Assembly: GCF_006345805.1 (NCBI RefSeq)
Contig: NC_043006.1
Coordinates: 2,480,001-2,544,000 of the forward strand
Reading direction: 5' to 3'
From: Octopus sinensis
Lineage: Eukaryota
DNA length: 64,000 nt
Shown here: positions 1 to 64,000 of the stretch, piece by piece
How the letters are laid out: every line of letters starts with the position of its first letter
Position numbering within the stretch: position 1 is the stretch's first letter
The notes under the pieces: generated by a model
The model's input: the letters and a program-made list of their open reading frames with translations, nothing else
Database searches by the model: none
Told to the model about the DNA's origin: nothing
Program-made: the position numbers and the translations under genes

Positions 1-240
1 TTATTTGCAGATGATTACTGCGTACCTACAATGCACATTTTACAATAATTGACGGAAGATTCTGAGACGAGATTTAAAGAATTAAATGTACTGAAAATTC
101 CTGACTGGGTGAAAAAACACCCATTTGTAAACAAAATAGAACAAAAACAATGATCTACAGGAGACCGTCATTGGTTTACAAAATGAAGTAGTAATAAGGA
201 TTATTAAAAATCAAAGCTTGTGTGATATGTGGTTGTAATG
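1..240 (+). pseudogene. hAT (Charlie/Buster/ZBED8-like) transposase C-terminal remnant
   Basis: From 49: LTEDSETRFKELNVLKIPDWVKKHPF. After a frameshift: DLQETVIGLQNEVVIRIIKNQSLCDMWL. Resembles the RF.L..L.IPDWV.NPF / LQEEL..LQND..FW stretch of Buster-type transposases; has stops and a frameshift. Confidence 0.6.
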
Positions 241-1297
241 TAATGTGGAGGTATCGTATATTATAGAACAAAGCCAAGTTAATTTTGTGTGTGTATGTGT
301 GTGTGCTTTTCTATTCTCCCATGCAGTGGGAAAAGGTTTTAGTGCTGCCAGGGGCCCTCAGGGCAAGCTGAACTTCAGCGTCCTTACAAGTAGATTTTTT
401 AAAAATTTCCAGAAAGAGAAAAACTGAAAATTTAGACTAGAAAGCACATGGCGCTCCGGCGACTGCCCAAGTTGCCGGTACCATGAGCTGGCCCTAGTGA
501 ATCAAATTTTGACCGAGCATAGGAACTGAACGAGGGCAGCCCATTCGGTTTCTATTCAGTATGGGGATTTGCGGCTTCTTTTCCCGAATTTGGAAACCAA
601 ATATTGCAGAACTTTCTACTGGTTATCAACCACAAGGATCACATTAGTAAACGCGGTCTGCTATTTTATCTACTCTTATTTTGATATCAAATTAATAATG
701 TGTGCTATTATAATTATTAGTCCTATCATTTATTAGCATCAATACAAAATAATATACCTTTATAAGGGAAAAATAGAATTGTTTATATCCATTTTAGATT
801 CAGTTACACCCACTACCTTTGTTTCAAAAAAAAAATTCGGGGTTGGGGGTGTTATAAACATCCGAGTGTTTTAGGATGGTATTTGCGAAAGATTGTTTAA
901 AAAGAAAACGGTCTGACAACATTAAAGTACATAAAAACAGTCAGGCACGTCTGCACAAATGTAGACACATGCTCACACTCACCCATACAAACATAGGCAA
1001 GTACATACCAAAATCGGATTTCCTTTCTTTCTTCTGTCTTTCTCCTACTCACTCAATTTCTATCTCTTTATTTTTTGCCCCTACTCTCTAGCTTCTAATA
1101 AGATGCCCTTTCTCCTTACATCCACTTTAACCCGGTTGCTGATGCCTTAATTAACTGCCACAATTATTTATTATCCATTTTGATGCTAAAATTTTTATTT
1201 GCCACATTATCATTGACTGATTAACGGTATTGTCAGTTAAAAGTGAAAAGATATTTTGAAAAGCGACAGCGTGAAACTAGGAGTACATAACTGTTTA

Positions 1298-1298
1298 A

Positions 1299-1339
<41 letters not shown>

Positions 1340-1456
1340 TCTCTCTCTCTCTCTCAGGTGTACGCTCCGCATGACGGCATCTCAATATGTGACATCCTGC
1401 AACAGTCGCCTCCATTCACCTGCCGCTACCGACTTCTGACATGCTATTAAACATAC

Positions 1457-1494
<38 letters not shown>

Positions 1495-1827
1495 CACACA
1501 CATACACACTTATGTATATGCATATTAACTCACCTGAAAGGTAATTTTTTTTATCCTGTGGGATGTCAAAAATTACCTTGCTCATTAAGTAAATTTAGTG
1601 GGGCTACCAGTCCAGTCACCGACGAACCGATTATGCAATAGGTCGTATTACGTTACATGCCACCTGTAGTGCTCACAAGCGGCTCCGAAGTAAAATTGCA
1701 CTTCATGCTTGAAGCTCCGATGAAGCAATAGGGTGATTCATTGCATCCTATAGCAGAAACAACTGTAAGCTGGTGAAATTCATAATATAAGTGTTTAATA
1801 CTCTTTCTGTCTAATTTCTTACTCACA

Positions 1828-1858
<31 letters not shown>

Positions 1859-1862
1859 CACA
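1298..1862. repeat. (CT)n and (CA)n microsatellites at 1298-1355, 1458-1505 and 1824-1862
   Basis: Direct reading. Confidence 0.95.
1713..1771 (+). ncRNA. Degenerate minimal type I hammerhead ribozyme (Penelope-type)
   Basis: AGCT (helix I) - CCGATGA (core CUGAUGA with U4>C) - A - GCAATAGG...CCTATAGC (helix II) - A - GAAA - CAACTG-T-A (short near-palindromic helix III, GUA triplet) - AGCT (helix I'). Confidence 0.5.
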
Positions 1863-2081
1863 AGGGGTGCTGTAAAGTTCCTGGTTTTGTGTAAAAGGAA
1901 ATACAGGCGGATCAGTTATGATTTTATTCAACATGTTCCCCTCTCAGATTCACACACTTGTTACAGCGGTCCTTCAGTTTTTCTAAACCTTGTGAAAGAA
2001 CTTGGAAGGTTGGGATGCGAACCAGATCTTTCACGATACCTTAAAAACCAGGAACTTTCCATTACCCCCCCCCCCACCGTA
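1859..2081. mobile_element. Tc1/mariner-type MITE
   Basis: Terminal inverted repeats GGGGTGCTGTAAAGTTCCTGGTTTT ... AAAAACCAGGAACTTTCCATTACCCCC; same family at 38441-38597 and 37929. Confidence 0.75.
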
Positions 2082-4060
2082 TGGCTAAGATCAAGGTCTA
2101 ATATCTACTCTTATCAGTTTTATATATATACAATAGATTCTCTTGTGAACGATAAATGAGAGTTCAGTAAAATAAAGCATTGAGCATGCAATATGGACAG
2201 GAATGTGTCTCTGGAGGTCTGCTGGTGCCATGCAAACCATTTGTTAAAATGGAACAAGTTGAGGACTCAGTTTGCTTGAGCACTTGTAGATTATTCACTA
2301 TGTGTTTTCTTGAGTGAACGGTTAGGCCTGCTTTGCTTCGTACCATAAAGGTAAGGTTTCCATTTAGAGTAGCAGTGTTTTGCTAGCGAGCCTTCATGCT
2401 TGCACGAAGTTGGTCCGGTGTTAGAGTCAATTTTGCTCAATTTTTTTAATGGAGGAGAAGCAGGACTGACGCCAAGTCTGATGCTTTGTTTTCACAGGAA
2501 AAAAAGGGGAAGAAAAGGGAAAGTTGCATCGTTTATTTATAACTCCTTATACTCGAAGTAGATAACGCTATATATAAAAGCATTGCAAGAACAAAGCGTC
2601 TAAAATGGAGAGAGAATTTTGAACGTCTAATGATAGAACAGATGTCGAGTGAACAGGTCTAGGTTCGTGTCCCAATGTTTTCATGCTACTATTTATAGTT
2701 ATATCTATTTCGAATTCGAATTATTTCACGTTTACTCTAAGTTTCTAAATTATTATGATTAACTCAATGTGTGTGTGTATGTACACACATATGTTGACAC
2801 ACGCATAGCTCCAAGGCTATAAAAATTTACATTTGCCTAAGATATCGTGTAGCTGGGATCGAAACCTGGGTCTTGTTGACTTCTCAACCATTCAACCGTA
2901 TAGTATCTACTGTTTCCGTGCATACAAACATAATTGTAGATTCTGTAGAAAACGTCGGTTGTAATTAGATATCACAGATACCAGCAGAAGAATCTCCCGT
3001 CTTTCGGCAGACAGACAAATCTCCAAGAGGGCCGCAAACGTGGTGTTAGCAAAATGTTGCTTTACTGATAAGTTAATTTTTATTAGCATTCTCTTTCTCA
3101 GTCTCTTAGGATTCTATTCCCATCCTCAAAAGATTGAGATTCAAAAGGGTAATATGACTCAATCTTCCATCAGTCTAGATTTATCTACTAAATGCAGCTA
3201 GAAACTCCAGTCCCTAATTCGGCAGCATTTCCAAAGAACTCAAATATATAATAAACATTCTAATGGTCATAGCATCAAAGTTAGCTACTTGTGCTTAGAT
3301 AATAACGTTTTCCAATATTTCCCGATACAGCAGAAACAAAAATACCCCTACACAATCTTCACTCCACATCTCAATCTGTAACTGACGAAACCCCACCAAC
3401 AGCCCATTTGGAGTATCCTGTTTCTCAATGGCTGTGGTCTATAGAACCACATTCACCACCATCCGATATGATATATATATATATATATATATATACGTCC
3501 GTTATGTATGTTTGGATGGGTGTGTATGTGTTATTATCTAAACACAAGTCACTGACTTTGATGTGTAGGCATAAAAGTAAATGATTTCAAGGAAAGATTT
3601 CCTTGATGCCTGAAGGAATGCGAGACAGATACTTCATCAAGAGTTGGGACAAGGAGAAATCCATTTCATTTTCTTGCTTTATCTGGAGATTCCAGCAGTA
3701 CGAAAATAAATAAAGACTTGCCTCACCTCCTTCACGAAACAATCTTACAGGGTTCATGGATAGTCATCTCAAGTTCGCAGGTGCCAAATCTGTCTCACCA
3801 AGGTTACCCCCCATCCTACTGGGTTCATGCACAATTACTCGATATACACTCCCTGTCTACCTAAAGTGAAATTATTTTTCTTTCACGTAAAATCATCGTG
3901 GTCTAGTATCATCCGGTTAAAATTAAACCACGTGGCTACGTGTGACATGCAAACTGTTTTGGAACAAGACTCTACCAGACCAGTGACTTCGTCATACGAT
4001 ACATCGATAACTAGCTAAGTTATAGGAACACACACGCGCACGCACACATATTCTCTTTCT

Positions 4061-4305
4061 CGTTCAAATTCCGCCGGGGTCGACTTTGCCTTTTATCCTT
4101 TCGGGGTTGATTAAATAAGGTACCAGCTACGCACTGGGTCGATATAATCGACTAAGTCCGTTTGTCTGTCCTTGTTTGTCCTCTCTGTGTTTAGCCCCTT
4201 GTGGGTAGTAAAGAAATAGGTATTTCGTCTGCCGTTACGTTCTGAGTTCGAATTCCGCCGAGGTCGACTTTGTTTTTCATCCTTTCGAGGTCGATAAATT
4301 AAGTA
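4061..4305 (+). mobile_element. SINE family B, head-to-tail dimer (both units partial)
   Basis: B box GTTCAAATTCC, central GTCGACTTTGCCTTT(C)ATCCTTTCGGGG domain, tail ending AAAGAAATA joined at 4219 to internal GGTATTTCGTC. Confidence 0.85.
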
Positions 4306-4394
4306 TGCGTGTGTGTGTGCGTGTGCGTGCATGCGTGTGCGAAAAAGTGAATAGTAAATGAACAAACGTAAAACGGACACAGAATATATATATT

Positions 4395-4533
4395 TATTTC
4401 TTTATTGCCCACAGAGGGCTAAACATAGAGGGGACAATGTTACGCACTGGAGGCGATATAATCGACTTAATCCGTTTATCTGTCCTTGTTTGTCCCCTCT
4501 GTGTGTAGCTCCTTGTGGGCTGTAAAGAAATAA
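4395..4533. mobile_element. Two SINE B 3' tails in inverted orientation
   Basis: ATTTCTTTATTGCCCACAGAGGGCTAAACATAGAGGGGACAA (minus) abuts a plus-strand tail ending TTGTCCCCTCTGTGTGTAGCTCCTTGTGGGCTGTAAAGAAATA. Confidence 0.75.
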
Positions 4534-4669
4534 CAGCAATAATCGTCCTGAGATCTCTTATACACGTACAGTGTTAGATATTCGTCCAGTAGCAAGTACC
4601 CAATGGCATCAGCACACTTTGAGAGAATCTGTAGTCACTGATTTAGGAAAACAGTAATTGGAAATTATT

Positions 4670-4890
4670 TACATTCGACGAATATTTGTCCTCATCTCGT
4701 TTGTTAACACAACATTTCGGCTGTTATACCCTCCAGCCTTCTTCAGGTGTCTTGGGGAAATTTCGAAACTAGGTTCTCATTCTTAAGGTATTTTTCGATA
4801 TTATTATTATTATTGTTGTTGTTGTTATTGTTCAGGTCACTGCTTGGGATCGAACTCGGAATCTTGGGGTTAGTTGCAATCTGTGTGCCC
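4670..4890 (-). mobile_element. Short element 'D': tRNA-like head + (AAC/AAT)n + hammerhead-like tail
   Basis: Minus strand reads CTAACCCCAAGATTCCGAGTTCGATCCC (B box), CAGTGACCTGA, (AAC/AAT)n, then the hammerhead at 4751-4706. Homologous to 56971-57237 and 63796-63960. Confidence 0.7.
4706..4751 (-). ncRNA. Minimal type I hammerhead ribozyme
   Basis: GACAC - CTGAAGA - A - GGCTG/GAGGGTATAA/CAGCC - GAAA - TGTT - GTGTT. Core intact, 5-bp helix II, 5-bp helix I (one G:U); helix III is a CpG-decayed ACGT. Confidence 0.6.
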
Positions 4891-5019
4891 TACTCAATGT
4901 AGATACGTCGTGGGAAGCTAAATTAACTGCGGTACGGTATCCGACTTGAGATATCCCTTGTACAACCTGTATGGATACATGTGTGCGCGCGCGCGCATGT
5001 CCCCCCCCCCGCCCACACA

Positions 5020-5177
5020 GCTCGTCAACCGGTGTTGGTCTGCTTACGTGCCTGTAGCTTAACGGTTTGGCAAAGGGATCAGTAAAATTGGTAGCAGACT
5101 TAAAAGTATATGTAGTGTTCGGTTTCTTCGATTAAACACTTCAAGGCAGATCCGCAGCATGGCCATGGTCCAATGAC
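5020..5177 (+). mobile_element. SINE family A, degenerate 3' part
   Basis: CAACCGGTGTTGGT..CTTAACGGTTTGGCAAA..GCAGCATGGCC matches the 3' half of family A. Confidence 0.6.
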
Positions 5178-5278
5178 ACGCACACATATGTGGCGAGAAT
5201 ATTTGGTGGTTCGAAAGAGCAACTCACTGCCTGGAAAACGAACCCGAATCAGATGCATGGAATTACTAAACAGCACAA

Positions 5279-5458
5279 ACAGGATTCTGGCCCAAACAGA
5301 TTACGTCAGTGAAACAACAAACCACTCGAATCTTTGACAGAAATCCCTCTTCCACCGTAAAGACGACTCAATAACACATACAGGATTCTGTCAAACATTG
5401 GATGACGTCAGCAAACAACTGGCCACTGAAATTTCTTGCAGGAACAGGAATTTCCTCT
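5279..5458. promoter_or_regulatory. Duplicated ~100-bp module, each unit carrying a CRE/ATF site
   Basis: ACAGGATTCTG..CAAACA..TTACGTCAG (5279-5309) and ACAGGATTCTG.CAAACA..TGACGTCAG (5380-5411); reverse CCAAT (ATTGG) at 5397-5401. Confidence 0.4.
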
Positions 5459-5477
5459 GCAATTTTTGTCTTTACCG

Positions 5478-5527
<50 letters not shown>

Positions 5528-5821
5528 CTTTTCTTGACAGCCCATTATGTCTACATTACACACGGAGATCGTTTGTCTGCTAACCACTTGGAGTGGCCAT
5601 GCTACAGCCTGAGCCAGCATGATGCCAAAATCTGCGTTACCCACGGTCACCGTCGTTGCTGAAGACACAGACTACTCAACTGTTTTGCTCGGCACGAATA
5701 TAAAATGTTCTTTGGTTCTGCCCAACACCATCTTTGTTAACAATAATAGATATTTAGTGCTACATTAGCTGAGCAGTCGACTGCAGGACCCGTAGTCTAC
5801 GGTGTAAAATGAACTGGTTTC

Positions 5822-5918
5822 GGTTAGAATTAGAATTTAGGGCTTCGGGTTAGGGTTGGTGCTTAGGGTTAGGTTTTGGGGGTCAGGGTTAAGTTTTAGG
5901 ATTAGGGTTGGAGTTAGA
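5822..5918 (+). repeat. Degenerate (TTAGGG)n telomere-like tract
   Basis: TTAGGG at several positions, interspersed with TTAGAA, TCAGGG and TTAGGA variants. Confidence 0.65.
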
Positions 5919-6099
5919 CTGTACGTGAAAGTGGCACCAAATATTTTGTATTCAGAACTTCACACAAACTTTTGCTTTTCCATCTCCTAACCAAACCAAA
6001 GTTGCTTCACTGTTGCCAACACGCGCGCGCGCGCATATACATCTGTATGTATGAATGAATGCATGGATGTATATTTATATCTATCTACCTAGCTTTCTT

Positions 6100-6980
<881 letters not shown>

Positions 6981-6989
6981 GAAGGGGAG

Positions 6990-7125
6990 CAGGGCCATGC
7001 GTTCATAGGGGTCACGTCTGGCTTAGCCGTGCATGATTTCGTATGTGTGGAGGTTGACGTGACGTCATCAGGAGGTGCGCAGTCAGCGGTGCGCAGAAAG
7101 AACGCTATACAATATGGCCGTGTTG
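6990..7125. promoter_or_regulatory. CpG-rich promoter-like motif cluster
   Basis: TGACGTGACGTCA (CRE at 7060-7067), two TGCGCA palindromes (7076, 7090), YY1-like AATATGGCCG (7111-7120). Confidence 0.4.
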
Positions 7126-7135
7126 CTAACCTCCT

Positions 7136-7270
7136 CCTCCTCCTTCTTCTTTTTCTTCTTTTTCTTCTTCTTCTTCTTCTTCTTCTTTTTCTTCTTCTTC
7201 TTCTTCTTCTTCTTCTTCTTCTTCTTCTTCTTCTTCTTCTTCTTCTTCTTCTTCTTCTTCTTCTTCTTCG
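7136..7270. repeat. (TTC)n/(GAA)n triplet repeat, about 45 units
   Basis: Direct reading; source of the poly-K, poly-F and poly-L ORFs. Confidence 0.95.
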
Positions 7271-7779
7271 TCCTTATCTTCCTCCTACTTTTATCGTCTG
7301 GGTTCACTCATTGAGGAGTAGTGGAAGTAGTAAGTAGCGTGTGATGTGTAGTGGTGCGTTCATTATGTGTGTGTGTGTATCAGTGTTATATGTGAATGTG
7401 TGGTAGTGTTTGAGTGAATGTTCGTATATGTGTATATGAGTCCATTACGCGTATGTTATGTGTATGTATATGTATTAGTGTTTGAGCATTATATGCTGGA
7501 GTGTGTGCATGTGTGTGGATGTGTGCGTTACAGAGCACAAATACATAGGTATGTGTGTGTAAGTAGATTTGTGTCTGTGTGTTTAAGCCTAAATAAGTAA
7601 CTCTACTCGGAGCGTATATATATAATATATATATATATATATATGTGTGTGTGTTGTGTGTAAGCTTATTTGTATGGCTGCGTACGTGATGGCGGCGGGG
7701 TACGTGAAGGAGCTGTGCAAGTCATACCCTCCTCCCCCCTCCACACAAAACAAGTGCTGCGTTTGTTACATAGAGACAC

Positions 7780-8230
7780 TTATACACACACACACACACC
7801 ACAACCACATACACAACACACAGCAAATAACGAACGCGCGCCCACAGACATATACAGACACAAACACACTCACGCATATATACAAATACGCATACAAACA
7901 TACAGACACACGACTTCGTAGACACAAATATAAACAACTACAGCAACAGTCACAGACATACACACATACATACAGACACGTAAACATGAACCCATAGACA
8001 CACTCACAGTACAAGCATAACCACATACACACACACACAGACACACACACAGACACAGACACACACACAGACACGTACACACAGACACACACACACAGAC
8101 ACACACAGACACACACACACAGACACGTACACACAGACACACACACACAGACACACACAGACACACACACACAGACACACAGACACGCACACACACAGAC
8201 ACACACACACAGACACACACACACACGCAC
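7780..8230. repeat. Compound (CA)n/(CACAGA)n microsatellite
   Basis: Direct reading; source of the poly-CV ORFs. Confidence 0.95.
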
Positions 8231-8236
8231 ACTTAC

Positions 8237-8269
8237 ACAAACAAGTACCAGTATCAGCAGCAGCAGCAT
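8237..8269 (-). CDS. Candidate first coding exon encoding a signal-peptide-like start (MLLLLILVLVC)
   Basis: ATG at 8269, 11 hydrophobic codons, then perfect donor GTAAGT at 8236-8231; upstream non-repetitive CpG-rich sequence with (GGC)n. No downstream exons identified. Confidence 0.3.
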
Positions 8270-8649
8270 CGGGCGTTAAGAAGCGTTAGTGTGTTTGGAA
8301 TTGACTTCAGTCAGCGGAGAAATCGGTCAAGCGTGAAAAAAGGAAAAAACAACAAAAAAGAAGAGGAAAAAAGGAAAAGAGGCGGCGGCGGCGGCGAGTG
8401 GAAGAAAAAAAAAAGGGGTAAAAAGAAAAATTATTGTTGTTTATACTTTTGTTGATAAGGGTGGAGGAGGAGGGTGCGCGGGTGGGGGGGATGTCGATGA
8501 ATGGTCACGGTTGGATGGCTTTCGTTGTACAACACCAGCCTAGCGTGGGACCAAATAGACATTTACTGTCCAAGGAAGAAGAAACACCCGAAGCAGTTCA
8601 GGTTTTGCTAACATAACACCACAATACATTACATACAACACACTACGTG

Positions 8650-10270
8650 TGCGAGTGTATATATTATATATACATGTGTGTATATATGTGTATATATATA
8701 TGTGTATATATATACATGTGTGTATATATGTATATATATATGTGTGTGTGTGTACATAGTGGTTTTACTTATCTTATAATAAACTTTTTAATACTTTTTG
8801 ATTAGTTATATATAATTATTTAAAAAAATGATAATAAATATAAATTAATTATTTTAAATTTAAATAATTTAAATTTTATATATTTTATAAATTATATTAA
8901 TTATTTTTATTTTTATGTTTTGGTTTATGTTTGATTTGCCTAATAGTGATTTTATCTCTAATTTAATTTATATGTATATATATATGTATATGTATCTATA
9001 TAAGTATATGTATTATAATATTATATGTCTATATGTATATATATGTATATTATAAGTATATGTATATATATATGTATCGTGTATATTATATATATGTATT
9101 TGTATATAATGTTTATGTATATATATATGTATATGTATATATATTATATATGTATATATATAAGTATATGTATATATATATGTATATGTATATATGTATA
9201 TATATGTATTTGTATATATATGTATATGTATATATATATGTATATGTATATATATATATATGTATATATATATGTATATATATGTTTATATGTATGTATA
9301 TATATATGTATATATATATTTCTTTATTACCCACAAGGGGCTAAACATAGAGGGGACAAACAAGGACAGACAAACGGATTAAGTCTATTACATCGACCTC
9401 AGTGTGTAACTGGTACTTAATTTATCGACCCCGAAAGGATGAAAGGCAAAGTCGACCTCGGCGGAATTTGAACTCGGAACGTAGCGGCAGACGAAATGCT
9501 GCTACGCATTTCGCCCGGCGTGCTAACCACTCTGCCAGATCGCCGCCTTTGTATGTATATAATATACACATACATATATATAAATACATACACATGCACA
9601 CACACAAAACTTGCATATATGTGAATAGATACACCCACGTAATTACACGTGTGTAAGTTATAATATATATATATATATTTCTGTGTGTATATATATATAT
9701 ATCTGTGTGTGTGTGTATCTATATATATATATATATATATATTATATAATATATAAATCTGTGTATATATATATATACTATATATATATATATATAATTA
9801 TATTATATATATATATATATATATAATATATTTTGTGTATATATATATATCTGTGATATATATATACACACAACACACACAAAAATATATATATGTATCC
9901 ATGTATATGTGAGTGTATTTGGTGGACGGTAACTGAAGGAAGTCCGTTGTATATATATACATATCTTAGATGTGTGTATGTGTGTCCCAGCACAGCTTGG
10001 CAACCGGTGTTGATGTGTTTACGTACAGGTAACTTAGCGGTTCAGCAAAAGAGGCGATATAAGTACCTGGTGTAAAAAAAAAAAAGGTAGTGGGGGTCAA
10101 TTCGTTCAACTAACGGTGTAGTAGCAAGGGAGCATGGACACAGTCTTCGTGAGGGAAACAAGTAAAGGATTATATATTAAAATTATAAGTTAAGGTATCT
10201 AAAAGGTACCACCATGCTGGAAATAGCAGCCATGACCTTCCTTTGGTGGTACCTCGTAGATACACTAATT

Positions 10271-10312
<42 letters not shown>

Positions 10313-10366
10313 TATATATATATATCTGTGGGTGTATGTGCGTGCGTGTGTGTATTTGTGTGTATG

Positions 10367-10407
<41 letters not shown>

Positions 10408-10517
10408 GTATATATATAACACTATATACATATGCCCATGTATATAAATGGTATTTTATTGGATATTTATATACACAATCTGTAACTGTGTACACACACA
10501 CACACACACACACACAC

Positions 10518-10569
<52 letters not shown>

Positions 10570-10779
10570 CATACGCATTAAATTGCTTGCATATGTATAC
10601 AAACACGTCTTTATAAACATACATTCATACATATGATTATAAGTTTAAAAACTGAACATTCTGATGAGGTCAAATACCGGCAAAACTTGACTAACTGTCA
10701 ACTATCTATAAAAGTATGTGTGTGTGTGTCATGTATTTTTATATATATATAATGCTTATGCATACATACATATAAATAC

Positions 10780-10847
<68 letters not shown>

Positions 10848-10992
10848 ATCCCTCTCTCTCTCTATCTATCTATCTCTCTCTCTCTCTCTCGCTCTCTATC
10901 TATCTATCTATCTATCTAATCTGTCTCTCTCTTTATATATATATAATATAATATATATTATATAATATATGATATATATATAATACACACAC

Positions 10993-11066
<74 letters not shown>

Positions 11067-11070
11067 CAAA
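8650..11070. repeat. Large low-complexity block: (TA)n, (TATG)n, (CA)n, (TCTA)n
   Basis: Direct reading; interrupted by SINE B at 9319-9549 and a SINE A fragment near 9985-10110. Confidence 0.9.
9319..9549 (-). mobile_element. SINE family B, full-length monomer
   Basis: Minus strand: GGCGGCGATCTGGCAGAGTGGTTAGCACGCCGGGCG (A box), GAGTTCAAATTCC (B box), central domain, tail to AAAGAAATA. Confidence 0.9.
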
Positions 11071-11184
11071 AAGCAATAAAGATTCAAGTTAATTTAAATG
11101 AATTTACTTGAATATGGTACCTAACTTAGATGCACCAAAAAAAACTATACTGTTTTAACAATACAGTAATGTGGAGTGATTATA

Positions 11185-12067
11185 AGCGAGAAAGAAGCAA
11201 CAAGAATGGATAGGTTTTTAGTACAATCGTTTCATACAGGACAGGCTTTATTAAAAGTTGCAAAAATTACAGCATATAAACGTGTCCCGTACTCATCAGC
11301 TAAAATACATATGAGTTCTCTAGACATCCTAGTGGTTGAGGCTATACTCATGAAGTAATGTAGATAATTAAGTAACATAAACAGATTTCCAAAGTTCATT
11401 AAAGTTCTTTAAAGATGATGTACAGTCTTATCACAGAATTTTAAAAAAGTTTTAATAGCATCACAGAGAAGGTGATCTAATCCATAGTGCACATATGAAT
11501 TTCCAGAGATATGATGAGGGATTACATCATTGTGTTCAACCATTGATAAATTTATCGCCTGTGAATATGAAATTCCTCTTCATTTCTCTGGAAATTTACA
11601 TCTACACCATTGGAAATTGTGCATCTATACAAAGGATTAATTCACCCTCTCTATAATGCTAATAAGCAGGAATTGAGACCCACCTCGTTGTGATTAACAA
11701 TGGATAAAGGTCTTCTGTGAGTATGTAATCCCTCATCATATCTCTGGAAATTCATATGTGCACTATGGATTAGATCACCTTCTCTGTGATGCTATTAAAA
11801 CTTTTTTAAAATTCTGTGATAAGACTGTACATCATATCTTAAAGAACTTTAATGAACTTTGGAAATCTGTTTATGTTACTTAATTATCTACATTACTTCA
11901 TGAGTATAGCCTCAACCACTAGGATGTCTAGAGAACTCACATGTATTTTAGCTGATGAGTACGGGACACGTTTATATGCTGTAATTTTTGCAACTTTTAA
12001 TAAAGCCTGTCCTTGTATGAAACGATTGTACTAAAAACCTATCCATTCTTGTTGCTTCTTTCTCGCT
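11185..12067. mobile_element. Foldback/MITE-like element with ~343-bp near-perfect inverted arms and ~195-bp spacer
   Basis: Arm 11185-11527 is the reverse complement of 11723-12067, with only about 3 small differences seen; termini AGCGAGAAAG...CTTTCTCGCT in TA context. Confidence 0.8.
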
Positions 12068-12194
12068 ATATATATATATATAAGTTTCAAAGCTTGTTGA
12101 TTGAATACGGTGACGGATGGATGGATGGATGGATATCAATATATAACGATTTATAAATAGACACTTAAAAGTGATGGATATACTATAGATAGGT

Positions 12195-12291
12195 TATAAA
12201 TAATGAATTACAATGCCGTCAGTTTACACCACCACACAACAAACACCACCACACACAGACTCAAAAGATTAAGTATTCACCACACGTAAGT
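12195..12291 (+). promoter_or_regulatory. Candidate core promoter and non-coding first exon (TATA - Inr - 5' splice site)
   Basis: TATAAATA 12195-12202, Inr TCAGTT 12219-12224, ATG-free 65 nt, donor GTAAGT 12286-12291. Confidence 0.35.
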
Positions 12292-12508
12292 TGTGTTGTC
12301 CGTCCGTCCGTCCGTCTGTCTCTGCCTTAGTATACGGGTGTTGTTACTCCAGGTAAAAAAATAACAAAACAAAAACAATCCGTGTACTATCAATCTGTGG
12401 ACAACACACTTTGAAGGTGTAAATCTATCCACATTCACACATGGTTGGACAAATAACCAAATGACTAAGTTAATTATGTATGTGTGTAGGTGTATGTGTG
12501 CCTGTGCG

Positions 12509-12612
<104 letters not shown>

Positions 12613-12733
12613 CAAAATAAGCAACTAGGATATCCAGTGGTATGCAGTACGATCGTTTCACGCAACTCCATTTAATGGTGAGGTGATAAACTTAAGTACC
12701 ATATTCATCTGAATCTAAATTTCTGCTGAACTC

Positions 12734-12789
<56 letters not shown>

Positions 12790-13144
12790 ATATATTTAAA
12801 AAAGGAGATGTGGAACACGAGTTGTGATATATAAAAAAGGAAATGAAGAAAATGCTGACAAAATAATTCAAGTAATTTAAGTAATTTAATTAGGTGGAGT
12901 TCTTTTTACTGGTTGCGCATTTGTTATGCTTATCAAAAGATGTTTTTTTAAGAGAGATAGAGTTACTTTCTAATAGATTTTTTCCTCTTATATATATATA
13001 TATGAAAACTAACCTCATTATAGGATAAAAAATATCCACAGAATTACTGGTGTGTTGCCTATTATTTTTTAGTGAATATTCATAAAATAATAGGTTTAAG
13101 TATAAATCTTGGTTTATAAATATTCAAATTTAAATTCAGAAAAC

Positions 13145-13467
13145 AGAGAAGTAGCATTAATGTAATTTATTAATTGCAAAAAAAATCAACATGTTCTCTT
13201 ACAGCTGTTTCGATTTTGCCCAAAGAATTAAATTCCAGTAATTAAAACATTTTATTATACAAAATCTCGTCAGAGTAGTAAAAAAGACATAGCTTTAAGT
13301 TATTATGTGTTATTCTTCCATAAAATAATCCCAATGCTATGTCTTTTTTACTCTTCTGACGAATTTTGTGCAATAAAGTGTTTCAATTACTGGAATTTAA
13401 TTCTTTGAGCAAAATCGAAACATGTTGAAATTTTGCAGGTAATAAATTATATTAATGTTATTTTTCC
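13145..13467. mobile_element. Older foldback MITE
   Basis: Inverted arms ~13150-13293 and 13336-13465 (e.g. CAAAGAATTAAATTCCAGTAATT / AATTACTGGAATTTAATTCTTTG), 42-bp spacer. Confidence 0.7.
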
Positions 13468-13556
13468 ATTTTCTGAATTTAATTATTTTGTGTATGTATA
13501 TATCTGTCTGTCTGTCAATGTGTATTCTGATGTATATGTGTGTACGTGTATACATA

Positions 13557-13912
13557 GGCATGGCTGTGTAGTAAGAAACTGGCTTCCCAACCTCTTGGTT
13601 CCGGATTCAGTCCCATTGGGTGACACCTTGGGCTAGTGTCTTCTACTATAACCTTGGGTCAACCAAAGCCTTGTGAGTGGATTTTGTAGATGGAAACTGG
13701 AAGAATTCTGCTGTATGTGTGTGTTTGTATCTGTTTATCACCTCACCACTTCTTGACAACTGGTGTTGGTGCATTTACATCACTGTGACTTAACGGTTTA
13801 GCAAAAGAAACTGATTGAATAAGTACCAGGCTTAATAAAGATCAGTCCTAGAGTTGATTTGTTTGACTAAAACCCTTCAAGGTGATGCCCCAGCATGGCC
13901 GCAGTCAAATGA
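13557..13912 (+). mobile_element. SINE family A (tRNA head + CORE-like CCTTGGGC(A/T)AGTG motif; resembles octopus OR2 from memory)
   Basis: Head GGCTGTGTAGTAAGAA..GGATTCAGTCCC, CORE-like CACCTTGGGCTAGTGTC, internal GT tract, conserved 3' half. Confidence 0.85.
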
Positions 13913-14653
13913 CATCTAACGGTAGTTGTCTATGTTGAAGGCAAAGATGTTGATGTTGACTCCAAGAAAGAAAGACAGTGGCTGAATACGTAGATAACAG
14001 ATTTATTTCACCATTTATATAATTAGGCAGGTATAAAAACAGTCGGAAAGCAGCCGAGGTAACGAGTATTATATTTTCTGGTAAAAGAGTAGATAGCGTT
14101 GGACATATACCTTGTCGTTCTAGCAGCCATAACTAAATAGATCAAGTGATGTTGCTGAATGAAAAGTGAGTGAGTGGGAAGGTAAGAGAGTGGTGGATGA
14201 GGAGACTATTGTATCGCTGGTGGATTCCAGAGCTGTCCCTCTCTGATGTTCTGTTGAGATGGTATTTTGGTCGTGCCAGTTGGCCTCCTCTCTGTTGATC
14301 GGTTTCCCTCACTGCCTTTTCCTTACAGAATGCTCATTTGTATAACTGCGTACACTAGCTAGGAAAATGGATATACTGTTATAACTGTGGCTAAATTAAT
14401 GTAGGTCATTTGTTATCCATCTGAACTTTCCATTGCATAGAAAAGCCACGAGTCAAATGGAAAACACATTGATCATCGCTCCCTTTTGACAAGACAATGG
14501 GTCAAATGGCTAGGGAGAATTTCCTGATTCAGTTTTGAATCTCAGGCAGGTAGGGCCAAACGAGGTCCTACAGACTGAAAGAAGTAAAACATAAAAGATA
14601 TATATGTATGTGTAGCTTTATATACACACATACATACATGTATATATATATAT

Positions 14654-15177
14654 CATCATCATCATCGTTTAACGCCCGCCCGGGTTGGACGGTTCGACTG
14701 GGGTCTGGGAAGCCAGGAGGCTGCACCAGGCCCAGTCTGATCTGGCAGTGTTTCTACAGCTGGATGCCCTTCCTAACGCCAACCACTCCGTGAGCGTAGT
14801 GGGTGGTTTTTACGTGCCACCAGCATGGAGGCCAGTTGGGATGGTGCTGGCAATGGCCACGTTCGGATGGTTCTTTTACGTGCCACTGGCACTGGTATCA
14901 CAACTACAATTTCCATTGAGTTTTGAGCGATTTCAATTCCGATTTCACTTGCCTCAACAGGTCTTCGCAAGCAGAGTTTGTGTCCCAAGAAGGAAAGGTA
15001 TGCATAAGTGGGTTGGCTACATCCAGGTAGAGGCCACAGGTTATGGCCTCACTTGTCCTGCTGGGTCTTCTCACGCACAGCATACTTCCAAAGGACTTGG
15101 TCTCTGGTCATTGCCTCGGTGAGACCTAAAGTTCGAAGGTTGTGCTTCACCACCTTGTCCCAGTTTTTCCTGGGTCA
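14654..15177 (-). mobile_element. 5'-truncated RTE LINE (ORF2 C-terminus + 3' UTR)
   Basis: Minus strand encodes RPRKNWDKVVKHNLRTLGLTEAMTRDQVLWKYAVREKT, then a UTR with GGTGGCACGTAAAAA modules and a (GAT)n tail. Confidence 0.8.
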
Positions 15178-15179
15178 TA

Positions 15180-15222
<43 letters not shown>

Positions 15223-15355
15223 TAAGGTATGTAGAAAAATACAACATGGACAAGAACGTATAACTCATAGAAGACGATACAATAAACATGGACAGGACAT
15301 TCGAACCCCTCAGTCTTCAGTCAAGAACCGGATCATCGTAGTAATTTCGGCTGAT

Positions 15356-15432
<77 letters not shown>

Positions 15433-15894
15433 TACATGTATGTATGTATTTCATTGTAATTATCATTCCTGCATCTACTTTTCTATAATGTGTGGATCAG
15501 GTGAGAGTGCACCAGAGCAGAATTTCAGTGGCTAGATGCCCTTCCTGTCGGTAGCATCCTCTTGTTTACAAGTAGTGTAATAATTGCCCAGTCTGTGAAA
15601 CAACATAACTCAGATATGTTATAAGCCCAGAACTGAAAAGCTGGGAAGAAAGGAAACCATATGAATGTGCTCTTACTTGCAAAAATCGTACAGTATGTCA
15701 AGAAACCCAGGCATGCTTTCAGAACTGAGCCAAGCTCTAATGTCTGCTTTTATATAGTTTCGATGACCAGATACCTTCCCTACCACCAACCACTGTATAC
15801 ACTGAGTGCTTTTTGACATTAGCAGGTCACCAAGTAACTTGCCCCCCCACCCCACCACCAACTGAACGAGAGTGAAATATTGATTTCAAATTTT

Positions 15895-16075
15895 GGGAGA
15901 GAGGATAAGTCAATTACATCAACCTTAATCTTAAACTGGTACTTATGTTATTAACGCTGAAAGGACAAAAGGCAAACTCGACCCCAGCAGCATTTGTACT
16001 CAGAATGCAAAGTTGGAAGAAATGTTGCTAAATATTTTTTCCAGTGCAGTAACGATTTTGTCAGTTTGTCACCAA
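15895..16075 (-). mobile_element. SINE family B, decayed
   Basis: AACTGGTACTTA..TGAAAGGACAAAAGGCAAACTCGACC matches the reverse complement of the B central domain. Confidence 0.7.
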
Positions 16076-16145
16076 GAATGAGAGTAATTTGATAACAAAA
16101 CCAAATTTTGATATTTTGGATGCATTTAATACCTATATTCTGATG

Positions 16146-16147
16146 TA

Positions 16148-16206
<59 letters not shown>

Positions 16207-16214
16207 TTATCTAT

Positions 16215-16260
<46 letters not shown>

Positions 16261-16262
16261 CT
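16146..16262. repeat. (TCTA)n tetranucleotide repeat
   Basis: Direct reading. Confidence 0.95.
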
Positions 16263-16539
16263 ATATTTATACAATCACGCACACATATATCATTACCAAT
16301 GCAAAGTACATTACAAAACATTACATTATTCTGCATTGTTGTGTAACCACTCCATTTCATCAGGTGGACAAAATCACTCAATGAAAATAAAGATATTTAT
16401 AAACTAATTCAATGGAAAGTAAGATTTCAAAGAAATATAGATTTTTAAAGATAGGATGGAGATATTGAAACTTATGACCAATTATACAGCCCAGTTGCAA
16501 AGCAACTAAATTAGGTTTGTACTAGAAGGAGAGTGGCCA

Positions 16540-16860
16540 GAAAACCGTATGCCTTTTTTAGAGGTTGGATTTTACTGCTAAAATAATTCTTGATGGGCAG
16601 CTAGTGTTTGTAATATTTCAATACAACTGTTATAGAGAATCAGCAGACTGGCTATTAGGGATCAATGTTTGTAATCTAGGATGGACAGGATCAGCCAAAA
16701 TATTCAGATAGTCCTTGATGTTAACTCTGCTATGTAGAATCACCAACGGGCCAAGAGAATTCTGTGATGTAGGTGGCAGAGTTTAAGTGCTGTGCTCTTG
16801 AGTATGGAGCAGGCAAGCTTCAGGTGATGTTCCTGGATTGTCAAGTACCAATGGTTTGAA
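16540..16860 (-). pseudogene. Tc1 transposase DDE-domain remnant
   Basis: Minus strand: NSLGPLVILHSRVNIKDYLNILADPVHPRLQTL, resembling the Tc1 SLGPL..L.GR.N..DY..IL.D.VHP..QTL stretch; WP motif downstream; stops present. Confidence 0.6.
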
Positions 16861-17071
16861 GTTCATTAACAGGGCATACATGCAAACAAGTATACTGCAC
16901 ATGCATACATACATAGATGTATATACATTCATTCCAATGTACAAACATACCTAGATACTTACAAAGTATCCATACATTGATGAAATGTTTGGTGGACATA
17001 TGTTGACCTACTGGTTTTGAGTATGTATGTCACTATGTTTAAATGTATTTGTGCATATATGCACAAATATT

Positions 17072-17442
17072 CTTTTTCTTGTTTCACTCATTTGACTGCA
17101 GCCATGCTGTAGCACCACCTTAAAGGGTTTCAGTCAAAGGAATTGATCCCAGAACTTATTTTTTGTAAGCCTAGTTCTTATTCTATCAGTTTCTTTTGTT
17201 GAACTGCTAAATTACAAGGACATAAACATACCAGCATTGGTTGTCCAGCAATGGCATGGGGACAACCACAGGCACACACACACACACAGGATGAGCTTCT
17301 TTCAGTTTCTGTCTCCCAAATCCACTCACAAGGCTTTGGTTAGCCCAAAGCTATAGCAGAAGACACTTGCTCGAGGTGCCACGCCGTGGGACTGAACCTG
17401 GAACCATGTAGCTTGGAAGCAAGCCTCTTACCACACAGCCAT
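17072..17442 (-). mobile_element. SINE family A
   Basis: Reverse complement of family A head (TTACCACACAGCC) to tail (TTGTTTCACTCATTTGACTGCAGCCATGCTG). Confidence 0.85.
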
Positions 17443-17738
17443 TGTATACATGAATGTGCATCTAAATATTTATACCTGCATGCATTCATGCATACAAATC
17501 ATCCATCCATTCATCCATCCAAACATGCCACAACCAGCATGGCAGCACCCAAGCACAGACATACCCATTCGTAGGCACCTATTTGTACTCACACTCAAAC
17601 ATGTACATACATCCTTATATATGCACACTGTAGAGAGGAGACTTGCATGCATTTGTAACATGTATATTTATGTTCATACAACCAAACAGTACATAGTAAT
17701 GTAAGCACGTCCACACACACACACACACATACATATAT

Positions 17739-18297
17739 ATCATCATCATCATTGTTTAACATCCGTTTTCCATGCTAGCAGCTGTTGGACAGTTTGACTG
17801 GGGTCTGGGAAGCCAGCAGCTGAACCAAGTCTGATCTGGCAGAGTTTCTACAACTGGATGCCCTTCCTAATTCCAACAACTCTGAGAGTGTAGTGGGTGC
17901 TTTTTACGTGCCATTGGTACAGGCGCCAGTCAGGCGCACTGGCATTGACCGTGTTTGGATGGTGCTTTTTATGTGCCACCTTACAAATAAGCACATGCAT
18001 GCAATCGACCGACTTGCTGGAATTACCAGCCAAATTCCCTTGATACCCTGCTGGTATTGTGTAAATGAAACCCATGAAATCATAGTTGTGGCCATTGCTG
18101 GTGTCATGTAAATGGCACCTGTGCCGCTGGCACGTAAAAGAGCCCATTACACTCTGGGAGTGGTAGGGCATCCAGCCATGGAGACCATGCCAAATCAGGC
18201 TGGAACCTGGTACAGCTCCTTGGCTTACCAGTTCCAGTGACACCATCTAATCCATGCCAGCATGGAAAGTGGATGTTAAATAATGATGATGATGATC
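17739..18297. mobile_element. Two RTE 3'-UTR fragments in inverted orientation
   Basis: (CAT)n-GTTTAACATCCG.. at 17739 (minus copy) and ..GGATGTTAAATAA(TGA)n at 18297 (plus copy). Confidence 0.75.
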
Positions 18298-20634
18298 TTA
18301 GAGCTGTAATTCATAACAAGGGGTATGCACCCCACTGGTGGGGCATGAGATTCAATTATTTTTTATTTTTTTTTTTTAGTGGGGCATGAAATTGCAAAAA
18401 TCCTGTTTTACTTAATAAAAGGGTTACCGGTAGATTCTTTTATATTAAATAATTGTAATAAAATAGTTAAAATACAGTTGTTTTTTTCCCAACCATCAAT
18501 ACATTTTTCTATGAAGTTATTGTGGAGTCTGGGGGGAAAATAGGTTTTGGAAATGTTGTCTTAGAGGAAATGCATTGCATAATGTGGCCCTTAGTTTCCT
18601 GCATATTAAGCCAGTTTGTTTACTTCTGGAATGCTTTTGATCATATTTCTGTTTGATCAACACTGACCTGGGGCCAAACAAGAACACAGATGTACATACA
18701 TACATGCACACTCACACATGCGCACGCTCACATACACACATATTTACACATATCCTTTTACATAGCTACTTGCCACTATACATTTATGTATGCTCTCCTC
18801 CACCACCTACATAGACTTATGACTGCATGCATTTGTATATATATATATATATGTTTATAACAACATGCAATTTTGTCAGTGAATAGGTCTTGGTTTCAAA
18901 GCGACGAAAATATTTTGGCAAATTAAATTTAAATGTTGAAGTGAATCTAACGGTTTTTGTGTGCTTTTAAATGTCTTATAAACACCTTCCACACTGCAAT
19001 TGTTTTTGCTTCAGCACACGATCTCAGATGAAGTCACTTGCTATGCAAGTACATCTCCGTGATATATATATATATATGTATATAATACAAATAAGAAAAT
19101 GGAGAAACAAATTCATCTTGTTCATCAACTTACGGATATCCCATAGTGGGTTACATTCATAACCCTTATCTTACTTTGTACTATATTTACATATATAGTA
19201 GAAATATGTTACAAAAAGAAAATATAAAATACACGTGGAAATGTAAGGGTAAAATATGAAAAATCAACGAAAATACACATTGCAAATAAAAAAAGGCTTT
19301 TTATGACAGGTAGTGACAAATATATACATTTAGATGGACTGAGGTAGTAATATGAGTCATAAAAGTCGTTATTATGAGATGATTATAAGATGATAATAAA
19401 GTCAGAAAACAAAGCGAACCATGGTTTCCACAAAAAGTTATTCATTGCTTTGAACAACACTGATATATATATATACACACACACACATACTCTTACATAA
19501 CTGCATGATTACACATTTAAGTACACATGAGAACATACAGTTTTACTCCCACACGCATATGCGACAGACACACTCTTCTTTCCTCAGTTCCTACACTCAT
19601 TACCAATCCAGAGAAAGAAGTCTTCCAATGAAGCATTTCTTTCTCAAAAGTTTACCTCCGTCTCTTTCTGTTTCTCCTCCTAACATTCCCACCAAGGGGA
19701 ACATTCTCTTTCATTCTATTTCACTTCTCTCTTAATTGCATATTTTCCTCTCATTTCCCTTACTTTTTTTCTCCCTATTTCTCCCTATTCCCTTTCTCTT
19801 CTCACACTGTCTTGTTTTCTCCTCTCCCTCTCTGTGTCTCCCACCATTTTCTCTTTCTCTTTCTAAATATCTCTTGGCATCAGTTTTCCTGGTTTACTCC
19901 TATTGAATTAAAAAAAAACAATAAATGAACAACTAAACAAAGAAAACATCTATTTAAAAAAAAAAACCTCCAGTAATTGAAGCCACTCAAACTCCCCCTC
20001 TGCTCCACCAAAGCACCCTGTGACCCCTGATTTAATTACTTCAGTAATTAAACCTAACTCCTTTGCCCACTTCTCACTGGAATTACTCCCTCTTCACCCA
20101 CCCTCCTCAAAACACTTCTGTTCCAAATGACATTTATGTCAGACACCTTTTTTTTTCTTTTAATTGTTCCTTTTACTTTTACCCTCTGCCACTGACTCTG
20201 TCCCTAAACTCATTCTTTTCTCTCCCTCTCCTCTCCCTTCTTTCTCCTCCCCTACTCCCCTCCTCTCCCCCTCTCCCTCCCTCCATGTCTAGAATATAAC
20301 AAGATTGTTCTAGTTATACAGTTTTAACTTTCTTCTTTGTACAGGAAGTTGTGAAATTTAGTTAAAACACCAAACACTAGCACCAAACACTTCCCTTGAT
20401 CTTGGTGGTGGCATCTGTCTGTGGCTTCATGATTCTCTTGGTTCTTTAGTTATAAGATATCCCTTATTGAGTAGATTTATGATCAAAAGCATTCCAACTG
20501 TAACCCTATATTTCTTTTTTTGTGTCCTTCATTTATAAGGCAGCAGGATTTGGGCACGATTTGGTTGTTAATTATAGCAGGTTGAGCAACCACATGTTTG
20601 GTTTCGGTTCAGCAGTGCTTACAGTTTTTCACCC

Positions 20635-21090
20635 TTAACCCTTTAATATTTCGATCACTCTGACAAGTTTTATGCTTATTTATTCACATCGATTTGCATT
20701 AGTCATGCATTACCTTGTAGCTTTTAAGGTGGCGAACTGGTAGAATCGTTAGCACGCTGGGCAGAATGCTTAGCAGTATTTCTTCCGTCTTTATGTTCTG
20801 AGTTCAAATTTTGCTGGGGTTGACTTTGCCTTTCATCCTTTTGGGGTTGATAAATTAAGTACCAGTGAAGCACTGGGATTGATGTAATTGACTAATCGCC
20901 CTCCTCCAAAATTTCTGGCCTTGTGCCTTTAGCAGTAAGGATTGTCTTGTAGCTCTGAAATTTCAATGACATGAATGTTTATTTTTGGAATAACATAGTA
21001 GGGTAAGTGTGAAATGCCAGATCTGGTCAGTTTGAACATGAAACAGAATATTTTGGCCAGATATAGCTGGTTTAAATGCTAAAGGGTTAA
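20635..21090. mobile_element. piggyBac-type MITE interrupted by a SINE B
   Basis: TTAA|CCCTTTA...TAAAGGG|TTAA ends. SINE B at ~20727-20945 is flanked by direct repeat CTTGTAGCT (20714-20722, 20946-20954). Confidence 0.75.
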
Positions 21091-21629
21091 GTTTAACAAT
21101 GAAATTAATACCAGTAATATAGCAGGATCATTTAAACAGGCTTTGTTCTGAGGTAAAAATAAATTGTTATCAGGTGGTAAAAATGACAGAATAGAACTAA
21201 CTATCATTTTTTTTTTGTTGTATTGATTGAGTGGAGATCTTTCTAGAAGCAGCATTTTTTTCATCTCTCTGCCTGGGAAAGATGAAACATACTAGTCATG
21301 AAGGAGATAATTTGAACTAACTGTAGTCTGCTCTTACTTTGACATTTACAGTGAAATCTGTGCTTTGTTGATGAGGCCATAATAAGGCTAAAACATGTTC
21401 AGATTTTCCTCCTCTACTTGAAATAATTGCAGTAACATTTGCCATTGACTAATATTGTTTTTTATTAACTGCATAATTATTTCTAATAAGATTTCCATTG
21501 CTTTCTGCATTATATAAGGGTTATGTTAGTTAGTTAGTTAGTTAGTTAGTTAATTTGGCTCAAAAGCAAATAGCAAGGCCATGTAGGGGGACATGGAGTT
21601 GTAACACACAAAAAAGGGCATAACTTCTT

Positions 21630-23092
21630 TATTAGCTGACATAGAGCAGTCAAATTACAAATGTCAGTAGAATAACTGTAACTTTGTACAAAGGTACTAC
21701 TCAACATACTCCCCATCACAAGTGATGCATTTATTCCATCATTAAAGTGAATTCTTAAATACTTATAGAAAAATTCAGGCGTATACTGTTGGACTCACTT
21801 CTTCACTGCCACTTACACCTCATGTGTGCCATTAAGTTGTTGCCCCTGCTAGACTGTCCTTCTTTGGATTGAACAGGTAGAAGTTGGAGAGCACCAGATT
21901 AAGGCTGGATGGCGACTGGGGAACTACCGAACCAACCCAATTTGATGATTGCCTGACCAGTTGCCAGAAATGTGTGTTGTTGCGCATTATCAAGGTGAAT
22001 GAGATTTCCATAATCTTTTTGAACGTTTCAATATGCCACTTGCTGGTCATGTGTTACAGTCCTGTTTCAGAAAATCAAAGGATGCTCTTGTCATTCCCCA
22101 CCAAACAGTCATGACTTTCTGTGCTGATTGCTGGCTCTTGAAGTTCTTGGGTGTTAGAGAAGAGATGTCATTTCATGGTCTGAGCCTTCATTTCTGGATC
22201 ATAAAGATATACCTGTATCAGCTGATTGGAAAAAAAATCTTGCCCTGCTCCTCCTCCTCCACATCATCATCATCGTCATCGTCATCATCATCAACATCAT
22301 CATCATCATCTAACATCTGTTTTCCATGCTGTCATGGGTTAGACTATTTGACATCTAGAGATGTTTGACTGTTTGACTACAGCTGGAGAGCTGTACCAGG
22401 TTCCAGTCGGTTTTGCCTTGGTTTCTACAACTGGAGACCCTCCCATATGCCAACCACTCCATAGAGTGTACTGGGTGCCTTTAACGTGTCACCAGCATGG
22501 GTGCCTTTTCACTGGCTTCAAATACTTCTAACTGATCATTGTAGACTATCATCCTTCACTTCTTCAAATTGGGTGTCACCTGCCAAAGTACCCACTTTGT
22601 ACACACTTTCTAATACCCTAAGTCTTCTACCATCTTCAGTAATGCATTACGACTGACTGGTTGTGCAGCAAGCTCATGGATTTTGCCATGTCTGTCTTCG
22701 TGACTCAGTTTGCTCATCCCTGAGCAACTCATGTCAGTAGTTACACTTGATGATCTCTCACTGCATAGTCTGACTTCAGTGCTGGTTTCCCCTCTTCTTT
22801 AAAATACTTCATCCATCTGTGCACATTGCTTTTGTCAGTGGTATTAACTCTGTAAACAGCCTTCTGTAGATGTCGGACAGGCTGCACTCCTCTTCGATCG
22901 AGAATACAAATGATGGCACATAGCTTTTGCTTGGAACCCATTATTTGCCTGCAATGAAGAAGAACAGCAAAAAGAGTTACAATGGAGGAAGAAGAGTTAA
23001 TCTTCCAAGATGTGCAATTTCAACGACCTACGTCAGCTAAAAAAAAGTCAGGCCTATATTTTTGTATTGCTTTTATACAACCCTCGTATATG
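21630..23092 (-). mobile_element. Decayed mariner transposon split by an RTE 3' fragment (~22270-22510)
   Basis: TIR-like TACGAGGGTTGTATAAAAGC at the right end. N-terminal HTH (VYRVNTTDKSNVHRWMKYFKE), LGYRKVCTKWV (WVP-like), and C-terminal NNTH..QSPSSLNLVLSNFYLF (HDNARPH / YSPDLAPSDF equivalents). Confidence 0.7.
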
Positions 23093-23404
23093 TTAACATG
23101 AACTGAATTTTCTCAAATTTATAATCTTGTTTCAGTTGATTTTGGTGTTATCATCAAAGAAGAAAGTACAATGACCATGTTAATTTCGGTGTATTGGGGT
23201 TGTAAAGTGATTAGAGGCATATTTAAGGGTATTCAGTTTAGACATTTCACTTTCTGAGTTCAAATCTTGAAGACAAAAATTACAATTTTGATTTTTATCT
23301 ATTGATAATGTGTGTACATATACATTTATATATGAATAAGTATGTTTGTATGTATATGTGGGCACATATGTATGTTTGTGTGTATGTGTGTGTGTGTATG
23401 TGCT

Positions 23405-23770
23405 TGGCTCTGTGGTAAGGAGTTTGCTTTCCAACCACATGGTTTGGGGTTCAGTCCCACTGTGTGGAATCTGAGGCAAGTGTCTTCTAATATAACCTTG
23501 TGAGTGAATTGATAGATAGAAACTGAAAGAAACCCATCATGTGTGTGTGTGTGTGTGTTGTGTTTGTATTTGTCCCCAACACCACTTAATAACCAGTGTG
23601 GTTGTGTTGAGGCTCCTGTAACTTAATTGTTTTGTAAAAGAGACCCATAGAATAAGTACTAGACTTCCGAAAAAAAAAAATACTGGGCTTGATTTGTTTG
23701 ACTAAATCCTTCAAAGTGGTGCCCCAGCTTGGCCACAGTCCAGTGATCGAAACAAGTAAAAGATAAAAGA
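23405..23770 (+). mobile_element. SINE family A
   Basis: Head GGCTCTGTGGTAAGGAGTTTGCTTCC, GGCAAGTGTC, tail GAAACAAGTAAAAGA. Confidence 0.85.
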
Positions 23771-23799
23771 TGTTTCTTTTGTATGTGTGCATGCATGTG

Positions 23800-23830
<31 letters not shown>

Positions 23831-25184
23831 TGTAAAACAGGGTTGAGAGGACTCTTTAGTCTTGCTGATTGGTGCCTTTATAAAATGGATGCAGTACGTT
23901 TGGTAAAGTGGTTGGCAAATGAATGGAGACAGTGTACAGTAGAGAGAACTCTTTAGTGTTACTGAAGACATAATAACCTCTCTAGTGCTGGTGCCATAAT
24001 AAAATGCACCCAGTACATTCTGTAAAGCGAATACTGATAAGAAGGGTATAGAAAATATACCCAAAATGGAGTATATGAACAAAATGTGGGCCTGGTTTGT
24101 TTAGATGAGTTGTAGCTTCAAATAAGAACTTATATGGTCCAGGATGACCTGACCAACCCATATCAGCATGGCAAAGTGAATGTAAAAATGACAATGACCA
24201 TATATTTGGAAGTAATATGAAGAAAGTACTTAGTATGAAGTAGAACTAAATTTATAGTTTTGTCACATGATATGTTATATATTATCTTGTATTAATTGTT
24301 TTATCATTTCCACTACTCTGGTTACACCCGGGCAGTTAGAAGAATGAGTAAAAATATCTGTTGATGATAATAAATCTCTGGCATCCTTATACAGAATGGT
24401 TTATGTGACAAGAGAAGCCAGAACCAGGAGATGAGAAAAGTAAAGACATTATGGTGGAATTCTGGTTTAAGCAGCACACATGACTCCTCATAACTTGTTT
24501 ATTTTTTGGAATTAAAAAAAAATCTTTGTGAATTTGTGTTCTACACATGGGAATTCATATGATTATGAAAAAAAAAAAAGAATTTAAAAAATCTTTTAAA
24601 CCTCCCACCCCATAAATCCTAAAAGTTCCACTCTTTTTTTAATCTTTTTTTTTTAAGTCAGAGTTTAAAATCTGGACAGCCTGAATTCTTTGCTTAAAGT
24701 CCATCAATGGACTACCCTTAGGTGCATTGTCATTCCATTAGATATGTTTAGAGGAAGAAAAATATTGAAAAACATCAATACAGGCCAGAATGACAAAGAA
24801 ATGAGGAAGGTATCAAGGTGGTCCTGAGATATGCTAAAGACAACAGCCAAATAACCCTTAAGTCACACATACAAAAAAAAAAAAAAATTGGCTTTTCATA
24901 ATTGTATGAATTCTTATGAGTAGAAACACAAATTTGCAAATATTTTCTGAAAATTTCCCAGAATAGAAAAAAATATGAGGGGTTATTTTGGGGTGCTTAA
25001 TCCAGAATTCTGCTGACATTATAACATGGCATGTCTGTGTACACAATTATAGCTGGTCGCAGTCCTAAGTTGATCTTTGTAGACTTATGGCTGAATAGAA
25101 TTTTCCATTTATGTACTTCTACCTATTTCTGATATTGCTATATTCACTTGTTGCTGAATTATGTACTCCACAAACTCAAAATCA

Positions 25185-25626
25185 AATTCAATGACTGGCA
25201 TTCGTGCTAGTGGACCGCTAAGAGTGCCCTATGAGCGTGATCGTTACCAGAGCAACAAGCTGGCCTCTGTGCCAATGGCGCATAAAAAGCACGATTCGAG
25301 TGGTTCGTTACCTGCGTCGCCTTACTGGCACTTGTGCCGGTGGCACGTGAAAAAACATTCAAGTGAGGTCGTTGCCAGTGCTGCTGGACTGGCTCCTGTG
25401 CAGGTGGCACATAAAAAGCACCATTTGAGTGTGGCTGTTGCCAGTACTGCCTGACTGGCCCTCGTGCTGGTGGCACGTAAAAGCACCCACTACACTCTCA
25501 GAGTGGTTGGCGTTAGGAAGGGCATCCAGCTGGCAGATCAGATTGGAGTTTGGTGCAGCCATCTGGTTCGCCAGACCTCAGTCAAATCGTGACGTTAAAC
25601 GACGACAACGATGATGATGATGATGA
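25185..25626 (+). mobile_element. RTE LINE 3' UTR fragment
   Basis: Repeated GGTGGCAC(G/A)TAAAA modules, TGGTTGGCGTTAGGAAGGGCATCCAGC, ends GACGTTAAACGACGAC..(GAT)n. Confidence 0.8.
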
Positions 25627-26082
25627 ATGCTTGTAGGATCTGAATTATTATTAACTGATAGTGACTCTGTTGAAATATGGTTGTGATGTTTTGTGGCTTC
25701 TTCTTGAGCCAAGGAATTGAAGGATGATGATAATGAATGCTGTCTCTTCAGGAGATAACAGATGTATTTCTATTGAAAGCAGGTCTTAGGGCATTTAGGA
25801 AAGTGTCCCTGTTGGTTATTCCCATGTACCTAGAGGACATATGTTTCAATTAAATTACAGAATCTATTGAACAATATGGGACCTAAAAAGTAGCAGTCAT
25901 TGCTGAAAGTATTAGATATGTATCCCTTTTATCAAGAATTGTCTGAGCCTAGTTTTAATTTTTTGCAATATCTTTGTGTTGGACCCTATTTCTGTATATG
26001 TCAGACTTGGTCAAGGGCACCCATGTTTTGAAGAGGTATTGATTTGGATGAAACTTATTGGAGGCATGAACCAAATATTGCA

Positions 26083-26455
26083 GATGTGTGGCAAGAAGAT
26101 TGCTTCCTGACCACATGGTTCTGGGTTCAGTTCCACTGCATGGCACCTCAAGCATGTGTCTTCTACAATAGCCTTGGGTTGAACAAAGCCTTGTGTGTGT
26201 GGATTTGGTAGATGGAAAGTGAAAGAAACCTGATGTGTGCGTGTGTTTGCGTTGAGTGTGTGTCTGTGTTTGTCCTCCCATCACCACTTGATATCCCCAT
26301 AACTTAGTTGTTCAGCAAAAGAGACTAATAGAATAAGTACCAGGCTTAAAAAAACAAGCACTGGGGTCTATTTGTTTGACTGTAATTTTTCAAGGTGATG
26401 TCCCATCATGGCCACAATCTAAATAATTGAAAGAAGTAAAAGATAAAAGATTAAA
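26083..26455 (+). mobile_element. SINE family A
   Basis: GGTTCAGTTCCACTGCATGGCACCTC.. through tail AAGTAAAAGATAAAAGA. Confidence 0.85.
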
Positions 26456-26924
26456 AAAAAGAAATCAAATAGATCAAGGATTGTGGAACGATTTCAACTG
26501 GGAAATCTATCTCCAGATGCATCTTTGAAATTCATTCAACAGCAGGAAATTATTTCATCGCATGAAGTACAGTTTATTTTTCTCTGAAAGTTTTGAAGGT
26601 GTAAAGTTTATGGCTATGAATGAACACGTGTTTCTGAAAGGGGAAATGTGCAGCAGCTGCAAAGATACGTAAATAGTGCTGTTGGAGAAAAAGGAAAAAA
26701 ATAAAAAAAAAAAACCAGAACTTTCAGTAAGTTTGAAAGGTAAAAACAGAAAATGTGGATAATGAGACATTAGAGATACAGAGATAAGGTAAATAAACTT
26801 TTGCCTCAAGTTAAATTGCATCAGTTTAAAAATGGAAGTGGATACAGGCTGTAAGCTTACCTTTATTTTAGGAACCTTTTGCATACTCAGTGGTCAACCA
26901 AAACTTCCCAAGAATAAAGGACTC

Positions 26925-27280
26925 TTAACCCTTTCATTACTGTATTTATTTTGAGATGTTCTGTGTTTCTTTCAATTAATTTAAATATAACAAAGAATTT
27001 AGTAAAATAACTTAATTACCATTAAGCTAGTGTTAGGAATATAAATTGCAACTAATGTTTGGTGGTATATTTTGATGCAAAACTTATGAAAACAAGACAT
27101 TTGTACTACAGAGCCAGAGCCGGTTTCAGCAGGGTTGGTAATGAAAGGGTTAAGCTGGTGTTAGGAACATAAATTGTGACTAAAGTTTGGTGGAAGATTT
27201 TAATTCAAAACTTATGAAAACAAGACATTTGTACTCAGAGCCAGAGCCGGTTTCAGCCGGGTTGGTAATGAAAGGGTTAA
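26925..27280. mobile_element. piggyBac-type MITE with a TTAA-bounded duplication of its right half
   Basis: TTAA|CCCTTTCATTAC left end; GTAATGAAAGGG|TTAA occurs twice (27149, 27276); 27022-27149 is repeated at 27150-27276. Confidence 0.8.
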
Positions 27281-27537
27281 ACTTTATTCATTTGGTAGAT
27301 CAAATACTAAAATTGGTCTGCTTTGAAGATAAATTAGAAATAGGCACTCAATTTGAAGTTAGACTTGTGATGGTAGGGGTTGTGTTAAAAATTCTAGTAC
27401 TTCTGGGACTGATGTACTAAATATTGGGAGCTCAAGACTAATCAAATCTGGTATGTTTATTTTAACACTATAGGTATGCTTAAATTTTGTAAAACTAATA
27501 CTAGATTAAAAGAAAGTGCACATAGGCTTGGCTTGGT

Positions 27538-28257
27538 TTGGCTGTGTGGTAAGAAGCTTGCTTTCCAGCCACATGCTTCACAGGGTTCAGTCTCACTGCA
27601 TGGCACCTTGGGCAAGTGTCTTCTGCTATAACCTTGTGCCAACAAAAACCTTGTGAGTGGATTTGGTAGATGGAAACTGAAAGGAGCCTATCGTATATAC
27701 ATATATATGATGATCATCATCATTTAATGTCTGTCTTCCATGCTGGCATGGGTTGGATGGTCAACGAACTAGCCAGGTAGGAGACTACACCAGGCTACTG
27801 TGTCTGTTTTGGCATGGTTTTCATAGTTGGATGCCCTTTCTAACACCAACCTCCCCACAGAGAAGACTGAGTGCTTTTTATGTAGCAGCAGCACAGGTGA
27901 GGTCAGTTTTGGCTTGGTTTTTACAGCTGGAGGCTCTTTCAAATAACAACCACTTCACAGTGTGGACTGGATGCTTTTTATGTGGTACCATCACCAGTAT
28001 ATGTACATGTGTGTGTTTGTGTGTGTGTTTGTGTGTGTGTGCGTGTGTTTGTTCCCCATCACCACTTGACAATCAGTGTTGGTATGTTTATGTTCCTTTA
28101 ACTTAGTGGTTCGGCAAAAGGGACTGATAGAATAAGTACCAGACTTAAATGAAAAAAAATAAGTACTGAGGTTGATTCATTTGACTAAAAATTCTCCAAG
28201 GCAGTGCCCCAGCATGGCCACAGCCTAATGTCTGAAACAAGTAAAAGTAAAATAAAA
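27538..28257 (+). mobile_element. SINE family A interrupted by an RTE 3' fragment (27710-27995, minus)
   Basis: A head at 27538-27690; (CAT)n-started RTE tail inserted in the internal microsatellite; A 3' half resumes near 27996. Confidence 0.8.
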
Positions 28258-28467
28258 AGACATATTGTACTTTGAATCTCAGAAACCAGGGCATTTCAGA
28301 GCGTGTTCTCCCTTGAGGTAGCAATGCTCACCAATCAATATTATATGAAAATCAAACAGAGATTTATGTGTATATATATATATATATTATTTATAAGGTA
28401 GGCATTAATCATAAGCATTATTCACATTTGTATCCCATTCCAAATATTGAATCCACCTTTCATTCAG

Positions 28468-28468
28468 C

Positions 28469-28534
<66 letters not shown>

Positions 28535-28639
28535 TATACACACAGCCGATTAGACTGTTGGAAAAGAAAAATTCCTGACATCAGGCTACAACAAGTAACC
28601 TTAGATGCCAGGAACCCTCCTAAGTATCCTAGCTGCTCC

Positions 28640-28688
<49 letters not shown>

Positions 28689-28705
28689 GTTATTGTTATT
28701 ATTAT
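28468..28705. repeat. Two (ATT)n tracts
   Basis: Direct reading. Confidence 0.95.
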
Positions 28706-28734
28706 TAAACTAATTTTTTTTCTTGCAAAATTCA

Positions 28735-29413
28735 TCCTTGATAGTGACTACCACCAAATTTAGATTGATGGTAGTTTCAAGGATATGACTACAATTAACA
28801 TGCTTATGGATTTATTGAAATGGACTTGAATGCCATTGGTATAAAACTGCCAGAGCCATTTTTCAGAATGCAATAGAAAAGACCTTCAAAGATATAATAA
28901 CGTCATTGAAGGATAGAATAAAATAGCTTATCTGTATAATGTCTGAGTGCAATTGTGGATGGACTGAACTTAATGTCAAAATTGTATTGCATTACTTTGC
29001 TTGAATGTCTCTCACTTGAGAAGAATGAATATTAATCAAGGCTAAGGTATATTTTTTGGATAATCTATCTAAAGGAAGATGCTTCTCAGATCAATGCCCA
29101 GAAAATATAAGATATTTTATCCAGCTGCTAATAAGAGAAAGGGTTGGAGTACATTTTTTTTTATTAATGATAGGTTGGTTTTTATGGTTGTTATTTACCA
29201 AAGTAGTTAGAAATAATCGATTCATTTGCAAATTTGCACAAAAAAATGCTGGGGAAATGTTCAGCAAATAGCGTTTGATAATATAAAAAGGACTTTTGCT
29301 GAGAGTCCTGTTGTGCATTTTTTCATTACCAATATAGATTCCACTTTGACTATTGATACTAGTGAACATGCTATGTCAGGTATCTTATCACAGAATGAGC
29401 CAATGCTATATGT
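28735..29413 (+). pseudogene. Ty3/Gypsy reverse transcriptase-RNase H remnant
   Basis: DSDYHQI*IDGSFKDMTTIN..W..MP(F)GIKTARAIFQ (RT) and QQIAFDNIKRTFAESPVV..LTIDTSEHAMSGILSQ (RNase H DAS motif); ends at a SINE E insertion. Confidence 0.75.
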
Positions 29414-29655
29414 GGAAGCGCGTGGCTTAGTGGTTAGGGTGTCAGACTCATGATTGTAAGATTGTGGTTTTGATTCCTGGATTGGGTGATGCTTTGTGTT
29501 CCTGAGCGAAATGACTTCCTTTCACATTGCTCCAGTCCACTCAACTGGCAAAAACGTGAGTAATCCTGTGACGAACCAGGTGGAAAATATATCTGCCATG
29601 AAACCAGGAAACCAGTGCCTATGAGTTGCCATGACTCAAGAAGGTAACTTTACCA
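29414..29655 (+). mobile_element. SINE family E (tRNA head + CORE-like domain)
   Basis: GCGTGGCTTAGTGGTTAGGGTGTC (A box), TTCACATTGCTCCAGTCCACTCA; homologous to 54527 and 55862. Confidence 0.8.
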
Positions 29656-29679
29656 TTATTAACCAGTGCTTTATTTATG

Positions 29680-29938
29680 AAGAGACAAATACTGAAAGAA
29701 AGAGGATGAAGTGAGCGAAAGAAAAACAGAAACTCGCCTCCAAAGAAAAGCTCAGTTGATGGAAGGAAAATCCAGCAGTGCTGGCAGAGAGCTGCTTCCA
29801 ATGCAGTTGTTGTATGCGTGACTGCCACTCCCATGTAGGCCTGTACAGCCACAACAGATACTGCACCACCATCAGCAGCTGACACGATTTCTTTTGGCAC
29901 AGATCCATGGCCTCTTGAGACTGATGGATACCTACTCT
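29680..29938 (+). mobile_element. 3' end of a second, BovB-like RTE LINE
   Basis: FQCSCCMRDCHSHVGLYSHNRYC* (29796-29882), a C-terminal CCHC-type motif typical of RTE ORF2, then tail CCATGGCCTCTTGAGACTGATGGATACC. Confidence 0.7.
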
Positions 29939-29940
29939 TT

Positions 29941-30346
29941 TATTCTTTTACTCTTTTACTCTTTTACTTGTTTCAGTCAGTTGACTGCGGCCATGTTGTA
30001 GCACTGCCTTTAGTCGAGTAACTCGACCCCGGGACTTATTCTTTGTAAGCCCAGTACTTATTCTATCAGTCTCTTTTGCCGAACCGCTAAGTGACGGGAC
30101 ATAAACACACCAGCATCGGTTGTCAAGCAATGCTAGGGGGACAAACACAGACACACAAACGTACACGCACATATATATATATATACATATATACGACGGG
30201 CTTCTTTCAGTTTCCGTCTACCAAATCCACTCACAAGGCTTTGGTCGGCCCGAGGCTATAGTAGAAGACACTTGCCCAAGGTGCCACGCAGTGGGACTGA
30301 ACCCGGAACCATGTGGTTGGTAGGCAAGCTACTTACCACACAGCCA
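29941..30346 (-). mobile_element. SINE family A, young full-length copy
   Basis: CpG-rich, near-consensus reverse complement from TTACCACACAGCC to (TTTTACTC)n tail. Confidence 0.9.
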
Positions 30347-30837
30347 CATCTATAAAGAAAATTAATCACTGTTGAATTTAATTCATTCAGGCATTGAAAA
30401 GGGAACTTCAGTAATTGTATACACTACAACCACAGTGAACATTTATTTTTTACTTGGAAGTAAGTTCTTAAGATTTGATCATTGTTGCATTTCATTTATT
30501 TGTTTTTCATCTATACAAGGAAATTTCAAGAGTTATATTTTCATAAATTATTCTGCTACAACTGACAGTATTTAACTGATATTCAACATGTTAATGGAAA
30601 TTTCATTCCCTAGTATCATAAAGTTGACAACAACCTTATGATTCTCATTCTGTTAATATATTTTATTTACTGTATAGAAACTAATGTGTTGTGTCTCCAC
30701 TAACCACAGTTTACTGTGGAGACTGTGAATTTTGAGCTTGAGATAATACTGGTTCGATGAGTCTACTCTGCCATGCTAGCTCAACATGGCTTGGAATAAG
30801 GGTTCGGTTTTTATACTCTTACCCAGGAGCAGTTAAA

Positions 30838-31005
30838 CTGATTACATCAACCCCATTACTCAACTGGTACTTATTTTATCAACACTGAAAGGATGAAAGG
30901 CAAAGTCAACTTTGGTGGAATTTAAACTCAGAACGTAAGGATGGATGAAATACCGCTAAGCATTTCACGCAGCATGCTAACAATTTTATCAGCTCATTAG
31001 CTTGA
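30838..31005 (-). mobile_element. SINE family B
   Basis: AACTGGTACTTATTTTATC..GAAAGGATGAAAGGCAAAGTCAAC..AACTCAGAACG. Confidence 0.8.
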
Positions 31006-32685
31006 TAGCATAGCTTTGGAAAATATTTCATGAAGGGAAATTATTTTCAGAATTAAAAAGAAATACTTTAACTGCTCCAATGCTGAAAAACCTTATAAGC
31101 ACGTCATACATAGATTTATTCTGGAAACAGTATACTTTGCAGTTGAGAGCTCAATGTTCTGTCTAAAGTATTCAGGAGACAAAATGGTAAAAGAAGTATA
31201 TTCATAATGGTGTCTGCTGTGGCTATTCTGCTACATGAAGTCATCACAAACTTGAAGCATGGTGACCTGGTTATTGACATGGTGTATAAGGCTACATTCA
31301 CTGATGTTTTAAATGTTGTGAAATCAAAAATTTACCAGAAAACAGACTTCATTCATGGTCTAAAGATTTAGAACAATGGACTTCGGTGCACAAAGATCGT
31401 GCTTGTATCAGTAGTATAGAATTGTTGCTGATAATAGTTGATTTTTCTGTGTACTTAACTTAAGAAAATTGGTAACATTTCTCATAAGAGAATTTCATAT
31501 AACCTGCAATTGAATGGAATTGCTGTTTGTATTATACAAACAATTGAAATGAGATCAAAGGTTTTCTCCCCTCACTCAAATAATTTTCCCTCCTGACTAT
31601 TACTCACTTGTTACACTATTTCTCCTGCTTGTAGATTACAAAATCTTTCTGCATTAATGTGATGTCAGATTCACGTACTCTTGACTATTGATGGGTATGG
31701 AATGATATCAGAAGAATAATTCTACATCTGAAATTACAAAATTTGTGATGCAAGCTGGAAACAGCACTACTCTTATTGCAAGGAATGGAACTGGAATATT
31801 GGTTTAGGCTGATCAAATTAGGAATGCACAACGAGAAGCAGGAGAATACAAGAGAAATAAGAATGAAGTTAGTAGTGATGGTGATGATGATGCCAGTGCT
31901 GATATTAATACCTCAGTACATTTGAAGAACATCCATGTTGTAATGCCTTAGCTGTCCCCATGTTTCGGCTTGAGGATCTCTTGTCTTATACAAAACGCTG
32001 TGTATATGGAGGCACTTTATTTCATATCAAATTTATTTTTACCGACACTTTTACACTACATTTTCACAGTTACACTTTTCCGATGACAGTACATAAATTT
32101 CTTATTCCACAACGTATTTGTAGTGGCTTCATGCAGGCATGGATTTGATCCTTGATTGCCAAATTTCACTTAACACTTCAACAGCGCTTTTCTCATGGTA
32201 AAACAATAGTTTTTCTGTGAATGGCAGCTGTTATACATTTCCCAGAAGCTTTCACTAAGCAAAATAATGTCTTTGCTACTTGACCCTTCTAACATCTTCT
32301 AGGCCACCAGGGGCTGGAATGGAGATAACAGACCTCCAACAAAATCATTTGTTCTCAACAATATGTGTATTCTTCAGGCTGCTTTTCAATGGTTATAAAA
32401 ACAAGAACTCTGTCAGCTAACGGCAGTTACTGAGGGTGACCATCAGTGAGTGTGAACATTATTATTACACTCTTCATAAAGTTTACCTTTAAAATGCCAC
32501 AACGAGTTACAGTACTTTCTCGCCAACCTCTGAAAACCTCTCTTGCCAACCTCTAACAATCTCTCCCTCCTCCAGCCAACAGTTTTTTGTACTTTTACGG
32601 AATGGAAAATACACCTTTTGTGGTAGTTATAACGAAATTGCTTTCTTATACCAGAGTAATAAGGCGTTTCAATAGAACATCTTTA

Positions 32686-32716
32686 CCCATGGGAATTACC
32701 GGGTACACCAGCTAGT
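32686..32716 (+). mobile_element. Helitron-type 3' terminus
   Basis: Imperfect hairpin CCCATGGGAATTACCGGG followed by CTAG|T at 32712-32716; 5' end not located. Confidence 0.5.
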
Positions 32717-32721
32717 ATATG

Positions 32722-32760
<39 letters not shown>

Positions 32761-32770
32761 ATTATTATTA

Positions 32771-33310
32771 TTATATAAAATCCGTTCTGTCTGTCTGTCT
32801 GTATGTGTGTGTGTCTTCTAGGATCTCGGGCATCCTCCATCCGATTGCGCTCAAATTATATATGTAGATACCAACGGTATCAGGGCGTGTATAAGTCTTG
32901 AAAAAATTACAAAAATCGATTCCAGGTGAGAATGTGATCGATAAAGCCGTTTTTGTCCTGCTTTTCTTCCGTCAACCTGTACAGAACTGCACCTTCAATT
33001 TTTTGTTGTTTTTGTACTGCTTAAAGGCACGTTTCTTTCCTGCCAAGCTTACTGTTTAAACCATGTTTGTGTTCTCTCAGTCAACAGCCTTATCATTACT
33101 GGTACTTTAAACTCTTCGGTTGCATATTTGCGTGAGTAAGATCGTTTTTCTTTGGAATAGAAAAAAAGTCTATCTTTATTTCTTCTTTTGCTGATGTCTC
33201 AAATTTAGGTTAAATCAGTGTTTCTCAAAGGGGAGGCCTATGGGACGATCGGACAAGTTGTTCTGAGAAAATTGGGTTTAAATGTTTGACAACTCAGCAC
33301 CGTCCATTGG
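32771..33310 (+). mobile_element. Helitron/DINE-1-like non-autonomous element, 5' part
   Basis: TATATAAAA start, (CTGT)n tract, GGATCTCGG..CATCCGATTGCGCTCAAA motif typical of DINE-1/HINE-like elements; no 3' CTAG found. Confidence 0.5.
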
Positions 33311-33334
33311 ACGGGGGGGGGGGGCGTTTTGCTC

Positions 33335-33570
33335 GTATATATATGTATGTGTGTTTGTATGTTTGTGTGTCTGTGTTTGTGCCCCCAACATCGCTTGAAA
33401 ACCAATACTAGTGTGTTTATGTCCCTGTAACTTAGCAGTTCGGCAAAAGAGACTGATAGAATAAGTACTAGGCTTACAAAAAATAAGTCCTTGGGTTGAT
33501 TTACTTGACTAAAGGTGGTGCTCCAGCATGACCGCAGTCAAATGACTGAAACAAGTAAAAGAATAAAAGA
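33335..33570 (+). mobile_element. SINE family A, 3' half
   Basis: GTCTGTGTTTGTGCCCCCAACATCGC..AAGTACTAGGCTTAC..GAAACAAGTAAAAGA. Confidence 0.85.
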
Positions 33571-33619
33571 ATATAAATAGTAAGTTTTAAGTAAGTAGAA
33601 AAATAGACAAATCACAAGT

Positions 33620-34636
33620 CCCCTCTGGGAGATGGCCCTGCTCGGTATGTAAGAAGGGTGTTGGTAGAAACTCCTTGTGTTGTACCCAGTCCTAGCTTCA
33701 GACACATAAGAGGTGTAGTGGTGTCATGGGAAGGTTAATGGAGAATACAGCCTTTGTGTGTGGCAAATGTGCAGGTACAATAAGCACTAAAAATGGTCCC
33801 TCAAATGCTTGTGGGTGGGGGATCATTAGAAGTAATAAATACCTACTGTGACCTTGGAGACCAAATTAGCAGTGGTGGAGAGAGTTTTGAAAGTGTGGTT
33901 GCTAGAATAAGAATAGGCTGGGCAAAGTTCAGAGAGCTTCTACCTTTGTTGGTAAGTAAAGGCCTCTTCTTCAGACTAAAAGACAAATTGTATGATGCCT
34001 GTGTACATACAGCTATGAATGGCAGTGAAGCATGAGCTTTGACTAAAGAGGACTTGTGAAGGTTTGAAAGAAGTGAAGCTAGCATGCCCTGCTGGATGGG
34101 TTACTGTCAGTGTGCACACATGACAGAGTGTCAATGATTTATGAGGAGAACTGGGTACAAGAGACATCAAATGTTGTGTGCAAGAGAGAAGACTGCACTG
34201 GTTTGGTCATGTGGTGCATTTGGATGAGGACAGCTGTGTAAAGAAAGGCCGAGCTTTAATTGTGGAAGGGATAGACCCAGGAAGACATGGGATGAAGTGG
34301 TGAGAAAGGATCTTCAGTTACTGGGCCTCACTGAAGAAATGACAAGGGACCGAGAGATGGGATTTGCTGTACTTGATAAGACATGTCAAGCTCAGTAAAA
34401 TCGCCCTGGCTTGTCCTTTCAGGGGCCGGTGCCACATAAAGGGCACCTGTGCTGGTGGCATGCAAAAAGCACACAGCACTCTCTGTTAAGTGGTTGGCGT
34501 GAGGAAGAGCATCCATCCTGAGAAACCATGTTACAACAGACAGTTGGAATCTGGACAGCTCCCTACTAGCCAGCTCCATGTCAAACTATCCAACCCATGC
34601 CAGCATGGAAAGTAAATGTTAAACGATGATGATGAG
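33620..34636 (+). mobile_element. 5'-truncated RTE LINE (late RT, thumb, C-terminus, 3' UTR)
   Basis: SLEVINTYCDLGDQISSGG..ARIRIGWAKFRELLPLL..KLYDACV; ERRLHWFGHVV; RPRKTWDEVVRKDL; UTR ends CCAACCCATGCCAGCATGGAAAG..TTAAAC(GAT)n. Confidence 0.85.
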
Positions 34637-34666
34637 TGTATATATATGTATATATATATATATGTA

Positions 34667-34718
<52 letters not shown>

Positions 34719-36665
34719 AGAGTATTGTAATTTGCTTGAAGCATTGCAGTATGTAAAAACAAGAGAAATGTTTGTAAAACATTTGTGTTATACGGGTGAG
34801 AAGTTAATCAAAACATGTAACGTCCCTTGCATTGGTTTTTATTGTTAGTTTTCCAGTTGTTTGATCAACTAAACTGCTTACTTAGTCTATTATAAATAAC
34901 GTAAATGGTTGAGTATTCCAATGGCACTTGTATGCTTGATATAATTCTTAGGCAGAATCAGTTTGACACAATGTGTATGTGTGTGTGAGGAAAAGCTGGA
35001 TATCAGAATTTCAGGTACAGTCCTTCTGATGGGCTTCCACACAGTTTCCATCTACTGAATTTCATTCAAAGTCTTGAGTTGCCTTGAGACTCTAGTAGAA
35101 GACACTTGCTCCAGTTGGTATGTGGTGAGATTGAACCCATATAGTAGTAGTAACAGCAGCTGCAGCAGCAGTAGTAGTAGTACTAGTATGAGGGCTTGCA
35201 CTGTTGACATTCACCATTTATTGGTGATTCCTTACTCCTGGTGGATGACATCTTTGCACCACTAAGGTGACAACCCTCCAACCCATGGGTTCGTTTGGGT
35301 AGTCGTTGCTGCTATGGGTTTTATGAGGTTGACCTCAACCTCTTTTAGTCAGCTTTTACAAAGGAAATGTTGGGTCTATTCTTTGACATGTTAGCTCCCA
35401 CACAACACTAGAGCACTGTGAAATGGAAGTGTTTTGCTCAAGGACACATGCTGCCTGGTCCAGGAATTGAACCCATGATGTATCAATTATGAATGCAACC
35501 CCCTAACCACATTATCATCACATATAATGTCCATTTTGTTTCCCATGTTGGCATAAAGTTATACAAGTTTCATAGCATCTTACCATCATTTGACACTTAC
35601 AGCAATAGTGAAAACTGCCAGTTTTTGTTGGTATGTATTTCATATTTTTGGGCATTATTTTACGATTGCCTACCCTTCTTATCACCAACCACTTTACCAC
35701 ATGGCCTTTACAACCTGCCAAAATATTTGTGAGGTTGTTTGCAGATAAACTAAAGATGCTGCTCTATTCAATATTAGTCTTTATTGAGAGTTACTTCTCT
35801 CCTACACAATTTGCTTGTGCAGCAGTTTGCAGAATCCACATCTCTGCTTGTTTTTATATGTAAAAATATATTGGATGGTGAAGAGGTTGAGAGTTTCTGT
35901 AAAATAATTTTTGTGTGGGTTTAGAAATTCTGCAGAGAGCATATGGTTTCTGTTAATGAAAGGTCTGTGTCTCGACCTATTTGTGTACCATTCTCATTCA
36001 GTCCGGTCAGAATGATTTATGCTGTTTTACAATGTTTATATCCTGGCCGAATAAAATTATTTGCATTTTATAGTCTTGCTGTTGCTGTCTAGGGGTTATA
36101 ACTGCCCGAAGTTATTTCAGAACTAGAATATTGATAGAATTATGTTGTTTTATAACATCAGTTAATTTGCATGCTCTTTGATACGTTACAGGAAATTCTT
36201 TCTATATATATATATATTTGCGTGTATGAATGTAAAGATAATCTGCTCTAACTTTTCCAGGAGATTAACTTTATACTCCTCAACCTTTAACATCTTTAAA
36301 CTCATAAAGAGCTGCATCTAATATCATTTTGCAGTACTTACAAGTTTTGGTTGCCCTGGGGGCTAAGTGAATTTGTGTATGTTTGTGTGGAAACATGCAT
36401 GCATGCGTGTGTCTGTATGTGTGTGAGTCTGTATATGTTTGAGTCTGTGTGTATGTTTGTTTCTACTTATATGCTTGTGATTGTATGCATTTGTCCTTGC
36501 TAGTTCAAGAACACCACTAATATTTACTTTCCATTCTGTTTTCAATATTTACATTTGGTTGATATAATATTTTCGTTTTTATTTACTACTCTGCTATATG
36601 ATTGTGAGAAGGCTAATGTCTGTGTGTGTGTGTGTGTGCATGTGTGTGTGCATGTGTGTGTGTAT

Positions 36666-36707
<42 letters not shown>

Positions 36708-37004
36708 GTAACTATATAATTAAATCCACACCATAGTGATATGGAATTAGTTAAGTGGACACAAGCAATCATCTGTGGATGTTAAGCTGAGGTGGAAATG
36801 AAAGCCATGGTGTGGATTTTACTGGACTAAAACAATCATCTATGAACAAATTATCTTAATCTTGTGTGAACCATGAAACCTTTCTATTTGGCTGGTAACT
36901 GCTTTTCCTTGGCAATCTTAGCAACAGAATGAGCTATGATGAATCGTGAAAAAATTTTCCATACTGCATATTCAGTTCAAATATTTTGTCTTTGCTAGGG
37001 TGGC

Positions 37005-37447
37005 ATGCTAGCAGAAACATTAGCACGCCAGGTGAAATACTTAGTGGTATTTTGTCTGTCTTTACATTCTGAGTTCAAATTCCGCTGAGGTCAACTTTGC
37101 CTTTCATTCTTTCAAGGTTGATAAATTAAGTACCAGTTGCATACTGGAGTTGATCTAATTGACTGGCCCCCTCCCCACAAATTTTGGTCCTTGTGCTTAG
37201 AGTAGAAAAGAATATTTTGTCTTTGCTGAAGGTGCCAAGCTGGCAGAATCATTAGCATGCTGGGTAGACTGCTTAGCAGCATTTCATCCATTGTTACATT
37301 GTGAGTTCAAATTCTGGTGAGGTTAACTTTACCTTTCATCCTTTGGCGGGGGCCAATAAAATAATTACCAGTTCAGAACTGGGCTTGATGAAATTGACTT
37401 AACCCTTACCCCAAAATTGCTGGCCCCATACCAAAATTTGAAACCAA
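37005..37447 (+). mobile_element. Two adjacent SINE B copies (alternative 3' tail)
   Basis: Two heads (37005, 37230), each ending in a CCCC..AAAATT..GG(T/C)C..(T/A)CCAAAATTTGAAA-type tail. Confidence 0.8.
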
Positions 37448-38084
37448 TATTGTCTTTGCTGACTGGCACCTGGGCTGTACCCTTGAATTTTGTTCCACAG
37501 AAAAATTGCTTGTTTTGAAAATGGGTGTCATTTTTTTTTTAACCAATTTAAAAATGGATGTACAGAAATACTTTGACATACCAAATATTTCCACACACTC
37601 TAACACTAATTTCTGCCCATGTAATGAGGGATGATACTGAACTAAACTGTATTCTATTCCTCTTACCACCAACCTTATGATCTTTACATCTGGCCACAAC
37701 ATCACAGTCTAATTTCAGAAACCTTATTAAGACACTGTTGAAAGTTTAGAAGGTCAACGGCATTAATTTCTGACTTAGTGTTTGCTGTTGAGGTTTCCAG
37801 ATGCTTAGAGCTCAGAAGAAGGAATTGCTTCACATGCTAGATGCACCTGCAGCGCCAAATATCATTGATTCTCATCAGTTGCTATATGGTGAAAGCATTG
37901 TTTTACTCAACCATCTCAAAATCTGCTGTATGAGGGGTGGGGTGAGGGTGGGGGCTGAAAAGTTCCTGGCTTTAAGAACTGCAAAAGGCCTAGTTCTTTT
38001 GCAGGCCTTAGAAAAAAATTAAGGACCACTGCAATAAGAGTGAATCTGAGAAAGGAATATATCATCAGCATCATCATTATCAGT

Positions 38085-38270
38085 CATCAATTAACATCCT
38101 CTTTCCATGCTGGCATGGGTTGGACAGTTTGACAGGAGCTGACGAGCCAGAATGGATTGCACTAAGCTCTGTTGTTAGCCTTGGCATGGTCTCTACAACT
38201 GGATGCCCTTCTTAAAGGCAACCACTTTACAGAGTGTACAGGGTACATTTTTATGTGGCACCAGCATCAG
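38085..38270 (-). mobile_element. RTE 3' UTR fragment
   Basis: TTAACATCC..TTTCCATGCTGGCATGGGTTGGAC..CTGGATGCCCTTC. Confidence 0.75.
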
Positions 38271-38408
38271 TGAGATCACCAAGTAACTTGCAGGATGAAG
38301 ACCTGTCAAATGAGAGTGTGAGTGGTATTGAGGGAGGTGGCTTTGTGTCAGTTGATGAGAGGTTAAACTATGATAGAAGGACAGAATATAATAAATATAT
38401 ATATATGT

Positions 38409-38440
<32 letters not shown>

Positions 38441-38442
<2 letters not shown>

Positions 38443-38597
38443 GACGGGGTGGTTGAAAAGTTCCTGGCTTTAAGGGCATCGTGAAAGGCCTGTGTGAATC
38501 AGTGAGGGGGAGGAATATGTTGGATAAAATCCTAATTAACTGATCCTCCTGTATCTTCTTTTAGCCAAAGCCAGGAACTTTTCTGCTCCCCATCATA
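38441..38597. mobile_element. Tc1/mariner-type MITE
   Basis: TA-flanked TIRs GGGGTGGTTGAAAAGTTCCTGGCTTT / AAAGCCAGGAACTTTTCTGCTCCCC. Confidence 0.75.
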
Positions 38598-38679
38598 AAC
38601 TAAGCTTTGAAAACTTACACAACACTGAAGACGTGTAATTTATATGCATTGCTTGCTGTTTTATGGAAATAGGTACCAG

Positions 38680-38850
38680 CATGGCTGTGTGGTTAAGAAG
38701 GTTGCTTTGTAACCATATAGTTTCAGGTTCTGTCCCACTGCTCTGCACATTGAGCAAGTGTTTTCTACTATAGACCCAGGCTGACCAATGTCTAATGACT
38801 AGATGTGGTACATGAAAACTGTATGGAAGCTCATCACATGTATGCATGTA

Positions 38851-38940
<90 letters not shown>

Positions 38941-39130
38941 TTTGAGTTAGCATTTGTCTGCCACCCTATTCCAACCTCCTGGCAGTTGGTGTTGGTTTGT
39001 TTCTGTTCCTGTAACTTAGTGGTTTGGTAAAAGAGACTGATAGAATAAATACCAGACCCTAAAAATTGAGTACTGGGGTTAATATGTTTGACCAAAACCC
39101 TTCAAGATGGTACCCCAGCATGACCACAGT
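38680..39130 (+). mobile_element. SINE family A with expanded internal (GT)n
   Basis: Head GCATGGCTGTGTGGTTAAGAAG, ~90-bp GT tract, 3' half to CCCAGCATGACCACAGTC. Confidence 0.85.
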
Positions 39131-39399
39131 CTGATTTCAGGTCACTGAGCAAACTATGAAGAAAGAAAAAGCTTTCAGCTTCAAAATACATTTGGATGTT
39201 TCAGCCTTGAAATGCTTATGGGAAGTTAATCTAGGACAGCCCCATTCCAGTATGAAGTGAACCTAAATGTTGCACAAAGACCTGATTATTGAAAAACATC
39301 TGGTTCTGGGGAATATGAAGATCATCAGTGGTTGTGACTGAACCCTCAAATCTGCAGAGTTCTGGCTGTGTTTAACCAGGAACCGTGAAAATATGTCTT

Positions 39400-39612
39400 T
39401 CGCATTTAGATTACTCTGTCAAATGTTATGTTTATTTATTCCCATTGTTTTGGATTAATCGAGCATTGTCTTGCAGTTTTGAGGCTTTGATGAAGTGATT
39501 GTTAATTTTTAGAATGACATTGTAGGATAGATGTGAGAGGCCAGATCCAGCTGGTTTGAAAATAAAACAGGTAGAATATTTGGGCCAGATATGGCCAATT
39601 TAAATGCTAAGG
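39400..39612. mobile_element. piggyBac-type MITE body, ends eroded
   Basis: Homologous to the MITE bodies at 20639-21086 and 46134-49681. Confidence 0.6.
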
Positions 39613-41055
39613 CATGAATACAAATGAACCAATGAGAAATAATTTCGTCTTGCTTGAGCTTCTCTTAGCTTCCTCTCCAACTTAGTTTGCTGTGGATATT
39701 TACATTTCCATGCTTACTTTCAAAGATTTACATTCAATAGCACTGTCGTCTCTGGACCAACACAATGCAAAGAAAAGAAACTCTTGAGCAATCATTTGTA
39801 ACTCTAGAAGCTGTCTTTTGTCTGGGTGTGTGTCTATATACAAAAAAACACATGTACAGAGATTTTTAAAATTCATATTTGTTAGTAATGGCAGAACTCC
39901 AGTATGGCCATAGCCTGTTGCTGGAACATGCAACATTAAAAAAAGAATGGAAAACAACTACCCTGGGCTAAATTTCCCCCCCCCCATATTCCTTCACTGA
40001 TGTTTGTATCTGCATGGTATATATTATATATTTCTCATTCAAAATGCATTTGTCTTTAGCCTTCGTTTTGCACATGTACTAGATACCGGGGGGGGGGGTG
40101 GAGGTAGGGGGACATTAACCATATGAAAGCTGAGAAAAAGTAGGTAAGCGGCGGTGGGGTGGGGGGAGTGCCGGTGTCATTCAAGAGAGTAAATAATGTT
40201 AATGGCACAGGGAGGGTTAATGTAAATAAGGTGTGATAATAGGAAATGCTATTGTTGGCCAAAGCTGCTCTTATGGCAGGTTTGGTATTTTATATGGGGT
40301 AGGAAGCAGAAAATCACCAGAAAATCATCCCCCACTCCTTTTTGGATAAAGACATTTTGTTTTATGCCACATTCTCTGTCTATCCAACTTTATGTGTGTT
40401 TGCCTAACATCTTAATTATGTGTGTGTGTGCGTGTGTGCGTGTGTGCGTGTGTGTGTGCGTGTGTGTGCGTGTGTGCGTATGTGCGTGTGTGTGTGTGTG
40501 TATTGCCCTTGAAATCTGTCTGCAGCTATAAAATAAATTTTTTGTTTTTGATTGTTATTATGTGTATGTGTCTTATCTGAAGACAACTGAAATAAGCAAT
40601 TTGTTAATATAGTAACTTGTATCCCCCACCCTGCTCACTGCCCCCCCTCTTACTATGGTTTATAATTAGCAACTAAGTGGAGTGAGGAACAGCAGTGCTT
40701 CTTCTTATCAGACAGCAATGCCTACTATTTTGCTCTTGTTATATTATACTCACTCAACCATTGTTATTGCCTGATAGGGAATATTAACCATTGCTCTTAC
40801 CACGATAGTGGTTTATGTCTAAATAATTTATAGTGCTAACAATATTTCTGTCATACAGAATAATATTTGGCAGGCGGTACAGCTAGTTTATTTATTTGTT
40901 GCTTACGCTTAAGATAAGCAATGGACTGGGATTGTATGCTTTTCGTACTTGTGTGAATAATGGGTGTAAGTTAAATGAAATGATTATCAAGAATTGAAAT
41001 TGGGTTGTGGATTTGGTTAGTTGGCTGCTTGCTTCACTCTATGGTGAAAGAATAT

Positions 41056-41288
41056 TAACCCCTTTGATGCCAACCTGCCTGAGATCACCATCTGTTTCTA
41101 TGACACAAACTTACAGTTTTAAAGTGACTTAAATCAAAATTTTCCATCAAAATTCTATGTTAATTTGTTTTAGATGCCAGCTTAAAAATAACAAAGTTCT
41201 TTTACTAAATTCTTCATTATTTTAAAAGTGAACGAAAACTAAAAGCAGTGTTTTTTTTTTTAACAGAAATAGGGTAATGAAAAGGTTA
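41056..41288. mobile_element. piggyBac-type MITE (family of 26929, opposite orientation)
   Basis: TTAA|CCCCTTTGATGCCAACC ... GGTAATGAAAAGG|TTAA. Confidence 0.65.
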
Positions 41289-41699
41289 AAGCATTTCCCT
41301 ATTATCTACATTGAGCACCAGTTATCAGCAAGTTGAACATTTTTTTTTCTCAATCTGAAATTATTATTGTCATTGGTTTCTTTAAGAAAAACATGGCCAT
41401 CATACAACTGTCTTCTCCTACCTTATAAATTTGAAGCATTTGTATCATATCTGAAAACCTTTACTTGATCTGATTCCTGGTTGGAGCCATTCCTCAACAC
41501 TTTAGTCACTAATGTTTTGGGGAATGAAATAACTTCCAAATCTCTTAAGTTTTTCAGGTTTCACACCTCTGTAGGACTTGTTATTCAGTCTGTTGCTAGC
41601 CTGCTGTAATAAGATGCTTTAATGTATGATGTTTGGGGCTTCATTTCCCTTTCCTCTGCTCAAGTACTAATAAGATGATGATGTTAGATTAGGCAATCC

Positions 41700-42360
41700 C
41701 TGTCCCAGAAGACATCGTCTCATCAAAATAACTGAAGAGAACAATGAGTTGGGGAGCGGAATGGAATGAATAAGATTATTGATCATTTCTGGCCTAGAAT
41801 TCTGTTGAATGCAAAGTTTATGGTTTTAGTCAAATTGCTTCAAAATAATTCAGTGCTTGTCATTAGAGTGGTAGAGAAGTACAGACCATGATTGCGGGCA
41901 TATCTGTCCTCAACAATTTCCATCTCATGTAATATGCTGCAGGGAGGGTAGCTAACAAACCTTGTTTTAGTAGGGCTCATACGAATTTGGATCAGTTGAA
42001 AGCTTTCAGTATAGTTGACCATTGTTGGTCAGCAGCTATCTTCAGTGACGCTAGCTTTGGTCCCATTTTCTGTGATTAGGCTGCTTCAATGTATAGAGGA
42101 GGCATCTGCTCAGTGGTCAGACTAAATGTCCACTTATCAGACCCCTTCTGCCTTACATTCTTGATCAGCCAGGACTGTCTTCTCTCATCAGTTTTGCATG
42201 TACCGTTGTACCATCACTGTTGCAACTGGAAGTGTTGAGGAACGTCTCATCTGAGCTGGGACATGAGAAAGCCATGTTGGCATGGATGGACAATATCACT
42301 TTGAAGATCGTTGAGATCGTTGAGATCGTTGCCATCATTCTTACATTGAACATACGTTAC
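41700..42360 (-). pseudogene. Possible very decayed LINE reverse transcriptase fragment
   Basis: Minus strand SDIVHPCQHGFL resembles RT domain 1 (I..Q.GF); later ILKAFN resembles D..KAFD. Many stops. Confidence 0.35.
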
Positions 42361-42724
42361 TCTCATCACTTAATACTGAATATTTTGATTTAATATAAGA
42401 CACATCTACTACCATATCTTCACAACCTATTTCTTACTATTATAACTTCTGATACTTTCAAGTTATGCATTTTATGGCTAATCTTCAGAGATCCTATGGT
42501 TTTGTTATAAATGCAGTGCTTAGATTGCAAAGGTGGCATCAATTATTAATAAAGTGGCTATAAACCCATCAATCTGGCATAAGTTAATTTTATTGTATCT
42601 TTACAGAAGCCAGTTACAGGACTTCTTCTCATTTCACTTAGAAAACATATTATTCTGCTGTTGAATTGTTTTAGAGAAGTGTAACCAGCTGCAATTGTCA
42701 ACTTTTGACCATTTAATTTCAGTA

Positions 42725-43100
42725 TCTTTTATCTTTTACTTGTTTCAGTCATTAGACTGTGGCCATGCTGGGGCATTGCCTTGAAGAATTTTTAGCCAAG
42801 TGTATCGACCCCAGGACTTAAATTTTAAAGCTTAGTACTTTTTCTATTGGTCTCTTTTTGTTGAACTGCTAAGTTATGGGGGATGTAAACTCACCAGCAC
42901 CGGTTATCAAGAGGTGGCAGAGTGATAGACACAAAGACACACACACACATGATGGGCTTCTTTCAGTTTCTGTCTACCAAATCCACTCACAAGGCTTTGG
43001 TAGGTCCAGGGATATAGTAGAAGACACTTGCCCAAGGTGTCATGTAGTGGAACGAAATCTGGAACCATGTGGTTGGGAGCTTCTTACCACACAGCCACAC
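42725..43100 (-). mobile_element. SINE family A
   Basis: Reverse complement head (TTACCACACAGCC) to tail (TTTTACTTGTTTCAGTC). Confidence 0.85.
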
Positions 43101-46100
43101 AGGCGTGGCTGTGGGGTAAGACTTTTAGAATGATCTCACTTGCATTTTTGCATCTGTTTTCTGATATTTTGGGATGTTATTTACAGATTTCATTGTTGTT
43201 TAAATTGCAATTCTTTTCTTCCTTGAAACAAATATCCCATAAATTGTTTTTAATGTATGAATTGATATAAATGTTGTGCAAATTTATTGTTGATAATTTC
43301 TAATTTGTTGAAGTTGAATAAATACTTCTACTTTTCACGTGATAGTAGAATCACGGCCCCGACGTTGTACTGTTTTCACTATATGTACAGTCTCTCTTCT
43401 AACAAATCCTCACTATATTTTTAAAGAAGGTGTTAACGTATTAATTTCTACTTCTTTTGATTCAACCTTGCACTATTATATATCACTTCATATCATGTAA
43501 AATAATTATCTTAAATCTAAACTGATTAAATATCAATGAATTATCATTTATTTGGTTGGTATAGGACACTATTTAAGTCTCTTCATTACTTTGAAGATTT
43601 TAATATCGCCGTGTAGTTTTCTTGATTGTTAACATCATTGATCTTTCAATGACATATAGCTTAATTCACTGAAGATTTAAAGGATTTGTGCTTTGATTCT
43701 ATGTATGTCCTTTGCAGTTATAGTTTCTAAGATTACGTATTGTACTCTAGATGTTGTCCTATGGTTTTGATGAACATAGTTCATAATAAAATCCTAATTG
43801 TTGTTTTTGCTTTCTTTTAAAGTTTAGAAATTCATTAATGATACATCCAAATCATATCCTTCTTTTGTTGGGGGTCTAAAACTAATCAATAAAGTCATTA
43901 TATCTGGAATTACAGTTCAAGTAAAAAAATTTTCATCTGGAGACATTAACGCTTCAGTAATTTTTTCCAGTTGTAAATGTACCATTTTAAAACAAGAGCA
44001 GCATGCAACCAAAGCCAACACAATCACTTATCAACAAAGAGCGCTCTGAGTGAATGGACATGTTTAATGCAGTTGGGGCCACATTCCAACAACTGGCCCT
44101 TCTTTTCAGGGCTGGAAGATATTTCAGCACCCAACAAAGATCAGGTGAGGCCCACAATGGAATATCTCTTTCAAATCTGAGATGGTGGTGGTGGTGGTGC
44201 TGCTGCACACACAGACATCCTTATACAGAAATGAACCACATGAATAATAACGATCCTTCATGTAGCCTATTTCTTTATGTGGCTTAGTATGAAAATTACT
44301 TACAGACACATTGTAGCCTCTAGCCCACAAAATTGCTGCCCCTTCTCTCTGCTTTTCCGACAGCTACTGTGGTGGCCTTCGGTTCTCAGAGCTAGCTGGA
44401 CTTCAACTGTTTGCTCACTTGTCTCTCTTCCACTCATCACTTTCTTGTGTCCAACCCTGCATCCCCCACTCAAACTACCCCACCCAGACCTTCCTTCCTT
44501 CCTTCCTTCCTTCCCAGATCATTGGCCTTCTGAAACTCCTTCCCTTCATTTGTTGTTCCTGCAGATGGTGACTTGTAATGGTGTAAGCGAAGTGTTAACG
44601 TGGCATTAATCATACAGGTCCCAGAAGGTCTGCAAAGGACAGAGGCACATCTACTTCTTCCAAAACCTAACAAGCAAACCAAGGACGCCTAAGATGAGAT
44701 TTGGTGGGATCGGCTTCTTTATTCTCTGAAACTTAATAGTCTATTGTGCAAGCATGGAAAATTGGAGGAGGAGGAGGAGGAGGGGGAGGAGGAAAGTGAT
44801 GATGATGATGATGATGGAGTAGTAGTATTAGTATATTGAGCTTTGCTTTGAAATCATTTTGGAAGCATAACTCAGCTGTATGAGCATCTGCTCCAACAAC
44901 AACAACAAAGGGATTGTAATTTCTCCCTGATTGCTGTCATTGAATGTTTTGTTCACTCAGCTGCCAGTGTTTACTCAGGCTGTTAATGTAGCAGTAACTA
45001 AGTTAGTGTTAATATATTTAATGTAGTGAGCATAAAAAAGCCAATTAAAAATAATTATGCAGTATAATTTTCCTCATTGATTTAATTTTAAATTTGATCC
45101 TTTTTACAGCTACTCATGTTTAGCAAATACATTGAAGTCTTTGGCTTTGCTGAAGAGATCGAATAAACTGACTCCTGCATTTGCTGAAGTGATTGAAATA
45201 ATATTATTGAGCTAATATTGCTATAGACAGATCTGAAATCAACAGACATTTTATTAGTCTACCTCCATACACTCTGCATTTGAAGTAAATAATAATGTGC
45301 ATGAGCGTGCATGTGCGTGCACACACACGTATACACATACACATGCACACATGAATGCACCCACATACACACATGCTCATATTTTCTTATTTGAGTGCAA
45401 TTCAAGTTCTTCATTGTCTAAAGATATAATTTGAAGCAGGGTAAAATATAAGAGGAAGAGACGTAAAATACTTGAATGAAGAGAAATATTCTTGAAAGCA
45501 ATATAAATATTGGAGGACCTTTTGCTTTAACAAGAAATTATAATTATGTAAACACATTCTTTCTATGCTTTTAATGTGCAGAAAAACAGTGACAGAGTCC
45601 CCTGATAATGTGTTTCACAGGTTGTTCACCATTCCTCAAAAGAGAAGTACCTGACTTCCTTCTCCAATTCTAGCATGGAATATTTACAGTGATATGAAGT
45701 AGCCAGGAATTAAGCTGTTACTTAAGTGGATCCCTTAATTTCATATTTGTACTTTAGAGGGTTCATCATTAATTAAACATTAAATACTTTATGCAAAATA
45801 CAGAAGGACTGAAATAATCACAGCAAACAGCTTTCTTCACATTTAATTTATTTCAGTACTTCTGATTTATGCTGTGCTGTGCATAAAATATATTTTGTTT
45901 AATCAATGGCAAGCTGTTCAAAGCAATGTAAGCTATCCTGTATGGTAATAGATTATTGTAAGTATAAAACTTTTTCTTTGGTGTTTAGTAATGAAGATTG
46001 TAAGGTCCCAAATCTGCAAATTTACTTTTTTTTTTTATTAGCTAAAGGTGGAGGAAGAAGCAGTACCTGTGGCCTATGGCCTTCATAGGTCCCTTGAGAC

Positions 46101-46268
46101 TAATGAGATTGTTATCATTGATATTTCTCTTAACCCTTTAACAGCCATATCAGGCTCAATATTCTACATGTTTTATGTTCAAACAGGCCAGATCTGGTCT
46201 CTCACACCTACCCTACATTATCATTCTAAAAATAAATGATCACATGATTAAAATATCACAATTATGCG

Positions 46269-49200
46269 AGTTATAATTCTTAAGATGCTGGATTGTTATA
46301 ATGCCCACTTCGGTATACAGTATACTTAGCAAAACCAGATAAGACACGACTATCTTTGACTGCCTACTCCCTTTACTTATAGTGACTAGGTTATTCCACT
46401 CGTCACATAGGAGGGGGTGTACCATTATTACTAATTCCATACAACATGTCCCCTTTTAAAATTTCTTAGGAAGTGTCATTTTATTTAGCAATAATTTTTT
46501 TATTCACTCCACCTCCCTTTTTAAGTTTTTTTCTTACATCATCATCATCATCATCATCATCGTCATCATTTAACGTCCGTTCTCCATGCTAGCATGGGTT
46601 GGACGGTTCGACTGGGGATCTGGGAAGCCAGAAGGCTGCACCAGGCTCCAGTCTGATCTGGCAGTGTTTCTACAGCTGGATGCCCTTCCTAACGCCAACC
46701 ACTCCGAGAATGTAGTGGGTGCATTTTACGTGCCACCTGCGCGGAAGCCAGTCAAGGCGGCGCTGGCATCGGCCACGTTCGGATGGTGCTTTTTACGTGC
46801 CACGGGCATGGAAGCCAGTGTAGGTTGCGCTGGCATCGGCCACGTTTGGATGGTGCTTTTTACGTGCCACCGGCACAGGTTTCACAACTGTAGTTTCCAT
46901 TGATCTTTGATGTTGGTGTCCTTGACTCAATGGATCTTCTCAAGCACAGGGTCAAAATGGTGTTTCTTTACTTGCCACCTGCACAGGAGTCAGTCCAGCG
47001 GCCCTGGCAACTTCCGGGTGCCAATCATAGGATTGGTTCAATTTCGAATTCGATTTCGACTTTGCTTGCCTCAACAGTTTAATATTTTTTTGTGCTTGGC
47101 ATCTATTTTCAGGAACTCTGTATGTTTTCTTTTCCTCTCGCTTGTATGCCTGGGTTCAATCCTCTGCAGTGGCATTGGTACTTGGAATGCATCATACAAC
47201 TATTCTATCAGTTCCTCCAACTTCTTTGGTTTGCTTTCCACAATTCTCTTTTACAGTTGGTTCTTGTGTCTCTTTTGTCTGCCTTTTCTGCTTTTTACCC
47301 AATACATCATTTTACCTATGCATTTGGTAATTACACCATCTCCCCAACTCTGCTTTCCATTCTTGTATGACCTCACACACCTTTTCACCAACTTGCTTGG
47401 TCTTTCCTGATACTTTTTCTTTTCTTGTCAGGTAGGAATTTATCAAAGACTGATTTTACTTTCTTTGCAAACATCAGCTCTGCTGGCAAACTACCTGCTG
47501 GTATTTGGATTTGGTGTCACATGGTACACACTTAAAAATTGGTTTAGTGCTACCTCATCTATGACTTCCTTCCTCATTCGATTTTCTTAAGGCTCTCTTG
47601 AAGGTATTGACAAAGCATTCTGTCCGTCCATTAGATCTGGGATGGTATGGCACAGTAGTTATATGTTCCACTGCAAATGTTTCACAAAATTTTAAAGATT
47701 CACTGGACACAAATTGTGTTCCATTGTCAGACACCATCTTGTCTGGGATGCCAAATCCTAAAAACAATTCATGTAAAAAATTTATCACAGTTGAGGAGGT
47801 TGGTTTTTTTCACTTACAAATTTCTAGCCATTTCGAGAAACTATCAACTACCACTAAGTAGTAAGAACCATTTAAAGACCAGCAAAATCAATGTGTAGTC
47901 TTGACCGTGGAACATCAACTTACAACTTACATTTTGGCTTACAAACAAGTGTTTCACTGTTTTACTGCAACTTTTTGTTCCCGTCCCTCAGCTGCACTCG
48001 AACCTTCGACTGAACTGACTATATTTCCACATGAAACACTTATGGATGTATTCCATACTTTGAATAATTCCATCCACTCTGTGCTGAATAAATTAAGTGA
48101 ACTTTTCAACACATTTATCTTTGCTTTTTTTGTTTGGCCTCAAAATGTTACACTACATATGAACTCACTGAAAACATATAATCTTTTCCCCTGTAAACAC
48201 CATGTGCTACCTTTTTAGATTTAATCAATTTCAGCTTACTGACATATTTCCACATTTTTTCCTTGATAATGATGATGTCACCACCAGTATCCAATTGCAT
48301 TTTAACATTTATATTTCTGATTTTCACCATCACAAATTTTCTCATCGTTATATTGCTGATTTCTTCTGATGACATACTATTTGTTCTTTTTCCTTTGTTC
48401 TGACGTTTTATCGTCTTTGTTCCACAGTGCGTCTTTATATGTCTTATATTACCACAATGAATGCACTCCGCTTTGTTAAATGGACAAGTTTTCCTCAGGT
48501 GTATACCTCCACAAGCAAAACAGGTTTATTTCCTGATTTTTGTCATGTTTTTAGAAAACACTTTATCCCAGTTCTGACTATTTTGCACTTGTTTTACGTG
48601 GAAACAATCTTTCTGTTCAGTTTTCCTCTGTGTTGTGTTTTAATTTGACTTTCCTTTCACATTCTTCTGACACTTGCTGTAGAGTTACATTCTGGTTTTG
48701 TTCCAGCTTTGCAAGAATTCTAGTTCTAACTTCTGCATCCTTTTCAGCAGTAAGTCCTTGTGTAAAAACCAGACATTTGAACAAATCTGGTATCAGTTTG
48801 TCCAGCTTGAACTCCTTGCATTCCCTGCTAACTCTACCAGAATGTGTGATGTAGGCCTCGTTGTTGTTGTTTTTCTCTATATTCAGACACTTCCAACATG
48901 TGTTGGACAATGGACTTTTTCCACTAAAAAAATTTACACAATATATCTATTGTGTCATTAAAGTTTATGTCAGAAGGTTTTCTCAGGAGTGCATAATAGC
49001 TGTAATGCTCATGTTCTGCTGCCGCCAGTTTTCTCATCATTAAACACGTTTTCATGTTGTCGTCCCAATTTTTACATTCTTTCTCAAACATTTGCTCATA
49101 TCTTCTGTTGTATGCTTCGAAGGTAACTCCTTCGTCTGGTTCATATTTGAACTCTGTTATTGAGTTCTGGCAAGAACATTTTCCCTGAATTTCCTGATGA

Positions 49201-49604
49201 CTTCATTAATTGCAGCTTTTGTTGTTGTAAAATTAAATGTTGTTGTTGTTGTTGCTTCTGTAGTTGTTCTTGCAGTTGAATCTGCTGCTTTTGTTGTTTT
49301 TGCAACTTGAGCAAACCAACCAACAAATTTTCCTTAATTTTTAATATTTCTTTTCGTAAAGTTCACACATAAACTTTGTGAGTTGTTAACTCCTTGTGAG
49401 TTGTTAAATCCTCGTCACCACTGTTACACTCCTTAAATGTTGGATTGTTGTAACGGTCGCTTCAGTATACAGTATACTTAGTAAAACCAGTAAAGACATG
49501 ACTGTCTCTGACCTGCTGCAACGTACTCTCTTTACTTACAGCGACTTGGTTATTCCATTCATCACGTGAGAGGGGTGTACCATTTTAACTAATTCCCTAC
49601 AACA
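46269..49604 (-). mobile_element. Ty3/Gypsy LTR retrotransposon, internally deleted (gag-PR-IN, no RT/RNase H)
   Basis: LTRs 49422-49604 and 46269-46446; PBS TGGTGACGAGG (49420-49410); PPT AAAAGGGGACA next to the 3' LTR; TSD ATGCG/ATGAG. Gag with poly-Q and knuckles CFACGGIHLRKTC / CIHCGNIRHIKTHC, protease LDTGG, integrase SRLHIDFAG..VSDNGTQF..PYHPRSNG. Confidence 0.9.
46538..47085 (-). mobile_element. RTE 3' UTR fragment nested in the Gypsy element
   Basis: (CAT)n-TTTAACGTCCG..CTGGATGCCCTTCCTAACGCCAACC; CpG-rich, so young. Confidence 0.85.
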
Positions 49605-50269
49605 ATGAGATAATGCATGATTAATTCAAAACAATATGAGTAAATAAGCATTAATTTGACAGTAATCTGAATGTTAAAGGGTTAAACCACTGCAAGTAAA
49701 CAACCCCAGGAAAGATATGTGCTGGTAGGGAATTCTATAGGGTTGAGCTTTTGAGAAAGAGGGCCTGATGAGAGACTGGGCATAATGTAGGTGACAGAAG
49801 GAATGTCAGTATACTGGACAGAGATATGAATGAGGGGTTAATAAGTTTGCTTCACAATTATAAGATCCTATGTTCCAGCTGATTGCCCTGTGTTGTATCT
49901 TAAATCTCTTTGTGATAGCTTTGGAGCAACAAATTCTTGTGAGTGAAATTAGGTAGACAAAAGCCATGTTGAAACTTGATGGATGGCCCTGAATGTGTAA
50001 TCTAAAGGTCTGGCTTTGTCACATCGTATCAGTTCTTTTTAATCTACTTGAGAATCAGATTCAGGGTAAATGTGTCTTTGAAATACTCAGCCATTTTGCG
50101 TACTAGATCAATGAGTAAGTTACTAAAACATCAAAATGTTTGATAACAACAGTAACCTATTGCAGTATAAAATATTTAAAGATTGTAAATCAGTCATTCT
50201 CAAGAAGGACACTCCTTCTCAATGTATTTCTCTATGGTAGTCTTGTGTTTAATATTTGGTACTTCTTAA

Positions 50270-50482
50270 GGCAATGAGCTGGCAGAATCATAAGCATGCC
50301 TGGCGAAATGCTTAGTGGCATTTCATCCATCTTTACATTCTGAGTTCAAATTCTGCCAAGGTTGACTTTGCCTTTCATCTCTTTGTGGTTGGTAAAATAA
50401 GTACCAGTTAAGTAATGGGGTTTATGTAATTGACTTACCCCATCCCCCAAAATTGCTGGCCTTGTGCCAAAATTTAAAGTCA
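50270..50482 (+). mobile_element. SINE family B (alternative tail)
   Basis: GAGCTGGCAGAATC..GAGTTCAAATTC..CCCCCAAAATTGCTGGCCTTGTGCC. Confidence 0.85.
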
Positions 50483-51224
50483 ATATTTGGTCCTTCTTCA
50501 GTTCCGTGCTGCCAGTTTATATGGTTTTGAAAATATACTCTAAGTAATGTGGTTGCAGTTGGGATGTGTCTCAGCTCCAAAGTCTCCATTCTGTCTTTCG
50601 AGAGAGTTTGTTGTCAGTGGAGGGCATTTTTGTTTCTCTCACTATTTGTTTCTAATGTTGAGTTTAAAAGTTGGTCTTTGTTATCTTTCATACATTACAC
50701 CATCAATCCATACACACACAGCCACATACACTCACACACGCACACGAACACACACACATACAGTACACATACATACACGGAGGGATAGTACTCCTACCCA
50801 TCTCTCTCATCTATCTATTTCTAGCCTTTCTGCTGTCATTATTTCCTATGTTAGCCCTCTCCTTTTCCATATGCCTTTGAGTTACTGATTACTTTATTGT
50901 TCATGCCTTGAGGAACTACAACCAATAAGGAGTTGGGGATAGGAAGAGTATCTAACTGTAGTAACATGGTCAAGATGACACATATGAGCAACAGTATTTA
51001 TTTGGAAGTAACTCTCAATGAGATAAGATGCTATGATAACCCATCAAACCCATACCAGCATGGAAAGTGGACCTAAAGTGATGATGCTGATGAACAGGAA
51101 CTAGGTAGTCATGCTCCTACTGGGGAATGTTTTTGAGATCTCATTTCATGGAAGCAATGCTGGGTTTGGTATGTGGAAAGAGTGGAAAAGCATATCATCG
51201 GCATATTATGAAAAAGAGTTGTCG

Positions 51225-52001
51225 GCGAGCTGGCAGAAACGTTAGCATGCCGGGCGAAATTCTTAGTGGTATTTCGTCTGCCGTTATGTTCTGAGTTCAA
51301 ATTCCGCCGAGGTCAACTTTGCCTTTCATCCTTTCGGGGTCGATAAATTAAGTACCAGTTATGCACTGGGATCGATGTAATCGACTTAATCCGTTTGTCT
51401 GTCCTTGTTTGTCCCTCAGTGTTTAGCCCCTTGTGGGCAATAAAGAAATAGGTTTTTCGTCTGCCGTTATGTTCTGAGTTCAAATTCCGCCGAGGTCAAC
51501 TTTGCCTTTCATCCTTTCGGGGTCGATAAATTAAGTACCAGTTATGCACTGGGGTCGATGTAATCGACTTAATCCGTTTGTCTGTCCTTGTTTGTCCCTC
51601 TGTGTTTAGCCCCTTGTGGGCAATAAAGAAATAGGTTTTTCGTCTGCTGTTATGTTCTGAGTTCAAATTCCGCCAAGGTCGACTTTGCCTTTCATCCTTT
51701 CGGGGTCGATAAATTAAGTACCAGTTATGCACTGGGGTCGATGTAATCGACTTAATCCGTTTGTCTCTCCTTGTTTGTCCCCTCTGTGTTCAGCCCCTTG
51801 TGGGCAATAAAGAAATAGGTTTTTCGTCTGCTGTTATGTTCTGAGTTCAAATTCCGCCAAGGTCGACTTTGCCTTTCATCCTTTCGGGGTCGATAAATTA
51901 AGTACCAGTTATGCACTGGGGTCGATGTAATTGACTTAATCCGTTTGTCTATCCTTGTTTGTCCCCTCTGTGTTTAGCCCCTTGTGGGCAATAAAGAAAT
52001 A
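51225..52001 (+). repeat. Tandem tetramer of SINE B, ~183-bp period
   Basis: One full head, then units restarting at 51451, 51634 and 51818, each ending AAAGAAATA. Confidence 0.92.
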
Positions 52002-52769
52002 CGTAAACAGATTGTTAATGTACAAAAGGAAGAATATAGGAACATAATTGAACCTTGCAGTATCCAAGAGTTGATAGTGTGTGAGTCAGGGAGAGCACCT
52101 TTTGCACATACTGAAATTGTGTGTTTTAGCAGGAAGCTTGCAACCCAAGAGATGAGAGGTGGATGGATCCCATACGTGTATAGGTCAGCTGTAAGTGAAA
52201 TGGAAAAATGGTTATATTATACCACTTAGTGTTCAGAAAAGCGTTTTTGTATTCCTACGTCGCTAAAACTTGTTGTATTTCAAACTTGTAGTCGTTTAGA
52301 TTTATGTTCCTGTGTATCATGTAACAATTTTTATAGCTTGTTAAATATTGTTATGCATATTTAATTAGTGTTATGATTCATCTTTTGTGTTATTTTATTT
52401 AAATTGTATTTATTATGCAAGTTGAATCCTATATAAATGCAGTTGTAATGGCTTTCTGATTGGCGTTCTCTTACATTCCCCATATGCTGCAAGCATCTGA
52501 ATAGTAATTTTATATAGCATAACCACTTCAGTTGTTATAAAGTAGGATTAATACAAAATTTAATAGTTTCTAAGCTGGTTTTTTTTTTAAAAATTAGAGC
52601 TTTTGGTTAGAACCCAATGTGATACTCTTGATTAAAGTATGTTATTTCACTTGCATCTGTAGATACAAGAGCTTTTGGTCATATTTGGCATCGCATGAAA
52701 TCTGAAAAGCCCACTGCTTCAAAGTTTGTTAAATAATGATTTTTTTTACTGCTACCAAAATTATATGTT

Positions 52770-52800
<31 letters not shown>

Positions 52801-53407
52801 TTGTGTGTGTGTCTGTAAGACATGTTATTCCCAGACAACAGAGAAACTATTTAATAAAATGATTCATTCTTGTGTGAGGTTATTCCATCTTGCCATTGCA
52901 AATCATCCAATGACAAGGCAATTTGTAGTCAAATCAGTCAGTTTTTTGTTTTCTTCTCTCTCCGATACCAACTAAACGGTACAGGAGTGGTCTAGTGCCT
53001 TACTCAAGGCCATTATACTCTGCCTATCATATGATGCAAACTCACACTTTAACTTAGAGGCCAGCTATCCACTCATCCATTATGATTTCAGTTTTTATAA
53101 ACTTACAATAATATTATTACTAGTTGTATATCATAAGGAAGTTATCCATTATGATAATAAAGGGGAAAATGTTTAGCTTTTTTCTCTTACATCATGGTAT
53201 AATAACATGAAAATGTTTATTAAACTTGATAAGTATTTTTGCTGGTTGACTTATTTCTTTAGATTATGCCTATGGGAGGAGGTTTAGTTAAATTCTTAGA
53301 ATTTGTGACTTTCCAGTTATCAGTGGGTTAAGTTAATTTGTGTGAATTTTGTAAAAAGTGGGCTATTTTAGACATTCAGTGTCATGACATCATGGTGATG
53401 GATTTTT

Positions 53408-53610
53408 TTTGTTTTTACTTGTTTCAGTCATTTGACTATGACCATGCTGGAGCACCGCCTTGAAAGGCTTTAATTGAACAAATCAGCCTCTGGGTTTAGG
53501 GATTGTTTTAAAGCCTAGTACTTATTCTATCAGCTCTCTTGCTGAACCGCTAAGTTATGGGGACATAATCACACCAACACCAATTGTCACCAACAGATAC
53601 ATAAAGACAC
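53408..53610 (-). mobile_element. SINE family A, 3' half
   Basis: TTTTACTTGTTTCAGTCATTTGACT..GAACCGCTAAGTTATGGGGAC. Confidence 0.8.
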
Positions 53611-53844
53611 ACTCACATAGATATATACATCATCATCATCATTGTTTGACTTATCCCCCACCAAAACATTGCTGGCATTGTGCCAAAATTTGAAATCATT
53701 ATTTTGCTGTAATATATATTATCATATATAAAAGTCTTACATTGTACACCTGGTCACTAATACTTCAATGTATCTCAATAAAGATCTGGTTATAATGTTA
53801 CCTAATTATTCAAAATAATAATACAAAATAATGGCTTCAAATTT

Positions 53845-54362
53845 TGGAACAAGGTCAGCAATTTTGATGTGAGGTGGCAAGTCAATTACATTGACCCTCG
53901 TATTTGACCTGTACTTTAGTTTATTGACCCTGGAAGGGTGAGAGGCAAAAACCAGCCTCAGCAGAATTTGAACTCAGAATGTAAAGAGCTGAAAGAAATG
54001 CTACTAAGCATTCAGTCTGGTGTGCTAACGTTTCTGCCAGTTCACTGCCTTTAATTATACAAAATAATAATAATAAGGTTAATGAGATTATAACAGTTTG
54101 TGTCTGTTTTTAATGGTTTCTATCATTCTTATTTCTTTACTACCCACAAGGGGCTACACACAGAGGGGACAAACAGGGACAGACAAACGGATTAAGTCGA
54201 TTATATCAACCCCAGTGCGTAAATGGTACTTATTTAATTGACCCCAAAAGGATGAAAGGCAAAGTCGACCTCGGCAGAAGTTGAACTCAGAATGTAGCGG
54301 CAGATGAAATACTGCTAAGCATTTTGCCCAGCATGCTAACACTTCTGCCAGTTCGCCACCTT
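53845..54362 (-). mobile_element. Two SINE B copies (53845-54050 and 54130-54362)
   Basis: Two reverse-complement heads (TTCTGCCAGTTC), one with each tail type. Confidence 0.8.
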
Positions 54363-54526
54363 TAGTAAATGGTTTCTATCATTCTATCACGATGTTATTG
54401 CTGTTATGCAAACACATATTCTTGGCCGAAAACACTTGCCAAACATGTATTACTTAAGAATTAAAAAAATATTTTGATTTGTGTTGTCAATTCAGATACC
54501 AAGAGGAATTTGAATTATATATCTAT

Positions 54527-54865
54527 GGCTCAGTGGTTAGACCATCAGGCTCACAACCATGAGGTAGTGAATTTGATTCCTGGACTCGGCTGTGTTCTTG
54601 TGCAAGACACTTTATTTCACATTGCTCCAGTTCACTCAGCTGTAGAAACGAGTTATGACATCACTGGTGCTAAATTGTACCAGCCTTTGCCTTTCCCTTG
54701 GATAACATCAGTGGCATGGGGAGAGGGGTGGCTGGTATGCATGGGCATAAACAGCCTTGCCTGGACTTGTGCCTTGGAGGGTAACTTTCTAGGTTCAATC
54801 CCATGTTTCCTAGTTTCAATTCATGGCAGAAGGTGGATCTTTAACCTTTACATTTCTATTTGAAA
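54527..54865 (+). mobile_element. SINE family E
   Basis: TGGCTCAGTGGTTAG A box, TTCACATTGCTCCAGTTCACTCAGCTG domain. Confidence 0.75.
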
Positions 54866-55800
54866 GATACTAAAATAGGTGATGAATTTCGGGGTTGTTT
54901 TCAGCCACGAATGGAGTACAATGCATCTGGTATTATTTGATATTAAGAGAAAGATCAAGCAGATACTTTATTTGTAAATTGTCCTTGATAACCCGGCACT
55001 GTGAACTAAATTAATATTTCTGATAATCATTGAGTGTGTATTTAAAAAGTAATCTGTGTTATCCTGAAAAGTATGTTTAAATATTTGAAGTCAACAGCTG
55101 CAGGCAGTGTTCATAATTGCTCCAGTAATTTTTCTACCAGTAAATTGATGTCTGTAACTAAATAATGAGTGGCAGAATAAAAATATTTAGAAAAGGACAT
55201 AACCATTTTAAAACTGTTTTGCTGAAAATTAGATTAGCTGGCTGTGGGTTTGAAATTGTTTGCGTATGAAAAATCACAAGTGTAAATTACCTTTAAAAAT
55301 ACAAAGTATTTTATTATCAAATTGAAAATTGGTACCAGTTTATAAATAAATGGCTGGTATTAGAAAATGTACTTATTCTAACTATGGGATTATTCAGTTT
55401 ATGTGATGGATACTAATATTACAGTGTTAAGTGGCTGTTGATAATCCACATGACGGATATTTCATTTAGCTCAGTCATGAGACTTTCAGGATGGCACACT
55501 TAATGAAAAACTGTCTTGAATGTTTTTGAGTAGTGTGGCTTACCTGATGATTAGCCATGTCCCTTGTGGCCCACTTCTCAAAACAGGTTGTCCATGTCAA
55601 TTCTAGACTCTTCTCATTGAGGACTGCTAAAGTTTAGCCTATTCTGGATAGTTTCAGCATTTAGATTTGTCTGGGGCCTTACATCATTAGGGGCCACACG
55701 TTTTACATTAAATCTCAAAACTTTAAAGGCATTTCACTAACATATATTTATGCATGTTCGTGTGCATAGACACACAGATGTGTATGGGTATGCATGTTTG

Positions 55801-55860
<60 letters not shown>

Positions 55861-55861
55861 A

Positions 55862-56103
55862 AGGTGCGTGGCTTAGTGGTTAGGGTGTCAGCATCATGAT
55901 CGTAAGATTGTGGTTTCCTGGGCCGGGCGACACGTTGTGTTCTTGAGCAAAACACTTCATTTCACGTTGCTCCAGTCCACTCAGCTGGCAAAAATGAGTA
56001 ACGCTGCGATGGACTGGCGTCCCGTCCAGCTGGGGAACACATATGCCATTGAAACCGGGAAACCCGGGCCCATGAACCTGGCTAGGCTTTAAAAGGATGC
56101 ATT
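55862..56103 (+). mobile_element. SINE family E, young copy
   Basis: GCGTGGCTTAGTGGTTAGGG..CTTGAGCAAAACACTTC..TTGCTCCAGTCCACTCAGCTGGC. Confidence 0.85.
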
Positions 56104-56147
56104 TATATATATATATATGAATATATATATATGTATATATATATGTA

Positions 56148-56181
<34 letters not shown>

Positions 56182-56245
56182 CATATATATATGTGTATAT
56201 ATATATGTATATATATATGTGTATATATATGTGTATATATATGTG

Positions 56246-56307
<62 letters not shown>

Positions 56308-56970
56308 TATATATGTATGTATATGTATATATACACACATGGTGTCAAATTAGTTCAGTTGTTAGTGTCAGAGAGTGTGCCTTATAGTATTTGTTCCCAT
56401 AGGCTCAAAAACAAGGGTTGCAAGGAGTGCAGGTGCACCCCTAACATTTGTGTATGAGGGGCCAATGAAAATACTTTGAACATCCTGGGTTGGATCTGGG
56501 TTTGCACTCCCTTAGCAAATTCTGTTTCTGCACTCATGTTTGTTCCGGCTCTCTTCATTCTGACTTTAATTTCTACTTAAACCAGCTTTGGCCTTTGAAT
56601 TCTCTTGGGTTCATAATTGAAGTACTTGTCGATGATAGATTGATGTAATGTTTGAGTATCATAAAAAAAAATGTAATGAAGTCTTTATTTCAGCTTTGTT
56701 CATTCTGGGTTCAAGTTATACCTACCTCCAGCAAAGGCTGTAACAGATATGAGAAGTTCTTGAGCAAGGATCCAAATGCTTCATCATAACACTCTCAATA
56801 GCTGACAATAAGAAACGCAAGCGGATATTTTACATCCTGTTCACTCAACGAGCAATATACATACATACACACATAGATACATATGTATGAATGTGTATCT
56901 TTTATTATTTTTCTTTTACTCGTCTTAGTCATTAGACTGTGGCCATGCTGGAGTATAGGCTTATATGTTC

Positions 56971-57237
56971 TAAAATTCACTCTATAATTGTCCATGAGCA
57001 TATAGCATAGCTCAATCCCAGGCAGGGACTTGAAAAATAATATCAATTGAAAAATAACATCAGCAACATACCCTAGGAATGAGAATAGTGTACCCCATTA
57101 GTCAAATAAAGGATAGGTTCAAAATTCCACCAGAACACCTGAGGAAGGCTGGAGAGTACATCAGCCGAAACATTGTGATAACGACAAACAAAATGGGGAC
57201 ACCTCTCCGTCCATTGTAAATAATGTACATAATTCCT
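56971..57237 (+). mobile_element. Element 'D' copy: Penelope 3' sequence + deleted tRNA-like head + hammerhead
   Basis: 56971-57010 TAAAATTCACTCTATAATTGTCCATGAGCATATAGCATAG matches 63796-63835; 57060-57237 matches the reverse complement of 4670-4800. Confidence 0.7.
57134..57179 (+). ncRNA. Minimal type I hammerhead ribozyme
   Basis: AACAC - CTGAGGA - A - GGCTG/GAGAGTACAT/CAGCC - GAAA - CATT - GTGAT. Confidence 0.55.
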
Positions 57238-57296
57238 TGTCCCCAAAATATAGTATAGTATTAAGTTAGTCTACTTCAGCTGTATTAAATGTATGC

Positions 57297-57660
57297 CATC
57301 ATCATCGTCATCATTGTATTATAATCTCTCTCCATGCTGGCACTGGTTTACTGACTCATCACAAAACAAGTCAGCTCTTATTTAGAGTTATTGCCTTCCG
57401 AAATAAAACCTGCCTCACTATCACATTCCAGTTTTGTATAGCATTGTTTCTACTGTATGGTTGCTACCACCAACCACTCTACATGTGTATTGGGTGTATT
57501 TTATCTTCAACAGGACTCTTTCCTACATACCAGCACTGGAGAAGTGTTATCCTCAGCAAGACGACTAAACAGCCCTTTTGACTCTGCATTGTGCCTACTC
57601 ATTCACCAATCTCTTTACAGAGTAGACTGGATGCATTTTATCATGGCACTGGCCAACCTC
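57297..57660 (-). mobile_element. Old RTE 3' UTR fragment
   Basis: (CAT)n start, TCCATGCTGGCA, ACCAACCACT..ACAGAGTAGACTGGATGCATTTT. Confidence 0.55.
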
Positions 57661-58265
57661 TAGTGAGATTGCTCTTTAACCCACTAAATTAAGAAGTCCT
57701 CACTCGTCTGTGATTATTCATTCAAGGAAGTGTGACAAAACTTGGTCTTGGTCTGTGTTTAAATGTCTCAAGTCTTTGATGTCTTAATTCCGTGAGTGTA
57801 ACCCATAAAATTATTTCAAGAATTATGGAAAATTTTGCATAGAAAATATGGAACTCAAAATAGGATATTCTTTGAGAATAGCTAAAAAAAATCTTGCTCT
57901 AGTTTAGGCTTCAAAAACAAATTAAAGTTCTGATATTCTTTTCTAAATCTAAATTATTCCCCATTATTGTGCAGCTAATTGAAACTCTGACACTAGTCTT
58001 GAGTCATGACTAATCTTTGTATGAGTACTATCAATGTTTCATTGTTGTTTTTACCACCATAATAATTTTTGAAGTTATATATTCTTCCTGGATCCATTAT
58101 TAAATTTTTGTTCTGGCATTGTGCAACAAAAATATTTAAACAAATATCTGTGGTTTCTGTCTTGGCCAAATTGTTTTGGAATTGAAGTGTTTATATACAT
58201 GTTTATATACATGTATATATGTGTGTGTATAGACACATATGCTTATTCTGATACACATAAATATG

Positions 58266-58852
58266 TTTCGAATTCGAAATCAAACCAAATTCGATGACTG
58301 ACACCCATGCCAACCTTCCTTCATTGGACACTAAACTCTGTTTGCGAAGACCTATTGGGGCAAGTGAAATCGAAATTGAACCAAATTCGATGACTGGCAC
58401 CCGTACCAGTGGAGCGCTAACAGCTCCATCCGAGCGGGATCACTGCCAGAGTAGCTGTCTGGCTTCCATGCTGGTGGCACGTAAAAAGCGCCATTTGAGC
58501 ATAATCGTTACCAGCGTCACCTTACTGGCACTTGTGCTGGTGACATGTAAACAAAGCATTTGAGTGAGGTCATTGCCAGTGCCGCTGGACTAACTCCTGT
58601 GCAGGTGGCACATAAAAAACACCTTTGAGCATGGTCGTTTCCAGTACTGCCTGACTGGCCCTTGTGCCGGGGGCATGTAAAAGCACCCACTACACTCTTG
58701 GAGTGGTTGGCATTAGGAAGGGCATCCAACTGTAGAAACTCTGCCAGATCAGATTGGAGCCTGGCGCAGCCATCTGGTTCGCCAGTCATCAGTTAAAATC
58801 ATCCAACCCATGCCAGCATGGAAAGTGGACGTTAAATGATGATGATGATGAT
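58266..58852 (+). mobile_element. RTE 3' UTR fragment
   Basis: GAAATCGAAATTGAACCAAATTCGATGACTGGC, GGTGGCAC modules, ends GGACGTTAAAT(GAT)n. Confidence 0.8.
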
Positions 58853-60091
58853 TATATATATATATATGATGTATATACAGATGCATAATCCGAATCAGTT
58901 TTGTAATTGAATTTGGAGAAAAGTATGTTTAAATGAGTTACTAACCTGTTTAATGTTTGTGAAATAAATTCTTTGCATATGTTAAATAATATATTTAATG
59001 AGGTTATTAAATCCAAGTGTGTATTATTTTGGCAAACAATCACCTCTCGATTTTTTTGGTAATTGATTAAGGGAAGCATAAAATAGACGTTTAAATGATT
59101 ACGCTGGTTCCAGCTTGGATGGCAATTAGGTATCATTTCATGCTTCAGTGAGTTTCGGCTAGCAAAGATGTATTTAGATGTATTTCTATCAGGGAACTAG
59201 AGCAGAAGACATTGCTATTTCCAAGCTAGATTTGTTGAGAGTTCTCATGGTTCTTTTTTTTTTCCTTTTTCACAGTTTTGTTTATTGCTTGGAATATATC
59301 AAGTCAAATGATATTCAACTTGCATCTGTATTACTTCCGTTTTAGCCATTTATTTTTCTGCTAAAGATTGTGTGAAAATAGTTTGTTGAGTACACCAGCA
59401 TTAAACAGAAAAAAGTTTTTTTCTTTCTTTTTTCCACATATTGACTGATTTACAGCTTAAATAATTTTATAATGAATTTAAAATAAGTTTATTTTAATGT
59501 TTTGCATTCTATTTCAAAGTTGTAACTCTGATTTTCAGGAAAAAGAAAAAAAACCCAAAACCAAAAAGCAGAAACAAATCAAAACAAAACAGTTTTTGAT
59601 AACAATGAGTCTATGTTTCAGTTAATGTATTTCTCTAAATTATCAATGCATATTTGTAAGTCATTAGTTGCTTTTACTAAAGCTAATTAATGAACCGTGA
59701 ATGAAAAGTGAAAGAATTATGTCTTCCAGATTGGGTGAATAACACAAGTAGAATTATGTGTCATAGATGCCTTAAGATTTTGAACTTAGAATCTATGAGA
59801 CCAGCAGTCAAGCATTTAAGGACCTAAGTTTGCTAAAATATGAACTGTAACGCACTTTGTCTTAAAAAACATAAACCTCTGCAATGTTTTCATAATGATG
59901 GATGTTGTTGAAAATTAAACAGTGGAATTAATAAACCAGCATAGTCTAGAATGATGTATGTCTATAGAAGACAATGAACTGGCAGAATTGTTAGAATGCC
60001 AGGAAAAATGTTTTCTTTTTTTTTGTCATTTTGCCTGTTTTTATGTTCTGAGTTCAAATTCCACTGAGGTTGCCTTTCATCCCGTCAAGGC

Positions 60092-60327
60092 TACTCTTTC
60101 ACTCTTTTACTTGTTTCAGTCATGTGACTGTGGCCATGCTGGAGCACCGCCTTTTGTTGAGTGAATCAACCCCAGGACTTATTCTTTGTAAGCCTAGTCC
60201 TTATTCTATCTGTGTCTTTTGCCAGACTGCTAAGTTATGGGGACGTAAACACACCAGCATCAGTTGTGAAGCAATGTTGTGGGGGACAAACACAGACACA
60301 GACATACACACACACACACACACACAG

Positions 60328-60379
<52 letters not shown>

Positions 60380-60533
60380 ATGATGGGCTTCTTTCAGTTT
60401 CCGTCTACCAAAACCACTCACAAGGCTTTGGTCAGCTCGAGGCTATAGTAGAAGACACTTGCCCTAGGTGCCACGCAGTGGGACTGAACCCGGAACCATG
60501 TAGTTCGTAAGCAAGCTACTTACCACACACCCA
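60092..60533 (-). mobile_element. SINE family A, full length
   Basis: Reverse complement head to tail with internal (CA)n. Confidence 0.88.
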
Positions 60534-60919
60534 CTTCTATGCCTGGTTGATAAAATATGTTGCAGTTGAGCACTGGGGGGGTCAATGTACAAACTTGTGT
60601 ATTTCTTTCTTTGATTTGGGTTACTTTTTATGCTTTAAATGTAAAGTTTATATATGTGTGTAGGCAGTAAGTTTCCCAGTGTTTTCTGTTGTGCAGATAT
60701 TGAAAGTCAGAGGTGGTCTATTGCAACACTGAGGTGGTATGAAGAGCTATTACTAAAATATATATACTGTGAGACCTTAGTACTTTCTGGTGCAAGCTGA
60801 AGAGGTTTGATTCCTAACCACATGGTTCCAGATTCTGCCCTACTGTGTAACATCTTAGGCAAGTGTCTCCTATTATAGCTGTGGTAGATGGAAACTGAAA
60901 GAAGCCCATCATATATATA

Positions 60920-61310
60920 TCTATATATAAAAGTCAAGTTGTGTGTCTGTCTCCTACGATTTAGATTCCTAACTACTCCCACATTTTGCGGTGCAGTTTA
61001 ACCAAAACCGGGTATCTTATAGTCGTGATTCATATCGAGCCCTTCTGGGTATTAGCACGCGTCTACGATGAGTCTACGATTTAAAAAAAAATTTACCATC
61101 ATTTTTTTCCATTTTAATGCATTTTTTTGCTATTATATAAAGGAAGTAACTCTCTAAAAATGTCTACGATGAGTCAACGATTTAAAAAAAGTTTACCATA
61201 ATTTTTTTTCCATTTTTAATGCATTTTTTGCTATTTTTTGGCTGTAACTCTAAAAATGATTTATAGTTATTTCCCTTACAAACCCGAGCAACGCCGGGCA
61301 ATACTGCTAG
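60920..61310 (+). mobile_element. Non-autonomous Helitron
   Basis: A|TCTATATATAAAA 5' end, 3' hairpin CCCGAGCAACGCCGGG (61283-61298), CTAG|T end, internal ~100-bp tandem duplication; inserted in the (TA)n of a SINE A (60795-60912). Confidence 0.85.
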
Positions 61311-61632
61311 TCTTTATATATATATATATATGTGTGTGTGTGTCTTTTTGTTGGAATTCAATACTGTATGAACAAGTTTATTAAACATTACAGGTAACTA
61401 CCTGCACCAATAGTATGGAAGCATTTCAATATTTTTACTAATGTGTAATTGAGTCAAATTTAAAATTTTGTAAATAGAGAAAAATATGTGAAGACTCTTG
61501 TGTTCTGCTTAGTTTTCTCAGTTTTCTACTGGAACTGTTCAAAGGAAGCAGTTCTATATTTAACTAGCTTGTCGTTCAAACCATCTGACTTTCCTGTGTA
61601 GATGTAGAGACTCAAAGCTAATACCACCTGGT

Positions 61633-63760
61633 TTGAATATAATGACACCAGTGGATTCATATAAAACTAAAAGAGTAGCAGAAAGGGCAGGACATGCCCT
61701 CATCCATTACAACCGTTGGAAAAAACATCAACTAAATAACGAAATCAAAGAGAGGTTATCTTCATTACTTAGGAAAATAACCAGAGATGAGGATAGAAAG
61801 AGAAAGATCCAACAAGATCTAGAAAAGTCGAACATGAAAGAATTTGAAATAGTGAAAACACGTCAGATTAGGAAGTTTATGAATGTCAGAGAATGAAGAC
61901 TGAAATCCGTCACCCAACTGTGAAAGCAGTAGTTAATGTAAGTAACCGACATCTAGAAAGCTCTGAAGAGGCAGTACTAAACAAAGGTCTCAACTTTGTA
62001 ACAACCATCAAGTGCATTCCATACTTGGACATAATAGCTTCTATTGAAGAGGTGGCCATAAACATATCAAAAGCTCAGGGAGATGAACTAAGGTGGAAAG
62101 TGAGACAGGTACTAGAAAAAGTGAAAAGTTTGCTCTCAAAAGACTACAGAGTGACAATTCCATCATAATACTTCTGGCAGACAAAGGAAATGCTACAGTG
62201 GTGATGAACAAGTCTGACTACTCGGAAAAATTGGCAAGTTTTATATGTGATGGTAACTAAAGAAAGACCCAACTCTGAAAACAGAGAGGAAGCTGTCACA
62301 GATCTTGATCAAGAACAAGGATCACTTTACACCCATGAAGTACAGACAACTGACTCAACATCACAGAAAACTACCACACACGTACGATCTCCCTAAGATT
62401 CACAAGGATAGTATTCCATTAAGACTTATAGTGAGCTGTAGAGGTTCAGCATGTCATCCACTGAGCCGCTTCCTTGTGGATATAATCAGTCCATTAGCAG
62501 GAACTCTTCATCGTACGCGAAGAATTCCACCCACTTCACAGAATTGATCAAGGATACGCCCATTGAATCGAACCAGATGGTGAGTCTAGATGTTGTAAGT
62601 TTATTCACCAAAGTTGCAACTGGTGAAGCACTATCGGTGATACAAGGAAAACTAGTGACAGACCTCCATCTAAAAGAACGCACTAGTATACCAATAAGAA
62701 ACTTGATGGAAATGTTGACCTTCTGTGTAGAAACTACCTACTTCAGTATGGACACTGATATATATCGACAAGAGGAGGGTTTAGCTATGGGTTCGCCATT
62801 ATCACTGGTAATAGCCAATATATACATGGAATACTTTGAGAGTTTGGCTTTAGGATCAACACCACTAAAACTAACCCTATGGCTGTGATATGTTGATGAC
62901 ACCTTTATACTCTGGCCCCACCAGGAAGATGTCCAAGTGCTGTTAGATCATGTGAACTCAATAAAGCCATCCATACAGTTCACAATGGAAAAAGGAAAAA
63001 GATAATCAGCTGGCATTCCTGGGTGTATTAATAACAAGCACCAAGTATGGATTCAAGACATCTGTATACTGCAAGCTGACTTTCACTGGACAATACCTCA
63101 ACTTCAATTCCCACCATCCATACAGTGTAAAGGGAAGGATTGCTCGGTGCTTAAAACATCGAGCAAAGAATATATGTAGTGATCGTGATACACACCACGA
63201 AGAAATGGTCAAGCTCAGTAACAGTCTGTTAAGCAACAACTACCCCCAAAACATACTCTCCACTCCAGTTATGAAGAAGAGAGAGGATGAGGCCAAAAAA
63301 CTGTCCACAGTCTGTCTACCCTATGTGAAAGGCCTCTCAGAAAAGATACAAAAGATATGTGGCCCATATGACATTAGAACAGTATTCAAGAGTAATACAG
63401 CACTTTGCAAATCTCTCCTTCGAGTAAAACCACCAATAGAAGAGAATATGACCAAAAACTGCATGTACTCCATCCCATGCAGCTGTGGTAGGTTATACAA
63501 AGGTGAAACATGCTACCCCCTCAAAATAGGGGTAGAGGAACATTGCAAAGCTATGACATGAGGAGATATTGATAAATTGGGTATAGCTGATCATATGTGG
63601 TAAAATGGAGACCACCTTCCCCTGTGGGATGAAGTTAAAATAATAGACAGAGAACACCACTGGAAAATACGAAAACTAAAAGAAGCAGCACATATGCTAG
63701 GACAACAACCTCCTTAGCAGACCGAGTGCAGATATGAGTAGCATATGGGAACCGGTGTTA
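61633..63760 (+). mobile_element. Penelope-like retroelement (RT + C-terminal GIY-YIG), pseudogenised
   Basis: VVNVSNRHL..EEAVLNKGLNF; YDLPKIHK..LRLIVS; SLDVVSLFTKV; GLAMGSPLS..IANIYME; WL*YVDDTF; LPYVKGLSEKI; CMYSIPCSCGRLYKGET; WDEVKIIDREHHWKIRKLKEA. Multiple stops and frameshifts. Confidence 0.92.
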
Positions 63761-63795
63761 AGGGTGGATAGGAAAATATTAGATTTTATAAGCCC

Positions 63796-63960
63796 TAAAA
63801 TTCACTCCATAATTGCCCATGGGCATATAGCATAGTGGTTAAGAGTGCGGACTACTAACCCTAAGATTCCAAGTTTGATTCCATTCAGTGACCTGAATAG
63901 TAATAATAATAATAATAATTATAGTAATAATAATAATAATAATCATAATAATAATAATAA
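63796..63960 (+). other. Penelope 3' region containing a tRNA-like Pol III head and (AAT)n
   Basis: A box TAGCATAGTGG (63828-63838), degenerate B box AGTTTGATTCC (63872-63882), CAGTGACCTGA, (AAT)n to 63960. Confidence 0.65.
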
Positions 63961-63965
63961 TCATA

Positions 63966-64000
63966 TCTATATATATAAAACTCTAGTTGTGTGAGTGTCT
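63966..64000 (+). mobile_element. 5' end of a Helitron, truncated by the window edge
   Basis: A|TCTATATATATAAAACTCTAGTTGTGTG resembles the 5' end at 60920. Confidence 0.6.

What the first reader, a model, noticed from the sequence alone, without database searches (positions are those of the whole stretch)
63796..63960. Penelope element appears to carry a tRNA-derived Pol III cassette feeding into a hammerhead ribozyme
Seen: right after the GIY-YIG ORF come an A box, a B box, CAGTGACCTGA and (AAT)n. The same head is found at 4890-4830 (minus) and 56995-57030, and there it continues into an intact CUGANGA...GAAA hammerhead core. The 57-kb copy also shares about 25 bp upstream of the head with the Penelope 3' region, which suggests the head is part of the element and not a chance SINE insertion. 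Established: Penelope-like elements carry minimal type I hammerheads in their terminal repeats. Inference: this family may have captured a tRNA/SINE promoter upstream of its ribozyme, giving a ~200-nt Pol III RNA whose 3' end is made by self-cleavage and which could spawn Penelope-mobilised SINE-like copies. I do not recall such a cassette being described, but have not searched the literature.
Basis: partly seen in the sequence, partly recalled or inferred. Interest (0 to 1): 0.8.

Follow-up and report, generated by a model that had tools for sequence, protein, structure and literature searches.

The report
tRNA-like promoter module in cephalopod Penelope retrotransposons
The tRNA-like stretch after the Penelope gene is an inherited part of the element's 3' end in octopus and cuttlefish, sitting upstream of its small hammerhead ribozyme; this layout was previously described only in schistosome SINEs and may show how ribozyme-bearing SINEs arise.

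Summary
At 63795-63960, just after the decayed Penelope-like (PLE) reading frame, lie:
- a conserved leader;
- a perfect A box (63828-63838);
- a B box 33 nt later (63872-63882);
- CAGTGACCTGA;
- (AAT)n.

The two other window copies (56956-57237 on +, 4901-4652 on -) continue into a PLE-type minimal hammerhead. My descriptor finds only these two in the window and none in 60 simulated sequences.

Related loci settle the main question. Two independent copies of the same PLE family in Octopus sinensis have the same junction of reading frame, leader and head. Two further PLE lineages carry the homologous module. One is an intact, transcribed element in cuttlefish (Sepia esculenta) RNA-seq. Two more distant PLEs have the hammerhead but no A/B boxes.

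So the head is an ancient, inherited part of a coleoid PLE 3' module, not a chance SINE insertion.

Not shown:
- Pol III transcription.
- A self-cleaved 3' end; the ribozyme type needs dimers, and all copies run about 65 nt past the cleavage site.
- A derived SINE family; the 5' ends of copies without the reading frame are scattered.
- tRNA descent by model; neither tRNA model recognises the head.

A tRNA-type head plus hammerhead is already known in schistosome Sm-alpha SINEs. Verdict: new variant of a known kind, moderately interesting.

The parts
61633..63791 (+). Decayed Penelope-like element reading frame (reverse transcriptase, then a GIY-YIG-type endonuclease motif YSIPCSCGRLYKGET, then the C-terminal LLSRPSADMSSIWEPVL). 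It carries several frameshifts and stops. The ancestral stop codon TAA is at 63789-63791, put out of frame here by a 1-nt insertion.
   Evidence: Three-frame translation and ORF list. Pfam RVT_1 E=6e-9. 336 homologues with E<=1e-10, including an Octopus sinensis protein at 71% identity. 85.7% DNA identity over 1620 bp to the O. sinensis copy. Stop codon inferred from L001b, which reads ...ILDL*.
63784..63821 (+). T/A-rich TATA-like element (TTTTATAA, overlapping the stop codon) followed by a ~30-nt leader. The leader is conserved in three PLE lineages.
   Evidence: Alignments. Consensus TTAGRTTTATAAGYCCYAAAAATTC....ATTGYCCA in the window copy, L001a, L001b, the 57-kb copy, L002, L004, L006 and L007.
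63815..63896 (+). tRNA-like head: A box 63828-63838, anticodon-loop-like CTACTAA 63852-63858, B box 63872-63882, acceptor-3'-like CAGTGACCTGA 63886-63896.
   Evidence: Spacing of 33 nt between the boxes. The head is ~70% similar to the head of an unrelated tRNA-type SINE at window 29410-29490 (local score 21 against 7.5+-1.4 for shuffles). No cloverleaf is found by ARAGORN or Rfam.
63897..63960 (+). Internal microsatellite, imperfect (AAT)n. It is present at the same place in every copy: (AAT/AAC)n in octopus and (GCA)n-like in the cuttlefish-type lineage.
63961..64000 (+). Break. The sequence no longer follows the module, which should continue ATCGAAAAATACC... The body, hammerhead and tail of this copy are not in the window.
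   Evidence: One search compared. This stretch is not repeated in the window or in the loci.
56956..57237 (+). Copy of the 3' module without the reading frame. It starts at the stop codon and leader (leader 56970-56996). Its head has a ~32-nt internal deletion. The minimal hammerhead is at 57136-57177, with the predicted cleavage between 57174 and 57175. The common element end ...GTAAATAATGTACATAATTCCT is at 57216-57237.
   Evidence: nhmmer E=6e-53.
4652..4901 (-). Copy of the module without the reading frame. It begins at about the start of the head (model position 48). B box region GAGTTCGATCCC at 4857-4846, CAGTGACCTGA at 4842-4832, then (AAC/AAT)n. The minimal hammerhead is at 4751-4706, with the predicted cleavage between 4711 and 4710. 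The tail ends near 4660.
   Evidence: nhmmer E=3e-58.

Best explanation
What it is: the finding is the first half of the 3'-terminal non-coding module of a Penelope-like retrotransposon lineage of coleoid cephalopods.

Order of the full module:
1. Stop codon overlapping a TATA-like element.
2. A ~30-nt conserved leader.
3. A ~80-nt tRNA-like segment with SINE-type A and B boxes.
4. A microsatellite.
5. A ~90-nt body.
6. A PLE-type minimal (dimer-dependent) type I hammerhead.
7. A tail of about 65 nt that ends the element.

Shown:
- The tRNA-like segment is an inherited, integral part of the element. It occupies the same place in independent copies, in three PLE lineages, and in both octopus and cuttlefish.
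- It is absent from more distant PLEs that do have the hammerhead.

Inferred origin: it entered once, most likely by insertion of, or template switching onto, a tRNA-derived SINE. A SINE with a ~70% similar head lies in the same window, and the microsatellite looks like that SINE's tail.

Inferred function, my commitment at about 45-50%:
- In intact copies the A and B boxes work as a type-2 internal Pol III promoter.
- That promoter would make short head-to-tail RNAs that end with the PLE's own 3' terminus.
- The PLE reverse transcriptase can therefore copy them in trans. Even 5'-truncated dead copies would remain potential source genes.
- The hammerhead does what it is thought to do in other PLEs: as a dimer it processes multi-copy or read-through transcripts. 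It does not set the 3' end of a monomeric Pol III RNA.

The window copy itself is a dead, interrupted relic.
For: Integral part of the element:
- The junction is identical in window 63.8k, L001a and L001b, which are Octopus sinensis copies at different loci.
- The PLE bodies are 85.7% identical over 1620 bp.
- A homologous leader, boxes, microsatellite and tail occur in L002 and L007, with the hammerhead region damaged in each (G12 to A in L002, CUGANGA box deleted in L007). The partial copy L004 shows only the leader, boxes and start of the microsatellite.
- L004 is a transcript contig from Sepia esculenta RNA-seq with an intact reading frame.

Lineage-specific: PLEs at ~40% protein identity (L008, L009) have textbook minimal hammerheads 250-290 nt after the reading frame but no A/B boxes.

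Promoter signature:
- Perfect A boxes: TAGCATAGTGG in the window and TGGCGTAGTGG in L001b.
- Good B boxes, with spacings of 33, 44 and 53 nt in the three lineages.
- The boxes stay recognisable while the sequence between them barely aligns and changes length.
- An anticodon-loop-like heptamer sits at tRNA positions 32-38.
- No TTTT run occurs inside L001a or the 4.8-kb copy.
- One copy without the reading frame (4.8 kb) starts at the head boundary.

Hammerhead:
- It is specific: 2 hits against 0 in simulations.
- Helix II is 96.7% paired, with two compensatory double changes.
Against: - There is no expression evidence for a short Pol III RNA. The only transcript evidence joins the reading frame and the head on one RNA.
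- The head does not fold as a tRNA by ARAGORN, even with relaxed thresholds, or by the Rfam tRNA model. 'tRNA-derived' therefore rests on the boxes, their spacing, the loop-like heptamer and similarity to a SINE head.
- Six copies without the reading frame have six different 5' ends, as ordinary 5' truncation would give. No abundant head-started family was seen in about 180 kb.
- Several copies have lost a box: the B box is deleted in L001a, and part of the A box is deleted in the 57-kb copy.
- A retroelement passes on whatever its master copy carries, so persistence alone does not prove function.
- A conserved TATA-like element ~37 nt upstream of the A box would also fit a Pol II start.
Confidence: 0.55

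Rival explanations
1. Inert passenger. A SINE, or a template-switch product, was captured in the 3' UTR of an ancestral PLE. It has been carried along ever since without acting as a promoter, and the A/B boxes are simply the slowest-decaying remnants.
For: - No tRNA fold remains.
- Boxes are lost in individual copies.
- The 5' ends of copies without the reading frame are scattered.
- The cuttlefish transcript shows only co-transcription with the reading frame.
Against: - The boxes remain near consensus in three lineages whose proteins are only 60-65% identical, while the sequence between the boxes has changed in length (33, 44 and 53 nt) and barely aligns.
- The best boxes are in the least decayed copies: L001b, L004 (intact reading frame) and L007.
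Confidence: 0.28
2. Pol II promoter and leader of the terminal repeat. The conserved TATA-like element and leader would drive Pol II transcription that starts near the head. In tandem or partial-tandem copies the ribozyme would then trim the 5' end. The tRNA-like stretch would be merely the 5' leader, or a TFIIIC-binding or boundary site.
For: - PLE terminal repeats are known to hold the element's promoter upstream of the hammerhead (PMC6765202, citing Schostak 2008).
- TTTATAAG is conserved ~37 nt upstream of the A box in three lineages.
- The 4.8-kb copy starts about 25-30 nt downstream of where that element would lie.
- Pol III could not transcribe a reading frame of over 2 kb.
Against: - In the octopus family the TATA-like element overlaps the stop codon, and in the P0001 lineage it is degenerate (TTTAATAG).
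- No direct tandem (terminal-repeat) arrangement was seen in any locus examined. Only inverted truncated partners were found.
- This reading does not explain why A and B boxes are kept at tRNA-like spacing.
Confidence: 0.12
3. Chance adjacency. An ordinary SINE happened to insert next to this particular Penelope copy, and the hammerhead-like motifs elsewhere are chance matches.
For: The window is full of SINEs, and an unrelated SINE at 29.4 kb has a similar head.
Against: - The same junction is seen at independent loci and in other lineages and species.
- The hammerhead descriptor gives 0 hits in 60 simulations, and helix II covaries.
Confidence: 0.02

Closest known systems
Minimal type I hammerheads in the terminal repeats of Penelope-like elements (Cervera & de la Pena 2014, PMC4209133; Lunse, Weinberg & Breaker 2017)
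   Same: - Autonomous element with reverse transcriptase and endonuclease.
- Ribozyme in the 3'/terminal region.
- CUGANGA plus one extra nucleotide, then helix II opening with G10.1-C11.1.
- GAAA followed by a palindromic CG, then U-H.
- No helix III, and a short helix I.
- Inverted 5'-truncated partner copies.
   Different: A tRNA-like A/B-box segment and a microsatellite lie between the reading frame and the ribozyme. The two distant PLEs checked here (L008, L009) lack them, and I found no paper that mentions them.
Sm-alpha / Sj-alpha SINE-like retroposons of Schistosoma (Ferbeyre 1998; Laha 2000; summarised in PMC6765202 and PMC2770079)
   Same: A tRNA-derived head with a Pol III promoter, followed on the same ~200-350-nt unit by a type I hammerhead.
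   Different: - Sm-alpha is non-autonomous, derived from tRNA-Gln, and still recognised by tRNAscan.
- It carries a canonical hammerhead with loop-loop contacts and occurs in tandem arrays at more than 10,000 copies.
- Here the cassette sits inside the autonomous element, the ribozyme is the minimal dimeric type, the head is no longer recognisable as a tRNA, and no tandem arrays were seen.
Metazoan non-LTR retrozymes (PMC7229834; bioRxiv 10.64898/2026.07.22.740005)
   Same: Short non-coding units with type I hammerheads that are related to PLE terminal repeats and are thought to be mobilised by PLEs.
   Different: Retrozymes are tandem repeats with a ribozyme in every unit and are expressed as circular RNAs. 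No Pol III-type head is reported for them, and the copies here are dispersed single units.
TRIMp3 elements: Cassandra, Helenus, Ajax (Kojima 2024, PMC10886601)
   Same: [quoted passage not shown]
   Different: Those are non-autonomous LTR elements with a primer-binding site and polypurine tract. Kojima argues that their autonomous partners should not share the Pol III part. Here the boxes are in the autonomous, non-LTR-type element itself and are coupled to a ribozyme.
Ordinary tRNA-derived SINEs with a tail borrowed from a partner LINE (SINE2)
   Same: A head with A and B boxes plus a 3' end identical to that of the autonomous partner.
   Different: In SINE2 the head is not part of the partner element. 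Here the partner carries head and tail contiguously, so no separate recombination event is needed to make a SINE.

Membership tests
Penelope-like element with endonuclease (Penelope/Poseidon type) | Reverse transcriptase domain | tested here: met
   Pfam RVT_1 E=6e-9 on the frame-corrected translation. Hundreds of homologues carry RVT_1.
Penelope-like element with endonuclease (Penelope/Poseidon type) | C-terminal GIY-YIG endonuclease | tested here: inconclusive
   The motif ..NCMYSIPCSCGRLYKGET..R..EEH.. is visible and conserved in homologues. No Pfam GIY-YIG hit even at E<=1, and no PDB hit with a profile. The PLE-specific CDD model is not in these libraries.
Penelope-like element with endonuclease (Penelope/Poseidon type) | Terminal repeats from partial tandems, and/or inverted 5'-truncated partner copies | tested here: inconclusive
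   No direct repeat flanks the window copy. Inverted truncated partners abut PLE copies in L001, L002, L005 and L006, as described for PLEs in PMC8557442.
PLE-type minimal hammerhead ribozyme | Catalytic core CUGANGA ... GAAA, with U16.1 and H17 at the cleavage site | tested here: met
   Both window copies have the full core. Two other copies keep a near-intact core: L001a has G10.1 changed to A, and L005inv has a G-U at 10.1-11.1.
PLE-type minimal hammerhead ribozyme | Helix II opening with G10.1-C11.1, preceded by one unpaired nucleotide | tested here: met
   A + GGCUG...CAGCC. Helix II is 96.7% paired across six copies, with compensatory changes U-A to C-G and G-C to A-U.
PLE-type minimal hammerhead ribozyme | No helix III; palindromic positions 15.2/16.2 that allow a dimer | tested here: met
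   GAAA-CG-UU in L001a, L002a and L005inv. It has decayed to UG or CA, the two CpG decay products, in the two window copies.
PLE-type minimal hammerhead ribozyme | Self-cleavage, as a dimer | not testable with these tools
   Needs in vitro transcription of monomer and dimer constructs.
Rfam Hammerhead_1 / Hammerhead_3 and related models | Score above the family threshold | tested here: not met
   No hammerhead hit even at E<=10. This is expected for a motif without helix III.
tRNA-derived SINE head (type-2 Pol III internal promoter) | A box and B box near consensus at tRNA-like spacing | tested here: met
   Window 63828/63872 and L001 1455, both with a 33-nt spacing. Spacing is 44 nt in L004 and 53 nt in L007. 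Expectation is 0.1 per 64 kb.
tRNA-derived SINE head (type-2 Pol III internal promoter) | Recognisable descent from a tRNA (cloverleaf or model score) | tested here: not met
   ARAGORN finds nothing at default thresholds or down to 80% of them. At 70% the false-positive rate is 12%. No Rfam tRNA hit at E<=10. What remains is an anticodon-loop-like heptamer at the right position and 70% similarity to another SINE head.
tRNA-derived SINE head (type-2 Pol III internal promoter) | Transcription by RNA polymerase III | not testable with these tools
   No small-RNA or ChIP data are available here.
SINE family mobilised by the PLE | Many short copies that start at the head, with target-site duplications | tested here: inconclusive
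   One of six copies without the reading frame starts at the head boundary. The others start at the leader, inside the B box, in the body, in helix II or in the tail. No clear duplications were found. The sample is far too small.
Non-LTR retrozyme | Tandem array with a hammerhead in each unit | tested here: not met
   All copies are single and dispersed.

The most novel reading that the evidence does not exclude
A whole lineage of autonomous Penelope-like elements in coleoid cephalopods carries a working Pol III promoter in its 3' module. Every copy, including the 5'-truncated majority, would then be a ready-made SINE source gene whose RNA ends in the PLE's own recognition sequence and ribozyme. 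That would be a living intermediate for the origin of hammerhead-bearing SINEs (as in Schistosoma) and of animal retrozymes from PLEs.
Probability: 0.3. Interest if true: 0.75.

Novelty: new variant of a known kind. Interest (0 to 1): 0.55.

Why it matters
Three things are each known separately:
- Hammerhead ribozymes occur in PLE terminal repeats.
- A Pol III head plus a hammerhead occurs in schistosome SINEs.
- Animal retrozymes have been proposed to derive from PLEs.

How the non-autonomous, ribozyme-bearing elements acquire a promoter and a partner has not been shown. An autonomous PLE lineage that already carries a SINE-type promoter next to its ribozyme and 3' end would give a one-step route from autonomous element to SINE.

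It also offers a concrete system to test. Octopus and cuttlefish have genomes and RNA-seq data, and the cuttlefish family has an intact, expressed reading frame.

There is a practical point for annotation too. Repeat pipelines may split this module into a 'SINE/tRNA' call plus a 'Penelope' call.

Tried and rejected
- Rfam at gathering threshold on the whole window, and at E<=10 on five short stretches, found no tRNA or hammerhead family.
- ARAGORN on the window and on loci L001-L007, then with relaxed thresholds on seven head sequences, gave nothing above the false-positive rate of shuffled controls.
- I looked up a window reading frame to try to read past base 64000. It is not on record. The window's own products do not appear among the homologues either, so I made no further attempts.
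- Exact-pattern scans for the hammerhead in JGI metagenome contigs and IMG/VR gave 0 hits.
- Extending the O. sinensis locus to 20.7 kb gave no further copies.
- nhmmer with a module profile gave no new copies beyond those found by BLAST.
- Pfam and PDB profile searches for the GIY-YIG domain gave nothing.
- Helitron claim: the last 27 bases are unique in the window and the loci, so it can be neither confirmed nor refuted.
- I looked for target-site duplications around the 57-kb and 4.8-kb copies and around the head itself. None were convincing.
- I considered and dropped the idea that the CAGTGACCTGA at 39137-39147 (-) is another copy. It lies in an unrelated SINE.
- The identification of the head with a particular tRNA (it resembles tRNA-Thr or tRNA-Met as I remember them) rests on memory only and is not claimed.

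Full report
**What is in the window.** Bases 61633-63791 hold a decayed Penelope-like element (PLE).
- The frame-corrected translation hits Pfam RVT_1.
- It carries the endonuclease-type motif YSIPCSCGRLYKGET and ends with LLSRPSADMSSIWEPVL.
- It has hundreds of homologues, the closest being an Octopus sinensis protein at 71% identity.
- Comparison with a better copy shows that the true stop codon is the TAA at 63789-63791. A 1-nt insertion hides it here.

- a leader at 63795-63821;
- a perfect A box, TAGCATAGTGG, at 63828-63838;
- an anticodon-loop-like CTACTAA at 63852-63858;
- a B box, AGTTTGATTCC, at 63872-63882, 33 nt after the A box;
- CAGTGACCTGA at 63886-63896;
- (AAT)n up to 63960.

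After 63960 the sequence departs from the family.

**The two other window copies.** BLAST, a pattern search and a profile search all find exactly two more copies: 56956-57237 (+) and 4901-4652 (-).
- The 57-kb copy shares about 50 bp (88% identity) with the sequence that precedes the head in the Penelope copy. It therefore starts at the stop codon. Its head has lost ~32 nt internally.
- The 4.8-kb copy starts at about the head boundary.
- Both continue through a microsatellite and a ~90-nt body into CAC-CUGANGA-A-GGCUG...CAGCC-GAAA-NN-UU-GUG, and then ~65 nt further to a common end, ...GTAAATAATGTACATAATTCCT.

**Is the hammerhead real?** Rfam finds no hammerhead even at E<=10. The motif nevertheless fits, point by point, the 'minimal' hammerhead that Cervera and de la Pena defined for PLE terminal repeats (PMC4209133):
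- a G10.1-C11.1 pair;
- no helix III, with a palindromic 15.2/16.2 instead;
- a short helix I.

A descriptor I wrote for this motif finds only these two sites in 64 kb on both strands, and none in 60 simulated sequences.

The two window copies read UG and CA at positions 15.2/16.2. These are the two decay products of CpG, and three related copies (L001a, L002a, L005inv) do read CG.

Across six copies helix II is 96.7% paired. It carries two compensatory double changes: U-A to C-G, and G-C to A-U.

- The locus of the O. sinensis homologue carries a 5'-truncated copy of the same family (85.7% DNA identity over 1620 bp) with the same junction of reading frame, leader and head. Its G10.1 has mutated to A, so it fails my strict descriptor.
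- A second truncated copy 3 kb away has the same junction and the best boxes of all (TGGCGTAGTGG, then 33 nt, then AGTTCGATTCC). Its ribozyme region is partly deleted.
- Next to that copy lies an inverted partner that starts inside the B box. Inverted truncated partners are typical of PLEs (PMC8557442).

**Other lineages and species.** Two other PLE lineages, 60-65% identical in protein, carry the homologous module:
- the P0001/P0002 lineage, with leader, TGGCCGAGGCG ... GAGTTCAATCCC, a (GCA)n-like repeat, a body and a tail, and a hammerhead region with G12 mutated to A in L002;
- the lineage whose proteins end in '...IIKKAR', with TGGCGTAACGG ... GGTTCAATCCT and a hammerhead region whose CUGANGA box is deleted in the copy seen.

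The P0002 locus is a contig assembled from SRR25097168. That run is RNA-seq of Sepia esculenta larvae (PMC10571815). The contig joins an intact 334-residue reading-frame end to the leader and head.

P0002 is 92% identical to P0001 from assembly ERZ21867824. The loci from that assembly contain none of the abundant Octopus SINE, so it is probably a decapodiform genome.

By contrast, two PLEs at ~40% identity have textbook minimal hammerheads 250-290 nt after the reading frame but no A/B boxes. One comes from another ENA assembly and one from a Tara Oceans scaffold.

So the head is a lineage-specific, old and inherited part of a coleoid PLE module. It is not a local accident.

**Is it tRNA-derived, and is it a promoter?**

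Arguments for:
- The A and B boxes are near consensus, and their spacing in the octopus family is the canonical 33 nt.
- The loop-like heptamer sits where the anticodon loop should be.
- The head is ~70% similar to the head of an unrelated tRNA-type SINE at window 29410-29490, which has the same 33-nt spacing.
- Across the three lineages the boxes stay recognisable while the sequence between them changes length (33, 44 and 53 nt) and hardly aligns.

Arguments against:
- Neither ARAGORN, even relaxed, nor the Rfam tRNA model sees a tRNA.
- Individual copies have lost a box.
- The only expression evidence shows the head co-transcribed with the reading frame.

I therefore treat descent from a SINE or tRNA as likely, and promoter function as a plausible but unproven inference.

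**How it most likely works.**

Shown: the anatomy, the inheritance and the ribozyme class.

Inferred:
- In intact copies the boxes can recruit Pol III to make a head-to-tail RNA. That RNA carries the PLE's own 3' end, so the PLE enzyme can copy it in trans.

- This ribozyme class is inactive as a monomer (PMC4209133).
- All copies run ~65 nt past the cleavage site.
- Cleavage would separate the head from the 3' terminus that reverse transcription presumably needs.

The six copies without a reading frame that I could examine start at six different positions, and only one starts at the head. That looks like ordinary 5' truncation, not a head-launched family, although the sample is very small.

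A conserved TATA-like element ~37 nt upstream of the A box keeps a Pol II reading alive.

**Comparison with what is known.**
- The ribozyme and the element are ordinary members of known kinds.
- The combination of a tRNA-type Pol III head with a hammerhead is also known, but in the non-autonomous Sm-alpha/Sj-alpha SINEs of schistosomes (PMC6765202, PMC2770079).
- Small-RNA promoters inside terminal repeats are known for the non-autonomous LTR elements Cassandra, Helenus and Ajax (PMC10886601).
- Animal retrozymes have been linked to PLE terminal repeats (PMC7229834; bioRxiv 10.64898/2026.07.22.740005).

I found no description of such a head inside an autonomous PLE in eight full-text searches and the papers I read. 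Those include the broad PLE survey of Craig et al. 2021, which has no occurrence of 'SINE' and mentions 'tRNA' only once, in the unrelated context of selenocysteine recoding. Repbase and Dfam annotations could not be consulted.

I rate this a new variant of a known kind, of moderate interest. It would rank clearly higher if Pol III transcription and head-started copies were demonstrated.

Noticed in passing
window 51213-51995: One full copy of the abundant Octopus SINE is followed by three further head-to-tail partial units of 183-184 nt (97-100% identical to each other). Each restarts inside the SINE at ...GGTTTTTCGTCTGCCGTTATGTTCTGAGTTC. It is a short tandem array of a SINE fragment.
   Followed up: partly
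window 29410-29640: A tRNA-type SINE with an unrelated body. Its head (TGGCTTAGTGG, then 33 nt, then GTTTTGATTCC) is ~70% similar to the Penelope head. Two more diverged copies exist in the window (76% identity over 227 nt, and 71% over 125 nt). It is a candidate donor family for the captured head.
   Followed up: partly
module body, e.g. window 4778-4766 (-), 57114-57126 (+); L002 4604-4616; L007 11806-11818: A second, very well conserved B-box-like block, (G)GTTCGAAATTYCC, lies ~30 nt upstream of the hammerhead in all lineages. In three lineages it is preceded by AATAAAG, a possible polyadenylation signal. Its role is unknown.
   Followed up: no
window 63784-63791 and homologous positions in L001, L004, L007: A conserved TATA-like element (TTTATAAG) lies ~37 nt upstream of the A box. 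In the octopus family it overlaps the stop codon of the reading frame.
   Followed up: partly
L002 1030-2767 (-) and 2992-4725 (+): Two copies of the cuttlefish-type PLE lie head to head. Their reading-frame fragments are intact and their 3' modules are 98.6% identical, so this is a very recent inverted pair.
   Followed up: no
window 11238-11412 and 11839-12013: 175-nt inverted repeats, 99% complementary and 426 nt apart. This looks like a young foldback or MITE-like element.
   Followed up: no
L009 (Tara Oceans metagenome scaffold TARA_SAMEA6029349, 5287 nt): A complete-looking animal PLE sits in a marine 'metagenome' scaffold. Identical minimal hammerheads (CTGATGAAGACCTACGTGGTCGAAA) occur before and after the reading frame, and once more in inverted orientation. 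This shows the classic terminal-repeat arrangement that the cephalopod loci did not show.
   Followed up: partly
window 56880-56960: The 57-kb module copy abuts a truncated copy of another Octopus SINE (...GTCATTAGACTGTGGCCATGCTGGAG) with no recognisable target-site duplication.
   Followed up: no
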